DNA of 64,000 nt from Octopus vulgaris (taxonomy: Eukaryota). Below, piece after piece: positions 1 to 64,000 of the stretch. Every line of letters starts with the position of its first letter. Positions within the stretch are counted from its first letter, which is position 1. The stretch spans positions 53,568,001 through 53,632,000 of the forward strand of contig OX597833.1 in assembly GCA_951406725.2 (NCBI GenBank). Reading direction: 5' to 3'. Under the pieces are notes generated by a model, which worked only from the letters and a program-made list of their open reading frames with translations, was not told the origin of the DNA and ran no database searches. The translations under genes were made by a program, and so were the position numbers.

Positions 1-25
1 TATAGAGATTGTCAGGGAAAAAATT

Positions 26-66
<41 letters not shown>

Positions 67-621
67 GGCATGTAAAATGAAAGTGAGTGGAAGGATGAGG
101 TGTTTATCACACTGCCCTGACTGGTAAACTGGGAAAGAAGGGATCTGTGGGGAATGACAATGAGAGCGAGTTGGAACAAGAGGTTAGCTTTATGTTGCTT
201 TAAGCAAATCTCTGTATACTAATAAGTAAAATGGAGAATTAAATATGAAACAGAAATGGTAGAATTATAAAATGTACTCAGCTTCTGTTTATAAGCCGCT
301 ACATGCTGCAGTTTTTGTATATGTGTTACTACGAAAACATATTCATTTAATGCAATAAAAAATTTTTAAAAAATAAATTCCATAATAGAAAATATCACAA
401 AAGCGTTTCAGCTATAAACATTCAGTGAAGCAAAATTTTACTTTCATTTCAATAAACACGATAATAAAAAAATATTCCTATATAAAATATAAAACAAAAA
501 CAAAAGAGGAAAGACTTTTATATAATTGGTAAATGTTTTACATGACTTTAACATTATATTAAATTATATATATTGCATAAATATACATATATGCATATAT
601 TTATATATATATATATATATA

Positions 622-1014
622 CTAGCAGTATCGCCCGGCGTTGCTTGGGTTTGTAAGGGAATTAACTATATAAGCATTTTTAGAGAGTTATAGCCAAAAA
701 ATAGCAAAAAAATGCATTAAAAATGGAAAAAAATGATGGTAAATTTTTTTTTAAATCGTTGACTCATCGTAGACATTTTTAGAGAGTTACTTCCCTTCTA
801 TAATAGCGAAAAAAATGCATTAAAATGGAAAAAAATGATGGTAAATTTTTTTTTAAATCGTAGACTCATCGTAGATGCGCGCTAATACCCAGAAGGGCTC
901 GATATGAATCACGACTATGAGATACCCTGGTTAAACTGCACTGCAAAATGTGGGAGTAGTTAGGAATCTAAATCGTAGGAGACAGACACACAACTTCACT
1001 TTTATATATAAAGA
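622..1014 (-). mobile_element. Non-autonomous Helitron (family 1)
   Basis: Minus strand begins TC-TTTATATATAAAAG and ends in hairpin CCCAAGCAACGCCGGG followed by CTAG; sits between A and T inside (TA)n; internal tandem duplication of roughly 100 bp. Confidence 0.8.
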
Positions 1015-1019
1015 TATAC

Positions 1020-1087
<68 letters not shown>

Positions 1088-1270
1088 TCCCAAAAAGATG
1101 ATGAACAAGCACAAAAAAAAAAAATGCGAGATCTGGTACATGTAAAGTATTAGCAGACACTCAGGAAAGGAAAGAAAGATGGTTTAACGTTTCGAGCAAT
1201 GCTTTTCTTCAAAGTCCAATAGAAAGAAAGACAGAGGAAGAAAAGAAATATATATATATATATATATATT

Positions 1271-1678
1271 AGGCGCAGGAGTGGCTGTGTGGTAAGTAGC
1301 TTGCTTACCAGCCACATGGTTCCGGGTTCAGTCCCACTGCGTGGCACCTTGGGCAAGTGTCTTCTACTGTAGCCTCGGGCCGACCAAAGCCTTGTGAGTG
1401 GATTTGGTAGATGGAAACTGAAAGAAGCACGTTGTATATATATATATATATATGTGTATGTGCATGTTTGTGTGTCTGTGTTTGTCCCCCCAACATTGCT
1501 TGACAACCGATGCTGGTGTGTTTACGTCCCCGTAACTTAGCGGTTAGGCAAAAAGAGACCGATAGAATAAGTACTGGGCTTACAACGAATAAATCCTGGG
1601 GTCGATTTGTTCGACTAAAGGCGGTGCTCCAGCATGGCCACAGTCAAATGACTGAAACAAGTAAAAGAGCAAAAGAGA
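1271..1678 (+). mobile_element. tRNA-headed CORE-like SINE, family A, full length
   Basis: Pol III A/B-box-like head (TGGCTGTGTGG...GGTTCAGTCCC), CORE-like CACCTTGGGCAAGTG, internal (TA/TG)n, AAAAGAG tail; more than 20 homologous copies in window. Confidence 0.9.
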
Positions 1679-1770
1679 CCGAGTTATTTACTAGAGTTCC
1701 AATAGATACCAAATACACATTTTAACATCATTTTTGTCTTCTCCATTTCTGTGTTCACATTTCACTTAAT

Positions 1771-1866
1771 TAATTAATTTTGCTATGGTTTGTAAATAAC
1801 TATGGAGGTCTGTTTGTAATTAATTTTGCTATGGTTTGTAAATAATTATGGAGTCTGTTTGTAATT
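1771..1866. repeat. 46-bp tandem duplication
   Basis: TAATTAATTTTGCTATGGTTTGTAAATAA.TATGG..TCTGTTTG occurs twice head-to-tail. Confidence 0.8.
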
Positions 1867-2070
1867 TCAAAAATATACTATCATTATTTTTAATTAAAAT
1901 TTCACAACAGTGACTAAACTGTTCAGTGGACCAGTTGAAAAAAAAAAATGTAAGTAAAAGCTAAAGTTTCTGTGCTTATATACAATGGTGTGATATTACT
2001 TACAGTAGGTAGCATGTAGTATTACATTTACAAACTGTTGACCTCAGACTGAATTATAATATTTTAGTCT

Positions 2071-2847
2071 ACAGAGTGTAAGTACCTTGAGAGAAAAGTT
2101 GGACCTAAGAAGCATCAGATGTGGTGTGCAAGAGAGACGTTTGTGCTGGTATGGTCATGTAGCGAGAATGGATGAAGATAGTTGTGTGAAAAAGTGCCAC
2201 ACCCTAGCGGTTGGGGGAACCTGTGGAAGAGGTAGACCCAGGAAAACCTGGGACGAGGTGGTGAAGCACGACCTTCGAACATTAGGTCTCATCGTGGAAA
2301 TGACCAGAGACTGAGACCTTTGGAAGTATGCTGTGCGTGGGAAGACCCAACAGGACAAGTGAGACCATAACCTGTGGCCTCTACCTGGGACGTAGCCAGC
2401 CCACTTATGCATACCTTTCCTTCTTGTGACACAAACCCTACTTGTGAAGACCTGTTGAGGCAAGTGAAAATGAAAATGAAAATCAAAATCAAAATCGATC
2501 AACATCAATGGATATTGTAGCTGTGATACCAGTGCCGATGGCACGTAAGAGAACCATCCAAACGTAGCCGTTGCCAGCGCCACCCCGACTGGCCTCTGTG
2601 CCGGTGGCACGTAAAAAGCACCATCCAATCGTGGCCATTTGCCAGCCTCATCTGGCACCTGTGCAGGTGACACGTAAAAAGCACCCACTACACTCATGGA
2701 GTGGTTGGCATTAGGAAGGGCATCCAGCCGTAGAAACACTGTCAGATCAGACTGGACCTGGCGCAGCCTTCTGGCTTCCCAGACCCCAGTTGAACCGTCC
2801 AACCCATGCTAGTATGGAAAACGGACGTTAAACAATGATGATGATGA
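2071..2847 (+). mobile_element. RTE-clade LINE 3' end (family 1)
   Basis: ORF remnant RRLCWYGHVARM...RGRPRKTWDEVVKHDL typical of the RTE ORF C-terminus; 3' UTR with AGGAAGGGCATCCAGC motif and (GAT)n tail. Confidence 0.9.
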
Positions 2848-3130
2848 GTGTGGCGAGCTGGCGGAATTGTTAGCAAGTCGGGCAAAATCCTTGTGGTATT
2901 TCATCTGCTGGAAATCTCTAACTGGATCTCTGAACAGTCGGCAACCCTTAGGTGATGGCCAAAGAACTTGTGAGTAACTGTGCTGTCCGTGTCCTACAGT
3001 GGTGACAAAGCAGGTCTATTTAGACACAGCACTGCTTTCCCCAGCAGGAGGAGGAGCAAGAAAAGGGGCCTCCAAACATTGCTTAGTCACCTTAACCTGG
3101 AAGTCCACTGCAGCAGAATTGTGGATACCC

Positions 3131-3544
3131 TCTTTCTCTTTTCTCTCTTTTACTTATTTCAGTCATTTGACTGCGGCCATGCTGGAGCACCGCCTTTTTA
3201 GTCGAGCAAATCGACCCCAGGTCTTATTCTTTGTAAGCCTAGTACTTATTCTATCGGTCTCTTTTTGCCGAACCACTAAGTAACGGGGACGTAAACATAC
3301 CAGCATCGGTTGTCAAGCGATGTTGGGGGGACAAACACACACATATATATACACATATATATATATATATATATATATATGACAGGCTTCTTTCAGTTTC
3401 CGTCTATCAAATCCACTTACAAGGCTTTGGTCGGGCCGAGGCTATAGTAGAAGACACTTTCCCAAGGTGCCATGCAGTGGGACTGAACCCGGAATCGTGT
3501 GGTTGGTAAGCAGGCTACTTACCACACAGCCACTCCTGCGCCTA
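3131..3544 (-). mobile_element. SINE family A, full length
   Basis: Reverse complement of 1271-1678. Confidence 0.9.
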
Positions 3545-3689
3545 TAGACATCTTCCACAAAGACTGTTTGAGAACAATCTGTGATTATTCACTAAAAGAG
3601 AGAGTATCTAATATTGACTTGCTTGGCAAGTGTACTTTTCTATGTTTCTATGTTTGCAATGGTTCATGTGAGAGACTATGCTGAAGTAA

Positions 3690-3925
3690 GGTGGCGAGCT
3701 GGCAGACACGTTAGCGCACCGGGCGAAATGCTTAGCGGTATTTCGTCTGTCGTTACGTTCTGAGTTCAAATTCCGCTGAGGTCAACTTTGCCTTTCATCC
3801 TTTCAGGGTCGATAAATTAAGTACCAGTTACGCACTGGAGGGCGATATAATCGACTCAATCCCTTCGTCTGTCCTTGTTTGTCCCCTCTGTGTTTAGCCC
3901 CTGGTGGGTAGTAAAGACATAGGTA
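3690..3925 (+). mobile_element. SINE family B monomer
   Basis: GGCGAGCTGGCAGA head, GAGTTCAAATTCC B-box, CCTTTCATCCTTTC.GGGTCGATAAA central domain; many copies in window. Confidence 0.85.
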
Positions 3926-4454
3926 TTTGATATTCTTTATTATAGTCCGTAGCAAAGTATCATTGTGCTGATAACTATTCTAGTATCTGATGATGTTAAT
4001 ACTGATCAATAATTTCTATTACAACTTCGTCTGTCCTTGTTTGTCCCCTCTATGTTTAGCCCCTTCTGGGCAGTAAAGAAATATATGCTGAAGCAGAGAT
4101 TTCTACAGCTGGATGCCTTTCCTGTTGCCAACTCTCGCCTGTTTCCAAGTAAGATTTGTTGAACAACAAATAGCCTGGACTTGGTTACATGGAGAATGAG
4201 AATCGTTTTATTCGTTGCATGAGCATTTCGTTTTAACAAAAATTATGCTACATGCACCACGACCACCAGTAACCCCCATCACTAGTGCCACCAGCACCAT
4301 CAACAACAAATGAAATCTACCCCATTGTAAATCCTGTTAATGACTCTTACCCACCTTACCTTATCCTCTTCTACCTTATGATAGGAAGCCTTGTTATGGA
4401 TGGTGGTGGGGGATATCAAGTCAGAATAAACACATATGACTGACCAGCAATTCC

Positions 4455-4845
4455 AGAGAGGGGAAAAGAGAAAGAGCACAAAGAGGAGGGGGAAAGTGAG
4501 GAGGTGGTGGAGGAGAGAAAGGGGGGTGCAGAGAAGGGGAAAATTGGAGGAGGAGGAGGGGAAGAAAAATGAGATTGGAAGGATGAGGAGAAGGAGAGTG
4601 GGAAGAGGGAAGGAGTGGAGTGGAGAAAAAGGAGGAGGTGGAGAGGAGGAGAAATGGGATTGAGGGGAGGAGATGGAGAGCAGGAGTGGGAAGTGTGGGC
4701 TGCGGGAAGAAGAGAAGGGGAGAAGATGGGGGACAAGGGGTGGGTGGGGAGGAGGATGTGAAGGGGAGGATGGGGGAGAATGAGGGAGAAGAAGGAAGGA
4801 GAGTGAAGGGAGGAAGAGGTTAAGAGGAAGGGTAGAAGAAGAAGA
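4455..4845 (+). repeat. Purine-rich (GGA/GAG) low-complexity tract
   Basis: Almost exclusively G/A on the plus strand for about 400 bp. Confidence 0.85.
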
Positions 4846-5192
4846 TGATGATGATTGATTCTGAAAAATCCAGGGCTTTACCATGTTACTGAATCCTTTG
4901 CACAAGTTACCTGTTGTCAGAAATAACAAAATATTGTTCTCTAGTGTTTTTAGATTGTTCATTTGCAAGTTTGTTTAGGTCCTGCTTATCAGGATCAGAA
5001 TAATTAAAAGATGCCAAAAAAAAAAAAATGAAGAAAAAAAAGAACAGAAAATGAAAAAGAAAGAAAGAAATGACAATAATGAAAAATATAAAACCCCACC
5101 AATAATGTATAGGAATAAGGGCAGTCCAAGAAGTTTGTTGTAGACATGATGATGTACATGTGAAGGGAGGGGGGCAAAAAAAGGGTGTTTAA

Positions 5193-5412
5193 CCCTTTAG
5201 TGTTTAAACCGGCTGTATCCGGCCCAAATATTCTACACATTTTATGCTCAAACTGGCCAGAACATGCATCTCACACCTACCCTGCAATGTCACTCCAAAA
5301 ATAAGCAATTACATCTTTCCTATCTTGAAGGTACAAAATAATATCAGATAAATTTTTTTTAATGTGAATAAATAAGGATTACTTTTGACAAATTAATCTG
5401 AACGCTAAAGGG
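5193..5412. mobile_element. piggyBac-like MITE (family 1, older copy)
   Basis: TTAA|CCCTTTAG ... CTAAAGGG|TTAA termini; homologous to copies at 16721, 35657 and 49626. Confidence 0.85.
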
Positions 5413-5689
5413 TTAACATTTTAATCCAACAGGATTAAGTATAAATGTGAATGAATAAAAAAAAGATGGATTTTTTTTTTTATCAAACTACAGGACACAA
5501 TCAGTTTAATGACACCCTGAGAAAAACAAACTGTAACATCTGGTAAAATGAATGTAAAGTGGGGGGGGAAAAAAAAAACCTTGCTTTTTGTTCTAGTGTT
5601 GTTGTTGCTGTTGTTGTCAGATACTAGAGTTTGTGGGTCTGAATAAAGAGAATTGTGTGTGTGTATACATATATATATATCATCGTTCA

Positions 5690-5950
5690 TCATCATCATC
5701 GTTTAGCGTCCGTTTTCCATGCTAGCATGGGTTGGACGGTTCTACTGGGGTCTGGGAAGCCAGAAGGCTGCGCCAGGCCCAGTCAAATCTGGCAGTGTTT
5801 CTACGGCTGGATGCCCTTCCTAACGCCAACCACTCCGTGAGTGTAGTGGGTGCTTTTTACGTGCCACTCGCACTGGTGCCAGACAGAGCTGGCAAACGGC
5901 CACGAACGGATGGTGCTTTTTATGTGCCACCGGCACAAGGGCCAGGCGAG
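5690..5950 (-). mobile_element. RTE family 1 3' tail fragment
   Basis: (CAT)n plus reverse complement of the 2071-2847 3' UTR. Confidence 0.85.
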
Positions 5951-5951
5951 G

Positions 5952-6040
<89 letters not shown>

Positions 6041-6041
<1 letters not shown>

Positions 6042-6350
6042 TGGAGGTGCAATGGCCCAGTGGTTAGGGCAGCGGACTTGCGGTCGTAGGATCGCGGTTT
6101 CGATTCCCAAACTGGGTGTTGTGTGTGTTTATTGAGCGAAAACACCTAAAGCTCCACGAGGCTCCGGCAGGGGTTGGTGGTGGTTCCTGCCGTACTCTTT
6201 TGCCACAACTTTCTCTCACTCTTTCTTCTGTTGGCCTGCCCGCTTAGCCAGCGGGGTGGCGTCATTTGAAGGCTAAAACAATGCAAAGCGCATTGTGACC
6301 AACGATGTGTAGCAACATCTGATAGTCTGGTTGGTCATGGTGATCACTGT
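6041..6350 (+). mobile_element. tRNA-headed SINE family C
   Basis: TGGCCCAGTGG A-box and GTTTCGATTCCC B-box; first ~190 bp shared with 52014-52402. Confidence 0.8.
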
Positions 6351-6361
6351 GATATAGATAG

Positions 6362-6615
6362 ATATGAGGTGATCAAACATGATCTTCGGACATTGGGCCT
6401 CACAGACGCTATGACGAAAGACCGAGATCTCTGGAGATATGCTGTGACTGCAAAGATCCGACAAATGAAGTGAGTTCATAGCTCGCAGGACAGCCTGCTG
6501 TGCTAACCTTGGATTGTAGGGCAACCTGCTGTGCTTGCAGAGACCTATTGAGTCAAGTACATCAACATCAAAATAAAAATGAAATGGAAACTGTAGTTGT
6601 GATACCTGTGCTGCC
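6362..6615 (+). mobile_element. Decayed RTE family 1 fragment
   Basis: Similar to 2250-2540 (end of ORF and start of 3' UTR). Confidence 0.6.
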
Positions 6616-6689
6616 ATCAAGTAAATGGATGTATTTGATGTGCAGAAAAAGATGAGGGAGGAACTTTATATGGTGAACTATTTATAAGC

Positions 6690-7030
6690 ATCTGTCGGTC
6701 CATCTCAAAAGACCATGGATCTGTACCAAGAGAATTTGTGTCACCTGCTGATGGTGGTGCAGCATCTGCTGTGGCTGTGCAGGCCCACATGGGAGTGGCA
6801 GTCTTGCATGCATTGACTGCATTTGAAGAAGCCCTCCACCAGCGATACTGACTTTTCCTTTCTTAGAGAGCACTTTTCTTCAGTAGCAAGTTCCAGTCTC
6901 TCTTCCCCTTGCACAGTATTTGTCTCCAACACGGGCAATCATTTGTAGCCTCCTCCCGTCTCAGGATGTCCAGATTTATTGACTTCATATCTCTCTTGCA
7001 GACATCCGTAAAATGAAGATGGAATTGTCC
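6690..7030 (-). mobile_element. BovB-type RTE LINE 3' fragment
   Basis: Translations DVCKRDMK... and FKCSQCMQDCHSHVGLHSH (terminal C2H2 finger typical of RTE ORFs), frameshifted. Confidence 0.7.
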
Positions 7031-7292
7031 TATAAGTGCACAAGAAATGTACTGGAATCACCAAGAGGCTGTTGATTGATAGAGACTTTGTATGTGGTAA
7101 AAGCACAGATATAGTCAGCAGTCAGATTGCTTCTAAAATAACTTTCCAATGCTTGAAACACTTTGCAGAAGTAGTTGATGGCTTCTGTTACCCGGGTGAC
7201 CTTATCAGCACCAGAGGAAGGTGCTCAGAAAGTATGGTAGCTCTGATAAGGACAGGACGAAAAATGTTCAGAGAGCTATAATCTATAATGAA

Positions 7293-7695
7293 GACGGCAA
7301 GCTGGCAGAATCGTTAGCGTCCGGGCGAAATGCTTAGCGGTATTTCGTCTGTCGTTACGTTCTGAGTTCAAATTCCGCCGAGGTCGACTTTGCCTTTCAT
7401 CCTTTCGGGATCGATAAATAAAGTACCAGTTTCACACTGGGGTCGATGTAATCAACTTAATCCCTTTGTCTGTCCTTGTTTGTCCTCTTTGTGGGTAATA
7501 AAGAAATAGGTATTTCGTCTGTCGTTACGGTCTGAATTCAAATTCCGCTGAGGTCGACTTTGCCTTTCATCCTTTCGGGGTTGATAAATAAAGTACCAGT
7601 TTCGCACTGAGGACGACGTAATCAACTTAATCCCTTTGTCTGTCCTTGTTTGTCCCCTCTTTGTTTAGCCCCTTGTGGGTAGTAAAGAAAAGAAA
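7293..7695 (+). mobile_element. SINE family B dimer
   Basis: Two tandem B units; short flanking repeat TATAATCT. Confidence 0.85.
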
Positions 7696-7978
7696 TATAT
7701 AATCTTTTGCTAACAACGGGGTTCTCTCTCCATGTGAGGTTATATTTTTGTTGCATGTGTATGAAGTGCAATGTTGCATGGTAGTGAGATGCGAGCACTG
7801 AATGCAAAGGATGTGCAAAGGTTAGAGAGAAATGAAGTAAGCATGCTTTACAGGACATATAATGTTAGTCTGCATGAACAGTGTGGTACAGATGAGCTGA
7901 GAGATAGACTAGGTGTAAGAAGAATCATCTGCAGTGTGTAAGAATGAAGATTATGTTGGTGCAGACTTTTGATGTATA

Positions 7979-8494
7979 TCGTAAATCCTCGAGTATAGTC
8001 CGCCCTTGTGTATAATACGCAGGGGATTTTTAGGGGGCTTTACCTCTGAAAAACCTAAACCTTGTGTATAATACGCACCCCTTCTCTCACTTGAGTTGTG
8101 TGTAATTAAGCCAGCAGCACCTAGTTGAACAAACACTTCCGCGCATGCGTAATACAATAATGGTGATGTTCTTAACTGTTATATGGGAATGTAAATATGT
8201 TTGCAAATTGTTTTTGTTACATGTTATTCTGTGTTCTGAATACTTTTATTTCAATAAATGTTGCTTACTGCAAGTTATGGATGATTCTTTTATGACTTCA
8301 TTGCTTAGCTTAAGGTATTTTCATGCCTGACATCACATAATACGTCTGGATAAACATTGCCGGACAGCAAATAGAGACTTGGACATTGCTTAGGAAATAT
8401 TTTTTCATTTTTAACCTCGTATATAGTATGCACTTGGGATTTTGACCTTTAAATTTTGGGGAAAACATGCGGATTATACTCAAGGATTATATGG
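7979..8494. mobile_element. Tc1/pogo-like MITE
   Basis: TA-flanked ~25-bp TIRs (CGTAAATCCTCGAGTATAGTCCGC / GCGGATTATACTCAAGGATTATATGG); orphan right TIR of the same family at 13206-13232. Confidence 0.8.
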
Positions 8495-8819
8495 TATGGA
8501 GGACAACAGATGGTTAAAGAAGAGCCAGGACAGTTGAGTGGAAGGAATCTGCAGAAGAGGAAGACCAAGGAAGACATGGGTAGGAGTGGCAAAAGTTGAT
8601 CTTAGAATGTTAAAACTCATGCAAAAGAAGACAAAAATGTTGCAATAAATGGTGAAATGCTGTGTTGGAAAAGAGCTGTCCAACCCATGCAAGCAATGAC
8701 AAATGGTCATAAAAATGACACTGATGATGATGATGATATATATGAGAGTGCAGAAAAATATAGAAATCATCATCATCATCATCTTCATCACCATTGTCGT
8801 TGTCATCATTTCAATGTCC

Positions 8820-9025
8820 ATCATCATCATCATTGTTCGACCATGGTCGAGACAATGGAATTTACCTTGCTACACCAGACTTCACGGTCCATCATAGCAT
8901 TACGGAGGTCCTGTTGCTGGATGCCTGTATCCCTGGAGATTACATCAGGGTAGGAGAGTGTGGGCCCTCTGGTATTGCGAATAGATGGCTTCCAGAGGAG
9001 AAGAGTAGAAATTGCCTTGTTTTCA
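8820..9025 (-). mobile_element. RTE-like LINE 3' end (family 2)
   Basis: ISTLLLWKPS...YPDVISRDTG...AMMDREVW; near-identical to 45290-45693; (TGA)n tail. Confidence 0.8.
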
Positions 9026-9370
9026 ATGTCCACTTGACTATGCTCTTGCATGGAATCACAGAGAATTCTTTGAGGCAGAATTTGTATGGCCAGGAACCCT
9101 TTCTATTGCTAAACTGCAACAACCCTTTTTTTTTAGTAATGTAATATTTCCTCTTCGTCAGACATTTTCACTGAAGACTGGAAATGAATGATGTAGCTTG
9201 TACAACTGTGATGCTCACTAACAGCTATCAAATAACAACAACATCGTCATCGTTGTTGTCATCATCATCATCATCATCAGGTTGGTTGAGTCATCATAGA
9301 TTGAGTCAGATCTAATTTGGAGCTGGCCTCACTTGTACACTATCTCATTCATATGCTATATATATATATA

Positions 9371-9595
9371 TCATCATCATCGTTTAACGTCTGCTTTCCA
9401 TGCTGGCATGGGTTGGACGATTTGACTGAGGACTGGCAAACCAGATGGCTGCACCAGGCTCCAATCTTGATCCGGCAGAGTTTCTTCAGCTGGACGCCCT
9501 TCCTAATGCCAACTACTCCGAGAGTGTAGTGGGTGCTTTTACATGCCACTGGCATGGGGGCCAGTCAGGCGGTACTGGCAACAACCTCACTCGAA
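9371..9595 (-). mobile_element. RTE family 1 3' tail fragment
   Basis: (CAT)n-CGTTTAACGTC... GCCCTTCCTAA motif. Confidence 0.8.
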
Positions 9596-10718
9596 TGTAT
9601 ATGTGTGTGTGTGTATATATATATATATGATTTAGGTATATTTCTCCATTTTCTCATTTTGTATATATATATATATATATAGGGAGAATTCATAAAAACA
9701 CAAAAGAAGAAGACAGGTGGTGTAGACAACAAACAGATGTATTAGTTTAAGGCTTGGGAAGTGAAAAAGTCTAATGTTTTGAGCTTACGCTCTTCCACAG
9801 AAAGGAACACAGAAAGAAACAAGGAAAGAAAATAAAGAGAGAATATAAAGAATGTGTAGTAGCTAGCGATATATATATATATACGTATATATATATATAT
9901 TTTTTCAGGATTATATAAAAAGACAACAAACGGAAAATATCATGTACCTATATATATATAATTTTAAAAAAATTTTAGTAAACAAACAAACAATCATATA
10001 CTAAATATACAGGCAAACAGGAAGGTCACCAATTCTTCATCATTTACCGGTGGCCAGAGGGCCAAATGCAATTTTAGCCATTATTGATAATATTGCTTCC
10101 ACTCTGGAGGCTCTGGCAAGAAACTTGGGTGGGAGTAGGACATGTGTGTGCATGTCCTTGTGTTTATGTTTGTGCCCCCCCCCCCACGGCCACTGTCTGA
10201 CACCTGGCTTTCATTAGTTTCTGTCTCCATAACTTAGCAGTTCGGCAAAAGAGACCGTTATAATAAGTATCAGACTCAAAAAGTAAGTACTGGAGCGGGT
10301 TGTGGTGGGGTGGAGTGGGGGGGGGATCTGTTCAACTAAAACCCTTCCAGGTGGTGCTCCAGCATGGCCTTAGCTGAATGGCTGAAACATGTAGAAGGTA
10401 AAAGACAACAGAAGTACCAGGATGTCTGGGAGAGAGGGGAATGAAAGAACGACAGTTGAAGGAGAGTGAATTGGGATGGGTTGGGGTTAGGGTTAGGGTT
10501 AGAGGGAGTGAGAGAGGGATGGACAGAAATAAAGAGGTGGGTAATGGTAAGAGTAGATGATGGACGGACATATTAAATAGACTAGAAGAGATGTAAGGGG
10601 ATAGCAAAAAATAAAAAAAAAAAGGTCAAAGGCTTTTCCTGAGACATAGGCTCACAATAAGACCAGTTTCCTGGAAATCTGTGGCATATACAAGGTGGTA
10701 TTAAAAAGTTCCCAGACT

Positions 10719-11131
10719 CTCTTTTTTTTACTCTTTTTTACTTGTTTCTGTCATTTGACTGCGGCCATGCTGGAGCACCGCCTTTAATCGAGCAACTCGA
10801 CCCCGGGACTTATTCTTTTTGTAAGCCCAGTACTTATTCTATCAGTCCCTTTTGCCGAACCACTAGGTGACGGGGACATAAACACACCAGCATCGATTGT
10901 CAAGCAATGCTAGGGGGACAAACACAGATACACAAACACACACACGCATATATATATACATATATACGACAGGCTTCTTTCAGTTTCTGTCTACCAAATC
11001 CACTCACAAGGCACTGGTCGGCCCGAGGCTATAGCAGAAGACATTTGCCCAAGGTGCCACGCAGTGGGACTGAACCTGGAACCATGTGGTTGGTAAGCAA
11101 GCTACTTACCACACAGCCACTCCTGTGCCTA
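10719..11131 (-). mobile_element. SINE family A inserted next to the mariner TIR
   Basis: Full-length reverse copy. Confidence 0.9.
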
Positions 11132-11932
11132 GTCATGTTTGATAAAAAATAACTTATTCACCAATGTTTTAACATCATCTCCTTCAAAATAGTCGAGTTG
11201 TGCAACAGTACACCAGTCCTAGCGTTGCTGCCACTTTTGGAATCCGGCCTGGAAGTCGTTTTCTGTAAGTGGGTCAAGGACGTTCTGTGATTCACTCTGG
11301 ATCTCAGCAATGGTGTTAAAACAGTGACCTTTGAGCTGCATTTTCATCTTGGGGAAGAGATGGAAGTCTGCAGGTGTTAAATCTGGTGAATAGAGCAGGT
11401 GCAGAAGTGATACCGTGTTGTTTTTGGCAAGAAAATTGAGTGAGGAGAGCTCAGTGAAGAATCCACTTCTTTGCATTCTACAGATCCAGTCGCTTTCGCT
11501 AAATGTCATCAGAGGCTTCAAAATATCACAGTAGAACTCTTGGTTGACAGTCTGGTCATCTTTTTGATTGAGCTGCAGTTCTCTCATGTCTTCTGAAGCA
11601 CCCGTGCCACTCGAAACATTGCATACAACCCATTGCCTCCTTGCCATAAGCCTGCCATAAATTGCCAAAGCATGCACAACGCAACCGACGCCCTGGAGCA
11701 GGAGTGAAGAACAGCTCTTTCGAGAGGTTACACTTTCCACTTATGATGCTGTGAGCAAGAATGAGATCACCACGGCGTCGTCGTTTTTCTAGAGAATAGA
11801 GGTCGAGCGTCTTCAGCTTGGCAGAAGGTGAACACTAAAGGGTTAAAGGTTAATTCTAGAAAACATTGTGTGCAGTGTTCGGACTATCAAATTTATTCAG
11901 GTAAACACATCCATATTCTGAATTTTACTTAA

Positions 11933-12330
11933 CCCCTAACCCAACAATTATTTTGAAAATAAATGCATTTTTTCAGACATATTTTTTATTGTTTTATTTT
12001 ACTATGTTTTGAATGGTGATTTCGAGGTAAATTTCAAACCTTATTTATTATTCATAAAATGTGCCTGCCAACCCTTCGACTGTCTCCAGGTGACTAAATC
12101 ATACTTGGTCTTCAATGCCTTACTCAAGCGAAAGGTGGCAGAAATCGTCACTGCCAGACGTATAAAGTGAGCGAATATACTCGTATATGTCAAAAAAGAG
12201 TTTATAATAGACAAAGGAACTCGTTTGCTGTCGATTTTGGCAAGTCTATCTTTTGACGAGTTAACTCGCCAGAGATAGAAAAAAACGATTTCGGTCAAAA
12301 CGCATATATTCGTTTCTGCCAGGTAAGGGG
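11933..12330. mobile_element. piggyBac-like MITE (family 3)
   Basis: TTAA|CCCCTAACC ... GGTAAGGGG|TTAA; the paralogous empty site at 18127-18130 has a single TTAA. Confidence 0.85.
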
Positions 12331-12639
12331 TTAATAAAACTGATATAAATTTTATGCAAAATTTCATGTTAGTTCTTTCTTCCTGTCCATGACAAAAATC
12401 ATAAAGTGAGCGAATATACTCGTATATGTCAAAAAAGAGTTTATAATAGACAAAGGAACTCGTTTGCTGTCGATTTTGGCAAGTCTATCTTTTGACGAGT
12501 TAACTCGCCAGAGATAGAAAAAAACGATTTCGGTCAAAACGCATATATTCGTTTCTGCCAGGTAAGGGGTTAATAAAACTGATATAAATTTTATGCAAAA
12601 TTTCATGTTAGTTCTTTCTTCCTGTCCATGACAAAAACC
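12162..12639. repeat. 239-bp near-perfect tandem duplication
   Basis: 12162-12400 repeated at 12401-12639; unit covers MITE right end plus mariner N-terminal remnant. Confidence 0.95.
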
Positions 12640-12687
12640 ATAGACTACAGCTTGTGTGTAATCACAAAAAAAACAAAACAAATTTCA

Positions 12688-13071
12688 ATAATAAATCTCT
12701 GAACGAGGTATAAACAGTAACTGCACTGTTACTGTTTATACCTCGTTCAGAGATTCATTATTGCTTGTATACACTTTTTCGAGATCAGTGACATAGAGTT
12801 ACTGGAAAAAGTATAATATCATCTGCGTTGGGAACTTCTTTTCATCGAAAACCGGTGATTGTCGCACGCCGATGACGGGTCAAGACCCAGAAACTGCAGT
12901 CCGTGCGTATCACTTAGGTTGACGAGGGAAGGACGACCTCCCTTTGCAAATACCATAAGGGCACAGAAAGTGTGCCTAAAGCCAGCTTGGAGACGATGTT
13001 CTCCTGGGGCTACAAGCTACAGTAACACCCACCCTTAGTGGTTAGCCGTATTGAGATGGCAAGTATACCTC
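12688..13071 (+). mobile_element. 384-bp Penelope-like pLTR/retrozyme-type insertion
   Basis: 15-bp direct repeat ACAAAACAAATTTCA at 12673-12687 and 13072-13086; 5' fold-back; internal hammerhead fold; no ORF. Confidence 0.7.
12855..12913 (+). ncRNA. Minimal type-I hammerhead ribozyme candidate (two core deviations)
   Basis: Stem I CGCACG/CGTGCG, core CCGATGA, stem II GGGTC-AA-GACCC, GAAA, palindromic stem III ACTGCAGT, GUC cleavage triplet ending at 12901. Confidence 0.7.
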
Positions 13072-13467
13072 ACAAAACAAATTTCACACAACTTGCAAAG
13101 TAAACACAGCAATGTCACTCAGCACACAGCCTCATGAAAGTCACTGCTAGCTCTCACTGCACATGCAACAGTGTGCTGCCATCTGTCGGTGCGCTACAGA
13201 AAAATGCGGATTATACTCGAGGATTTACGGTAGTTAATTATGTGATGAAACCCATTCCATGATTTCATGTATGTATCAGTGTTGATACTAGGAAATGTTA
13301 ACGAGTGTGAAACACCATAAGATACAGAAATAATGAAATAAATGACTAGTCATGTGATGTATGATGTCACAAGATTGCTTGTTATCTGCCAAGTGACTTT
13401 ACAAGATTTGGTGGTGGTGGTGGTAGTGGTAGTGGTGATTTATTAGTAATGATTTCTGCTTATCATG

Positions 13468-14180
13468 GCCTCCATGCCGGTGGCACGTAAAAAGCACCAT
13501 CCGATCGTGGACGTTGCCAGCCTTGCCTAGCCTCCATGCTGGTGGCACGTAAAAAGCACCATCCGATCGTGGCTGTTTGCCAGCCTTGCCTAGCCTCCGT
13601 GCTGGTGGCACGTAAAAAGCACCATCCGATCGTGGCCGTTGCCAGCCTTGCCTAGCCTCCGTGCTGGTGGCACGTAAAAAGCACCATCCGATCGTGGCCG
13701 TTGCCAGCCTCGCCTAGCCTCCGTGCTGGTGGCACGTAAAAAGCACCATCCGATCGTGGCCGTTGCCAGCCTCGCCTAGCCTCCGTGCTGGTGGCACGTA
13801 AAAAGCACCATCCGATCGTGGCCGTTGCCAGCCTCGCCTAGCCTCCGTGCTGGTGGCACGTAAAAAGCACCATCCGATCTTGGCCGTTGCCAGCCTCGCC
13901 TAGCCTCCATGCTGGTAGCACGTAAAAAGCACCATCCGATTGTGGCCGTTGTCAGCCTCGCCTAGCCTCTGTGCTGGTGGCACATAAAAAGCACCATCCG
14001 ATCGTGGCCGTTGCCAGCCTCGCCTAGCCTCTGTGCTGGTGGCACATAAAAAGCACCATCCGATCGTGGCCGTTACCAGCCTTGCCTAGCCTCCGTGCTG
14101 GTGGCACGTAAAAAGCACCATCCGATCGTGGCCGTTGCCAGCCTTGCCTAGCCTCCGTGCTGGTGGCATGTAAAAAGCAC
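13468..14180 (+). repeat. 62-bp minisatellite, 11 full units plus a partial unit, within an RTE 3' UTR
   Basis: GCCTCCGTGCTGGTGGCACGTAAAAAGCACCATCCGATCGTGGCCGTTGCCAGCCTCGCCTA repeated; runs into the RTE tail ending (GAT)n at ~14318. Confidence 0.95.
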
Positions 14181-14489
14181 CCACTACACTCATGGAGTGG
14201 TTGGTGTTAGGAAGGGCATCCAGCTGTAGAAACATTGCCAGATCAGACTGGGCCTGGTGCAGCCTTCTGGTTTCCCAGATCCCAGCATGGAAAGCGGACG
14301 CTAAACGATGATGATGATGTGATAGACATTAGCTCTGATCTGATGTGTTTGGATAGAGGTAACACATATGGAACAAGGGAACAAGAATTAAGAAAAGGCA
14401 CTACAATTAACACTGGATGTAGTATTAAACTCCAGGAATGGTACAAAGAAATACAACCTCTGTTTAAAGAAAAATTTCAACAAAAACAT

Positions 14490-14685
14490 ACCTATTTCTT
14501 TATTGCCCACAAGCGGCTAAACATAGAGGGGACAAACAAGTACAGAAAAACGGATTAAGTTGATTACATCGACCCCAGTGTGTCACTGGTACTTAATTTA
14601 TCGACCCCGAAAGGATGAAAGGTAAAGTCGACCTCGGCGGAATTTGAACTCAGATCGCAATGGCGAACGAAATACCACAAAGCAT
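14490..14685 (-). mobile_element. SINE family B
   Basis: Reverse copy of the B unit. Confidence 0.8.
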
Positions 14686-14886
14686 GCCATCCAACTCTGA
14701 GCTTCAGATAAGGAGCTAATATCTGCTATATCTGCTAATGTACTGCATTTTTTGGCATGTGAGTTGAATTTTTCAGATAATATTTACAGCCAAAAATGGT
14801 GGGTCGGTTTTGGAGGGCCTAGAATTTCATATAAAAATGCAGCAGGATTTGTAAAGATAGTGATGATGTTTGAATATTTATGTTAC

Positions 14887-15075
14887 ATCATCATCACCAT
14901 CATCATCATTTAATGCTCGTTTTCCATGTTGCCATGGGTTAGATGGTTCGACTGGAACTGGTAATCCGGAGATCTGCACTAGGCTCCAGTCTGAGTTGGC
15001 ATGGTTACTATGGCTGGATGCCCTTCCTAATGCCAAAAATTCCAAGAGTGTAATGGGTGCTTTTATGTATCACTA
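14887..15075 (-). mobile_element. Older RTE family 1 tail
   Basis: (CAT)n and GGATGCCCTTCCTAA motif, diverged. Confidence 0.7.
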
Positions 15076-15199
15076 GCATGGGTTCCATTTACATAGCACT
15101 GGCAGTGACCACAACTATGATTCATGGTACCAGCAATGACCACGAGTGTCATTGCTGTGGGTGTCATAAACATGGTACTGGCAATGACCATGAGTCTGA

Positions 15200-15510
15200 C
15201 CTCAGTGAAATTTGAACTCAGAACACAAAGACAGATGAAATACTGCTAGGCATTTCGCCTGGCGTGCTAACATTTCTTATTTCTTTATTACCCACAAGTG
15301 GCTACACACAGAGGGGACAAACAAGGACAGGCAAAGGGATTAAGTCGATTACATCAACCCCGGTGCATAACTGGTACTTAATTTATCGACCTCGAAAGGA
15401 CGAGAGGCAAAGTCGACCTCAGCGGAATTTGAACTCAGAACATAACAGCAGACGAAATACCGCTAAGCATTTCGCCCGGCATGCTAACATTTCTGCCAGG
15501 TCGCCACCTT
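15200..15510 (-). mobile_element. SINE family B (full unit plus partial second unit)
   Basis: Reverse B homology. Confidence 0.8.
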
Positions 15511-15995
15511 TGAGCAAGGTATAGTGCCAAAAGTCTCTGTCACCGGTCGCTGCCTCTGTGAGGCTCAAAGTTCACACGGTGCTTATTACGTGCCGTCGAC
15601 CCATCGACATAGGTGCCAGTTCATGACACTGGCATAGGCCATGACTGTAATTTCAGCTTGGCTGAAAATCATACTCATGGCCGTAATAACTTAGTTTCTC
15701 TTTCATGCACATACATGTATATAAAAAATACAAATGTTATCAGTTGTGTATTTCTTTTTTGTTATCAATACTGATGCATTTAAGGCACTTAGTGTATGTT
15801 GATTTATACAAATACTGTCACAGCCAGTAATTCTTGGTCTCCGCTGCACAAATACAGAATAACTTCTACTTAGACATTATTTCAAATCTGTCTTGTTTTT
15901 TCTTCTTTTATTTGTTTTATTCATTCTACTGTTGCCAGACTGTAGCAACACCTTGGTGGGGTGGGTGGGAGGTGGCATTATTTAAACCAATTTTT

Positions 15996-16399
15996 GGGCG
16001 GCGAGCTGGCAGAAATGTTAGCACACCGGGCGAAATGCTTAGCAGTATTTCGTCTGCCACTACGTTCTGAGTTCAAATTCCGCCGAGGTCAACTTTGCCT
16101 TTCATCCTTTCGGGGTCAATAAATTAAGTACCAGTTATGCACTGGGGTCGATATAATCGACTTAGTCCGTGTGTCCTCTCTGTGTTTAGCCCCTTGTGGG
16201 TAGTAAAGAAATAGGTATTTCGTCTGCCGTTACGTTCTGAGTTCAAATTCCGTCGAGGTCAACTTTGCCTTTCATCCTTTCGGGGTCGATTAAATAAGTA
16301 CCAGTTATGCACTGGGGGTGATGTAATCAACTTAATCCGTTTGTCTGTCCTTGTTTGTCCCCTCTGTGTTTAGCCCCTTGTGGGCAGTAAAGAAATAAG
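15996..16399 (+). mobile_element. SINE family B dimer with ~15-bp TSD
   Basis: TTATTTAAA(C/T)CAATT at 15978-15992 and 16400-16414. Confidence 0.85.
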
Positions 16400-16720
16400 T
16401 TATTTAAATCAATTGACCCCAGGACTTATTTTTAAGTCAGGTCCTTATTATGTCAATCACCTTTTGCTGAACTACTTGGTGATGGGTGTGTTTACAAATT
16501 GACACCAGCAACAGCAACAACAATAACTACAACAACATCTTCAGCATCAACAACTCTTTAAGTACTGCGGTATCAAATTGTATGAAGAGGACACCTTATC
16601 AGCAATAGATCAAAGTTTCCTATACCTGAAAGAAGAACCAATAATTCTAACAGCCACTCCACCACCACCACCACCGCCGACACCGACACCGCCACTGCCG
16701 CACTCACCTGTACTAATTAA

Positions 16721-17645
16721 CCCTTTAGCATTTAAACTGGGCATATCTGGCCAAAAGTATTCTGCCTGTTTTATGTTCAAACTGGCCAGATCTGGTCTCT
16801 CACACCAACCCTACAATATCATTTTAAAAATTAATAGCTACCTTATCAAAATCTCATAGCTACAAGATAATGCATGATTAGTTCAAAACAATGTGGATAA
16901 AAAAGGATTAAGTTAAGTTAAGTTAAGTTAATTTTTTGGCTCAAAAAGCAAAAAGCAAGGCCATGTAGGAGGACATGGAGTTATGTACAGGGAGGGTGTT
17001 CATGCAAAGAATTCAAGCAATTTCTGGTCAAGAGACACCTTCGAGCGGTTGTCGGCATCTTCACTATCTCGTCCGGCAGCTTATTCCACGGATCCGCAAC
17101 CTGGACGGAGAAAGCCCCTCTCCTTCGATTGAGATGAAATCCGTCGCAGATGGAGCTTTTCGGAGTGACCCCGCAGCCGACGCCCTGGAGCAGGAGTGAA
17201 GAACAGCTCTTTCGAGAGGTTACACTTTCCACTTATGATGTTGTGAGCAAGAATGAGATCACCACGGCGTCGTCGTTTTTCTAGAGAATAAAGGTCGAGC
17301 GTCTTCAGCCTTTCTTCATAAGACAAATGCTTGAGACCAAGAACCATGCGGGTAGCCAGCTTCTGGACTCTTTCGAGATGATGTATGTCTTTGAGGAGAT
17401 AAGGAGAAGAGGCTTGAATCCCGCACTCCAATATGGATCTCACCAGCGTGACGTAGAGCAGTAGGAATATGGCTGCTGTGAGCATTCTGAATGACCGTCG
17501 AATCAAAAACAGAACTCCGCGTGCTTTGTTGGCAGCATGGACGTACTGGGCCGAGCAAGAATGATATCACCACGGCGGCGTCGTTTTTCTAGAGAATAGA
17601 GGTCGAGCGTCTTCAGCTTGGCAGAATAATGCGAACACTAAAGGG
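16721..17645. mobile_element. piggyBac-like MITE (family 1) interrupted by a CR1 LINE
   Basis: TTAA|CCCTTTAG at 16717 and CTAAAGGG|TTAA at 17645; MITE sequence resumes at 17618. Confidence 0.85.
16908..17617 (-). mobile_element. CR1-clade LINE 3' fragment
   Basis: ORF 17081-17506: LYVTLVRSILE...LERVQKLATRM...SYEERLKTLDLYSLEKRRRRGDLI, then WNKLP after a frameshift; (TAACT)n tail. Confidence 0.9.
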
Positions 17646-17689
17646 TTAAAGGTTAATTCTAGAAAACATTACGTGCAGTGTTCGGACTA

Positions 17690-18092
17690 CTCTTTTTCTC
17701 TTTTTACTTGTTTCAGTCATTTGACTGCGGCCATGCTGGAGCACTGCCTTTAGTCGAGCAAATCGACCCCAGGACTTATTCTTTGTAAGCCCAGTACTTA
17801 TTCTATCGGTCTCTTTTGCCGAACCGCTAAGTTACGGGGACGTAAACACACCAGCATCGGTTGTCAAGCAATGCTAGGGGAACAAACACAGACACACAAA
17901 CATATTCACACACACTTATATATATATATACATATATACGACAGGCCTCTTTCAGTTTCCGTCTACGAAATCCACTCACAAGGCATTGGTCGGCCCGGGG
18001 CTATAGCAGAAGACACGTGCCCAAGATGCCACGCAGTGGGACTGAACCCGGAACCATGTGGTTGGTTAGCAAGCTACTTACCAAACAGCCAC
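17690..18092 (-). mobile_element. SINE family A
   Basis: Reverse copy; absent from the paralogous site near 11886. Confidence 0.9.
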
Positions 18093-18729
18093 ATTCAGGT
18101 AAACACATCCATATTCTGAATTTTACTTAATAAAACCGATATACATTTTTGTTGCGACGCTTTCATGGATTACGTTTGAAGTCTTTTATAGAACCCAGGC
18201 AACATCTGCAACGACACAAAGTAATACGGATATGTTCAACATCTAATGTTGAAAGTTCATAGGAGTAGCATATTACAGCTGACGAGATGAGAAATATAAG
18301 GTTGGGGCGGCAGAGAATGGCTATTGTTAGTGTAACTGCTGGACTCCCATTCTATTATTATTATTATTATTGATATCTGGCACGTTACAAGTATTGATTC
18401 AGAAGGTTTTTCACATGTTTTATTAGATATCTACATTTCATTTTATCAGGTCGGTATAACAGATGGACGTATTCTATGCAGTTACTATAAGCTTTAAATG
18501 ATGTTCGAATATAATCCTGAAGAATAAATGGAAAACCAGTAGAGGCTTCCTTTTTTATTTATATATATATATATGTATATATATTTTGTCATAGCTGTTA
18601 TATCTTTATTATGTATTTTAAAGCTGTGTCTTAACACTTATATGGATTAAATGTATGGAATCACTGCCTTGTTTTGTCAGTAAAATAAACACTATTACGG
18701 TTCCTTGTTCCTTATTCTTTTATTTTTTT

Positions 18730-19080
18730 AGCATGCCGGGTGAAATACTAAGCGGTATTTCATCTACCGTTAGGTTCTGAGTTCAAATTCCACCGAGGTC
18801 AACTTTGCCTTTCAAAGCCTTGTGAGTGGATTTGGTAGACGGAAGCTGAAAGAAGCCCATTGTATATATGTATGTATATATATATGTATGTGTGTGTATG
18901 TTATGTATCTGTGTTTGTCCCCCCAACATTGCTTGACAACCAATGCTGGTGTGTTTAGGTCCCTGTAACTTAGCGGTTTGGCAAAAGATACTGATAGAAT
19001 AAGTACTGGGGTCGATTTGATTTGACTAAAGGCGGTGCTCCAGCATGGCCGCAGTCAAATGACTGAAACAAGTAAAAGAA
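18730..19080 (+). mobile_element. SINE B head fused to SINE A body
   Basis: B sequence up to ...TTTGCCTTTCA then A sequence from AAAGCCTTGTGAG. Confidence 0.75.
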
Positions 19081-19231
19081 TAGTAGAAAGGATTACTGAA
19101 ATTACATAATTGCAAATCATTTATATTTAAATGCCAGTGGGCACAAAAATCTTCATGTAAAAAAGATTAAATAAATTACAAATAAATATTGTTGATAGTC
19201 TTTTTGAACCTGATTAATTCAAAACAATATG

Positions 19232-19604
19232 AACAAGAGCACTCAGAGAGTGCAAACTTCTGCCAAGGTAACACCAATGTCCTCTCAATGATTAGCCAGA
19301 GATGGTTTTTAAAATGAGAATATCTGAAATAAACTCAACTGCTCTCCCAAATAAGAATACTAAAAATGAACCCAACCACTCTCAAAAATTAAAGAAAAAA
19401 AAAAGAAAAATAATCCAGAATCCTTGTCTGGCGGTACCGGATCGATCCCAAAATCTAATCAGTTCGTGCCAGTCATGAGACCAAACATCCCTGAAAGTTT
19501 CATCCAAATCCATCCAGCGGTTCTGGAGATATCTTCTTCACAGACAAACAAACAAACAAATATGACTGAAAACAATACCTCTGCTTTTGCTAAGGGGGAG
19601 ATAA
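19232..19604 (-). mobile_element. Helentron-associated (HINE/DINE-1-like) element
   Basis: Minus strand: TTATCTCC..., (GTTT)n microsatellite, GGATGGATTTGGATGAAACTTT core, 3' hairpin GCACTC-TCT-GAGTGC then TCTTGTT; interrupts a piggyBac MITE remnant. Confidence 0.7.
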
Positions 19605-19959
19605 TAAATAAGCATTACACTTGAATAATCAAAATAAATGGCATGCCGTTAATTATGACAACAAAGGTTCCAGTTGATGCAATCAATGGAAGAATCTGCT
19701 TGTGAAATTAATGTGCAAGTGGCTGAGTACTCCACAGTTAACATATTATTATCTAACATTTGTTTTAACTCATGAATGTGAACGGGTATTGAAAAGTTTG
19801 TGGCTTTGGGTAAAAGAAAATATAGGAGGATCAGTTAATTATGATTTTATTCAATGTATTCCTCTCTCAGATTCACACGATTATTACAGCGGTCCTTCAG
19901 TTTTTCTAAGTCCTGTAAAAGAACTGGGAAGGTTGGGCCTCCAACCAGGCCTTTCATTA

Positions 19960-20517
19960 CCAACCCGGCTGTGGCTCTGAGTACAAATATCTTGTTTTCA
20001 TAATTTGTTCCTAACACTAGCTTAATGATAACCAAGTTATTTTGCTAAATTCTTTGTTATATTTAAAGTACTTGAAAGAAACACAGAGCATCTCCACATA
20101 AAATAAATACAGGCGCAGGAGTGGCTGTGTGGTAAGTAGCTTGTTTACCAACCACATGGTTCTGGGTTCAGTCCCACTCCGTGACACCTTGGGCAAGTGT
20201 CTTCTACTATAGCCTCGGGCCGACCAAAGCCTTGTGAGTGGATTTGGTAGACGGAAACTGAAAGAATGTATATATGTGTGTGTGTTTGTGTGTCTGTGTT
20301 TGTCCCCCTAGCATTGCTTGACAACCGATGCTGGTGTGTTTATGTCCCCGTTACTTAGCGGTTCGGCAAAAGAGACCGATAGAATAAGTACTGGGCTTAC
20401 GAAAGAATAAGTCCTGGGCTCGAGTTGCTCGATTAAAGGCGGTGCTCCAGCATGGCCGCAGTCATATGACTGAAACAAGTAAAAAGAGAAAAAAAGAAAA
20501 GAGAACGAAAGGGTTAA
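19960..20517. mobile_element. piggyBac-like MITE (family 2) with nested full-length SINE A (20111-20503, +)
   Basis: Homologous to 24850-25056; right end AACGAAAGGG|TTAA resumes after the SINE tail. Confidence 0.75.
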
Positions 20518-20667
20518 AGCCAGGACCTTTTCAGCATCCCCTCATCTGTGTTACAGTCCCATACATAACTGGGCAGATTTGTGGTGGTGAGAACCTGGAA
20601 GGTTTATTTGAGCTCCCCATCCCAGCTGCTCCATTTAAATGTTAGATAAGGCCCGGATCTTCATTGG

Positions 20668-21405
20668 TTATAATGACAAGCGTTCCAGTTGAGTTGATCA
20701 ATGGAACAGCTTGCACATGAAATTAACAAGTGGCTGAATACTCCACAGTCACACCTACGCTTAACCCTAAACATAGTTCTCAGGAAGATTCAGTATGTCT
20801 CAGAATATAACAAGTCTGACCCTTTGATAGGGCAGCGAGGTGGCAGAAAGGTTAGCACGCCAGCCGAAATGCTTAGCGGTATTTCGTCTGCCGTTACATT
20901 CTGAGTTCAACTTTGCCTTTCATCCTTTTGGGGTTGATAAATTAAATAACAGTTACACACTGGGGTCGATGTAATTGACTTAACCTCTTTGTCTGTCCCC
21001 TCTATGTTTAGCCCCTTGTGGGCAATAAAGAAATAAGAAACGTTAGCAAGCCGGCCGAAATGCTTAGCGGTATTTCGTCTGCCGTTACGTTCTGAGTTCA
21101 AATTCCACCGAGGTCAACTTTGCCTTTCATCCTTTCGGGGTCGATAAATTAAGTACCAGTTATGCACTAGGGTTGATGTAATCGACTTAACCCCTTTATT
21201 CCCTCTATGTTTAGCCCTTTGTGGGCAATAAAGAAATAAGTCTGACCCTTTGAATTGTAGACACTACTCATTTTTTCCAGCTGAGTGCATTGGAACAACA
21301 TGAAGTAAAGCATCTTGCTCAAAGCCACAATGCACTGCTGGGTCTTGAACTCACGACTTTACAATTGTGAGCTGAATACGCTAATCACTAAGCACATACC
21401 TTCAC
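20668..21405 (-). mobile_element. Old tRNA-headed SINE (family D) interrupted by a SINE B dimer
   Basis: Reverse B-box near 21340; 3' half homologous to 52220-52390; fragments also at 19655-19740 and 38160-38405. Confidence 0.6.
20828..21237 (+). mobile_element. SINE family B dimer with 16-bp TSD
   Basis: AAGTCTGACCCTTTGA at 20812-20827 and 21238-21253. Confidence 0.9.
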
Positions 21406-21478
21406 TGAGTAATCTAAATCCTAAAGGATTAAATCACATTCTTAACCTTAGAGAAACCGGAGAATAATCTCATTGCCA

Positions 21479-22061
21479 TCTCTATATATATAAACGGCAA
21501 AATGTCTGCCGAGCTGGCAGATGCGTTAGCACGCCGGGCGAAATGCTTAACTGTATTTTGTCTGCCGTTACGTTCTGAGTTCAAATTCTGCCGAGGTCGA
21601 CTTTGCCTTTCATCCTTTCGTGGTCGATAAATTAAGTACCAGTTGCGCACTGGGGTCGGGGTAATTGACTTAATACCTTTGTCTGTCCTTGTTTGTCCCC
21701 TCTATGTTTAGCCCCTTGTGGGTAGTAAAGAAATATATATAAATCCACAATTTTTCAGTTAGAGGGCTTGCACTTTCTATGGTCATTCAAAACCGTTCAA
21801 GGGTGGTCGTGCACATCTTTACATTTCCCCAGTCACCCCGCAAAGCCATTAAAAAAAAATCAATAGAAGTGACTTTTTTGTGAATTTTCTATCCAAAACC
21901 CAATCAAAATGCCCGAAACTTGATACGCCAATTGAATGCCAGCTAGCTGTATGTGACTGGTGTCGGAGATTTGGACAGTACTCGCATGTATGTGCACACG
22001 CACGCAGCTGTATATACATGCACTAGCACTATGACCCGGCAACGCCAGGTCATAGTGCTAG
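21479..22061 (+). mobile_element. Non-autonomous Helitron (family 2) with nested SINE B (21509-21734)
   Basis: A|TC start, terminal hairpin and CTAG|T end; colinear with intact copy 35915-36278. Confidence 0.85.
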
Positions 22062-22389
22062 TTTGCTATAAAAATTATTTCAATGACACCATTCTGTTGT
22101 CAGACTTGAACCTTGGTGTTGAGATCAAACAAGTTTATAAACCATTGTTTAATAGAAAAGTAATGAGACGAAGTTTCCTCATTATAGCTGTTTCAGCTCA
22201 AATGATGCTCTTATGCAAAAGCATAACTGTCACATAAATTGCCTTTTATTTCTGTCTTCTTTCACATCAACGTATGGCCTTGTGTCAATATTTAATATCT
22301 ATTTTACTAGTGTACTTATATCATCAAAAATTATGACAATATTATTAGCTACAGAGAATAGCACATCTGTTCAAATAAAATGTCTTCCT

Positions 22390-22427
<38 letters not shown>

Positions 22428-22638
22428 TGTGTGTACATGTATATATATATATGTAGGTGCAGGTGTGGTAAGAAGTTTGCTTCCCAACCACATGGTTCTG
22501 GGTTCAGTCCCACTGCGTGGCACCTTGGGTAAGTGTCTTCTATTATAGCCTTGGGCCAACAAAAGCCTTGTGAGTGGATTTGGTAAATGGAAACTGAAGT
22601 AAGCTTGTCGTATATACATACATGCACACACACACACA

Positions 22639-24365
<1,727 letters not shown>

Positions 24366-24544
24366 AAATCAGTGGTGGTGTGTTTGTGTCCCTGTAACTT
24401 AGCAGTTCAGCAAAAGAGATAGATAGAATAGGTACCAGGGTTTACAAAAAAAAAAGAAAAAAGTACTTGGGTTGATTCATTCCACTAAAAATTCTTCAGG
24501 GTAGGTGCCCCAGCATGGCCACAGTCTAAAATGACTGAAACATG

Positions 24545-24765
24545 ACCTCTGCCAGTTACCGCCTGACTGGCCCTCGTGCCGGTGGCATGTAAAAGCACCA
24601 ACTACACTCTTGGAGTGGTTGGCGTTAAGAAGGGCTTCCAGCTGTAGAAACTCTGCAAAATCAAGATTGGAGTCTGGTGCAGTCATCTGGTTCGCCAGTC
24701 CTCAGTCAAATCGTCCAACCCATGATAGCAAGGAAAGCAGACATTAAATGACGACGCTGAAGATG
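24545..24765 (+). mobile_element. RTE family 1 tail
   Basis: GGTGGCATGTAAAAGCACC...GAAGGGC.TCCAGC motif. Confidence 0.75.
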
Positions 24766-24769
24766 TTGT

Positions 24770-25060
24770 TATATGTAAAGTAATTGAAAGAAACACAGAG
24801 CATCTCAACAGAAATATGGTAACAAAAGGGTTAACAAATGATTAATATCAACCCAGCTGAAACCAGCTCTGGCTCTGAGTACAAATGTCTTGTTTACACA
24901 AGTTTTTAATTAAAATCTTCCACCAAACCTTACACACAATTTATGTTCCTAACACTAGCTTAATGATAACCAAGTTATTTTACTAAATTCTTTGTTATAT
25001 TAAAAGTAATTGAAAGAAACACAGAGCATCTCAAAATAAATATGGCAACGAAAGGGTTAA
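24770..25060. mobile_element. piggyBac-like MITE family 2 (two partial copies)
   Basis: Two right ends AAAGGG|TTAA (~24834 and 25060) with shared internal sequence. Confidence 0.7.
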
Positions 25061-25318
25061 AAAGTAAGTGTGCCTTTTGATTGAAATGGCAGTATTTGCC
25101 ACAGTTCCCATTGCAAAATGCAAAAACATACATATGGGTGCTGGTGTGGCCGAGTAGTTAAAAGTTTGCTTTCCAACCACATGGTTCTAGGTTCAGTCCC
25201 AGCATGGCACCTTGGTTAAGTGTCTTCTATTATAGCCTTGGGCTGACCAAAGCTTTTTGAGTGGATATGGTAGATAGAAACTGAAGCAAGCAACTGAAGT
25301 GTATATATATATATATAA

Positions 25319-25529
25319 AATACAAAATGGGGCAAGAACGCAAAGCATCCAGACAACTAGGTGATACAAAAAGGGACAACAAAACATAGACGATACAAAA
25401 AAAAACAAGGACGGGTCATTTGAAGCTTTCTACCCTCAGTCAATATTGTCTATCTGGATGTTTTGTTGTCCCTTTTTGTATCACCTAGTCGTCCAGATGT
25501 TGTTTTGCATTCTTGTCCCATTTTGTATT
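25319..25529. repeat. ~70-bp inverted repeat (32-bp perfect core)
   Basis: 25356-25387 is the exact reverse complement of 25458-25489. Confidence 0.9.
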
Positions 25530-25532
25530 CTA

Positions 25533-25720
25533 TCATCATCATCATCGTTTAACGTCCGTTCTCCATGCTAGCATGGGTTGGACGGTTTGACCGGGGATCT
25601 GGGAAGCCAGAAGGCTGCACCAAGCTCCAGTCTTATCTGGCAATGTTTCTACAGCTGGATGCCCTTCCTAACGCCAACCACTCCGTGAGTGTAGTGGGTG
25701 CTTTTTACGTGCCACCCGCA
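25533..25720 (-). mobile_element. RTE family 1 tail
   Basis: (CAT)n and reverse 3' UTR. Confidence 0.8.
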
Positions 25721-26548
25721 CGTAAAAATATATATAGCAGCGTACGTACACTTTGTCCTCTTATATATATAGTGGCGTACGTACACTTTGTCCCCTTATA
25801 TATGTGTGTGTGTCTTTGTTTGTCCCTCAACACTGCTTGACAACCAGTGTTGGTATGTTGATATCTCTGTAACTTAGTGGTTCAACAAAAAAGACCAATA
25901 CAATAAGTAACATGCTCAAAAAAAAAAAAAAACATATAGTACTACGGTCGATTCATTCAACTAAATTTTCTTCAAGGGCAGTGCCCCAGCATGGCCGCAG
26001 TCTAATGACCGACACAAGAAAAAATATTAAAAAAATACATACATATACAAATAAAAACAACGACAGTAGTTTTTTTAAAATTTCTTTGTCTTTATATTTT
26101 CAAGAATAAAATTCTTGTCATATTTCTTGATTTTATTATAATTAATATTTTTATTTATTTATTTTTTTTTTTTCAAATCATTTTTGTTTGGTTTCTTCAG
26201 ACAAGAGATTCTTAAAAGACAAAAGTAAATAGTATCTGTCTATATTCTTTACACAAATAGTCATTTTTGTTTTTTGTTTGTTTGTATTTTTTTTAAAACT
26301 TTACAGCTTTTTTTTTCTTCTTTATCCCCCCTTCATCTTCCTCTTTCTCGTCATCCAGTTTTTTTTGTTTTTTTTTTCTTCCTCTTCTTTCTCCTCCCTA
26401 ACCCCTTCCCCCCCCATACTCACAAAAATAAAATAAACACCTTTTACAGAAATGTACAAACACATACATGTGCACACATTTACTATGTTATAATGTTTAT
26501 GCATAGCCATAATTCCTTCCCAAAATACGAAGATGACATACGGGCTCT

Positions 26549-26582
<34 letters not shown>

Positions 26583-27199
26583 ACGCACACATATATACAT
26601 ATATATAGCTACAAGTTATAAATATGTGATTTAATGTAGCAATTAAGAATTGTCTTTTGTTTTGTAAGAATATAATCCGAATAAAAGAAGCAAAGCCGAT
26701 TGTTTTTTTTTTTTGCTTCTGTCTGTCTGTCTGTCTCTACAAGACCCCAGCCATCCATCCCTCCATCTCACAGTCATTGAAAGTAACGGTACATCACACC
26801 TAGTTTATACGTTGCCTTCCCTCTCCCTTTCTCGTTCGATCTCTCTTCTCTCCGATATCTCCAATGAAAAGAACTTTGGCTATCAAATGCTGTCCCTTGG
26901 GTGGTTAGGAAAAAAAAAAAAACAAAAAGAATCAATCAGTCCTGATTTCAAACAAGGAAGTTTTCACAACCTAAAACAGCGACAGACACAAGACACGATG
27001 ATGGAACAGGCCTCAGGTTGGTTTCGCTCTGCAAGTCTCACCTGCAGTACAAAAACTGGAGGGAGGAGAAAGCAGTGTGTGTGTGTGTGTGTGTGTTGAC
27101 AGAACTGGAAAGGTGATAATGGTAGGAACAATGTATTCCCTCTCTCTCTCTCTCTCTTTCGGAGAGGCACAAGCACCTACACGCACATATACATACATG

Positions 27200-27527
27200 G
27201 CAGTAACTTCCGCCTGCCGAATTCAATCACAAAGCTTCGGTTGGCTCGGGGCTATAGCAGAAGACACCTGCCCAAAGTGCCACGCGGTGGGTCTGAACCT
27301 GAAACCATATAGCTAAGAAGAAGCAAGCTCCCTAACCACACAGCCATGCCCGCGCCCAATACGACGGGCTTCTTTTAGTTTCCGTCTACCAAATACACTC
27401 ACAAGGCTTTGGTCGGCCCGAGGCTATAGTAGAAGACACTTGCCGAAGGTGCCACGCGGTGGGTCTGAACCCGAAACCATATAGCTAGGAAGCAAGCTCC
27501 CTAACCACACAGCCATGCCCGCGCCTA
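27200..27527 (-). mobile_element. Two tandem SINE A 5' halves
   Basis: Reverse head-plus-CORE segment repeated at ~27200-27357 and 27360-27527. Confidence 0.75.
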
Positions 27528-27887
27528 CAAAAATGTATGCACATATACGCAGCGCTATGCGTGTGGCAAGCTTTCTACGGCCGGATGCCCTTCCTGGCGC
27601 CGCTCACATTACAAAGCTTAATACAATCGGTTTTTCACAAATATGTTCTTCCATACACACACAAAAATTAGCTAGACTTGTGTATTTATTTATTTATTTA
27701 TTGATTTATGTGTGCATGTACAAAATCACAGACATACAGAAACGATATCTCGTCTTCACATATACGTAAAGTACAAGTACAATTTCAAAACTCAGCGGGT
27801 CACCACTTGAAGACCTCATGTAGTGAATCAAGAGAGGAAACACTGTAGTTGCTTTTCTGTTGCCTTCTGCGGGGCTCAAGGGAGGAT

Positions 27888-28434
27888 TTGAGCTCAGTAT
27901 TGCATGAATGAAAAACCCTCATTCTTTATATATAGAGTGCTCGTGCTGCATAGAGCAGTGAACTGCAACTCTCCCAATGGTACCTTAGATACAGCCAGAC
28001 AGACTGAGCCATAAAGAATTCAGTGCTTGAGCTCAGTATTGCATGAATGAAAAACCCTCATTCTTTATAGAGTGCTCGTGATGCATAGAGCAGTGAACTG
28101 CAACTTCCCGATGGTACCTTAGATACAGCCAGACAGACTGAGCCATAAAGAATTCAGTGCTTGAGCTCAGTATTGCATGAATGAAACCCTCATTCTTTAT
28201 AGAGTGCTTGTGCTGCACGGAGCAGTGAACTGCAACTCTCCCGATGGTACCTTAGATACAGCCAGACAGACTGAGCCATAAAGAATTCAGTGCTTGAGCT
28301 CAGTATTGCATGAATGAAAAACCCTCATTCTTTATATATAGAGTGCTCGTGCTGCACAGAGCAGTGAACTGCAACTTCCCGATGGTACCTTAGATACAGC
28401 TAGGCAGACTGAGCCATAAAGGATTCAGTGCTTG
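27888..28434. repeat. Four-unit tandem repeat, 133-139 bp
   Basis: Units start GAGCTCAGTATTGCATG at 27890, 28029, 28163, 28296; no other copy in window. Confidence 0.95.
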
Positions 28435-29248
28435 TATAAGGGACTCAGTGCACCGCCACTGGTGATTTAATTGTCGACCTTGCGCACTCAACGAACTCGG
28501 CTAGCTGTGCTTTCTTGACTGTGTGTACAAAAACACACACGGGTAAAATTCTTGGAAAAATTAAACTATTTTTTATCAAGTTTTCAAAGCACTTTTGCAT
28601 TCAAAAATTATTTGAATTAAAAACTTATAACAAGAACGTGTGTTGTATGTGTTTGCGTGTGTGTGCATGTAAGAGCATGTATGTGTTTGTGCATGTATGA
28701 GCATGTGTGCAGGCATATTTGGGTGGAATGGGGGGAGGGAAGATCAAAAGACAAACACAATTTTATGTTTTGACTTTATTTTTTTTTTTTTTTTATGCCA
28801 TCACTTCATCTTCATTATCTTACAAAGGACTGACTTTAAGTATTATACTTTCTGCAAAAACTGTCTCTTTCACGCACGCACACATACTTTCTCACTCTCA
28901 TTCTCTCTCTCATTCTTGCTCTTCTTCTCACCTTCCGTCCCTCTCTTTGCTTCTTTTCCGTCTTTCCATCAATACTTATAGACAGGTTGGCTCCTGAGGG
29001 AAGCTACCTGGAACTCAGACACTTTCTATTTTGGCAAATGGCTTCCTTTGAAGATCAAGCATCAAAGAGGAAAAAAAAAAAAAAAAAAAAATTAAAAAAA
29101 AAAAAAATCCAAATGGGGGGGAAAGGGAAGGAAAAGTAAACATTATTTTTTTTCCTTTATTATAAATAGCAATAGTTTTTGTTTCTTTGTTTATTTTTTT
29201 TCTTTTATTTTAAATTTTCTCTTTTTTGTAATTGTTCAGAAGGTCAGG

Positions 29249-32200
29249 TCATGATTCTCGGAGAATTTGGAGACCAACTCTTACGTATTCCACATATTGA
29301 AAAATACTGCTTTGCAATGAGATGTATTTACATCTAGTGTGCAGGAGATCAATAAAGTCTTTGCAATTTTCTTTCTGAATTTCAGCCTGTTCCCAGTAAT
29401 TGTGAGTCTTCACAATATAATCTAATATTTCTATGTAGTTCTGTGTGATGGAATGAATTCTTTTAGGAATAGTAACAGTCTGTGACGAGGAGGGCAGAGC
29501 CGAGCCCGTAAGGCTCGAAGAGTTTGGGTTGGAGGAAGAAGAGGATGAAGTAGAGTTGTTAGAGATGTGGGAGGAGGAGGAGTGTGATGTCGCTGAGACA
29601 GCGTTTGACGATGAAGCTGAAGGCGTTAGTCTTGCATCCGAGGCGTTACTTCCCTGTGAACGTATTGAGTCAATGCTGCCTGATGGTGAAGGGGTCGATC
29701 GTGATGAAGGCGTGGAAGTGTTCCAGTTGGGCCGATGCGGGGATGGGGTGTGAGATGGCAAGGAAGTGGTGCTGGTCTGCTTGTTGTATTCGTCGATGGC
29801 CTGCTTGAGGTTGTCGGCGACCTTTTTCTTCATGTCGTAGAGCTTTTTGCAGACGCGGGACATCAACAGCAAGCGCAACAGCGAGATTTTCTGTTCGTGA
29901 GGGTACTGGTGGTAGTGTCCGATTTGATTGAGGAAATCGAAAATCTCACCAAACATGCGGAAACATCGCTGTTCTTGGTCTTTCTCTAACGCTATACCGC
30001 ACTGTACGTAGGACACTACGGCGTTCATATACAAGAAAGATTTCTCAAAGATGTCGGTTAATTTGTTTCCTTCGTGTTTCATACGTTTGGCTTCTTGGAA
30101 AAAGTGGTCAGCAGCCTTGTCTTTCCCTTTATGGCTGCTGCTGCCACCTTCACTGCCGCCGTGGTGGTTAGAACCACTGCTCTTGTATAACGGCCGGTTA
30201 CGTAGGCTATTTGAACTGTTGCTGTGGCTAGGGGTGACTGGGATTGTACTAATAGCAGAAGTCGAGGGCTGGTGGTGGTCAGATGTGTTGCTCGACGTCG
30301 ACCCCTTCGGAGACAACAAGGTAGAAGAGGAGTTAGACTGCCTCGACGGAGACGGTGTCGCAACCGACTTCCCAGTGTCTTTGGAATTATCCGATGAGCT
30401 TTTTGATGTCAAATTTGCCTGGGTCGCTGTCTTGAGTTTTTTGCTGCTGGACGAGTTCGTTAAAGCATTGACGGTCTGATTATTACCATTACTGTTGTTA
30501 TGCTTCTTAACATTATCGTTATCGACACGGTCGTTGTGATCGCTGTCATCACGCTCACTATCACTGTCGCTGTCATCACCATTGTCGTCGATATCGTCAT
30601 CACCGTTGTTGTTGATGTTGCTGTTGTTGTTATTGCTATTACTACTACTAGTACTACAACCACTGCTATTACATTCAGATGGAGACACAGGTTGCATAAC
30701 ACTGTCCTTCTCTTTGTCATGGCATGGTTGTTTGGCATCGTCTATGGAAGAAGAAATCTGTTTGTCTTTATCGGAAACTCTGGTTTTGCTGGTAGCAGTT
30801 GAAGACTCAGTCGAAGGAGAGCTGTGGTTATGGTCGCTGTTGACCAAAGACAAACTTTTCACAGATTCATTCTTGGGAATAGTTGGCAACAGGTTGTCTT
30901 CGTTCTTTGAAATTTGTCCCTCGGTTTTGATCATTTTCGGACTGGGTCGACTGATGTCGTAGCTCTCAGAGTCGAGAGTTCTCTTTGGGATCCGGAATTT
31001 GAAATCAGATTTTTCTGTTTTGCAAGGTGTACTCTCAGTCAGCACAGGTGTCGTTGTAGTCTGCGTCATGACAAAACTTTCGGAGTTCGCATTGGGTTCA
31101 CTTGCTTTAACTGAAGGAGAAACATTACCGTTCTGCATTTCAGGCTTGACTGCAGCTTCCTCGACGCTGTTTTCTGTTTTAACCTCTTGTAATAACGGCA
31201 GGTCTTTTAAGCATTTTGCAGGGATGAAATGCAGAAGATCTGTATTGATTTTGATGGTCAAAGTGCGTTTTTGGCAACAATTAGATTCAGTATTATTTGG
31301 TGTTCTTGGACTTTTGTCTCGCTTTATCCAGGGTTGCTTGTTTTCAGACTGTTTCTCAACAGACTCTTGGGACTGTATTTTACTTGACCACGTGTTCGGG
31401 ACTGTTTCAGATTTGATGGTATCCAAGTGCTCGGCGGGCTGGGACGGTTCATTTGTGAGTTTGCGGCGTTTAACATTTGGAATGGAGGACAGCAAATTGG
31501 TATTAATACAAATGGGAAGTGAAATTTTACGCTTCAGTTTTCTATGAACTAATAATGTAGGTGATGCAGACATCGGGGAAGATACAGGAGACGGAAACTC
31601 TTGGATGTCTTTGCCGGGAGGCCACGTCGAGAGATTTGTCACAGATTTAGTGTTGGCCTGCAAACTGTTTTCCTTTGATGAGATGTCCTCAGTAAATGAT
31701 GGGGCACTGGGAACATCTTGTTTGTGGCAGCTACTAGGTGGTTCTTCGTTATCACTTGGTATTAATGATGTTTTCTCCTCTGCAGATGACTTTTCACTGT
31801 TGCTGTCGTCATCGGATTCACAATGACTGTTCGCTTCAGTGATTGGACTGCTGTTCTCATTGCAGCTGCTGCTACCACTACTGCTACTACTACTACCGCT
31901 ACTACTACTGCTGCTGCTGCTATTATTTCTGCTTCTTTGGCTTGCACTGACATTACTTCCAGTATGGCTAGAGACGGATACAATTTCCTCGGCTTCCTTG
32001 GGGACATGATTCGCTTTGTTGCCACTGTTTGGCAACGAAAAGAATGCTCGGAGACACCAGCGCGGTGTTTTTTGAACACTTGCAGAATCGCACTGTTCCG
32101 CATCATTGACCGCGTCCACTGAGTCGAGCTGCTTTGAATGATCGTCTTTATCTTCGTCTTCCTCCTCTTCGTCGTTATCGTCGTCGTCATCCGATGCACT

Positions 32201-34987
32201 AGATGCTTTTTCCGAGACGTTTGACTCATCGTCAGAGGTGTCCGAGTCACTAGTTGAACTTGAAGAGACCACATCCGGTTTCTGATGCTTGACCGCTGGG
32301 CCTATTCTATCCAGCTCGTTGCTTTCTTCAACATCACTTTGATCATCATCTTCGTCATCATCTCCATCCTCCTCCTCTTCGTCGTCAGCATCATTATCAT
32401 TTTTCTTAGCAAACTGGCCCGATCCTTTCCTAGCTGGTGTTGAGTAAACTAACGGTGTGTTATTACAGACAGTATTAGATTCTGTCACTGCTGAGTTGTT
32501 GACAGTCAATGTACTGGACTTTGTTTTACCTACAACTCCATCGCTCTCAGAATCACTTTCACTTGTCGGATGTTCACTGAAAATATCAAAGCCTACTGAC
32601 TCCTTTCTGGTTTCCACTGCACCGATATCCATGGAATGATGTAGGCGTGAGATAGGACTGGACGGTGATGACTTTGAGGGAGTAAACACGGGGGGGAATT
32701 CTTTGGTAGACTCGAGTGCTTCACTGTCTGAATCACTCATCTGAAGATCTTGGGAAAGATCTTCTTGACTCTGTAAGGAACATTTCACAGCATTTAAGGG
32801 GAAGACAGGCATAGCTGTTGGAGAAGTTGATTCAAGTGGACTTGTCTTTAATGGTTGGTTCTCGCCTACAGAATCTGTGTTTTGATGGTTTTTAATTTCT
32901 GCAGCAGCCAGGGTCATGTGTTTAGATTCTTTGAGGATGCTGGCATCTGCTTGGTTATTGGTGTTCTCATCAGATGAACAACTGTGGACTGGTTTATCAT
33001 TAGGGGGTTGTGTTGCATCCTCTTCATTATCAAAGGAATCACTGTCACTGTCAGAGAGCCCAAAAGTCTTTTGGGAAGGTGAATGGGAATTCTTGAAAGA
33101 CCGAGCGAATGGATTTTCTGACATTTTCTCCGGTGTAGAAATGGCCGTTACTGGAGACTCGGGACAGGTCATCTCAGCTAAGATTTTATCCAGGTCATTT
33201 TTCTCTTCTTTGAGATCAGACAGCACTGGCGATGCGTTTAAATTCTGCTTTTGGTAACGGTGGTGAGTTAAAGATGGTGAAATAGCTTTTAACTTTGTTT
33301 GATGTACAGGTGTTGAAGGTTTCTGATGTTTTAATTCGGACAGCAGATGTTTCTGGCTTTGCCCCATCGGTGAAAGGAAGCGGCTCTCCTCAAACAGGTT
33401 TTCTTTCACACTCGGTGTTTTTATACCCGTTATTTTCTCTGGCTGACACATTTCTTTCATAATTTTCTCAATCTGTAGGGGCGGGTTATCTGATTCGCTG
33501 TCATCAAGATCACTGGAGACTTTTGCTGGATTTGAGCCGATAATTTTGACCTTTAGAGAGTTTGATAAGCCTTTGTTCAGATGTGTCGGCATGAATGGTT
33601 TGCTTGAAACGGTATTCGTTGCAATGTATGCAGGTGACAATGATGATGGCAACGAGGTGTGGTGGTTCTCTCGAGAACCATCCATATTGAGAGAAGGAGG
33701 GGGCGGTGTGGAAGCAATAGCAGAAGGTGCTGCTGGTCCCTTTGATGGCTGTTGTAGTTGAAGGTGAGGCTGTTGTTGTTGAGACTGTAATAATGGGGGA
33801 CCCTGTTGTTGAGACTGTACACTGGGTGTTAGAGAGGGCATAGGGGATCTTGACTTGGTTTTGGTCAAATGATGTGAAATTCCTTTCTCAGCAGAATATG
33901 ACTTCTCCCTACCACTGTTATTGGAGAGGCTTTTCTCACTGGTATCAACATTACTAGAAAGTTCTTTGCTTTCATTGTGTGTCTTATCACTATACTGTTT
34001 GTGGTCAGCATGGGCCTTGTCAGCACTACTATGAAACTTGTCCACTTGCAAAGATTTCTCACCCCCAGAATGGTACTTGTCACGATAATATTTCTCACTA
34101 TTACTGCCATGTGATGAGCTTTTGTCACTTAAAGAAGATAGGGGCCGATTGGGTTTCAAGTGTGCATTGCCAGAGTTGGTAGTTACATTAGGATAAGGGG
34201 GGTGCTTACTGAGTTGTGTGGATGATGACGAGGAGGACGAAGAGTATACTTTGTTATTGGGGTTGGTGAAAGAATTTTGTGAAGAATATGAGTGTTTTTT
34301 AGGATGGAAGTCCTTGTCAGGTCCATGCTTCTCGGACAACATTCTTGATGAAGTAGACAATCGAGAATTCTGAGAGGTCCGGCTTCGATAGTTGTTGTCT
34401 ATCGAGTTTTGTCCGTGACCACCGTCTTTCGACATTGAATGAGAGTTCTGAGAATTACGACTATAAGCACCGTCTGGAGGTGTTTCAAGGAGTCCTTGTC
34501 TAGAACCATCCTGGTGCCCATGGCCATGGCCAAGGTAGGAAGCAGAACTATTACCACTGCCATTGTTGCTTCCGCTGCAACGCCCGTGACTAGATGCATC
34601 TTGACCCCGAGGGGTATCATCTTTCCCTATCATCCCCTTGGAACTAGCCTGAGGACGCATTTTGTAGCCATTACATCGCAATTTCGAAGTTTTGGCTTGG
34701 TGGTTGGTGTCTCTTGCAGAGCGGGTCTGTTTGTCAATGCCGATCATGTGACCTGGTTGCTTGGACATTTCTTCGACGACCTCGTCGTAGTTTCCAAGTA
34801 CTTTGCTGATAGTCTGGTGCATAACAGAATGGTTTTTAGGGTTGGAAGAAACACGTACAGGCTCGCTGAACAGCATTGTGTTGGTTTTAGGGGTCGGTGC
34901 GGTTCGTGATTGGATCGCCTGCATGACTTGGGCCTCCCTGGCTTTCTTAGCTTCTTCTTTCATTAATTCTTTATTATAACTGATCAT
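29249..34987 (-). CDS. lilli: AF4/FMR2 family protein (AFF/lilliputian), super elongation complex scaffold, 1912 aa, single-exon CDS
   Basis: N-terminal LFSEPVRV and ISKVLGNYDEV (cf. AFF4 LFAEPYKV / IQSMLGNYDEM); ALF-like motifs EKIMKEM..ITGIKTP and DKILAEM..VTAISTP; LSQDLQMSDSD; AF9-binding-like ICINTNLLSSIP; C-terminal homology domain ADHFFQEAKRMKH...YWEQAE; ACCATG start with an in-frame TGA two codons upstream. Confidence 0.93.
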   Translation of the reverse strand: MISYNKELMKEEAKKAREAQVMQAIQSRTAPTPKTNTMLFSEPVRVSSNPKNHSVMHQTISKVLGNYDEVVEEMSKQPGHMIGIDKQTRSARDTNHQAKTSKLRCNGYKMRPQASSKGMIGKDDTPRGQDASSHGRCSGSNNGSGNSSASYLGHGHGHQDGSRQGLLETPPDGAYSRNSQNSHSMSKDGGHGQNSIDNNYRSRTSQNSRLSTSSRMLSEKHGPDKDFHPKKHSYSSQNSFTNPNNKVYSSSSSSSSTQLSKHPPYPNVTTNSGNAHLKPNRPLSSLSDKSSSHGSNSEKYYRDKYHSGGEKSLQVDKFHSSADKAHADHKQYSDKTHNESKELSSNVDTSEKSLSNNSGREKSYSAEKGISHHLTKTKSRSPMPSLTPSVQSQQQGPPLLQSQQQQPHLQLQQPSKGPAAPSAIASTPPPPSLNMDGSRENHHTSLPSSLSPAYIATNTVSSKPFMPTHLNKGLSNSLKVKIIGSNPAKVSSDLDDSESDNPPLQIEKIMKEMCQPEKITGIKTPSVKENLFEESRFLSPMGQSQKHLLSELKHQKPSTPVHQTKLKAISPSLTHHRYQKQNLNASPVLSDLKEEKNDLDKILAEMTCPESPVTAISTPEKMSENPFARSFKNSHSPSQKTFGLSDSDSDSFDNEEDATQPPNDKPVHSCSSDENTNNQADASILKESKHMTLAAAEIKNHQNTDSVGENQPLKTSPLESTSPTAMPVFPLNAVKCSLQSQEDLSQDLQMSDSDSEALESTKEFPPVFTPSKSSPSSPISRLHHSMDIGAVETRKESVGFDIFSEHPTSESDSESDGVVGKTKSSTLTVNNSAVTESNTVCNNTPLVYSTPARKGSGQFAKKNDNDADDEEEEDGDDDEDDDQSDVEESNELDRIGPAVKHQKPDVVSSSSTSDSDTSDDESNVSEKASSASDDDDDNDEEEEDEDKDDHSKQLDSVDAVNDAEQCDSASVQKTPRWCLRAFFSLPNSGNKANHVPKEAEEIVSVSSHTGSNVSASQRSRNNSSSSSSSSGSSSSSSGSSSCNENSSPITEANSHCESDDDSNSEKSSAEEKTSLIPSDNEEPPSSCHKQDVPSAPSFTEDISSKENSLQANTKSVTNLSTWPPGKDIQEFPSPVSSPMSASPTLLVHRKLKRKISLPICINTNLLSSIPNVKRRKLTNEPSQPAEHLDTIKSETVPNTWSSKIQSQESVEKQSENKQPWIKRDKSPRTPNNTESNCCQKRTLTIKINTDLLHFIPAKCLKDLPLLQEVKTENSVEEAAVKPEMQNGNVSPSVKASEPNANSESFVMTQTTTTPVLTESTPCKTEKSDFKFRIPKRTLDSESYDISRPSPKMIKTEGQISKNEDNLLPTIPKNESVKSLSLVNSDHNHSSPSTESSTATSKTRVSDKDKQISSSIDDAKQPCHDKEKDSVMQPVSPSECNSSGCSTSSSNSNNNNSNINNNGDDDIDDNGDDSDSDSERDDSDHNDRVDNDNVKKHNNSNGNNQTVNALTNSSSSKKLKTATQANLTSKSSSDNSKDTGKSVATPSPSRQSNSSSTLLSPKGSTSSNTSDHHQPSTSAISTIPVTPSHSNSSNSLRNRPLYKSSGSNHHGGSEGGSSSHKGKDKAADHFFQEAKRMKHEGNKLTDIFEKSFLYMNAVVSYVQCGIALEKDQEQRCFRMFGEIFDFLNQIGHYHQYPHEQKISLLRLLLMSRVCKKLYDMKKKVADNLKQAIDEYNKQTSTTSLPSHTPSPHRPNWNTSTPSSRSTPSPSGSIDSIRSQGSNASDARLTPSASSSNAVSATSHSSSSHISNNSTSSSSSSNPNSSSLTGSALPSSSQTVTIPKRIHSITQNYIEILDYIVKTHNYWEQAEIQKENCKDFIDLLHTRCKYISLQSSIFQYVEYVRVGLQILRES

Positions 34988-35378
34988 GGTTCAGCTGATG
35001 GTGATAACTACGGCGTACCAATATTACGGTAGTTTCCAGAATGAACAAAACAATTCAGTGACTGATGTGTATGGATTTTGCTTATGTTATTCTTTTCTGT
35101 TTTCAAGAGTGTGCATAGATATAAACAACAATTTTTTGTATATGTGGTTACAGGATTGAAAACTCGATCTGAGAATAGGTCATTGTATTGTGAACATGTG
35201 TGTGCATGCATGCATGTATGTATGTGTGTGTGTGTGTGGTGGGGAGGGGAATGTTCGTTAAACAATGGAAAAAATAATCAGATAAAAAAACTTGGTGACT
35301 GGTCGTGTGTTCCACAAAACATTGTGAAAGGACCCAGAATCCGGCACTGGTGATGCTACTATCACCCAAATGACTTAC

Positions 35379-35560
35379 ATGGTGAAAGGCTTTTTTTCGG
35401 ATTACAGTTCAGAGAAGTCCATAAACATTTGTAAAATTCCAGATTCCATTGAATGGGAAAAGGAGCTTCTTGAAGGAAACATAATCCAGAATATGGTGAC
35501 AGAAGCAATTGCAGATGTTTCACTGATATCCGATATCAGCAGATCTTTTCTATTTGAAAT
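35379..35560 (-). other. Candidate non-coding 5' UTR exon of the AFF gene
   Basis: Minus-strand acceptor TTTTCTTCTTCTTCTTTTGCAG ending at 35561 and donor GTAAGT starting at 35378. Confidence 0.5.
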
Positions 35561-35656
35561 CTGCAAAAGAAGAAGAAGAAAATAAAATAAGATGTGGGGA
35601 AAACAAATTAAGGATCAAATAAAATATTTTGAAGAATCAACAAACAAATTGTTTAA

Positions 35657-35878
35657 CCCTTTAGCATTTAAACCGGCCATATCCGGCCAAAAGTATTCTG
35701 CCCGTTTTATGTTCAAACTGACCAGATCTGGTCTCTCACACCAACCCTACAATATCGTTCTAGAAATTAACAGCTACCTCATTAAAATCTCATAGCTATA
35801 AGATAATGCATGATTAGTTCAAAACAATGTGGATAAAAAAAGCATTAATTTTGGCAGAATAATGCGAACACTAAAGGG
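35657..35878. mobile_element. piggyBac-like MITE (family 1), intact
   Basis: TTAA TSD and CCCTTTAG/CTAAAGGG TIRs. Confidence 0.9.
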
Positions 35879-35914
35879 TTAAAGAAAACATCAATAGTAT
35901 TTGTCAAAAGAGAA

Positions 35915-36278
35915 TCTCTCTATATATAAACGGCAAAATGTCTGTGTGCGTGTCCTTTATACAAATCCACAATTTTTCAGTTAGAGGGCTCGCACTTTCT
36001 ATGGTCGTTCAAAACCGTCCAAGGGCGGTCGTGCACATCTTTACACTTCCCCAGTCACTCCGCAAAGCCATTAAAAGATCAATAGAAGTGACTTTTTTGT
36101 GAATTTTCTATCCAAAACCCAATCAACATGCCCGAAACATGATACGCCAATTGAATGCCAGCTAGCTGTATGTGATTGGTCAGAGATTTGGACAGTACTC
36201 GCGTGTATGTGCGGATGCACGCAGATGTATATGCATGCACTAGCACTATGACCCGGCATTGTCGGGTCATAGTGCTAG
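35915..36278 (+). mobile_element. Non-autonomous Helitron (family 2), intact
   Basis: A|TC...ACTAGCACTATGACCC-GGCATTGTC-GGGTCATAGTGCTAG|T. Confidence 0.85.
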
Positions 36279-36389
36279 TTATTATAATATATGAAAGTAA
36301 TTGCTTATTTCAAGCTCTCTTTTTTCAAAGGATTTTCTGCTCTGTATAAAAAGGTTGTCTGTGTGATTATCTTTAATCTTTTATTTAAG

Positions 36390-36983
36390 CCATTAGGCTA
36401 CAGGCATGCTGGGGTATCCCCTTGAAGAATTTTTAGTCGAATGAATTGACCCCAGTATCTTTTTGTTTAATTTTAATTTTTGTTTTTTTAAGTCTGGTAC
36501 TCATTCTATTAGCCTCTTCTGCCAAACTGCTAAGTTACAGGGGTGCAAACAAACTGACACCTGTTGCCAAGCAGTAGTGTGGGACAAACATAGATAGACA
36601 GATATATATATATATATATACTCTTATTTACTTGTTTCAGTCATGTGACTGTGGTCATGCTGGAGCACCGCCTTTAGTCGAGCAAATCGACCCCAGGACT
36701 TATTCTATTGGTCTCTTTTGCCGAACTGCTAAGTTACGGGGACATAAACACACCAGCATTGGTTGTCAAGCGATGTTGGGGGGGGGGGGGAAAGGCAAAC
36801 ACAACACACATATATATACGATGGGCTTCTTTCAGTTTCCATCTACCAAATCTACTCACAAGGCTTTGGTCGGCCCGAGGCTATAGTAGAAGACACTTGC
36901 CCAAGGTGCCACGCAGTGGGACTGAACCTGGAACCACGTGGTTCGTAAGCAAGCTACTTACCACACAGCCACTCCTACGCCTA
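36390..36983 (-). mobile_element. Old SINE A 3' half plus full-length SINE A (36621-36983)
   Basis: Reverse family A homology. Confidence 0.85.
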
Positions 36984-37705
36984 TATATACATATATATAT
37001 ATATATATATACATATATAAAATCAAAAGATGCAACAAGGATATCCAAGGGAGGTTTGGCTGATATTTTTAACAGGCTGAATAGTGGATCCCAATGAATT
37101 GTCACCAGCACTTTACTATTGTCCAAGTAGACAACACATAGAAGCTAAACTGTGCTGAAGATGGAGAGAAAGAGGATTCTACACTTTGTTTGCATGCTTT
37201 CTGTCAACCACTATGTGACTAATGAGACACACACCCTATGCATTGCTATTAATTTTTTAAATATATTGAGAATTTAGAAAGATTTACTAAAACAACTCTT
37301 TTCATTTCATAAGTGGATGATTTGAACATAACAAAAGGCCCTTACATAAAATTACTATGACCGAAGTTTTAATTTTAAAATGAACACTTTAATACAAGAG
37401 GATGTGTTTCACAGAATCAGAGGTCAGCTGGGAACAAAAGGGCTAACTTATTACATGACCCAGTTTTTTTTATCCTTCAAAGGTCAATAACAAAAGCATA
37501 GGACATGTAGTTTAATTCAGCATATGTGTTCTTAGAAGCATGTGGATTTATGCTAAGGTATGTAACTGTTTTGAGTTCAAATCACATGGGACAAAGTCTG
37601 GGATGGATTCAATCAACTATTTATTTACTGCCTTTCCAAGTTAAAAGAAATCACACATGTGCAACTGGGTATGTATGAACACACTCAATTGTGAATTTAT
37701 GTACC

Positions 37706-38087
37706 TATTTCTTTATTACCCACAAGGGGCTAAACACAGAGTGGACAAACAGATTAAGTCGATAATATCGACCCCAGTGCGTAACTGGTACTATCGACCC
37801 CGAAAGGATGAAAGGCAAAGTCGACCTCGGCGGAATTTGAACTCAGAACGTAAGGCAGACGAAATACCTATTTCTTTACTACCCACAAGGGGCTAAACAC
37901 AGAGAGGACAAACAGATTAAGTCGATAACATCGACCCCAGTGCGTAATGGGTACTTATTTAATCGACCCCGAAAGGATGAAAGGCAAAGTCGACCTCGGC
38001 GGAATTTGAACTCAGAACATACCGGCAGACGAAATACCGCTAAGCATTTCGCCCGGCGTGCTAACGTTTCTGCCAGCTCGCCGCCTT
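37706..38087 (-). mobile_element. SINE family B dimer with 18-bp TSD
   Basis: ATTGTGAATTTATGTACC at 37688-37705 and 38088-38105. Confidence 0.9.
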
Positions 38088-39321
38088 ATTGTGAATTTAT
38101 GTACCATCATCATCACCATCGTTTCACATCCGTTTTCCATGCTGGCATGGAACAACTTGCACAAATGATTTGTTTATAGCGATCAGGTGTATGGACTGGT
38201 TCATTAATTCCCTCCCCCCATCAAATCGACATTAACTGAACAGGTGCACAAGTGTGTTGCTACATGTCAGGTGTTGAAATGATTACAGTGCAACATGAAC
38301 TGAAGTGATTTGCTCAAGAACACAACACAACAAGTTCACTTGGTCCAGGAATTGAACTCAAGATCAAGTGATTGTGAGTACAACACCCTAACCACCAGGC
38401 CACGCATGCATATAATATATCGGTATTTATCAATCGCAAAGGGATTTGAAGATGGATTTTAGAAAGCACAACGAAATTAAACACAGTCAAATAGTTAAGT
38501 CTAGTGCTTTGCCATTACTGCCAACTAACCGTCCATCACTTGTGTAATGTGTTAATTGTAAAGGAAGGAAATTACCCTAAAATATAGTCTTGTTGGTGAA
38601 GAAAAAAAAGAAAAAAAGTCCCATATATCTGTTAAAGATGGTTGGAAGAAAGTGGCAGGGGGGAGAGGTGGGTTCCTATAAAAGGTTTGTTAAATGAATG
38701 TTATTGAATAGGGTGAGAGCAATTGTGTTGAAGGGAAGAAAATCAATGAAATCTTCAATGCACATATAATGGTTAACCAAATGGAAAGGCCTTTTTTTTT
38801 TTTTTTTTACACGCCACCACACTCCCGCCATTCACCTCCGATTTTCTATGATTGTTACTACTTTTCTTTTGTCTTCTTCTTCTTCCCCCACCCCCTCAAT
38901 TACTGATAAGTAAAAGCAAACACAAAAATACAAATACTCTGTTGTACGCATTCTCTATCTTACACACAAAAGACATTCACACATTTGTAAATGGCAGGCT
39001 TACACAAACTTACACACCCAACAGCCAATACCTATCCATATTCAAGGAATCGGATATTCACACATATCTGACATCATGGAGACTAGCAAGTTTGTACCTA
39101 AATCTCATCAACCATATATATATTTTTTTCTTTTCTATCCAGTCACTTGCAGAATCTATCTCTTCCCATCACCGTAGACTTTTTAGTAAGTGCTCGTCTT
39201 TTAAACAAGAATTCCCAGAACCGATTTCTCCTTTGGCAAAACCTGCACAATGCAAATATCCCATTCTAACTCAAAGACATGAAGACGAGCACATGGATGA
39301 GACTTTCCAAAGAATATATAC

Positions 39322-39711
39322 CTATTTCTTTATTACCCACAAGGGGCTAAACATAGAGGCGACAAACAAGGACAGACAAATGGATTAAGTTGATAACATC
39401 GCCCCCAGTGTGTAACTGGTACTTAATTTATCGACCCCGAAAGGATGAAAGGCAAAGTCGACCTCAGAACGTAACGGCCGACGAAATACCTATTTCTTTA
39501 CTACCCACAAGGGGCTAAACACAGAGGGGACAAACAAACGGATTAAGTCGATTACATCGCCCTCAGTGCATAACTGGTACTTAATTTATTGACCCCGAAA
39601 GGATGAAAGGCAAAGTCGACCTCGGCGGAATTTGAACTCAGAACGTAACGGCAGACGAAATACTGCTAAGCATTTCGCCCGGCGTGCTAACATTTCTGCC
39701 AGCTCGCCGTC
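39322..39711 (-). mobile_element. SINE family B dimer
   Basis: Two reverse B units. Confidence 0.85.
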
Positions 39712-39909
39712 CTTATCCACCTTAACCACAGAACCTTCTTCCCTCTGACCCCTACCACGACAGGTACTACCAGCGATGGGCAGACTGGGCCTGGGTGCAG
39801 TGGCAACTAAGAGTCAACTCCATACTACAGAAGCCTGAAGATAGAGCCTCACCGCCAAATGCAGTTTAATTAATATCTTTGCTAACTGGGACAATTCTAG
39901 CTGGTGGGC

Positions 39910-40402
39910 TTTTGGCCCTATGCCTGTTGGATCAACATCGTCTAGGTTAAATAAAAAAATAACACCACCCTATCTATCTACTATACTCCTAACCACCTCA
40001 AATAGATTCTTCTTTCACCAATGTAGGCCACGGCTATATTTTCAGACAAGGTTATATGATAATAACGATAATCAACCCCAAGACTTATTGTTTGTAAGCC
40101 CAGTACCTATTCTATTGGTCGCTTTTGCCAAACTGCTAAGTTACGGGGATGTAGACACACCAACATAGGTTGTCAAGCAATGGTGTGTTTGTGTGGGGGC
40201 GACAAACACAGACACATATATATATACAATGGGCTTCTTTCAGTTTTTGGCCCTATGTTGGATCAACATTGACTAGGTTAAATAAAAAATAACACCACCC
40301 TATCTATCTATTATACTCCTAACCACCTCAAATAGATTCTTCTTTCACCAATGTAGGCCACGGCTATATTTTCAGACAAGGTTATATGATAATAGCGATA
40401 AT
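39910..40402. repeat. ~160-bp direct repeat enclosing a SINE A fragment
   Basis: 39910-40072 repeated at 40245-40402. Confidence 0.9.
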
Positions 40403-40511
40403 GGTTTTACAATGAATACTTCTGAAATTGCTAAGCTCTAAGAACAAAAAAAAAGGACTACAGCATTCTATTCGTTTTAACCAAGCAACAACATCCAACA
40501 CAGTAGAGTCA

Positions 40512-40895
40512 TTTACACTTTACTCTCTTTTATTCTTTGACTGCGGCCATGCTGGAGCACCGCCTTTAATTGAGCAACTCGACCCCGGGACTTATTCTTT
40601 TGTAAGCCCAGTACTTATTCTATCGGTCTCTTTTGCCGAACCGCTAAGTAATGGGGACATAAACACACCAGCATCGGTTGTCAAGCAATGCTAGGGGGAC
40701 AAACACAGACACACAAATGTATATATATATACGATGGGCTTCTTTCAGTTTCCGTCTACCAAATCCACTCACAAGGCTTTGGTCGGCCCGAGGCTATAGT
40801 AGAAGACACTTGCCCAAGGTGCCACGCAGTGGGACTGTACCCGGAACAATGTGGTTGGTAAACAAGCTACTTACCACACAGCCACTTCTGCACCC
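40512..40895 (-). mobile_element. SINE family A
   Basis: Reverse full-length copy. Confidence 0.9.
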
Positions 40896-41584
40896 ATTAA
40901 CCCATTTTCCGTAAAAAACATTTTCTAAATAGTAACTCAAGAATTAAAACGCCAACATTTACAAACCAGAAACAGTATTCATTACTAAGTTACACTAATT
41001 TGGGACCTAATTTTTATATTTTAGTTTATTTACCATAACCGTTCAAATATTGAACAAGACTGGAGCCACTTCCAGCCAAGGACTTTTGACTACTGAAATA
41101 TGGTAAGCTGAATATTGTAAACAAGGTAGATTATTTAATTGGAAACACTGCTCGTTATGGTAGTTGTAGACTAACCTGACCTAGTTTGTTAATGTTACTA
41201 ACAGCATACAAGTGTTGATGAAAAAAAAAACCCAAAAAAAAAAAAAAAAAAAAAAAAGAAACAAGCATGAGGCAAAGGACTAGAATCAGTAAGGCACATT
41301 GATTACTTAAATGCAAGTCCAGCTGAATATTGGAAACAAAAGAAAACTTCAATATTGATCTCTTAAAAATAAATAGCGTACGTTAAAAGGAAAGAAACAC
41401 TCTTTTTATAAATAATGCACAAGTGAGGGTATTAATAGAAGATTCGACATACTTAAGTGGACCGAAATGGAAATGGATATAAATTTGGGGTGCATTGATG
41501 GCAACGGTAATAGGGCTGCGATTGTAAGAGGAAAGGAGGGGTGGGTAAGACAAAAAAAAAAAAGCAGACTATTTTCCTCAATTG

Positions 41585-41970
41585 TCTGGCACCTGTGTCG
41601 GTGGCACATAAGAAAACACCATATCCGGGCGTGGCCGTCTGCCAGCCTCGTCTGGCACCTGTGTCGGTGGCACATAAAAAGCACCATCCGAGCGTGGCCA
41701 TCTGCCAGCCTCGTCTGGCACCTGTGTCGGTGGCACATAAAAAACACCATCCGAGCGTGGCCATCTGCCAGCCTTGACTGGCACCTGTGTCGGTGGCACA
41801 TAAAATCACCCACTACACTCTCGGAGTGGTTGGCGTTAGGAAGGGCATCCAGCTGTAGAAACTCTGCCAGATCTGACTGGCTTGGTGCAGCCTTCGGGCT
41901 TGCCAGACCCCAGTTGAACTGTCCAACCCATGCTAGCATGGAAAGCGGACGTTAAACGATGATGATGATG
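41585..41970 (+). mobile_element. RTE family 1 tail with three and a half ~62-bp repeat units
   Basis: TCTGGCACCTGTGTCGGTGGCACATAA... units, then AGGAAGGGCATCCAGC and (GAT)n. Confidence 0.85.
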
Positions 41971-41974
41971 TTAA

Positions 41975-42161
41975 TGATTATTTTATTCATTGTTTTGAAT
42001 AACCATGTGTGTTATCTTGTAGCTTTGAGATTTCGATGACTGATCATTTATTAATCAGAATGACATTGCACGGTAGGTGTGGGAGACAAGATCTGGCAAG
42101 TTTGGACACAAACACAGATGGAACATTAGGCCAGGACGTGGCCAGTTTAAATGTTAAAGGG
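41975..42161. mobile_element. piggyBac-like MITE family 1, partial, reverse orientation
   Basis: Reverse complement of the 5193/35657 interior. Confidence 0.65.
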
Positions 42162-42261
42162 TTATTAAACTTCAGCCAAATATCTACAGTCCAACGTGTT
42201 CTGTTCGATAGCACGACACACACACAGAAAACAGCCCTGATCCAGAGCATGGGAATCAATT

Positions 42262-42944
42262 CTTTTATTCTTCCATTTGTTTCAGTCATTTGGCTATGGC
42301 CATGCTGGAGCACTGCCTTTCGTCGAACAAATCAACCCCAAGACTTATTCTTTGTAAGCCCAGTACCTATTCTATCAGTCTCTTTTGCCAAACTGCTAAG
42401 TTACGGGGACATAGAAACACCAACATTAGTGGTCAAGCAATAGTGTGGGGGGACGACAACAAACAGTCACACACACACATATATATATATATATATACAA
42501 TAGGCTTCTTTCAGTTCCCAGCTGCCAAATTCACCCACAAGGCTTTGGTCAGCTCAAGGCTCAACATTAGTGGTCAAGCAATAGTGTGGGGGGGACGACA
42601 ACAAACAGTCACACACACACACATATATATATATATATACAATAGGCTTCTTTCAGTTCCCAGCTGCCAAATTCACCCACAAGGCTTTGGTCAGCTCAAG
42701 GCTCAACATTAGTGGTCAAGCAATAGTGTGGGGGGACGACAACAAACAGTCACACACACACATATATATATATATATATACAATAGGCTTCTTTCAGTTC
42801 CCAGCTGCCAAATTCACCCACAAGGCTTTGGTCAGCTCAAGGCTATAGTAGAAAACACTTGCCCAAAGTGCAATGCAGTGGGACTGAACCCAGAACCATG
42901 TGGTTGGGAAGCAAATTACTTACTACACAGCCACTCCTCTGCCT
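42262..42944 (-). mobile_element. SINE A with internal ~142-bp triplication
   Basis: CAACATTAGTGGTCAAGC unit starts at 42421, 42562 and 42704. Confidence 0.9.
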
Positions 42945-43002
42945 CTGTGTGTGTGTATGTGTATATATATATATATGTATACATACACATGTATGTATAT
43001 AT

Positions 43003-43184
43003 ATTTTACTTGTTTCAGTCATTAGACTGTGGCCATGCTGGGGCACTGCCTTGAAGAATATTTAGCTGAATGAATCGACTCCAGTACTTACATTTCTTTA
43101 AAGCCTGGTACTTATTCTATTGGTCTCTTTTGCCAGACTGCTAAGTTACAGGGACAATCAGAGACACACATACAGTTCTCTTTC

Positions 43185-43230
<46 letters not shown>

Positions 43231-43393
43231 CATATACACACAATGGACATCTTTCAGTTTCCGTTGACCAAATACACTCATAAAGTTTTGGTTGTCCCGA
43301 GACTATAGTAGAAGACACTTGTCCAATGTGTCACGCAGTGGGACTGAACCCAGAACTATGTGGTTGAGAAGCAAACTTCTTATCACACAGCCA
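43003..43393 (-). mobile_element. SINE family A, older variant
   Basis: Reverse homology, diverged. Confidence 0.8.
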
Positions 43394-43749
43394 CACAAGA
43401 CACATATGCATACCACAGTGTACACCATAATTAGTCTCAATAAGGTAGTTTTCACAAAAAAAAAAAAATGCTCAACAAATGTCTAAATAAATTATTAAAT
43501 TGCTTGTGGTTTTGACATGAAAGAGTCAACTTTTGATATGGGACATGGAAAAATACACAGACACACAAACATATACTCATAAACATAGACAAACATAACA
43601 GTGTAGATATTTACAGATTATCTGTGGAAAATGTTTAGACTACCATAAAAAAAAATAAAAAGGAGAAAAACACATTTCATGAATTACTTCTGGTTTTTTT
43701 TTTTTTTTTTATCTATTTTAGACTTTCATTTATATATATGAACAGATAT

Positions 43750-43956
43750 ACTCTTTTACTTGTTTCAGTCATTTGACTGCGGCCATGCTGGAGCACCGCC
43801 TTTAGTCGAGCAAATTGACCCTGGGACTTATTCTTTGTAAGCCCAGTACTTATTCTATCGGTCTCTTTTTGCCGAACCGCTAAGTGACGGGGACGTAAAC
43901 ACACCAGCATCGGTTGTCAACCAAGGCTAGGGGGACAAACACAGACACAAAAATAG

Positions 43957-43991
<35 letters not shown>

Positions 43992-44155
43992 CGACAGGCT
44001 TCTTTCAGTTTCCGTCTACCAAATCCACTCACAAGGCATTGGTCGGCCCGGGGCTATAGCAGAAGACACTTGCCCAAGATGCCACGCAGTGGGACTGAAC
44101 CCGGAGACATGTGATTGGTTAGCAAGCTACTTACCACACAGCCACTCCCGCGCCT
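43750..44155 (-). mobile_element. SINE family A
   Basis: Reverse full-length copy. Confidence 0.9.
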
Positions 44156-44789
44156 GTTCATTAACTTAGAAATATCTTCCCCCGAAAAGTGGTTCAGTAA
44201 GAGGAGGACAAAACTGTTTTGCGTCTTTGTATTGCAGCATATATATACGCTAAAAACTGCAGCAAGAACGTAATACAAAAACAAAAAAAAAGAAAGAAAA
44301 AAAAAGTTGTAAATAATGCATAATTTTTAGAAGAAAAAAAAACTAAAAAAAAAAAAAACAAGGTTGGTCCACGAACGCATAATAATTCTACATTTGCAAG
44401 AAATGATGAAGGAAAAAAAAATCAAAAAAAAAAATTCCCTCCTCAAACAATAAAAAAAAAATACGACAAACAAAACAGAAGAGAAATTGTATTCGAGACA
44501 AGAAGCGAAAGAAGAAGAAGAAAAAAAAAAAAATGGTTCCAAACTATTTGTAACAGATTACAACTTGAGGAATTTCTACAGTAAAGACATATTTAGTATC
44601 GGTAAAAAAAAAGTTATGTTGTTAAAAAACATGATCTAACTAGTGTTGCTATAGCATGCATACTGGCTACAGCTTGTCGTGATTGGAAGCTATTTAGAGA
44701 ATTTCTTTCTGCTCTTGCAGGAGACAAAGGGGTTACACATCCTCCTGCCCTCTTGTAATCTCGAAAAAGATGGTTTTTTTAATGATAAA

Positions 44790-45088
44790 AATACTCTTTT
44801 TTTTTTTTTTTTACTCTTTTACTTGTTTCAGTCATTTGACTGCGGCCATACTGGAGCAACTCGACCCCAGGACTTATTCTTTTTGTAAGCCCAATACTTA
44901 TTCTATCGGTCTCTTTTTGCCGAACCGCTAAGTAACGGGGACATAAACACACCATGAGTGTAGTGGGTGCTCTTTACGTGCCACCTGCACAGGTGCCAGG
45001 CGAGGCTGGCAATGGCCACGATCGGAAGCCAGTCAAGGCGGCGCTGGCATTGGCCACGATTCAGATGGTGCTTTTTACGTGCCACCGA
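44790..45088 (-). mobile_element. SINE A 3' half joined to an RTE tail fragment
   Basis: Switch at ...AAACACACCA|TGAGTGTAGTGGG near 44954. Confidence 0.75.
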
Positions 45089-45289
45089 AGATGACAAAGA
45101 AACTCGAAGAGAGTAAGAAGTTTATGAAGAAATGTTAAAGAGCAGGATGGAATTCACTGTGGTATTTTGTCCAGGGCCGCTGCACTTTGGCTTCAAATGC
45201 CACAAGGTCAAACAAAAGTACCAATGCTGAGCAATAGATTGGCAGAACTGTCAGTGCATTGGATAAGCCACAGTTGAACCAATTCTACT

Positions 45290-45693
45290 ATACGGCTCAG
45301 AGACCTGGACGTTATCAAAGAAGCTTGAGAGGCGGTTGGATAGAACTTACACTCGCCTCCTTACGAGGGCTCAAAATCTCTCGTGGAAGCGTCATCCAAC
45401 CAAAGTACAAATATATGGGAAACTACCACCTGTATCATCTCTTGTGAAAGGTAGAAGAGTCCAGTTTGCTGGACATTGTTGTAGAGCTGAAAACGAGGTA
45501 ATTTCTACTCTTCTCCTCTGGAAGCCATCTGCTTGCAATACCAGAGGGTGCACACTCTCCTACCCTGATGTAATCTCCAGGGATACAGGCATCCAGCAAC
45601 AGGACCTCCGTAATGCTATGATGGACCGTGAAGTCTGGCGTAGCATGGTAAATTCCATTGTCTCAACCACGGTCAAACAATGATGATGATGAT
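45290..45693 (+). mobile_element. RTE-like LINE 3' end (family 2)
   Basis: YTRLL..AQNLSWKRHPT...RRVQFAGHC...AMMDREVWR, (TGA)n tail. Confidence 0.85.
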
Positions 45694-46214
45694 GCATTGG
45701 ATAAGATGTCCTGCGATAACTGTTTTGATGGTGGTGACCGTTCTGACACTGACACCCATCTGTAGCGTCAGCCTTACTTTTTTTCCATTGGAAAACATTG
45801 ACAGTAGAGAGAGAAGGGAGACTAGTATTGATTCCTCCTGACCCATGCTAGCGTGAAAATGGGCCTTACAGTGAATGCTGTAGGTTATCACTGATAGTTT
45901 ATTTTACTGACTCTGGTAAACTGAAAAGGTTAAGGTGACCTAGAGCCATAAACTAGCAAAAATGCTTGTTTCCCTCGACTTAAATTCATCTGAATAAAGT
46001 ATGAGTAACTGCCTCGCTTTGTCCACCCTAAAATAAAAGACAACAATCTGAGACCTAGTGCCTATTCAAGAAATCAGGTAATGCTATAAACTGTACACAC
46101 AATCTTTTCCCTTCTACTATCAGAAATAGCTTTCCTATGACATATGTTATATATGGTTGAATACAGCTTGCCTTTGTTACTGTATTACATGTGTGCGCGT
46201 ATGTATATATAAAG

Positions 46215-46442
46215 CAGTGAGCTGGAAGAAATGTCAGCACGCCGGGCGAAATGCTTAGCGGTATTTCGTCTGCCTTTACGTTCTGAGTTCAAATTCCGCC
46301 GAGGTCGACTTTGCCTGTCATCCTTTCAGTACCAGTAAATAAAGTACCAGTTTCGCACTGGGCTCCATGTAATCGACTTAATCCCTTTGTCTGTCCTTGT
46401 TTGTCCCCCTCTATGTCTAGCCCCTTGTGAGTAGTAAAGCAA
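46215..46442 (+). mobile_element. SINE family B monomer
   Basis: B homology. Confidence 0.85.
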
Positions 46443-46508
46443 TATATATATATATATATTTCAAAATAGAAAATTACCCTTTAACAGGCAATTTTTACAT
46501 GTATCTTA

Positions 46509-46551
<43 letters not shown>

Positions 46552-47363
46552 CGGTTGTAAATTGCGAATAAGCCACCTTTATCATTATTTATATATGTAT
46601 ATATATATATGTTTGTGTGTCCATATAAATGTAGGTGAATGTCTTTGGCTTGGCATCAACAGAAAGTAGTGGAACAGAGTTAATTTGCTTGCTTTAATAA
46701 GAATAAACATACTCTTTAGTAACTTTTCAGACATTAGACACAGGAACAAAATACAAAATAAAAGCGAACACACACACACTCACACACAACAAGAGACACG
46801 AAACAAAGGAAGTGTAAAAGATGAAAGCAGTAAAAACAGTGAAAGACCTTGTCCTGTTCGTATGGCAAATGATGCATAGACGAGAAATACATTGAGCTTA
46901 GGCATTCTTTTATTTGGCATTTACAGTTAGGAGATGCGTCTTTCCTTTTTTTTGTTTTTTCTCTCTCTCTCTCTCTCTCTCTCTCGCTTGCTGGCTTACA
47001 ACACATAAATTCCATAGCAATTAACATCGAATTCACTTCTTTACCCCCTCGTAATAATAATAACAACGATAATACTAATAACGATAATGTTGCCACCACC
47101 TCCAGAAAGCTATTTTAGTGTTCGTAACAGTGATGTGTGTTACAGGAGAATATATCTCTCTCTGAGTGCAGGTTTATGTTTATTGCAGATGGGAAGGAAG
47201 GAGAGAGAGAAGGAAGGAGAGTATGTGCGAAGGTGTATGTAATATTCTCACAGTTGGACTGGTGTCATAATTCAAAGAATATATTGTTAGGATGAAGTAA
47301 ATTGAAAAGATATTACGGAAGAGCACATTCCATTACGCAAGTATATTCGAATATTATGGATCA

Positions 47364-48218
47364 CTTTTACTCTTTTACTTGTTTCAGTCATCTGACTGCG
47401 GCCATGCTGGAGCACCGCCTTTAGTCGAGCAACTCGACCTCGGGACTTATTACGTAAGTATATTCGAATATTATGCATCTCTTTTACTTGTTTCAGTCAT
47501 CTGACTGCGGCCATGCTGGAGCACCGCTTTTTTTTAATCGAGCAACTCGACCCCGGGACTTATTCCTTTTGTAAGCCCAGTACTTATTCTATCGGTCTCC
47601 TTTTGCCGAACTGCTAGGTAACGGGGACATAAACACACCAGCATCGGTTGTCAAGCAATGCTAGGGGGACAAACACAGACACACACATACACATATATAT
47701 ACATATATACGACGGGCTTCTTTCAGTTTCCGTCTACCAAATCCACTCACAAGGCTTTGGTCGGCCCGAGGCTATAGTAGAAGACACTTGCCCAAGGTGC
47801 CACGCAGTGGGACTGAACCCGGAACCATGTGGTTGGTAAACAAGCTACTTACCACACAGCCACTTGTTTCAGTCATTAGACCGAGGCCATGCTGGGGCAC
47901 CACCTCGAAGACTTATTTTTAAAAAATAACCTGCTACTTACTTTATCAGTCTCCGTTTGCTGAATCGCTAAGTTACAGGGACATAAACAAACCAACACTG
48001 GCTGTCAAGCGCCAAGTGGGGGCACAAACACAGACGACGGGCTTCTTTCAGTTTCCGTCTACCAAATCCATTCTGAAGGCTTTGGTCGGCCCGAAGCTAT
48101 AGAAGAAGATACTTGCTCAAGGTGCCATGCAATGGGACTGAACCTGGAACCATGTGGTGTTAGGAAGCAAGCTTCTCACCATATAGCCGTGTCTGTTTCT
48201 CCTCCTCTCTGCGTGTGT

Positions 48219-48278
<60 letters not shown>

Positions 48279-48649
48279 TCTTTACTCTTTTACTTATTTC
48301 AGTCATGTGACTGTGGCCATGCTTGAGCACTGCCTTAGTCCAGCAAATCGACCCCCAGAACTTATTCTTTGTAGGCCTATTACTTATTCTATTGGTCCCT
48401 TTTGCCGAACCGCTAAGTTACGGGGACATAAACACACCAGCATCGGTTGTCAAGCGATGTTGTGGGGACAAACAGACACACACATACATACATACATACG
48501 ACAGGCTTCTTTCAGTTTCCATCAACCAAATCCACTCACAAGGCTTTGGTCGGCCCGAGGCTATAGTAGAAGACACTTGCCCAAGGTGCCACGCAGTGGG
48601 ATTGAACCCGGAACCATGTGGTTGGTAAGCAAGCTACTTACCACACAGC
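47364..48649 (-). mobile_element. Cluster of co-oriented SINE A copies (47364-47449 partial, 47478-47862, 47863-48192, 48278-48649)
   Basis: Reverse family A homology throughout. Confidence 0.85.
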
Positions 48650-49625
48650 ATAAATAAAATGTAAAGGAAAGCATTTTTGAAAATCAGCATAAAATTTTAG
48701 TCTTACTGCAATAAGATGAAGCAGAGGTTAACAAAGTACTTATTTTTCACAAGAGGGCTAAAACTGAATGTTCGTTGAAGAAAAAAGAAAAAAGGTATAC
48801 TTAGTATTCTAAATTATGTGAAAATACTGGATAATTCGCCCTGAATTATACACAAACCATTTTTAGAAGAATAACATGTATGGTTTGGCTCACCAGGCAT
48901 CTTAGGAATCCAGTTGGTGCTGGTATGAACCAGTAGCTTTTTTTTTCTTCTGGTCAATTGTTAAAAAAAAAAAAAAATACAAGTAGAATTCTTTGCTATT
49001 ATGCAAAAGTGTTACAAGTCCAAAATGTTGCTTTTTCAGAAAATGAAAAAAATAGTCTGACCATTCCATTCCTTTTTACATTAGCAACAGTCTCAGCTTA
49101 ACAATAATACTTTGTCGGATGCATAAAATCGTAACTCCATGCATGTATGATATTTTCAGTCAGAAATATTTTTGCAAAAACTCATATGTGAGACTTATTA
49201 CACTTTTAAAAAAATGCTAAACCGTTGTACTAAACTTTGACAATTTTCATGTCTTCACAACTGAAGCAGCCGCAGATATGATAGTTTGATAAAAAGAACT
49301 GGCTATTGCAAGCAAAATTAAATATTGGGGAGAAAAAAAAAAACAAAAGAAAAATTTGGCCAAATTTGGACATACGACAGTTTAACATAATAGCAACAAC
49401 TTGATCAATCATTGCTACTTTGCTACCATATATGGTAGGGAATGATTAGGAGAGATAAGGGAGTCACTTATACAGAACACTACAGAGCTAGAAATAGATA
49501 AGAAGGACCGAAATCTATTGTGAATTAGATGATAAAATTATGTAAGGTCTGAAAGATATTTCAAAAGATAATTTTATGAAGAATGGTACCACCAATCATC
49601 ATCACCATCATCATTACCATTTTAA

Positions 49626-49846
49626 CCCTTTAGCATTTAAACCGGCCATATCCGGCCAAAAGTGTTCTGCCTGTTTTATATTCAAACTGGCCAGATCTGG
49701 TCTCTCACACCAACCTTACAATATCGTTTTAAAAATTAACAGCTATCTCATCAAAATCTCATAGCTACAAGGTAATGCATGATTAGTTCAAAACAATGTG
49801 GATGAAAAAGCATTAATTTTGGTAGAATAATGTGAACACTAAAGGG
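49626..49846. mobile_element. piggyBac-like MITE (family 1), intact
   Basis: TTAA TSD and CCCTTTAG/CTAAAGGG TIRs. Confidence 0.9.
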
Positions 49847-52013
49847 TTAATGTCCACTTTCCCATGTTTACATGGGTCAGAGTGAGATATCTTATAACTG
49901 AGTACCTTTTATCACACAAGGGCATGGTAGCATAAGGACAATGGTATTTAATGTAATTCTTTGTCTTTCTGATGGTGGTAGAATGATTCTAGGGAATTTT
50001 CGGTTGCCACTTCCCGCAACTTAAGAGCAAACCAAGAAAGGCCCAGTTTGTGTTTGATTTGTATTAATGTAAATACATACACCGCTAGTGTTACCGAAAT
50101 GATCCTAATATGTTTTAAGGTGGTGTCAGAAATACAAAACAAATTTTTTTTAAATACTACATGAAAAATTTATAAATCAAGCCAAGGACAATCCTCTCTC
50201 ACATACACACACGACAGAAAAAGAGAGTTAGTGCAGATATACGGGGAGGAAAAAATGAAAATAGTAATAACGAGTTTTTTTGGGTTTTTTTTTAAAGAAA
50301 AGAGAAACAAACCAAAAAAAAACAAACAAACAAAAAAGACTCTCAAAGAAATGTGTTAGTCTTTCTTTGTAGTGAAATAAATATTTTAATATAAAAATCA
50401 ATGATGACTTTTGGAAGAAACAATAAAGTTAGATGTATATTATTAGTATTGGTTTTGTGAATTTTTCTATGTGTGTGTGTGTGTGTGTGAATTTTTATAT
50501 GCTTTTGTTCGTTTTTTCTTTTTAATAAGAAAGAAAGAAAGAAAAAAAAAAGCTTTTCTTTTGATATCAATAATTTATTGCTTTCAACAAGAAATATTTT
50601 GTTTTTTTTTTTTGCTTTGTTTGTGCCTCTTGCTTAGTTAATTCCATTTTTCTTTCTCTGCCGACTGATTTTTCTTTCTATCACTATGCAAAGCCTATTA
50701 AAACATATTTGGGTGATATCAAAAGTACGTGTGAATGAATGCATATATGTGTGAGCGTGTGTATAGGAATTCAATTCTATCTGCTTCTTGATAAGGTTTA
50801 TTGTATCCAACAATTCTCACTTTGACCTTTCTCGTGACAAGGCAAGGGTTGTAGGCGACTGACTGGAATACTCCCTATCATAATATTTACTTACTTTATC
50901 AATCAACACCCAGCAAAAATTTATACCCAAGAACGCTATCAGGTACCAAACACTATATACAGCAGTACAACCAAACTTTTCTACCAATTACACCAACTTT
51001 TGCACTATACACACACCTTTCAGAGAAGGTATGGTCGGTTGACACCTGATATCCAGCTGAGATGTCACCTGTATTGCTTATTTAGTTACCTGTCCAGCAT
51101 GATGTATATAAGTATGTGGGGGAGGGGCAAGATGCTTAATCCTTAAATGACCCACCCATATAGTTCTAAATTCAGGGACAGCAAAATACTACAAACAGCA
51201 ACTTTACTAAGCCTGGAAAATGAATGGTTCCCGGCTGGTCTCGATGACCTAGATTCTGTTGTTTGACCAACTCAATTCTCTGCTCATTGGATTAACAATT
51301 ATGTGGTTGAGTATTCCAGAGATATGCGTACCCTTTTTGTACACCCCTAAATCAGTGTGAAACACAGCCATACCTTTTAATTACATGTATAATCCATCTG
51401 ATAAAATCTCCACACACAATTCATATCTACTCAACTCATCTTGAATTCTAAGGTTTTGGTTGACCCGAGGTAATGGTAGTTGATGCCATATGGTGGGATC
51501 AAATCTAAGACCTCAAAAGCAAGCATCTTAACCAATTTAGCCATGCCCTGTACTATTTTTCTGATAGTTAAGTTAAGGGGCAGAAGTGTTCACGACCACT
51601 GCAAGCCCAAGGGATGTAGCTGATGCTCAGTATAAACATCTCTAACTCAATATCTGTGGATAGGGAAGGGAATTCAAGAGGGTCTACATTCTGCAAAAGG
51701 ATTGGATATTGTATTTAATGTGGGACCAGACGTTCTCTTTCAGCATTCATAACTTGCACAGACATGGAACAACATAATTAACTGGTCCTCCAGTATTTTC
51801 TTTTCCCCAAAACCAGGAACTTATCAATCCCCTTGTATGTATGTATGTATATATATGTGTGTGTGTGCATGGAGTGTTAGATGTCTGTGACATTTCAATG
51901 AATTCTAGCTATGACACAAGTAGGATACAGCTTGATCAAAGAGGCTCTGTGGGTGATTAATACATTGCCATATATAAAGCCATTTCATCGCAATCACTTA
52001 TTATTATTCTTCA

Positions 52014-52402
52014 GTGGAGGCGCAATGGCCCAGTGGTTAGGGCAGCGGACTCGCGGTCGTAGGATCGCGATTTCGATTCCCAGACAGGGCGTTGTGAGTG
52101 TTTATTGAGCGAAAACACCTAAAAGCTCCACGAGGCTCCGGCAGGGGATGGTGGTGATCCCTGCTGTACTCTTTCACCACAAACTTCTCTCACTCTTACT
52201 TCATGTTTCTGTTGTACCTGTATTTCAAAGGGAGCCGGCCTTGTCACTCTCTGTGTCACGCTGAATATCCCCGAGAACTACGTTAAGGCTACACGTGTCT
52301 GTGGAGTGCTCAGCCACATGCACGTTAATTTCACGAGCAGGCTGTTCCGTCGATTCGGATCAACCGGAACCCTCGTCGTCGGAACCGACGGAGTGCTTCC
52401 AA
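52014..52402 (+). mobile_element. SINE family C, full length, 12-bp TSD
   Basis: tRNA-like head; TATTATTCTTCA at 52002-52013 and 52403-52414. Confidence 0.9.
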
Positions 52403-52426
52403 TATTATTCTTCAATAACATTACAT

Positions 52427-52785
52427 TACTCTCTTTTACTTGTTTCAGTCATTTGACTGCGGCCATGCTGGAGCACCGCCTTTAATCGAGCAACTCGACC
52501 CCGGGTCTTATTCTATCGGTCTCTTTGCCAAACCGCTAAGTAACGGGGACATAAACACACCAGCATCGGTTGTCAAGCGATGATGGGAGGGGACAAACAC
52601 ACACATGCATATATATATATACATATATACGACGGGCTTCTTTCAGTTTCCGTCTACCAAATCCACTCACAAGGCTTTGGTCGGCCCGGGGCTATAGTAG
52701 AAGACACTTGCCCAAGGTGCCACGCAGTGGGACTGAACCCGGAACCATGTGGTTGGTAAACAAGCTACTTACCACACAGCCACTC
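52427..52785 (-). mobile_element. SINE family A
   Basis: Reverse copy. Confidence 0.9.
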
Positions 52786-53140
52786 AATTATTATACTTAT
52801 TGTTTGTTATTTCACCAGCGAACCAATTAGCCGCAACACAAATGCTGGGCAGAAAAAAATTGGTTCAGATTTGGATGATTGCCTCGTTTTATTCCTATCT
52901 GCTTCGAAACATCGTATTATTTAGATTTTTCTTCTTTATAATATTAAATACACTGTTCAACACTTTAATATGCCTGATTAGTAAAGATTATAACAATCAG
53001 TTATTTTCTCTGTATTTTTTTTTCAAATGTTAATTATTTAGAAGCAATTACGTCATTCATTAGTACCCAGGTGCAATGTCAAGTGTTAAGGTGTAAATTG
53101 ATACCAACTGGTATTACATGCAATGTAATAAACCTATTAT

Positions 53141-53304
53141 ATCATCATCATCATCGTTTAACGTCCGTTTTCCGCACTTGCACGGGTTGGACAGTTCGAC
53201 CGGGGTTGGGAAGCCAGGGGCTGCTCCAGGCTCCAGTCTGATCTGGCAGAGTTTCTACGGCTGGATGCCCTGCCTAACGCCAACCACTCCGCGAATGTAG
53301 AGTG

Positions 53305-53305
<1 letters not shown>
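53141..53305 (-). mobile_element. RTE family 1 tail
   Basis: (CAT)n-CGTTTAACGTCC... motif. Confidence 0.8.
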
Positions 53306-53343
<38 letters not shown>

Positions 53344-55585
53344 AATAAAATAGAACATATGCATATATATAAACATATATGTACGTACCTACCTCTACAT
53401 GTACATATACACGCATATATGTGTACAGGACACCAAAAAGACGTCGAACACATAGAGAGACGAAAAACATAGACACAAACCAAGGAACAGGACAAGCAAA
53501 AAAAAAAAAAAAAGGAGAGATACAGGACAATAAGCACAACGAAATATATATATTAAGAATTAAAGCTAACAGTGGATGGGGGGGGGCTCGACTCTACGTC
53601 GCCGTTCAATCACGAGTAGGATGATTTTAGAAAGAGCAGTCAAAATCTCTTTCAAATACTACCACACTGTCTTAAAAATGAAAGGACACGTTCGATAACA
53701 CGCACACACCCAGATCTACGAAGATACTTAAGCTTCAAGCTAATCCCCCGTCCCAAGTTACCCCACTGATAATTTGAAATCAATTCTATATCCCCCCCCC
53801 CATCAGCCCGAACGTGGGATCATACACTACTACTACCACTTGTTCTTCTTATGCGGCAGGAATGAAATGACCCTCCAACTACCCAGAGGTAATTTCAAAT
53901 CGATCCCGTTCTATTTACAGTTAAATTGAATGCCTATCTAAAATACGAGGCGAAATGGGGGCGATCCTTCGGTATAGGTACCGTAAGTGGCTTTGTTTCT
54001 GAAGATAACAGAAACCCTTTTCTCCCACCCCTAACCCTAACCCCCCACGTATATAAAAAAAAACAACACTTTCTTGAAATGTATCCGGTACCTATACCGA
54101 AGTTACCCGAAATGGGTTTATCTAAAATCGCTACACCGGGACCATACACTAACGCACACAATACATGTATCATTTGAGACGATTCGAAGAGGGACTGAGT
54201 ATGCGCGATCGCTCAAAACTCAAACAGATACTGGCTGTGTGGTTTGAAAATTAGGGAGTCCTAAGAACAGGAGCCAGGTCAATGTCACTCGAGAAAAAAG
54301 TATAGAAAAAGACGTAACGGTAGTGGAATGAATGTATGGTCGTAGGTACGACCACAGGTCAGCTCGACCGAGGTTGGCAAACTGAAACTGCGGAAACTGT
54401 AGATCAATGCTTTGATAACAGCATCAAGATTCACAAATATTTTGTTTAATCTGCAAATCCGCGCGCCTGTAGATTATCTACGAAGCGGCTGACCAGACAA
54501 ATATTTCTAACGGGAGATGATACCGAGATCAATTTCTGCTGGTCTCTACGCATTTTCCATTTGTGGACATCCATGAGCAATTTCCGCATAGGTGTGTGTG
54601 TGATGCAATTAGAGGTTTAACTAACTTTCTCTGTACACGAAATAAATTATAAATTATCTCAGATCGGATACGAACGCTTAAAATTAACAACAATGGCATA
54701 ATTAAATCAACTGGAGAGTCAACATTTTGGTTACAAAGTTGTTAATCAAAAAATACAATTTTGGATCACAAATTAAATCCCAATGTTCGTCGTTAACACA
54801 ATGTAGTCTTTTTTAAATATTTTTTTAATATTTCACCGACCAAATATTAATGATTACGAATCAATACGCGAAAATAAAATAAATCGAAAATTATAATTAA
54901 CTCCTCAGTTTGAATAAAAGCAAAAAAAATGCTTTTTCCCCCCCCTCGAGTTTATACGTAGTTTAAAAAAAGTTCAACTGCCACGGAAAAAAAAAGGCGA
55001 ATAAACTGAAATATTTTCACAACGTTAACATCAAAGATCACAACGATGATCGTTATTTTTTAAAAAGAATAAATAATAATAATTCAATTTTATTTTGCAT
55101 CATTGATATTTTTCTATAAACATATCTTTTTATATAAAAGCAATAATAATTGCAGTCGAGTTTATTTCAGTTGACTCGCCTTTTTTTAATTTCTTCTTAG
55201 AAAACTAGAAGTTAATTATAAGAAAGAAAGAAAGAAAGAAAAATGAAAAGAATGTAAATAAACCTTTTTTTTTTTGATGCTGAGAAAGAAAATACTGTAA
55301 GAACAACTGGAATTTTCCTCCTATTCTATAAAACTACGTATGCAATATTTCAGAATGTGTTTTCTGTCTTAAGGCTTCACGCACAGACAAGCTTGAAGTG
55401 ACGAAGTACTTACTCAAATCGACTGTGGTGACTGGACAATAAACTTTAGCGACACCAGTCCAGAGTAACCTCAGACGAAGTTGCCACAAGGGGGCGGCCT
55501 TGCCTTGGCTTGTTGGGGGCTTTGTTGATGAATTAAAAATATCTTTTGTTTACAATCCAACCAACCGCCTACAAAAAGGTACTTC

Positions 55586-56003
55586 GGATCTTTTCGGTTT
55601 GAACGGCAGTTTTTTCTAGCGGTGTCATATGAAATTGTCACCCATAATTATGACCTTTGTATCGAGTATTTCAATCTATTTTAAGGGTTAGAGCTAGAGG
55701 AAGGGTATCTTTTTTTTCCTTCAGAAATGTAAATAAATCCAATCTGTTTCTTAAACGAGGGACATTTTCACACGGCACAGAATGTTTTTTTTTTATACCT
55801 CAATGGACGTCATTGATTGGTTGAAATTGCAGAAAAAAAACAACAACAAAATATCTTACAAACTATAGAATTTTCTCAATAAAGCCAAGTGAAAAAGAAG
55901 TTTTATAAACAAACACATTCTACCAGTATACGAAGTTTAAAAGTGTTTAGTTACGTTGAAATTATTTAAAAAAAAAAAACTGCCGTTCAAACCGAAAAGA
56001 TCC
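55586..56003. mobile_element. MITE with 30-bp TIRs and 8-bp TSD (Merlin-like), copy 1
   Basis: TIR GGATCTTTTCGGTTTGAACGGCAGTTTTTT; TSD GGTACTTC at 55578-55585 and 56004-56011. Confidence 0.9.
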
Positions 56004-56234
56004 GGTACTTCGAAGTGGCCGTTCGAGTTGTTAGAAATAACAGTCGGATCTCCCTCGCGTGATAAACGAAACTCTACCGTCTTATGAGGTGTGTAGGGAG
56101 GAGGACGACGATCAAGCGGTTCTAATTGCCTTTCCTGTTCGATCACTAGCCAACCCCTGTCTAAACAACACCACAAAACCACATGTACACTACTGGAATG
56201 ATTGAACATGTTTTTGTAACACAATTAAAAGCTA

Positions 56235-56383
56235 TTCTCTTTTTTACTCTTTCTCTTTTACTTGTTTCAGTCATTTGACTGTGGCCATGCTGGAGCACCG
56301 CCTTTAGTCGAGCAACTCGACCCCAGGACTTATTCTTTGTAGGCCTAGTACTTATTCTATCGGTCTCTTTTGCCGAACCGCTA
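56235..56383 (-). mobile_element. SINE A 3' fragment
   Basis: Reverse tail homology. Confidence 0.8.
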
Positions 56384-56821
56384 ATTTTTTTTTTATTCGC
56401 AAAGTTGCGATAAAAAAAGGCCCCCCCCAAAAAAAAACAAAGAAAGAAAAATATTAAACAAAGCCACAGGAAGAGGAAAAAAAAGAACGAATACTAAAAA
56501 CCAAAACGTACGAACAGGAGGATCAAAAAGAGTTCTAAGGCTTAGTAAAAAGGACCACATTTTTCCTTATATCTCCCCACTTAATCTCCAAACAAACAAA
56601 TAGCTAATTAATTAGCCACACAGAGTTACTGACACAGAATTTGTTCGCTGCTTTTATTTTTAGGTCAGAGTGAAATTGCACTCAGAGAATTTAATTAACA
56701 ATTTGTCAAGTGTCCCGGCGCTGGAATTCAAAAGGAACGCAAAGGTGCTTTTGATGCTATGGGTTTTTTTTTTTTATACATAATAAACAAAAAACCGAGT
56801 AAGACAAATAGGGCAATATTT

Positions 56822-57230
56822 GGATCTTTTCGGTTTGAACGGCAGTTTTTTTAAAAATAATTTCCACGTAACTAAACACTTTTAAACTTCGTATACTGGT
56901 AGAATGTGTTTATAAAACATCTTTTTCTCTTGGCTTTATTGAGAAAATTTTATGGTTTGTAAGATATTTGTTGTTTTTTTCCTTCAATTTCTGCAATTTC
57001 AACCAATCAATTACGTCCATTGAGGTAAAAAAAACATTCTGTGCCGTATGAATATTGTCCCTCGTTTAAGAAACAGATTGGGTTTATTTACATTTGTGAA
57101 GAAAAAAGATACCCTTCCCCTAACCCTAAAATAGATTGAAATGCAATAGATCGATACTAGGGTTATAATTATGGGTGACAATTTCATATGACACCGCTAG
57201 AAAAAACTGCCGTTCAAACCGAAAAGATCC
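56822..57230. mobile_element. MITE with 30-bp TIRs and 8-bp TSD (Merlin-like), copy 2, inverted relative to copy 1
   Basis: Same TIRs; TSD CAATATTT at 56814-56821 and 57231-57238. Confidence 0.9.
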
Positions 57231-57904
57231 CAATATTTACTAAGTAATAAAAAACGCGACGTATCAATAACTAAAAGATGAACATGCACAAATATGTGTT
57301 TTAAATAACAACAAGCATTTCTTGCGGTGTCTAAGCCCGCCAAATTGTGTGTCCGTTAGAGAAGTTAAACCACCTGCCCATTCGATATACAGAAAGCGAC
57401 AAAATATGCATTATAATAGGAATAATTTAGTCGATAAAAATCGACTGATTACCCCTTGAAGGCGACGCTTTAGGATTGTAGCAATCCAATGACTAAACTC
57501 GCTAAAATAAACAAACAAAACTAAACTAAACTAAACTAGTACTTAACAAGTTTGCTAACTTGAAAAAGAAAAAAAAAAGGAAACAAAGAAAAGAAAAGAA
57601 AATTGAAAACAAACCTGTCTAAAATAGCTGCTTAAAATAGGAAATATTTAGTTTGCATGGGCTATTTAGGACAGAGTGGTGAGAGGAAGATTTCAATTTT
57701 TGCTGTTTCTGAAAAAACGTTCGTGCGCAAGAGGGATAAGAGGTAAGGTGCTGTGCGATGCAATATTCAATCTCATCTGGGGGCAACCGAAACGCCACCA
57801 GTGGAAAGAAACAACAAAGGGAGCTAAAAACAAAACCTGATTGGCCAACGGAAAGCGAAAACACCTTACTTCCGGCCCTTATTTTTAACACACACACACA
57901 AAAA

Positions 57905-58320
57905 GGCGACGTGGCAGAGTCGGTAGCACGCCGGACAAAAAATTGCTTAGCGATATTCCGCCCGTCTTTACCTTCTGAGTTCAAATTCCGCCGAGGTCGA
58001 CCTTGCCTTTTATCCGTTCGGGGGTCAACAAATTAAGTACCGGTTGAGTACTGGGGTACTTGCTCCTCCCACCCCCGAATTCAGGCCTTGTGCCTATAGC
58101 AGAAAGGATTGTTAAAACCAATAAGGGCGGCAAGCTGGCAGAATCGTAAACACGCCAGGCAAAATGCTTAGCAGCATTCCTGCCAGCTTGATGTTCTGGG
58201 TTCAAATTCCGCCGAAGTCAACTTTATCTTTCATCCTTTCGGGGTCGATAAGATAAGTACTAGTGGGATGGATGTAATCGACTAGCCCCACTGTCCCCCA
58301 AATTTCAAACCTTGTGCTTA
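57905..58320 (+). mobile_element. Two older SINE B variants in tandem
   Basis: B head and central domain with a different 3' end. Confidence 0.7.
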
Positions 58321-60638
58321 TGGCCTTAAGAAAAATACCTCAGAAGGGGGCCATGTACACTAAATACTTATACAGCGGGTGTTTCGTATAAGTAAGAATC
58401 AGTCGAAAAACTTCGATTAACAAAATCTACATGATCAAAACTTTTCTCACATGCAGACAAAGCCCAGTCCCTATTTTCTTTTAGAACTGCATACCTGTGA
58501 CCTAGATTCAGTGAATTAATAAGTCCACTACTGGGGTCGTAAGAATTGCTTCACGTTGAACAATAAAAAATCTCGCTTTTTTTCTTAGCGTAGTTTTGTG
58601 TTTAAAAGATAAAATAATTTATAAAACTATAATCATTATTCGTCAAAATATAATATGGCCGTTTTGAAAACCTCAGCTGGATTACTCTGGTGTTAAAAAC
58701 TTAAAAGGAAAAAGAAAAAGAGGAAAAACGGCCAAAGGATGACTAAAAAACTTAATTAAAATTTAGTGAAACTGGAGACTTAAATAGGTGGGGGTAAATG
58801 GTCACATTTAGCTACAGATCCCTAATCGATAGCTAATTAAAAAACTCTAAAAATGCATTGTTTTATTTTTAAGCCACCGAAATTATATTCTGCAAATTAA
58901 CGGACATTTTGAAATGTTCAACAAAACACGTCCAAAAAGAGTTGGAAAGTTACGAAAAATTAGCATACACGACCAATGAATAGTGGAGGGTCGAGTGGTA
59001 GAGAGCTTTTTCTTTTGATCGAATGTGATTTAATAACTTAACGATTTATTCAACTGTTTACATTCTCCCTTTAACTAATTCACAAATGAAACACCAACCG
59101 AGTCAATTTTCACACCAGTCTAGTAGGGCGTGCAATGGACAAGAGCCCTGTTCCTCGATTAATTTATAGAAAAACAAGACTCCCAAAAAGGTTCAGATTA
59201 AAGAAAAAGAAAAGTTTACTCAAAACGTTTAACGGAATTGTTATCGCGTATTTTTTTTTAAAATGGGAAGGCATGTAACGGTCGTGAACACACAATCCCT
59301 TTATTAACTTATTAAAAAAAATTACCCCCAAGACATATTAAAGAAAATAAAAAATGTTTAACCAAAACATTTTACGGCATTGTTGCCGTGTAATTTAAAA
59401 AAAAAACATTTTTATTACGACACAGGCAATCTTTTTCCGATTACGCGAATTAATTCATAACATCCTTCCTGCGCCGTTACAGATAAAAGATCTCTGGCTT
59501 TCAAAAGTACTCGATATCAGTCATAAATTTTCAGAGAGGTTCAGGCTCGGAGAATGCGTTATGAGCTAAAATGAAAGCCTTGATTTATGATGTTGGAGAA
59601 ACGTTCTGAATAATTTGGCAGAACGAAGAATAGTAGTAGTAATAATAATAATAATAATAATAATAGTAGTAGGACTAGTAGTAGAAACATTATCGTACTG
59701 GCATAGTGCCAGTCTGACGTGAGTAAGGCTGTTGTGTAAAAGAGAAGATGGTGGTTTTTGTCAAATTTTCTTCCGTGTAATATCGTGCAGCGATAAACAT
59801 CATGTAAGAGAATGCGACGTCCAACACTCTGAATGGCGAGGTACCACCCTCACACCACATGTAACCACCTTTTCAGTATTATCTACTACATGATGTAGTA
59901 AATTCAAATACATCATGTCCGTTTTCGTTCCTTACTTACTTCCTACACTCTCAAACCCTCGTTACGATAAACTTATATAAACTACGTCATTTACTCGAAA
60001 AAATGCGCAGTTCAGAAAGTGCCCCCTCTATACTGCGTCACTTGCCACACTAGAGACCCTTTCTCCCCACACACAAAACTGTGAAACTTTCCTCAAATTG
60101 AAAGAAAGGAAATTGCTTAACTTATGAGAGATTTGACGACATAAACATTATGTTACAAAATTCTAGTAAAAATTCATGTTTATATAATAATCCTGACACT
60201 TCGTATGCCATAGAAAAAGTCATAAAAAGCCTTATGCTGTCCAGATGCCCCGGTATTGTTTATCTTTGAGAGAGAAAACTTTGCAAAAATAAAAATCGAA
60301 GTGAAGGAACGTGATAATAAAAGGAAGAAAAACCCGGAATGCATGCATGCATACATACATACATACATACATGGTGGCTGCCCCCTCGTTATCGAGTATG
60401 GCCATTGCACGAAGCTTAATCAATGTTGTTATCGTGCAATGCCTGTGCAAGAAGATTTTTTTTTGAAGTGAGGAAAGGCTGTGCACTGAGTCAATCCCAC
60501 TCACTAAGCAACAGCAGCCATAATCCGAAAAGAAGAACAAGTCAACATCATCGGTAACCACTGAGCCGCAGGTTTTATATCCGAGTTACCTTCTCCTAGA
60601 AGGATGCCTTAACAAAGGCTAGGAGTCCTTCACTCCCA

Positions 60639-60908
60639 ATACATACATACATACATACATACATACATACATACATACATACATACATACATACATACAT
60701 ACATACATACATACATACATACATACATACATACATACATACATACATACATACATACATACATACATACATACATACATACATACATACATACATACAT
60801 ACATACATACATACATACATACATACATACATACATACATACATACATACATACATACATACATACATACATACATACATACATACATACATACATACAT
60901 ACATACAT
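60639..60908. repeat. (CATA)n microsatellite, ~270 bp, uninterrupted
   Basis: Direct reading. Confidence 0.98.
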
Positions 60909-61402
60909 GGAACTATCACAGCCATGTGTGAGTTTTAAATGGACAATGTAATTGCTTCGGGCTTCCTCATACGACCTTAGATCAAGTGACTCGTAAAACC
61001 AGCAGTAAACAACATTAAAAAACATTTTTTTCCCCAACAATAATTAAAAACTAAAAAAACAAACAAAACAAATTGCATGACGACCATAGTAATTAAATTA
61101 TAACCAAGAAAACCATGATTACTACAGAAAATTTTGCGTTTGGAAGCAACAACAACAACAACGACAACAACAATTGCAGATGTTCTATTCATCTTTTGTT
61201 TGGTAGTTCGAAAATCGATTAAACTAATAACATTCGTAACTAACAGCAGAAGAAAAGAAAAAAAAAAGCCCCATTCATGTTATTTCTAAATTGTTATCCA
61301 TAATAAATTCAGGTGAGTATTTCGTTCCCGTTGGACTCGTTTGAATTTGGTAAAAAAACGAGGAACGAAGCATTCGAATTAGTTATATAAAGAGCAAGTT
61401 GG

Positions 61403-61633
61403 AGGCGGCGAGCTGGCAGAAACGTTAGCACGCCGGGTGAAATGCGTGGCCGTATTTCGTCTGCCGTTACGTTGTGAGTTCAAATTCCGCCGAGGTCGAC
61501 TTTGCCTTTCATCCTTTCGGGGTCGATAAATTAAGTACCATTTACACACCGGGGTCGATGTAATCGACTTAATACCTATGTCTGTCCTTGTTTGTCCCCT
61601 CTATGTTTAGCCCCTTGTGGGCAATAAAGAAAT
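61403..61633 (+). mobile_element. SINE family B monomer
   Basis: Full B unit; imperfect flanking repeat TATATAAA(A)GAGC.AGTT. Confidence 0.85.
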
Positions 61634-63124
61634 ATATAAAGAGCTAGTTTTGTTGATGGTGGGAGTTAAGATTTAGACAGATCTAGCGAATCCAATGGCG
61701 TTCAACGATTCAAATACCGAGACTTACAAAGAAAAAAAGAAAACAAAAAACAAACAAAAAGACCCCCAACTCTTTTTCCTGTTTCAGTACCCTGTAGTGG
61801 AGGTACTGCCACCTCAGTAATTATTTTTTTCAAAGTCTGCTACCTTTATCGATCTCTTCCGCTGAACAGCTAAGTTACAGGAACGTAACTGTCAAGCGGT
61901 TTATGTGTGTGTGAGGAGAGGAAGAAGGCAAAAATCGCAAAGACAGACTTACGTAATGCATACATACATACGACGGGCTTGTCCACTTTCTGCCAACTAA
62001 ATTAACTCTCAAGGCATTGGTCACCTTGGGACTATAGTAGGAGACATTTGCCCGAAGCTCCATGCAAGTCAGACCGAACACAAAATCATGTAGTTGCGAA
62101 GCGAACTTCTTAACCTTGTGGCTTTTAACGAAAAAACGTGTTTATACCCCTTTGTCGAACAACAAAATAATAAAAATCTATCCTGAATTCATTAAACATG
62201 GTAATTTGTCCACCCACCCTTGAAAAAGGTAATCCACATTAGTGAGGAAAAGCGTTATTTTAAGAAAAAAAGCTATTAAAGAAAAAAAATTGTTATCAAC
62301 GAATTGATCACTGTAGGCATTGTTAGATGGGGCCATGCTGGGTGGGATACTGCCAAGAAGGGCATTAAGTAGAGTCGACTATGTTGACCTCTGAAAGGAT
62401 GAAAGGTAAAGTCGACCCAGATGGAAGACTTTCAGATCTAGACATAAGCAAATACGAAAAGGTAGGGCCACCAGAGCAGCATTATAGGCCCTCGAGCGAG
62501 GTACAACATACATAGATCATAACTGGGCTTCTAGATCATTGAGCCCGTTCCCACCTTAATCCTGAGGCGATTGCTCAGTGTACCCATGCTTTAGGGTGGC
62601 ACTGCTAAAAGGTGGTTTTCTCCGGCGCTCAGCTGATCCGGCGAATCAAACTGTCTTTCCAGGTGAAAAGTTAATTGAAAATTCAGTTTGAGTCGAAGTC
62701 AAAAAGCTGCTGCAGGAAAACTAATTGATAAGCGAGTACACATTAAGAACTACTTATTTGGAAACTATGCTTAGTTACTAAAAATAAACATCAGCTCTCT
62801 GTGAAAGCTTGATTGAACAGAACAAAGTCCCCGCCCTCTTCTCTTTCACACACACATACCGCTTAATGTTTTTGTGATATATGTTAACCTATTTTTTCGA
62901 GGGAAAATGAAATTGTCAGCAAGCTCAGCAAACCTGATCGAACGACGATCAAACGAACTGCTAGAAATAGTAGCCAAAAGTCCATCAGATTGCACCCTAT
63001 ATATCGTCTTAGAGAAGGTCATCGGATGATGTGGCCTTGAGTGCACTGTGTATGGAGGGAGGAAAGACGTGATGGCCAGGACAGGAAAGCCTTTTATTAT
63101 AAGTCTGTTCAATCAAGAATTTCT

Positions 63125-63325
63125 TTCTACTACCAAGAGAAGGTCTGAAGGTTTGGGGGAAATGGATAATCAATTACATCAACCGTAGTGTTCGACTGGT
63201 ACTTATTTTATTGACCCCCCAAAAAAGGTGAAAGGCAAAGTCGACCTCGACGGAATTTTGAACTCAGAACGTAAAACCGAAAGCGTTTTGCCCTTTGTCC
63301 TAACGATTTTGCCAGCTTGCCGCCT
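63125..63325 (-). mobile_element. Older SINE B variant
   Basis: Reverse B central domain and head. Confidence 0.65.
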
Positions 63326-63686
63326 TTGTTGAATCAAAGAACAAAACCCCGGTTAAACAGCACCAGTTTGGTAAATAAATAACATCAGGGAGCAAAAACC
63401 CAGTTCCTACCTCTCGGCTTGCTCCTTGCCATCTCGGCTCAAGAAGCTTCAAGTAAGAAACATTCTCTTGGCCGTTATAAACTCAGCTTCGGTCTTAACA
63501 AGTGGCCCAAAAACTTCATCGTAGGTCTGAGCTAGGGCTAAACAAATAACAACAGACCTCATTAAACAATACTCCCAACCTCCGCTTACAACGAAGATCA
63601 GTTTGTTGTGTCCACAAAAAAGCCTTCAAATACTTCGATTATATGTCTTGTTTTGTGGACAGGCTGTTCTAGATTACACAAACGCG

Positions 63687-63687
<1 letters not shown>

Positions 63688-63756
<69 letters not shown>

Positions 63757-63760
63757 ATAT
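63688..63760. repeat. (TA)n microsatellite
   Basis: Direct reading. Confidence 0.9.
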
Positions 63761-64000
63761 AAATAGAAATAAAACCCTCTGACACCGACGTCAGTGGATG
63801 AATGGCAGAGGAAAAGTTATTGTGCAATGAAAAACGTACATTAATGAAATGAAATAAAAGAAAAGAAAAGGCAAAACAAGAAACAATCTCGTATGAATTC
63901 TTATCTGCCAGAGAGATATGACGTACATATATATATATATATATATATATACATACACACACACACACACATATATATATACAAACACACACACATATAT

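Follow-up and report, generated by a model that had tools for sequence, protein, structure and literature searches.

A non-coding insertion in a mariner remnant

The analysed stretch of Octopus vulgaris DNA (64,000 nucleotides, referred to as the window) holds a 384-base insertion flanked by a perfect 15-bp direct repeat at 12673-12687 and 13072-13086, exactly where the original prediction had placed it. At the left end two letters, and at the right end three, can be assigned to either the insertion or its target, so that the strict target-site duplication measures 10-15 bp. The predicted location inside a mariner remnant was also borne out, as the flanks belong to a multicopy repeat and the frame at 11222-11740 of the minus strand weakly matches the Mos1 transposase (E 0.007); a further minus-strand frame, 12364-12684, we take to resemble the mariner N-terminal region. 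The host element and the insertion comprise the following features:

11219..11740, minus strand: broken mariner transposase frame of the host element, with the weak Mos1 match (E 0.007)
12673..12687, plus strand: left copy of the target-site duplication; last 2 nt common to the inverted arm, motif present once in empty mariner
12686..12726, minus strand: inverted 41-nt copy of the family's 3' 'tail', indicated by opposite-strand joints and a loose end behind 12726
12728..13071, plus strand: direct copy, 344 nt of the ~357-nt unit, indicated by joints and a loose end; the next 3 nt are common to the right duplication
12728..12763, plus strand: tail within the direct copy, forming the right fold-back arm; 12728-12735 predicted to pair with 13019-13026
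13072..13086, plus strand: right copy of the target-site duplication, an exact repeat
13087..13201, minus strand: host mariner 5' leader, indicated by contig joints and loose ends; it resumes left of the insertion to about 12580

Part of the element was found in 20 of 24 listed runs, labelled as four organisms, and contigs of four runs (X1, X2, X3 and X11) were aligned at 80% likeness; the tables used below hold the best 15 of 95 joints, 24 of 1298 loose ends and 32 of 22791 pieces. X1, X2 and X3 have single-locus joints in common and are therefore close kin, not independent samples, and X11, which is RNA by guess only, was used for sequence variants only. The best run contains 0.47 of 40 sampled words, none reaching half, and none of the best 32 of 22791 pieces spans the present locus. 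Empty mariner copies in the contigs of the four runs hold the duplicated motif once, which disposes of the possibility, raised in the original prediction, that both 15-mers already belonged to the empty element; these sites are paralogous, resembling the present target without being identical to it. Nine of the best 15 of 95 joints skip from 12635-12669 to 13087-13166, and a loose end before 13087, among the best 24 of 1298, occurs in 112, 159, 136 and 16 contigs across the four runs.

The segment lacks an ORF, as had been claimed: its longest stop-to-stop frames are 65 and 59 codons, a Pfam search of the insertion frames gave nothing at its cut-off, and neither the frame list nor Pfam revealed the RT plus GIY-YIG ORF by which an autonomous Penelope-like element is recognised. 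The open-frame list of the 64-kb window likewise contains no recognised RT/GIY-YIG ORF, the Pfam scan covering part of the frames. An open frame of about 30 codons, read by hand from the ATG at 13056 over the unit junction, was too short to count. The insertion has no long direct terminal repeat (LTR), and no second copy of the element was found within the window, in which partial matches elsewhere carry three mismatches and are part of another repeat.

Inverted tail and head-to-tail unit

The long fold-back anticipated at the start of the segment has arms of 36 nt (12686-12721 and 12728-12763) that are 97% complementary and 6 nt apart. Folding of the whole segment gave z -8.6 relative to shuffles and z -3.4 once the left arm was removed; most of the fold excess comes from the fold-back, and the remainder is still structured. 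The insertion is laid out as the 41-nt inverted tail copy, one extra base and the 344-nt direct copy, and since the inverted arm has five family bases (12722-12726) that are missing from the direct copy, the two arms were templated separately.

Three of the best 15 of 95 joints connect opposite strands (12719>13072, 12722>13068 and 12726>13074), and the loose end behind 12726 (X2, 103 contigs; X11, 9) has letters that correspond, by eye, to the reverse of the element's 3' end. Other copies continue beyond the 3' end at 13071, via eight more letters, into the arm sequence, and contigs of all four runs bridge the tail and the hammerhead described below with no ORF between. These joints and contigs together establish a head-to-tail unit of about 357 nt, a length calculated manually from the joint and loose-end positions. 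Head-to-tail links are thus seen at both junctions; the locus itself is one unit, and no contig with two hammerheads occurs among the best 32 of 22791 pieces. On the unit, the two outer ends of the insertion lie about 46-49 nt apart.

Other insertions combine an inverted tail with a shorter direct copy, as indicated by three same-strand joints among the best 15 of 95 (12709>12843, 12714>12844 and 12725>12843, with short sides of 22, 33 and 22 letters) and by four further such pairs among the 12 rows of a second joint table, where orientation is not printed. The direct copy resumes at 12839-12844, about 10-15 nt before the hammerhead, in four of the seven displayed joints with an inverted tail; stops or starts may be favoured at this site, or the divergence of the preceding stretch may have affected the alignment. 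The pairing of inverted tail and direct copy appears to be the inverted-repeat/tail signature of Penelope, and the earlier Penelope or retrozyme reading fits both this fold-back and the multicopy family.

It is very unlikely that the element is instead a SINE-like passenger of RTE or another LINE, its inversion the product of ordinary twin priming. The 5' truncation and 10-15 bp duplication seen here would agree with such an origin, both being general to target-primed retrotransposition. SINEs also form 11.7% of the O. vulgaris assembly (PMC13282606). Against a SINE stand the head-to-tail unit and the two outer ends, both of which are 3'-side unit ends at two different internal sites, and also the lack of a poly(A) or simple-repeat tail on the insertion and of a tRNA gene in the 64-kb window.

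Predicted hammerhead and other structures

A relaxed type I hammerhead descriptor gave one match over both strands of the 64-kb window, with its core from 12869; it matched 1 of 5000 shuffles of the element, and stems as long were found in 0 of 5000. The predicted ribozyme is built as follows, all on the plus strand:

12854..12914, plus strand: type I hammerhead (descriptor match), predicted cut after 12901
12854-59/12909-14, plus strand: outer helix I, 6 pairs
12863-68/12902-07, plus strand: helix I, 6 pairs, separated from the outer helix by a small internal loop
12869-75, plus strand: core, C4 variant
12876-89, plus strand: helix II, C-A at its base
12890-93, plus strand: GAAA
12893-12900, plus strand: helix III, a perfect 8-nt palindrome

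The hammerhead fold of the original prediction stands as a descriptor match, with two core deviations that it had left unstated: position 4 of the present copy is C in place of U (U4C), and helix II opens at its base with a C12876-A12889 mismatch (10.1/11.1). The minimum-energy fold retains stem I and loses the catalytic core. Rfam reported no hammerhead up to E 10, and its matches on the segment were hairpin-type chance matches below the gathering score. According to the available parts of the sources, U4C lowers hammerhead activity in vitro and is tolerated in vivo in a viroid (as cited in Perreault 2011, PMC3088659), and a natural mismatch at the helix II base, U-U, occurs in the axolotl HHR_Amex2 (PMC7229834). 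Unlike in the viroid, U4C here distinguishes a subfamily within an animal genomic repeat and is joined by a second deviation. The helix III palindrome could form an 8-bp duplex (computed at -11.1 kcal/mol), and the hammerhead would cleave slowly, chiefly as a dimer through this palindrome. Folded as a circle, the 344-nt slice gave z -3.7 with 59% of its bases paired, against 61% in shuffles, so that it is not more paired. A hammerhead-core pattern was also run against metagenomes, where the seven loci found had stem I in no case and were set aside as chance; the tail motif had no match in metagenome and viral contigs.

Further hairpins are predicted around the hammerhead:

12770..12815, plus strand: predicted hairpin after the tail, with family differences 12793, 12794 and 12796 in its loop
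12925..12943, plus strand: predicted hairpin, one mismatch in the present copy
12959..12977, plus strand: predicted hairpin, from base-pair probabilities
12989..13060, plus strand: 3' domain with predicted hairpins 12989-13004 and 13045-13060 and the greatest family depth

The two hairpins originally proposed fared differently. That at 12960-12976 is well supported, with a pair probability of 0.96-1.0 in six of seven scored pairs and 0.54 for the outer G-T, whereas that at 12925-12943 is mismatched here and reaches a pair probability of at most 0.41; A12930G mends the mismatch in 38-92% of depth. Similar GA-rich five-letter loops (12793-12797, 12932-12936 and 12966-12970, in family majority letters) cap three of the hairpins and are possibly protein-binding sites in repeated form.

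Hammerhead variation across the family

The canonical U4 is restored by C12870T in 91, 44, 22 and 24% of depth in X1, X2, X3 and X11, respectively, where the 91% in X1 may reflect partial reading (76% of the run). C4 accordingly holds 9-78% of depth by run and is a subfamily trait, beyond the present copy alone. C12865T (92, 54, 21 and 26% of depth in the same runs) tracks C12870T and G12864A (9, 46, 79 and 77%) follows the opposite trend, which points to two subfamilies, with phase inferred from these parallel and mirrored shares. The hammerhead of the C4 subfamily is likely to be the weaker one. G12884T, present in 86-95% of depth, yields a normal loop.

Covariation in the stems, the absence of which the original prediction had considered, is suggestive. 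G12877A and C12888T fall in one helix II pair. In each of the four runs T is the commoner of the two changes, consistent with G-C, G-U and A-U pairs; on the other side, the best 40 of 83 variant rows contain no partner changes for G12864A and G12927A. No changes at 12876 or 12889 occur among the same best 40 of 83 rows.

These data bear on a further alternative, in which the locus is a fold-back DNA transposon, a MITE or a local inverted duplication with an incidental hammerhead. The long near-perfect hairpin speaks for it, as do the two core deviations and an Rfam result limited to hairpin-type chance matches. It is contradicted by the insert's lack of terminal inverted repeats, by the five extra family bases of the inverted arm, which was thus not copied from the direct arm, and by a descriptor that matches 1 of 5000 shuffles in a family with canonical U4 in 22-91% of depth. 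We regard this origin as largely refuted and scarcely credible.

Family size and truncation

The family is multicopy, contrary to the single-copy segment that would have spoken against the original prediction. Summed relative to single-contig depth at 13017-13039 is about 25,000, 39,000 and 30,000 in X1, X2 and X3, suggesting 25,000-39,000 copies of the 3' part as a rough figure, since summed contig depth is not copy number and indicates the order of magnitude only. By the same measure the tail reaches 15,000, 21,000 and 15,000 in the three runs and the sequence just beyond it 1,000-2,000, the tail bin being 10.5-15.8 times deeper than the next unit bin. Depth dips further, to about 45-70 copies, at 12810-12832, where the present copy diverges most from the family, and between the hammerhead and the 3' end it increases, though irregularly, in the manner of 5'-truncated retrocopies. 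Family size is roughly 10^4 copies.

Such a profile could also arise if the family were the pseudo-LTR (pLTR) of a full-length autonomous Penelope-like element, most copies being 5'-truncated stumps and the present one descended from a copy in which an uncommon internal deletion had brought tail and hammerhead end together; there would then be no independent retrozyme life cycle. The depth that falls 10-16 times past the tail and the ~45-70 copies at 12810-12832 agree with this account, and solo pLTRs and dispersed single hammerheads of truncated Penelopes are described as common in the accessible parts of PMC4209133 and PMC3846280. The tail-to-hammerhead contigs argue against it: they occur in all four runs with 18-22 differences in 127-162 nt, and the short unit is therefore not private to the present locus. 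Depth is moreover similar on either side of the dip (in X2, 88k at 12764-86 and 37k-114k at 12833-78), the best 24 of 1298 loose ends include none that passes from the dip into unrelated sequence, and the sizes of helices I and II are those of canonical retrozyme hammerheads, not the 7-8 bp helix II of the minimal hammerheads of Penelope (PMC4209133, in part). On balance we consider a pseudo-LTR origin unlikely.

Proposed copying by Penelope-like machinery

The insertion is probably a target-duplicating insertion of an abundant non-coding Octopus repeat with a ~357-nt head-to-tail unit that carries the predicted hammerhead, likely copied in trans by a Penelope-like reverse transcriptase/endonuclease. 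Penelope-like elements make up 6.83% of the O. vulgaris assembly, in which 190 Penelope-like families are counted (PMC13282606). In vitro, the Penelope protein of an anole both cleaves and extends the two target strands, favours AT-rich DNA, accepts unprocessed RNA and initiates reverse transcription at two adjacent internal sites, the spacing of which gives the genomic tail (Frangieh 2024, PMC11167929).

We hypothesise that the unit is transcribed as head-to-tail RNA and that a Penelope protein dimer would cut an AT-rich target on both strands, with 10-15 bp between the two cuts. Each target end would then serve as primer for cDNA synthesis at an internal RNA site; the two sites, 13071-13074 and the position equal to 12763, are separated by about 46-49 nt. 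One cDNA would have halted after 41 nt and the other would have run for 344 nt, across the hammerhead cut site, before the two were joined to give the fold-back. Arkhipova 2013 explained junction palindromes by self-priming (PMC3846280, in part), which by analogy may account for the joining step.

Since the long cDNA crosses the cut site, its template would have been uncut or re-ligated at the hammerhead, unless the enzyme jumped. An uncut multimer is the likelier template; a circle is quite possible, with a smaller share of our confidence. The long cDNA lacks about 10-13 nt of a full unit and ends at most 5 nt from the end of the short cDNA, and these ends coincide with the predicted helix 12728-12735/13019-13026. 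Their near-coincidence, seen at one locus, suits a circle, but on a linear multimer the enzyme could be halted at this position by protein sitting on the following unit. The most specific form of the circle reading is that the insertion records one lap of the Penelope reverse transcriptase around a 357-nt RNA circle made by the ribozyme, 344 nt of it through the re-ligated site, with the second cDNA halted within 5 nt of the same spot at the helix closing the initiation domain; we put this forward tentatively, as rather doubtful. If it held, the family would prove at nucleotide level that retrozyme circles are copied by Penelope machinery, and the amplified subfamily would be the one whose C4/C-A hammerhead is tuned to keep circles closed.

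Comparison with retrozymes and Penelope-like elements

Several properties of the element are those by which retrozymes are recognised: a type I hammerhead motif (here with U4C and C-A and without an Rfam match), a non-coding unit in the 150-450 bp range with GC below 50% (about 357 nt, GC 0.46), and a target duplication longer than 4 bp (10-15 bp) with no LTR. As far as the available parts of PMC7229834 and 10.64898/2026.07.22.740005 go, a weak palindromic helix III, many copies and the occurrence of monomers are common to metazoan non-LTR retrozymes and the Octopus family, and mussel retrozymes measure 350-390 bp, close to the Octopus unit. Helix I of 6 bp and helix II of 4 bp also fit non-LTR retrozymes (PMC4209133; PMC7229834, both in part). 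Unlike the metazoan retrozymes described there, however, the Octopus copies look mostly 5'-truncated and dispersed, and the present copy has the C4 core and C-A at helix II. It also has the Penelope inverted tail, which was not found in the accessible portions of PMC7229834 and 10.64898/2026.07.22.740005. Membership among the non-LTR retrozymes, judged on sequence features, is thus likely, though not complete.

Penelope insertions pair an inverted, 5'-truncated copy with a direct copy, as seen here and in the three same-strand joints. The insertion plan described in PMC3846280 and PMC8557442 is an inverted 5' copy with an optional 30-40 bp tail; rotifer insertions show the pLTR inverted, duplications of 8-10 bp and, optionally, a tail of 31 bp. 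Two apparent end points, a short duplication and an AT-rich target are common to the Octopus element and endonuclease-bearing Penelope-like insertions (PMC3846280; PMC8557442; PMC11167929), as is a hammerhead upstream of the end points. The tail is about 46-49 nt here versus 30-40 bp, and the direct copy reaches the tail again, so that the inverted repeat closes into a tight fold-back. The hammerhead is of canonical build, in contrast to the minimal one of Penelope-like elements, and no ORF is present. The Chlamys elements such as MRC1 (PMC8557442, compared by description only) are likewise non-autonomous Penelope-like derivatives with pLTRs and head-to-tail copies; these differ in being green algal and in belonging to a clade without canonical hammerheads.

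The supplement of Craig 2021 includes Octopus Naiad and Hydra families, with a different minimal hammerhead in Hydra-1_oBim (PMC8557442). Eight short element terms gave no matching entry in this Naiad/Hydra supplement: seven had no matches, and a generic 8-letter core had 15, of which the 8 displayed lie in other elements. The words 'hammerhead' and 'ribozyme' are absent from the accessible part of the O. vulgaris repeat paper and supplement (PMC13282606), and the sequence may already be in the O. vulgaris repeat library under another label. A search of the octopus and cephalopod literature on hammerheads, ribozymes and Penelope, with subscription papers mostly outside its reach, gave no report of the present family.

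The Octopus family is therefore likely new and its kind, a Penelope-linked retrozyme, already described. Li, Clavereau and Pollet 2026 argue for a descent of animal retrozymes from Penelope pLTRs (10.64898/2026.07.22.740005), and movement by Penelope has been proposed from co-occurrence and pLTR similarity, the mechanism being left open in the available text of these sources (10.64898/2026.07.22.740005; PMC7229834; PMC7761336), as is the retrozyme partner in reviews (PMC7761336; PMC6765202). The Octopus family, of about 10^4 copies, combines a unit of retrozyme size with the insertion footprint of Penelope, and mapped ends can test the retrozyme-Penelope link and distinguish a circular from a linear template: with a circle as template, direct copies of near-unit length should pile up just short of one lap. 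The natural U4 and C4 subfamilies let one ask how much cleavage such an element needs, and cephalopods are added to the retrozyme hosts as far as our literature search reaches. Apart from these points, the element's biology matches that of a known parasite.

Neighbouring sequence

Other rearrangements mark the host mariner and its surroundings. A perfect 239-bp tandem duplication at 12162-12639 spans the junction of a TTAA-ended element and the mariner N-terminal region and is either a recent duplication or an assembly artefact. At 13201-13232 the usual mariner end is replaced by the terminal repeat of another small element, which matches 7977-8003 and 8463-8496. A short insertion in the remnant at 11753-11886 matches 17192-17309 and 17553-17689, both within 17081-17700; a frame in the latter region, which we assume to resemble a LINE C-terminus, had no match in Pfam. 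A tandem array of 62-bp units at 13452-14190 runs into a repeat end, presumably SINE/RTE, that is found again elsewhere in the window.

Farther downstream, 29249-34990 on the minus strand holds an AF4/FMR2 (lilli/AFF) gene as a single unbroken 1912-aa frame (Pfam AFF4_CHD, E 5.8e-35), which is 92% identical to an Octopus bimaculoides protein (1919 aa) over residues 1600-1912. Because AF4/FMR2 genes usually carry many introns, this single frame may be an old retrocopy in use.
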